Assembly: GCF_003334765.1 (NCBI RefSeq)
Contig: NZ_QOWT01000115.1
Length of the DNA stretch: 529 nt
Source: Escherichia coli
GTDB taxonomy: Bacteria; Pseudomonadota; Gammaproteobacteria; Enterobacterales; Enterobacteriaceae
Reading direction: 5' to 3' (one strand)
Part shown: in pieces, positions 1-529 of the stretch
How positions within the stretch are numbered: the first letter of the stretch is position 1
Layout of the letters: each line of letters starts with the position of its first letter
The notes under the pieces: model-generated
The model's input: only the letters and a program-made list of their open reading frames with translations
Told to the model about the DNA's origin: nothing
Database searches by the model: none
Program-made: the position numbers and the translations under genes

Positions 1-10
1 ATCCCGCCAT
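1..10 (-). CDS. Probable 5' end of a downstream minus-strand gene running off the left edge (only M-A-G visible)
   Basis: Minus strand reads GAGGGA (complement of 18-23), 7 nt, then ATG (complement of 8-10), starting 21 nt after the TAA of the 95-aa ORF. This is typical operon spacing. Only three codons are visible, so the product cannot be assessed. Confidence 0.35.
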
Positions 11-17
11 CTGCGAA

Positions 18-23
18 TCCCTC
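18..23 (-). promoter_or_regulatory. Candidate Shine-Dalgarno (GAGGGA) for the downstream minus-strand gene
   Basis: Plus tccctc at 18-23 is GAGGGA on the minus strand, 7 nt upstream of the ATG at 10-8. Confidence 0.35.
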
Positions 24-31
24 AATATTTC

Positions 32-319
32 TTATTGCATCCCCCTGTGAAGATAATAATTGTCGCCCGGCATCCACACCACGTCCGTCATCCCAGCCAC
101 GAATAAATTCACCGCGTAAAGTCGCACTCGAAGAGCATCAGCCAACTGTTTCCTGATTTTTTCAGGTAACTCGTCGGCATCGCAGAAACAACAACGCTCG
201 ATCATGTTGAAAGCCGATTCGTAGAACTGTTTTTGCTGAGTGTCGCTGAGACAGGAAAAGAGCGACGTTACGATGATTTTATTAATTGCATTATCAAGTT
301 CTTTTTCATCAAAAGTCAT
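32..319 (-). CDS. Complete ORF encoding a 95-aa hypothetical small protein (MTFDEKELDNAINKII...WMPGDNYYLHRGMQ); function unknown
   Basis: ATG is the complement of 317-319 and TAA the complement of 32-34. An in-frame stop lies immediately upstream (complement of 332-334), so ATG is the first possible start. AGGAAA Shine-Dalgarno (complement of 326-331) sits 6 nt before the ATG. The translation has mixed, protein-like composition with an acidic N-terminus and four Cys (C-x19-CC-x-C). I do not recognise the family. Confidence 0.7.
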   Translation of the reverse strand: MTFDEKELDNAINKIIVTSLFSCLSDTQQKQFYESAFNMIERCCFCDADELPEKIRKQLADALRVRLYAVNLFVAGMTDVVWMPGDNYYLHRGMQ

Positions 320-431
320 TTGATTTTCCTTTTATGTATACGGGCTTAAAAGGATACCACCGAGCCTGAAGTGGTGAAAAGACAGGCACATAACAGCTAA
401 GTATTTTCAACCAGAGAGAATCCTTAGCGTT
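320..431. promoter_or_regulatory. AT-rich divergent intergenic / promoter region between the minus-strand small-protein operon and the candidate plus-strand gene
   Basis: About 40% GC (hand count over 320-420) against about 60% GC for 421-529. The best plus-strand sigma70-like pair is AAGACA (379-384), a 17-bp spacer, then TATTTT (402-407), which is weak. I found no convincing -35/-10 pair for the minus-strand ORF. Confidence 0.35.
326..331 (-). promoter_or_regulatory. Shine-Dalgarno / ribosome-binding site (AGGAAA) for the 95-aa ORF
   Basis: Plus-strand tttcct at 326-331 reads AGGAAA on the minus strand, 6 nt upstream of the ATG at 319-317. Confidence 0.55.
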
Positions 432-529
432 GTGGTGAATGCGGCTCAGCGTACGCGGGTTAAGGTTGAGGCTGACAGTCGACCTTCTGTGGATACCCAC
501 CCGCCTGGTGTGCAACCTTCGCCAGGCAC
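432..529 (+). CDS. Candidate 5' end of a divergently transcribed gene, GTG start, continuing past the right edge; N-terminus (M)VNAAQRTRVKVEADSRPSVDTHPPGVQPSPG...
   Basis: This plus-strand frame has no stop from 378 to the window end. The first possible starts are GTG 432-434 and GTG 435-437; there is no in-frame ATG. G is enriched at codon position 1 (about 14 of 32 codons), and the amino-acid composition is diverse. The start coincides with the AT-rich to GC-rich transition near 430. Weaknesses: the only purine-rich SD-like run (AGAGAGAA, 413-420) is 11 nt from GTG 432, and rare Arg codons CGG and CGA are present. Confidence 0.3.
   Translation, partial: MVNAAQRTRVKVEADSRPSVDTHPPGVQPSPG

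Follow-up and report, generated by a model that had tools for sequence, protein, structure and literature searches.

In phages P22 and lambda, the gene sieB is divergent from the early-left operon, and a conserved stretch of 35 nt, referred to below as the core, lies between sieB and ral. Translation of sieB is reportedly switched by an antisense RNA, sas, as Ranade and Poteete are said to have described in 1993. According to the RefSeq record of P22 (NC_002371), sieB has its promoter at 29690-29720 and its start site at 29727, and both features follow directly downstream of the core. A 2026 RNA-seq study described P22A-sas as a 127-nt RNA from the complement of the sieB start codon, with reads that run through exactly the core stretch (PMC13397905). 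Two further elements of lambdoid prophages are relevant here, both of them structured RNAs. Canonical copies of STnc100/PasD (RF02076) are neighbours of Q, stx or lysis genes in the late region. DicF (RF00039), which belongs to the dicB operon of the Qin prophage, is processed out of the operon transcript.

Origin and structure of the locus

The window, that is, the whole stretch of 529 nucleotides analysed in this study, belongs to a short and decayed prophage remnant of Escherichia coli strain BE2-5, which has dacD on one side and sbcB on the other. Within the remnant, it is flanked on one side by tail-fibre genes (one for assembly and one pseudogene) and on the other by a gene called "frameshifted hypothetical protein", yfdR and yfdT, followed by an excisionase-like gene and an integrase gene; the remnant carries several pseudogenes. 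All 529 bases were present at 100% identity in 20 of the 20 best-matching E. coli chromosomes among the matches listed, and at least 80% of the window was present in 73 genomes. Three features mark its left half:

1-120, minus strand: tail-fibre gene fragment, annotated by PGAP as a pseudogene without its N-terminus, which continues to the left into the tail-fibre assembly gene
118-120: deletion junction with a 3-base overlap, where the tail-fibre matches end (120) and the matches to SfV and 720R4 begin (118)
32-319, minus strand: chimeric ORF of 95 codons, composed of codons 1-67 of a phrog_3311 accessory gene and 28 codons of out-of-frame tail-fibre DNA

Judged by its matches, the window is a three-part mosaic. 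Bases 1-120 come from tail-fibre genes (98-99% identity to P1-like plasmids and 78% to stf of HK97), and the translation of this fragment contains FIRGWDDGRGVDAGR. Bases 118-529 are 99% identical to phage SfV and phage vB_EcoM-720R4, and the part from approximately 354 to 529 recurs in e14 (where it is annotated as ymfH), SfII, SfIV and mEp460; Salmonella phage ST64B shares only the part from approximately 413 onwards. In SfV, cI and the early-left genes are read along the plus strand of the window, towards xis and int. A deletion at 118-120 joined the tail-fibre fragment to an SfV-type early-left region, and cI, pL/OL and every lytic gene in between were lost in this event; pL and cI of SfV lie at window-equivalent position -273 and further left.

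The same deletion truncated the gene on the minus strand. In its match to phrog_3311 (E value 8.7e-46), the 95-codon ORF covers positions 1-67 of a profile of 81. The native gene, which is found in phage 720R4 (locus L003 3957-4202), encodes 81 amino acids, and its 14 C-terminal residues are missing from the ORF of the window. This ORF matched phrog_3311 only, a family of unknown function, and had no match in PADLOC; sieB (with esc) is not the target gene here.

With such a history, it could be that nothing is expressed at this locus, both flanking ORFs being decayed relics and the spacer between them functionless in the present host. The missing C-terminal residues, the deletion of pL and cI and the pseudogenes of the remnant all favour this explanation. 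On the other hand, the conservation of the window among the genomes mentioned above argues against it, as do a promoter-like motif, a ribosome-binding site and RNA modules that are all intact (see below), and the apparent frameshift in the other flanking ORF is better explained by a non-coding element. We give this explanation a small but real chance; it concerns the present-day use of the sequences and not their identity.

Control region of the minus-strand gene

A sequence-only reading of the window had reported that the spacer of 112 bp between ATG 319 (minus strand) and GTG 432 (plus strand), positions 320-431, lacks a canonical sigma-70 promoter. This could be confirmed as far as strong promoters are concerned: when at least 9 of 12 matches to TTGACA/TATAAT and a spacing of 16-18 bp were required, a scan of 320-431 was empty on both strands, and the best sites had 8/12. 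As had also been concluded, the minus-strand TTGAAA (complement of 410-405) has no usable -10, with GCCTGT at 17 bp and the nearest TAT-like hexamer at 12 bp, and we dropped it as a -35. The only candidate put forward at the time, AAGACA (379-384) and TATTTT (402-407) on the plus strand with a 17-bp spacer, is placed exactly as claimed and is indeed weak (4+4 of 12, without TG, log-odds 5.6). However, the statement that the minus-strand ORF has no properly spaced -35/-10 pair has to be corrected. TTCACC (378-373) and TATCCT (356-351) are separated by 16 bp, with a TG at 359-358, and no other site on either strand of 300-445 scores as high (approximate log-odds 9.1). The absence of strong promoters is thus real, and it is the interpretation that has changed.

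By sequence alone, neither of the two sites beats chance. An equal or better site was present in 23% of dinucleotide shuffles, and sites with 8/12 occurred at a mean of 1.4 per shuffle. The question therefore had to be settled by comparison with other phages, and it is only through such comparison that the two promoter candidates can be separated. The features of the left part of the spacer are as follows:

327-331, minus strand: Shine-Dalgarno AAGGA for ATG 319, with a 7-nt spacer, read from the sequence
327-354, plus strand: hairpin SL-B, identified comparatively, with arms TCCTTTTA (327-334) and TAAAAGGA (347-354) and a 12-nt loop
351-378, minus strand: proposed sigma-70 promoter, TTCACC (378-373), 16 bp, TGg-TATCCT (359-351), the best-scoring site of the region
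356-390, plus strand: invariant 35-nt core ACCACCGAGCCTGAAGTGGTGAAAAGACAGGCACA, 94% identical to lambda 34379-34413 and to P22

In lambda as well as P22, the counterpart of bases 323-394 is the control region that precedes sieB. Within this match, the core aligns with both phages over 35 of 35 nt with two substitutions, and it was also found in more than 100 other lambdoid phages. The arrangement is alike too, with the conserved core lying upstream of a gene that is divergent from the early-left operon. Since the reads of P22A-sas run through the core and the P22 sieB promoter lies just beyond it, the core corresponds to the 3' stem-loop region of sas. We infer that SfV-type phages also produce an antisense RNA. 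A search for its promoter inside the 5' end of the minus-strand ORF gave nothing convincing, and none was found in the window. No sas-type element is present in Rfam, and the window alone had no Rfam match at E values up to 1.

A TA spacer separates hairpin SL-B from the core. When IMG/VR was scanned for the core, the fetched loci contained 122 matches and 42 different left-hand flanks, and SL-B is present in essentially all of these 42 unique flanks, with 23 different stems and a related loop motif that is kept. In a covariance-model alignment, which was itself fitted to the structure, all six pairs of SL-B show two-sided changes. In the same structure-fitted alignment, 95.7% of cells are paired, versus 38-59% when the partners are slid, and none of 500 shuffles equalled the observed values; the window-type stem of SL-B is mis-registered there by one base. 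MAFFT combined with RNAalifold on 41 flank variants missed SL-B because its stems do not align by sequence, and returned only the invariant GCCUG/CAGGC pairing of the core. It is thus through SL-B that the sas stem-loops are seen to be conserved as structure. The wobble pairs (six G.U on the plus strand versus four on the minus strand) do not reveal which strand is under selection.

The core can form a hairpin of its own, SL-C (356-360 with 371-375), which is uninformative in this respect because it is invariant. An alternative or pseudoknot pairing joins 364-368 with 383-387, and together with SL-C it would make an H-type pseudoknot. The GCCUG/CAGGC pairing in the core is predicted by folding and, as the core is invariant, comes without covariation. 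The exact boundaries of the core may fit such a pseudoknot (stem 1, 356-360/371-375; stem 2, 364-368/383-387), which could protect the 3' end of the RNA or bind a conserved factor. As an intrinsic terminator (perhaps the tL1 of lambda) the core is unlikely, because no U-run follows its hairpin on the plus strand; tL1 is annotated in neither of the two lambda records looked at. A Rho-dependent site at the core is possible. Another plus-strand terminator, placed by the SfV authors at 307-339, has an A+T-rich stem that was not flagged by our terminator scan, and it was rejected.

Two orders of elements could be distinguished on the minus strand of these control regions. In class 1, which includes the window, SfV, SfII, e14 and approximately 12 others, the core is followed directly by TATNNT, which is preceded by the TGG of the core, and then by SL-B, an AAGGA-type ribosome-binding site and an ATG at 35-40 nt from the core. 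In loci of the P22/lambda type, the core is followed by SL-B, a -10 (TAAACT, TAATCT, TAGACT or TAAAAT), a second B-type hairpin and an ATG at approximately 70 nt from the core; the mapped -10 of the P22-type loci (TAAACT) lies between the two hairpins, and the start site is in the loop of the second.

The predicted promoter at 359-351 has the TG at -15/-14 and the T1, A2 and T6 of an extended -10 element, for which a weak -35 is allowed. The motif TTCACC-N13-TGN-TATNNT was present in 79 of the 137 loci examined. TATCCT, TATCTT, TATTCT or TATGCT is kept in approximately 15 flank variants with unrelated genes, and in each of them an ATG follows at 35-40 nt from the core. The small proteins encoded by the cargo genes of these variants are unrelated (phrog_3311, phrog_8894, phrog_2605 and others), and class-1 loci combine with at least five different right-hand flanks, so that the core is the sole upstream sequence common to all these genes. 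A conserved T1, A2, T3 and T6 with free positions 4-5 and an upstream TG is the pattern predicted for an extended -10 element. The retention of TGnTATNNT across flanks therefore supports, short of proof, a promoter that had been overlooked. It is most likely that the minus-strand gene uses a weak -35/extended -10 sigma-70 promoter built into this control region; if so, transcription is predicted to start near 346-344, which would give a leader of approximately 26 nt. On the same strand, a hairpin at 375-356 together with ATCCTTTTAA was flagged as terminator-like; its U-rich tail is missing in other class-1 variants, such as TATCTTGGTG and TATGCTGGAG.

The conservation of TATNNT could instead reflect an anti-Shine-Dalgarno arm of SL-B (TCCT pairs with AGGA) plus the conserved TA spacer. 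The Shine-Dalgarno AAGGA sits inside the distal arm of SL-B, an arrangement that is repeated in approximately 15 class-1 flank variants. In this case, the start of the minus-strand mRNA would be further upstream, either beyond the right-hand edge of the core or at a promoter within the STnc100-like region described below, and SL-B would sequester the ribosome-binding site. The window and several variants do pair the arm TCCT with the Shine-Dalgarno AGGA, the minus-strand RNA of 320-431 also folds SL-B, and the wobble pairs are compatible with selection on the minus strand. However, e14-type variants still keep TATGCT with the Shine-Dalgarno outside the stem, there is no better minus-strand promoter in 376-445, and the several unrelated right-hand flanks would mean that an upstream promoter was reinvented each time. 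Furthermore, the mapped sieB start of P22 is downstream of the equivalent hairpins. We consider this explanation unlikely.

In view of the missing promoter, expression of one or both genes through an alternative sigma factor or a dedicated activator had originally been suggested. The lack of any 9/12 sigma-70 match in the spacer is in line with this. In addition, a YhaJ binding site was found near the e14 ymfH region by DNA chromatography and mass spectrometry (PMC12133099), and RpoN binding has been mentioned at Salmonella copies of STnc100. Nevertheless, the suggestion found no support in our analysis. The sigma-54 pattern TGGCAC-N5-TTGCW had no match in 320-431 within three mismatches, and we rejected a sigma-54 promoter in the spacer; the GGCAC...GC of the core has a spacing of 9 nt instead of 10 nt and is not kept in other right-hand flanks. 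Moreover, the homologous P22 gene has a mapped promoter with the -10 TAAACT, and a conserved extended -10 candidate, which had been overlooked, is at hand in the window itself. We regard this explanation as very improbable.

Plus strand and the STnc100-like element

Three features of the plus strand begin in the right part of the spacer:

379-407, plus strand: AAGACA-17-TATTTT, the candidate of the sequence-only reading, 8/12 and without TG, judged to be no promoter
396-428, plus strand: predicted hairpin SL-D (GCUAAG.AUUUUC ... GAGAAU.CUUAGC), present in the MFE and centroid folds of 320-431
399-529, plus strand: 5' two-thirds of an STnc100-like structured RNA, the whole of which extends to window-equivalent 622

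In SfV, a TTGACA-16-CATAAT site (11/12) is found directly after the cI terminator and is overlapped by two operator-like copies that are also present at OR. From its sequence and position, this site evidently represents pL/OL. Its predicted start lies approximately 0.67 kb upstream of base 432, at window position -273 and inside the deleted segment. The plus strand of intact relatives is transcribed from pL under the control of cI. That the genes might be read through from distant promoters had been named as the outcome that would speak against the sequence-only reading, and this outcome largely holds for the plus strand, which in intact relatives is read from a distant pL. In the window, the plus strand has no local promoter, and, as the deletion at 118-120 took pL and cI, its elements are orphaned.

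It might still be that AAGACA-17-TATTTT is a real, weak sigma-70 promoter with a start near 414, which drives the ymfH/STnc100-like element without pL. It has 8/12 with correct spacing and is the second-best distinct site in the region. In e14, Reg-Seq detected an active start in the ymfH-xisE-intE promoter region in one condition, gentamicin, and in one of two replicates (PMC12133099), and ChIP-exo detected RpoD binding at Salmonella copies of STnc100 (PMC10794520); ymfH-xisE-intE also forms a single unit in RNA-seq assembly. On the other hand, no activity of the e14 region was seen under 38 of 39 conditions, and ymfH falls, with other early genes of e14 but not with ymfI, in the YmfT iModulon, that is, among the repressor-controlled early genes (PMC12133099). 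The AAGACA belongs to the core, which is invariant whatever lies downstream: it precedes at least five unrelated downstream modules, all without a -10 at that spacing. The TATTTT is part of the predicted stem of SL-D and corresponds to positions 4-9 of the STnc100 model, and the match to this RNA model would lose its first 15 positions with a start at 414. We therefore rejected the site and consider it quite unlikely to be a promoter.

SL-D immediately precedes the stem that closes the structured RNA domain. The fold of 320-431 that contains it has z = -2.28 on the plus strand versus -1.29 on the minus strand. The presence of a hairpin in the corresponding position of ST64B gives weak comparative support.

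When the full element (399 to 622) was supplied, it matched RF02076 over model positions 1-206 with 42.3 bits (E 6.6e-8 in a search of 501 bases), under the gathering score of 47; the match appears only when the part beyond base 529 is included. Relatives scored 29-43 bits, and not one of them reached 47. The alignment spans the full length of the model and includes the helices of the family, with the closing stem and three of the five internal hairpins kept and two pairs of the first hairpin non-standard. The usual surroundings of STnc100 (Q, stx and lysis genes) are absent, the element being located here between a cI-proximal accessory gene and yfdP/Q/R, xis and int. It ends in a DicF-like terminator hairpin. 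In view of its location, this copy is regarded as belonging to a distinct early-operon STnc100-like subfamily. Because the curated threshold was not reached, we do not file it as a member of RF02076.

The ORF that begins at GTG 432, a homologue of ymfH that is called frameshifted, overlaps this element. Several observations speak for an RNA here and against a protein gene. The e14 copy folds as a closed multi-hairpin domain (z = -2.6), and the E. coli and Salmonella types differ by compensatory changes in a hairpin at approximately 503-527. Among close relatives, the element varies by indels of 1, 2 and 8 nt, none of them a multiple of 3, and only residues 60-96 of YmfH are covered by its PHROG match. 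The "frameshifted" label of PGAP fits a non-coding element that was set against the YmfH protein of K-12. The GTG-432 ORF is probably a misreading of an STnc100-like RNA, and we infer that ymfH is non-coding.

Proposed layout and comparison with known systems

Taken together, the reading that we favour, with moderate confidence, is that the locus consists of two conserved RNA modules, that the minus-strand gene has a built-in promoter, and that the plus strand has lost its pL. The spacer would then be the junction of two RNA-level modules from the early-left operon of lambdoid phages, stranded in a remnant. The first module (323-394) is the control region of the sieB slot, composed of the covarying hairpin 327-354 and the invariant core 356-390, and its P22 counterpart is the 3' part of the sas antisense RNA. 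Sas of P22 is made on the early-left strand and pairs with the divergent gene that the prophage expresses, at the 5' end of the latter. The truncated phrog_3311 gene on the minus strand would be transcribed by sigma-70 from a start near 345 and translated from the AAGGA ribosome-binding site. The second module (399 to approximately 622) would be an STnc100-like structured RNA ending in a DicF-like terminator, and the plus strand would be served by a pL approximately 0.67 kb upstream in intact relatives, which was removed here. Of this reading, the homologies, the covariation, the architecture, the pL of SfV and the chimeric ORF are direct results of the analysis, and the use of the minus-strand promoter is a deduction from them.

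More tentatively, the core and SL-B could define a widespread, uncatalogued family of cis-antisense RNAs, of which sas of P22 is the sole studied member, and ymfH could, in a linked proposal, be an RNA; we hold this to be possible rather than probable. Such a family may act as a portable switch for any gene in the sieB slot, on in the lysogen and silenced by the early-left transcript during lytic growth. In the linked proposal, ymfH of K-12 may represent an early-operon subfamily of STnc100/DicF-type sRNAs, with no protein gene.

All the pieces of the locus are variants of known phage elements, and the wider points are only moderately surprising. What had been an unexplained gene without a promoter becomes a testable layout of promoter, antisense-RNA module and sRNA module, which E. 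coli, Shigella and Salmonella carry in many of their lambdoid prophages. If it is true that a sas-type element controls every gene of the slot, it would constitute a general lysogeny-on/lytic-off switch for prophage accessory and defence genes. Our results also suggest that ymfH of K-12, and the PGAP calls of "frameshifted hypothetical protein" that copy it, are mis-annotations of a structured RNA, which would bear on studies in which "ymfH" was over-expressed, such as a retron-trigger screen. For strain BE2-5 itself the practical consequence is small because the element is a decayed remnant there. The portable sas-type switch with its possible pseudoknot, and ymfH as an RNA, would be worth specialist follow-up.

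Among the known systems, the pL/OL of lambda-type phages has its equivalent in SfV, where TTGACA-16-CATAAT and two operator copies like those of OR follow the cI terminator and point into the region; unlike the situation in SfV, it is absent from the window, having been removed by the deletion at 118-120.

The sieB-sas system of P22 and lambda resembles the window in its place, with a divergent accessory gene expressed by the prophage on one side and the next gene of the early-left operon on the other, in the 35-nt core (94% identical), and in the hairpin with a related loop motif that adjoins the core, as well as in a promoter -10 (a proposed one in the window) that lies between hairpins. In contrast, the cargo gene of the window is phrog_3311 and not sieB, there is one B-type hairpin versus two, and the ATG is 37 nt from the core versus approximately 73 nt. 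The proposed -10 of the window overlaps the edge of the core and would use the TTCACC and TG of the latter, whereas the TAAACT of P22 and lambda is approximately 30 nt further on. The RNA-seq evidence for the antisense RNA comes from P22 only.

STnc100/PasD shares with the second module the alignment over the full model (1-206), the same closing stem (UGGUG...CACCA), an identical CCGGGAGGCACCCGG hairpin, one internal hairpin that keeps its pairing and loop with a different stem sequence, and a terminator hairpin at the 3' end. The differences are the location of the window copy within the early-left operon, where yfdP/Q/R, xis and int are its neighbours, the scores of 29-43 bits, all under the gathering score of 47, and the annotation of the element as the protein YmfH in K-12.

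Finally, DicF differs from the 3' part of the element in its score (19-28 bits versus a gathering score of 48) and in the single-stranded 5' part of its model, which is weakly matched. Nevertheless, the segment at approximately 560-614, outside the window, aligns with the whole 52-nt DicF model including the terminator hairpin, and both DicF and the STnc100-like element are located inside a repressor-controlled early operon.

Deletion junction and distribution of the prophage remnant

The deletion junction at window positions 118-120 (L001, the strain BE2-5 locus, 11811-12319) creates the fusion ORF on the minus strand, in which 67 phrog_3311 codons are followed by 28 out-of-frame tail-fibre codons. 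We identified the identical junction in 73 sequenced E. coli genomes, whose sources include birds, dogs, humans and water. Therefore, the prophage remnant is either old or widely spread.

The ymfH-like element and candidate terminator hairpins

An RNA with STnc100/DicF-like structure is overlapped by both the ymfH gene of K-12, located in the e14 element, and a "frameshifted hypothetical protein" annotated by PGAP at this locus. The regions concerned, a DicF-like terminator hairpin and a putative terminator are as follows:

Window 432-529, continuing to L001 12622: overlap of the ymfH-like element with the RNA (counterpart in e14, L008 3079-3390)
L001 12560-12622 (window-equivalent 560-622): DicF-like terminator hairpin, GGCGGTACCAGC...GCTGGTACCGTC, then CTTTTT
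Window 307-339, plus strand: putative rho-independent terminator annotated in the SfV record, ATCAAA-AGTCA-TTTGAT, then TTTTCCTTTT

Close relatives differ by indels of 1, 2 and 8 nt, and one hairpin carries compensatory changes; both observations suggest that the 5' 120 nt of the ymfH-like element are non-coding. Over-expression of "ymfH" reportedly triggers a retron toxin (bioRxiv 10.1101/2020.06.22.160242), and the RNA could be the cause of this effect.

The DicF-like terminator hairpin precedes yfdR within the early-left operon. Transcripts from the early-left promoter pL would need to read through it in phages lacking a recognisable N gene. The putative terminator at 307-339 includes the minus-strand gene's start codon and extends into the first part of SL-B, the hairpin adjoining the conserved core; the terminator scan of the window gave no flag at these positions, where the stem is A+T-rich.

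Candidate pseudoknot and duplication of the core module

Two interlocking helices are possible within the invariant 35-nt core, 356-360/371-375 (ACCAC/GUGGU) and 364-368/383-387 (GCCUG/CAGGC), and together they can form a candidate H-type pseudoknot. Its outer limits, 356 and 387, almost coincide with those of absolute conservation (356-390). Both helices are retained in the Kati, SfIV and mEp460 variants, with the invariant sequence offering no covariation.

Some viral contigs (L015 and L126) contain two core-plus-hairpin copies about 650 bp apart, every copy having its own flank type. Tandem duplication of the module, with different cargo in the two copies, is therefore possible.

Possible antirepressor module and hairpin loops in related phages

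On the minus strand of SfV (L002 2465-2653), inside "orf37, immunity region", two Rfam matches exceed their threshold: a C4 antisense RNA at 82 bits and an IsrK-like RNA at 64 bits. These matches suggest that SfV has an antirepressor control module of the P1/P7 type; the window does not contain this module.

Pairs of hairpins lie between the core and sieB in P22/lambda-type loci, and Kati shares the layout:

P22, L007 1186-1250
Lambda, L004 1400-1475
Kati, L011 about 1400-1500

In the P22/lambda type, one hairpin overlaps the -35 region of the sieB promoter and the other overlaps its start site, and the two loops are near-identical (CUGUAGGGG, in the sense of sas, the antisense RNA opposite sieB). 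Such repetition of the loop motif suggests a sequence-specific partner, which may be either RNA or protein. Kati and SfIV have the same hairpin layout as P22 and lambda, but their loop word is different (UUGUUGGGG).

Follow-up and report, generated by a model that had tools for sequence, protein, structure and literature searches.

A divergent STnc100/PasD-like RNA domain with a covarying pseudoknot in an early operon leader of Escherichia coli prophages

STnc100 (Rfam RF02076) is a small RNA of gammaproteobacterial prophages that was first seen in Salmonella, and the family is widely annotated in bacterial genomes, with its function listed as unknown (PMC9029176). In Stx2 phages, stx2 is followed at a distance of 75 nt by a copy that is also found in outer-membrane vesicles (PMC12370729). 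PasD1 and PasD2 of EPEC were reported to be structural relatives of STnc100 by Zhu, Shabalina and Storz (bioRxiv 10.64898/2026.05.13.724894); both derive from strain E2348/69 (NC_011601, 741157-741328 and 1060260-1060432), and the EHEC counterpart is EcOnc13. PasD is about 172 nt long, was found by Hfq RIL-seq and studied by Northern blot, barely changed in abundance in an hfq comparison, and has its RIL-seq chimeras and a UGUGAG seed, through which it contacts its targets, in the 3' ~50 nt (PMC8550237). Two further systems share the setting of early operons of lambdoid phages and prophages with the RNA analyzed here. One is the leader of dicB, for which a paper on dicBF regulation does not describe the structure reported here (10.1101/2023.04.14.536235). 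The other is the pair of cis-acting antiterminators putL and putR of HK022, structured RNAs of about 70 nt with two stem-loops that follow the early promoter region and have terminators ahead (PMC9378689).

Here, we analyzed a stretch of 529 nt of Escherichia coli DNA (the window), in which an earlier note had flagged a short inverted repeat as a possible RNA hairpin. Positions 428-529 of the plus strand are the 5' four-fifths of a structured RNA domain of about 126 nt that is a divergent ('type B') relative of STnc100 and PasD; its homology, its helices and their covariation, the covariation of a pseudoknot, and its genomic context were all observed. In the reference locus L001 (E. coli BE2-5; window 1-529 = L001 6001-6529), the STnc100-like core continues to L001 6553, i.e., 24 nt past the window end, equivalent to position 553. 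Many E. coli genomes carry, between dacD and sbcB, a prophage remnant with 100% identity to the window, and the same stretch is also present in functional phages including SfV, SfII, SfIV, and ST64B-like phages. The gene order in SfV is cI, terminator, orf33, RNA stretch, orf32, yfdQ-like, yfdR-like, xis, and int. Prophage e14 of K-12 shares this gene order, and its RNA stretch is named ymfH.

The Rfam STnc100 model matched the plus strand at L001 6399-6622 with 42.3 bits (E 1.8e-7), which is below its gathering score of 47; in this alignment, the flagged hairpin falls on a hairpin of the model. Added flank is needed for this match because the window cuts the RNA at 529; the window alone gave no STnc100 match in Rfam, only a chance match to cyano-S1 (E 4.9). 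Relatives were gathered from viral contigs and metagenomes by exact matches to two conserved motifs (P5 or P2), and 40 diverse representatives were retained; the sample covers branches that carry these motifs, the invariance of which is partly by construction as the sequences were picked by exact motif matches. A subfamily-pattern scan yielded 2 loci in species-representative genomes and 117 in metagenomes, the latter adding the L214, L250, and L252 lineages. A covariance model (R1; 120 positions) was built from an unfitted MAFFT alignment of 34 diverse representatives that included canonical STnc100 copies. It matched the full copy at L001 6428-6553 over all 120 positions with 86.9 bits (E 1.8e-20), the window at 428-529 with 40.1 bits (model positions 1-96 of 120, the 3' end being cut), and 195 sequences among the collected phage-contig loci (E up to 0.01). 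RNAalifold on the unfitted MAFFT alignment recovered P1, P2, and P5 with compensatory changes. In the model-fitted alignment, 18 of the 26 model pairs had compensatory changes, and the covariation score of 0.388 compares with 0.123 in shuffles (none of 500 reached the observed value) and at most 0.128 with slid partners, although this alignment is fitted to the structure and leans towards it.

The plus strand is the RNA strand because G-U pairs occur in P2, P4, and the flagged hairpin, and because the wobble of the latter (467-481) would turn into a C-A mismatch if the opposite strand were the RNA. In the domain, P1 is the closing helix, P2 forms a bulged hairpin, P3 surrounds a variable region, and P4 is a hairpin whose loop would reach back as a pseudoknot. 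The 5' strand of P1 (GTTGTGGTG, 429-437) pairs with CACCACAAC at L001 6545-6553 in the RNAalifold structure; P1 has compensatory changes at its outer pairs and is 99.4% paired in the subfamily alignment. The junction AAU (438-440) leads to P2 (GCG-GC / loop UCAGC / G(U)-A-CGC, 441-445/451-456), which consists of the pairs 441-456, 442-455, 443-454, 444-452, and 445-451 and has A453 bulged. Pair 444-452 is G-U in the window and G-C in other copies. Covariation of P2 between members of type A (CCC-CC...GG-A-GGG) and type B (GCG-GC...GC-A-CGC) is strong, with 13-19 double-changed sequences at three pairs. P3 (457-460/499-502), which was read by eye, encloses the variable region (461-498) with the flagged hairpin; its strands are GGGU/ACCC for the lineages of the window and L060, and GGGG/CCCC for those of phiES15 and L214, i.e., one exchange of U-A to G-C. 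P4 (GCCUGGUG/CGCCAGGC, 503-510/520-527) has compensatory changes at all eight of its pairs family-wide; in the subfamily alignment, 504-526 changes from C-G to U-A. The P4 loop UGCAACCUU (511-519) carries the 3' strand of the pseudoknot (CAACCUU, 513-519). A single base, A528, is the spacer between P4 and P5 (CCGGG-AGGCA-CCCGG), which starts at 529, continues outside the window, and abuts P1.

The window RNA shares with STnc100 the closing helix GUGGUG...CACCAC, the GAAU junction, a bulged P2 with a U..GC loop, P4 before P5, an invariant P5 abutting P1, a terminator after the core, and a prophage location. The copy in L001 has P1, P2, P4, P5, and the conserved junction bases that make up the architecture of the family, and also has a terminator within a few tens of nucleotides 3' of the core: GGCGGUACCAGC...GCUGGUACCGUCC at L001 6565-6620, outside the window, is followed by UUUUU and lies about 12 nt after P1. 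The single-stranded linker (L001 6554-6575) is UUUAUGCUGUGUGUAGUCUUGG, also given as UUUAUGCUGUGUGUAGUCUU and, for the form found in the window, SfV, and e14, as GCUGUGUGUAGUCUU; linker and terminator together are weakly DicF-like (19.4 bits). In contrast to canonical STnc100 copies, which score 68-165 bits, the window copy remains at its 42.3 bits below the gathering score, has GCGGC/GCACGC instead of CCCCC/GGAGGG in P2, has the extra P3, lacks a sigma-70 promoter just 5' of P1, and is part of an early-left operon leader rather than a stand-alone gene. Compared by description, it resembles PasD in being prophage-encoded with a terminator at the end. The target contacts and the hfq comparison of PasD fit a structured, self-stabilizing 5' body with a 3' seed, and we propose this layout for the window RNA as well. 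However, the seed UGUGAG is not present in the linker of the window RNA, and PasD has Q and lpxR as neighbors, in the late region, whereas cI and xis-int are close to the window copy.

The family comprises two types. Those of type A are above the Rfam STnc100 threshold (68-165 bits) and often occur in tandem arrays; each has a clear sigma-70 promoter (TTGAC(A/T)-17-TAnnnT), the end of which is some 10 nt from P1, and P1 is followed at 25-45 nt by a terminator. Type B copies have P2 of the form GCGGC...GCACGC and the additional P3, are sub-threshold in Rfam, and are sited in early-operon leaders; accordingly, the copies of SfV, phiES15, L214, the dicB leader, and e14 had no Rfam match at the gathering threshold. 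In one form of type B (window, SfV, e14), the core is followed by a linker and then a terminator. In the other, the core directly follows DicF and is separated by 17-38 nt from the start codon of the next gene, e.g., dicB (NF049927) or kil (NF008465). A further type B copy lies 60 nt before a gene like SfV orf32 (phrog_204) and has no DicF ahead. In the Qin-type locus dicA-ydfABC-dicF-dicB, the type B copy between DicF and dicB scored 77.7 bits. Of 5426 complete E. coli genomes, 4073 carry the region from dicF to dicB with a coverage of at least 80%. Like the window copy, the dicB-leader copy is a type B domain in a repressor-controlled early operon of a lambdoid prophage. Yet the order in Qin is terminator, domain, gene and that in the window locus is domain, terminator, gene, and the variable regions differ, with the pseudoknot duplex CAGUUAA/UUAACUG in the dicB leader. 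The structured core of STnc100 therefore extends well past the Rfam boundary and includes the SfV/e14 leaders and the gap between dicF and dicB.

In every branch of the family, a short segment just behind P2 can pair with the P4 loop, and the sequences of both strands vary by branch. Neither the Rfam STnc100 structure line nor a published consensus description contains this pseudoknot. The duplex in the window is AAGGTTG/CAACCTT (462-468 with 513-519), in which all seven pairs are Watson-Crick. We found 43 distinct duplex types, e.g., CCAGTC/GACTGG, CAGTTAA/TTAACTG, ATCAGCA/TGCTGAT, TGGTTAT/ATAACCA, GAACTGGCA/TGCCAGTTC, and AGACTGACA/TGTCAGTCT, among which the 5' strand begins 2-5 nt after P2. 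Because the register of the duplex shifts by 1-2 nt between branches, fixed alignment columns are impossible, and complementarity with the own loop was compared by permutation to that with the loops of other types: the means were 6.19 and 4.14, respectively, and none of 5000 permutations matched the observed value. In the nearest outgroup, the lineage of Cronobacter phage phiES15, AAGGUUG/CAACCUU is replaced by AAGGCUG/CAGCCUU, i.e., the pair U466-A515 is changed to C-G. In an alignment of 19 sequences drawn from the lineages of the window, its sister, and phiES15, one of the seven pseudoknot pairs has a compensatory change and 98.5% of cells are standard pairs. The wide reach of the core and its strongly covarying pseudoknot together provide a structural model with which the role of the domain can be tested.

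The inverted repeat that had been flagged at 462-486 was re-read in the sequence as described, with AAGGTTGA (462-469) and TCGACCTT (479-486) forming eight pairs around the loop GGCTGACAG (470-478). The pairs are 462-486 (A-T), 463-485 (A-T), 464-484 (G-C), 465-483 (G-C), 466-482 (T-A), 467-481 (T-G, the wobble), 468-480 (G-C), and 469-479 (A-T), so that an RNA hairpin on the plus strand is possible, as proposed, with the single wobble valid as RNA. We also agree that it is not an intrinsic terminator: the terminator scan was empty at 462-486, a T-run after the hairpin is absent on both strands, and instead of a G+C-rich hairpin with a direct U-run, CUGUGGAUACCC comes after position 486. The hairpin alone is within chance expectation and thus unremarkable. 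By a criterion of at least 8 bp, at most one G-U pair, and a loop of 3-12 nt, 26% of 2000 dinucleotide-shuffled windows had one or more such stems, with an average of 0.41 per strand, and the actual plus strand has three (327-354, 462-486, and 503-527). Both checks that had been suggested largely went against the hairpin. Folding of 430-529 was no better than that of shuffled controls (z = -0.52; z = -0.79 for 455-493), and related sequences contained no compensatory change for 462-469/479-486. In the alignment of 19 sequences, none of the eight pairs has a compensatory change and 92.7% of cells are standard pairs; pair 463-485 is broken in 7 of the 19 sequences, and in those seven 465-483 is changed from G-C to G-U. 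The sister lineage has TCGATCCT or TCGATCAT as the hairpin arm, and no homologous 8-bp arm was found in the phiES15, L214, L023, and L130 lineages.

Of the functions that had been suggested for the inverted repeat, we consider translational control within a genuine protein-coding gene hardly credible. The hairpin does begin 30 nt after GTG 432, PGAP places there a coding sequence on the plus strand ('hypothetical protein, frameshifted'; 432-529 in the window, L001 6432-6751) that overlies the RNA, and the e14 copy of this ORF is named ymfH in K-12. However, PGAP itself labels the ORF as frameshifted, a 1-nt indel separates sister lineages inside it, and substitutions, including the compensatory ones, track the RNA helices and not codons. 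A 75-aa ORF product had no match to a PHROG or NCBIfam family, and the PHROG match of YmfH is limited to residues 60-96, downstream of the RNA core; for the ymfH-like ORF, we thus found neither a reading frame kept among relatives nor, over the RNA, membership of a protein family, and the ORF from GTG 432 is probably not a gene. What stands of the proposed location is a position inside an RNA that is structured and, judging from its relatives, transcribed, while the coding region around it does not. The other suggestion, a protein-binding dyad, is very improbable too, whether it is taken as an operator or as a DNA target of Xis or an IHF-type factor. Two 8-bp arms spaced by 9 bp, close to the repressor gene in a regulatory region of the prophage, would suit such a site, but the half-site AAGGTTGA (at most one mismatch) is about as frequent as expected by chance, both in the prophage (9 per 12.5 kb, 9.6 expected) and in SfV (11 in 10.2 kb, 7.8 expected), with no operator array and hence none of the repeated, conserved half-sites of an operator. 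Moreover, the sister lineage has a mutated 3' half, the T-G position breaks the symmetry of a DNA site but is a valid pair as RNA, and in the SfV record cI and cro flank the putative operator region.

The question is then which partner the 5' arm of the hairpin takes, as seven of its bases (462-468, AAGGUUG) double as the 5' strand of the family-wide pseudoknot, and hairpin and pseudoknot are consequently mutually exclusive. With somewhat better than even confidence, we favor that the hairpin is part of a structured non-coding RNA and not of a gene, that the pseudoknot is the mature fold, and that the hairpin is a lineage-specific alternative or transient pairing. In this reading, 462-468 would pair with the P4 loop (513-519) in the mature RNA, as across the family, and also in vivo in the window lineage, while the 3' arm UCGACCUU (479-486) would be a lineage-specific second partner of 462-469, at the place where other family members have a separate variable hairpin. 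Transient pairing is suggested because transcription reaches the 3' arm 27 nt ahead of the P4 loop. Comparison within the window lineage is indecisive between the two pairings, as both partners of 462-468 are intact and invariant there, and this leaves some room for the hairpin as the native, stable helix of the lineage, i.e., a variable arm inside P3 in a nested five-way junction lacking a pseudoknot, which we regard as possible but rather unlikely. Nested folding of the whole 126-nt core places all eight hairpin pairs in the minimum-energy structure (pair probabilities 0.59-0.88), both arms are invariant over 19 distinct variants of the SfV/e14 lineage from more than 100 loci, a hairpin is present at about the same place in other family members, and when the downstream domain was shuffled with its composition preserved, an equally good local complement to the pseudoknot strand arose in only 1.4% of cases, in a test that was picked post hoc. 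Yet the P4 loop retains a perfect 7-bp complement to 462-468, like every other branch, the nearest outgroup alters both pseudoknot strands together, the sister lineage has two uncompensated substitutions in the hairpin arm with intact pseudoknot strands, and the variable hairpin elsewhere in the family does not employ the pseudoknot strand. It is also conceivable, if clearly unlikely, that the two pairings form a regulated two-state switch that is set by a bound factor or by transcription speed and would alter the fate of the RNA, e.g., its stability, processing, or terminator read-through into the early-left genes. The partners are mutually exclusive and of similar strength (duplex energies of -8.5 kcal/mol for the hairpin and -7 kcal/mol for the pseudoknot strands), the 3' arm and the P4 loop GCAACCUU are near-copies, and the terminator follows P1 closely. 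Other type B lineages also have a better-than-median local complement (L250, p 0.012; L090, p 0.048; L165, p 0.06), and the combined p was 0.05 when the window and its sister lineage were left aside. With lineages chosen to be roughly independent, however, the trend fell short of significance (p 0.16), so that a local competitor of the pseudoknot strand as a general type B trait is marginal; type A members as a rule have no such competitor, nested folding spuriously pairs the pseudoknot strands in many RNAs (mean 0.6 in both types), and we identified no ligand, protein, or P1-overlapping expression platform.

The preferred reading, with the pseudoknot as the mature fold, has a deflationary consequence for the flagged hairpin, which becomes a minor lineage-specific pairing in a variable region; the domain and its pseudoknot are more interesting. 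From its relatives, we infer that the RNA is expressed at the locus of the window, since a consensus scan found no promoter-like site on the plus strand of the window; in SfV, the same scan of the interval from the cI terminator region to the RNA had its only promoter-like site 670 nt upstream. As to the role of the domain, the analogy with PasD suggests that it would most likely be the stable and structured 5' part of an sRNA or leader, with the base-pairing seed in the 3' linker. The position after the repressor gene could also suit an antiterminator like HK022 put, which shares with the window RNA a structured RNA after the early promoter region with terminators ahead, but differs in being only ~70 nt with two stem-loops. 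R1, however, found nothing in the HK022 genome (L208; E up to 0.01), and antitermination is disfavored because family members are seen as terminated sRNAs. A retron msr/msd, suggested by a long inverted repeat downstream, was rejected given the clear sRNA family match and a neighborhood that has no reverse transcriptase.

It is tempting to speculate, although we think it distinctly improbable, that all branches (STnc100, PasD-like RNAs, the SfV/e14 leader, and the dicB and kil leaders) share a cloverleaf-like pseudoknotted recognition module for a host or phage factor, with the flagged hairpin acting, in the window lineage, as the off-state of a switch. The module would then be no mere stabilizer, and its partner might be a processing enzyme, RNA polymerase, or a chaperone. 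If true, the hairpin/pseudoknot switch would gate recognition and thereby expression of the early-left genes. Some likeness to a cloverleaf can be seen in P1, which sits on P5 without a spacer in a stack of 7 + 5 bp as in the acceptor/T-arm stack of tRNA, and in P2, which starts three nucleotides after P1 and whose invariant loop GC faces the invariant AGGCA of the P5 loop.

For genome annotation, the type B domain points to a recurrent error, in which a stretch of RNA is listed as a protein gene, as with ymfH in E. coli K-12. The annotation of L001 contains a tail-protein pseudogene remnant and a gene for a 95-aa hypothetical protein on the minus strand (window 32-319), followed in the 3' direction on the plus strand by the frameshifted ORF from 432, yfdR, two small genes, an HTH gene, and the integrase gene. 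The part of the BE2-5 prophage upstream of about position 120 of the window has been replaced by tail-gene remnants.

In Qin-type prophages, the space from DicF to the dicB start codon is occupied by a divergent (type B) copy of the STnc100-like RNA domain, which scores 76-82 bits with our covariance model (L329 1571-1700, L006 12011-12149 and L130 4492-4621, all fetched loci). Of 5426 complete E. coli genomes, 4073 carried the dicF-to-dicB region at a coverage of at least 80%. Further type B copies are located upstream of kil and of genes similar to orf32 of phage SfV.

In the E. coli BE2-5 prophage locus L001, the RNA domain is followed on its 3' side, just beyond the window end, by a linker (GCUGUGUGUAGUCUU) and a 12-bp terminator (L001 6554-6620), which together bear a weak likeness to DicF (19.4 bits, E 0.26). 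This same linker-terminator pair recurs directly 5' of the type B copies in the fetched loci L131 and L157, suggesting an exchange of modules between DicF-like sRNAs and the RNA domain. Between the terminator and yfdR lies a long inverted repeat (AAAACAGAGAAGA...TCTTCTCTGTTTT, L001 6617-6709), and many E. coli genomes carry the stretch L001 6571-6725 alone (query 252-403 in the match rows).

Prophage e14 of E. coli K-12 harbors a domain copy of 72.2 bits under ymfH (L209 4078-4393), in which helix P5 has decayed (CCGGG-GGCA-CCCGA). YmfH had no match in NCBIfam, and its sole PHROG match was confined to residues 60-96; the ymfH stretch probably does not encode a protein. In phage SfV (L207), a near-consensus promoter-like site (TTGACA-16-CATAAT, L207 4329-4356) directly follows the cI terminator and precedes the RNA by 670 nt. 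Elsewhere in L207, two Rfam matches, to C4 antisense RNA at 82 bits and to isrK at 64 bits, adjoin at 2184-2372, both on the strand opposite to the STnc100-like RNA.

The left part of the window contains, on the minus strand, a 95-aa ORF (WP_000141754.1, window 32-319) that matches phrog_3311, a family of unknown function (E 9e-46). As orf33 of the SfV record is placed on the opposite strand and partially overlaps this ORF, the two annotations are in conflict. A hairpin at window 356-375 (CCACCGAGCCTGAAGTGGTG) forms the left boundary of the conserved block that is shared with other prophages and starts at L001 ~6357; read on the minus strand, it is followed by ATCCTTTTAA and obtains a terminator-like score. 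The 22-nt direct repeat of 73% identity between window 352-373 (GGATACCACCGAGCCTGAAGTG) and 491-512 (GGATACCCACCCGCCTGGTGTG) probably arose by chance.

Canonical STnc100 copies occur in tandem arrays with a spacing of ~240-480 nt. All three copies of the L043 array (1337-1453, 1583-1696 and 1813-1932) have a -35/-10 promoter and a terminator. The L006 array (6152-6279, 6415-6523 and 6636-6747) includes a degenerate middle copy of only 30.5 bits. At the level of single bases, the window genome has T452, making the P2 pair 444-452 a G-U pair; all other collected copies of the window lineage have C at this position and thus a G-C pair.
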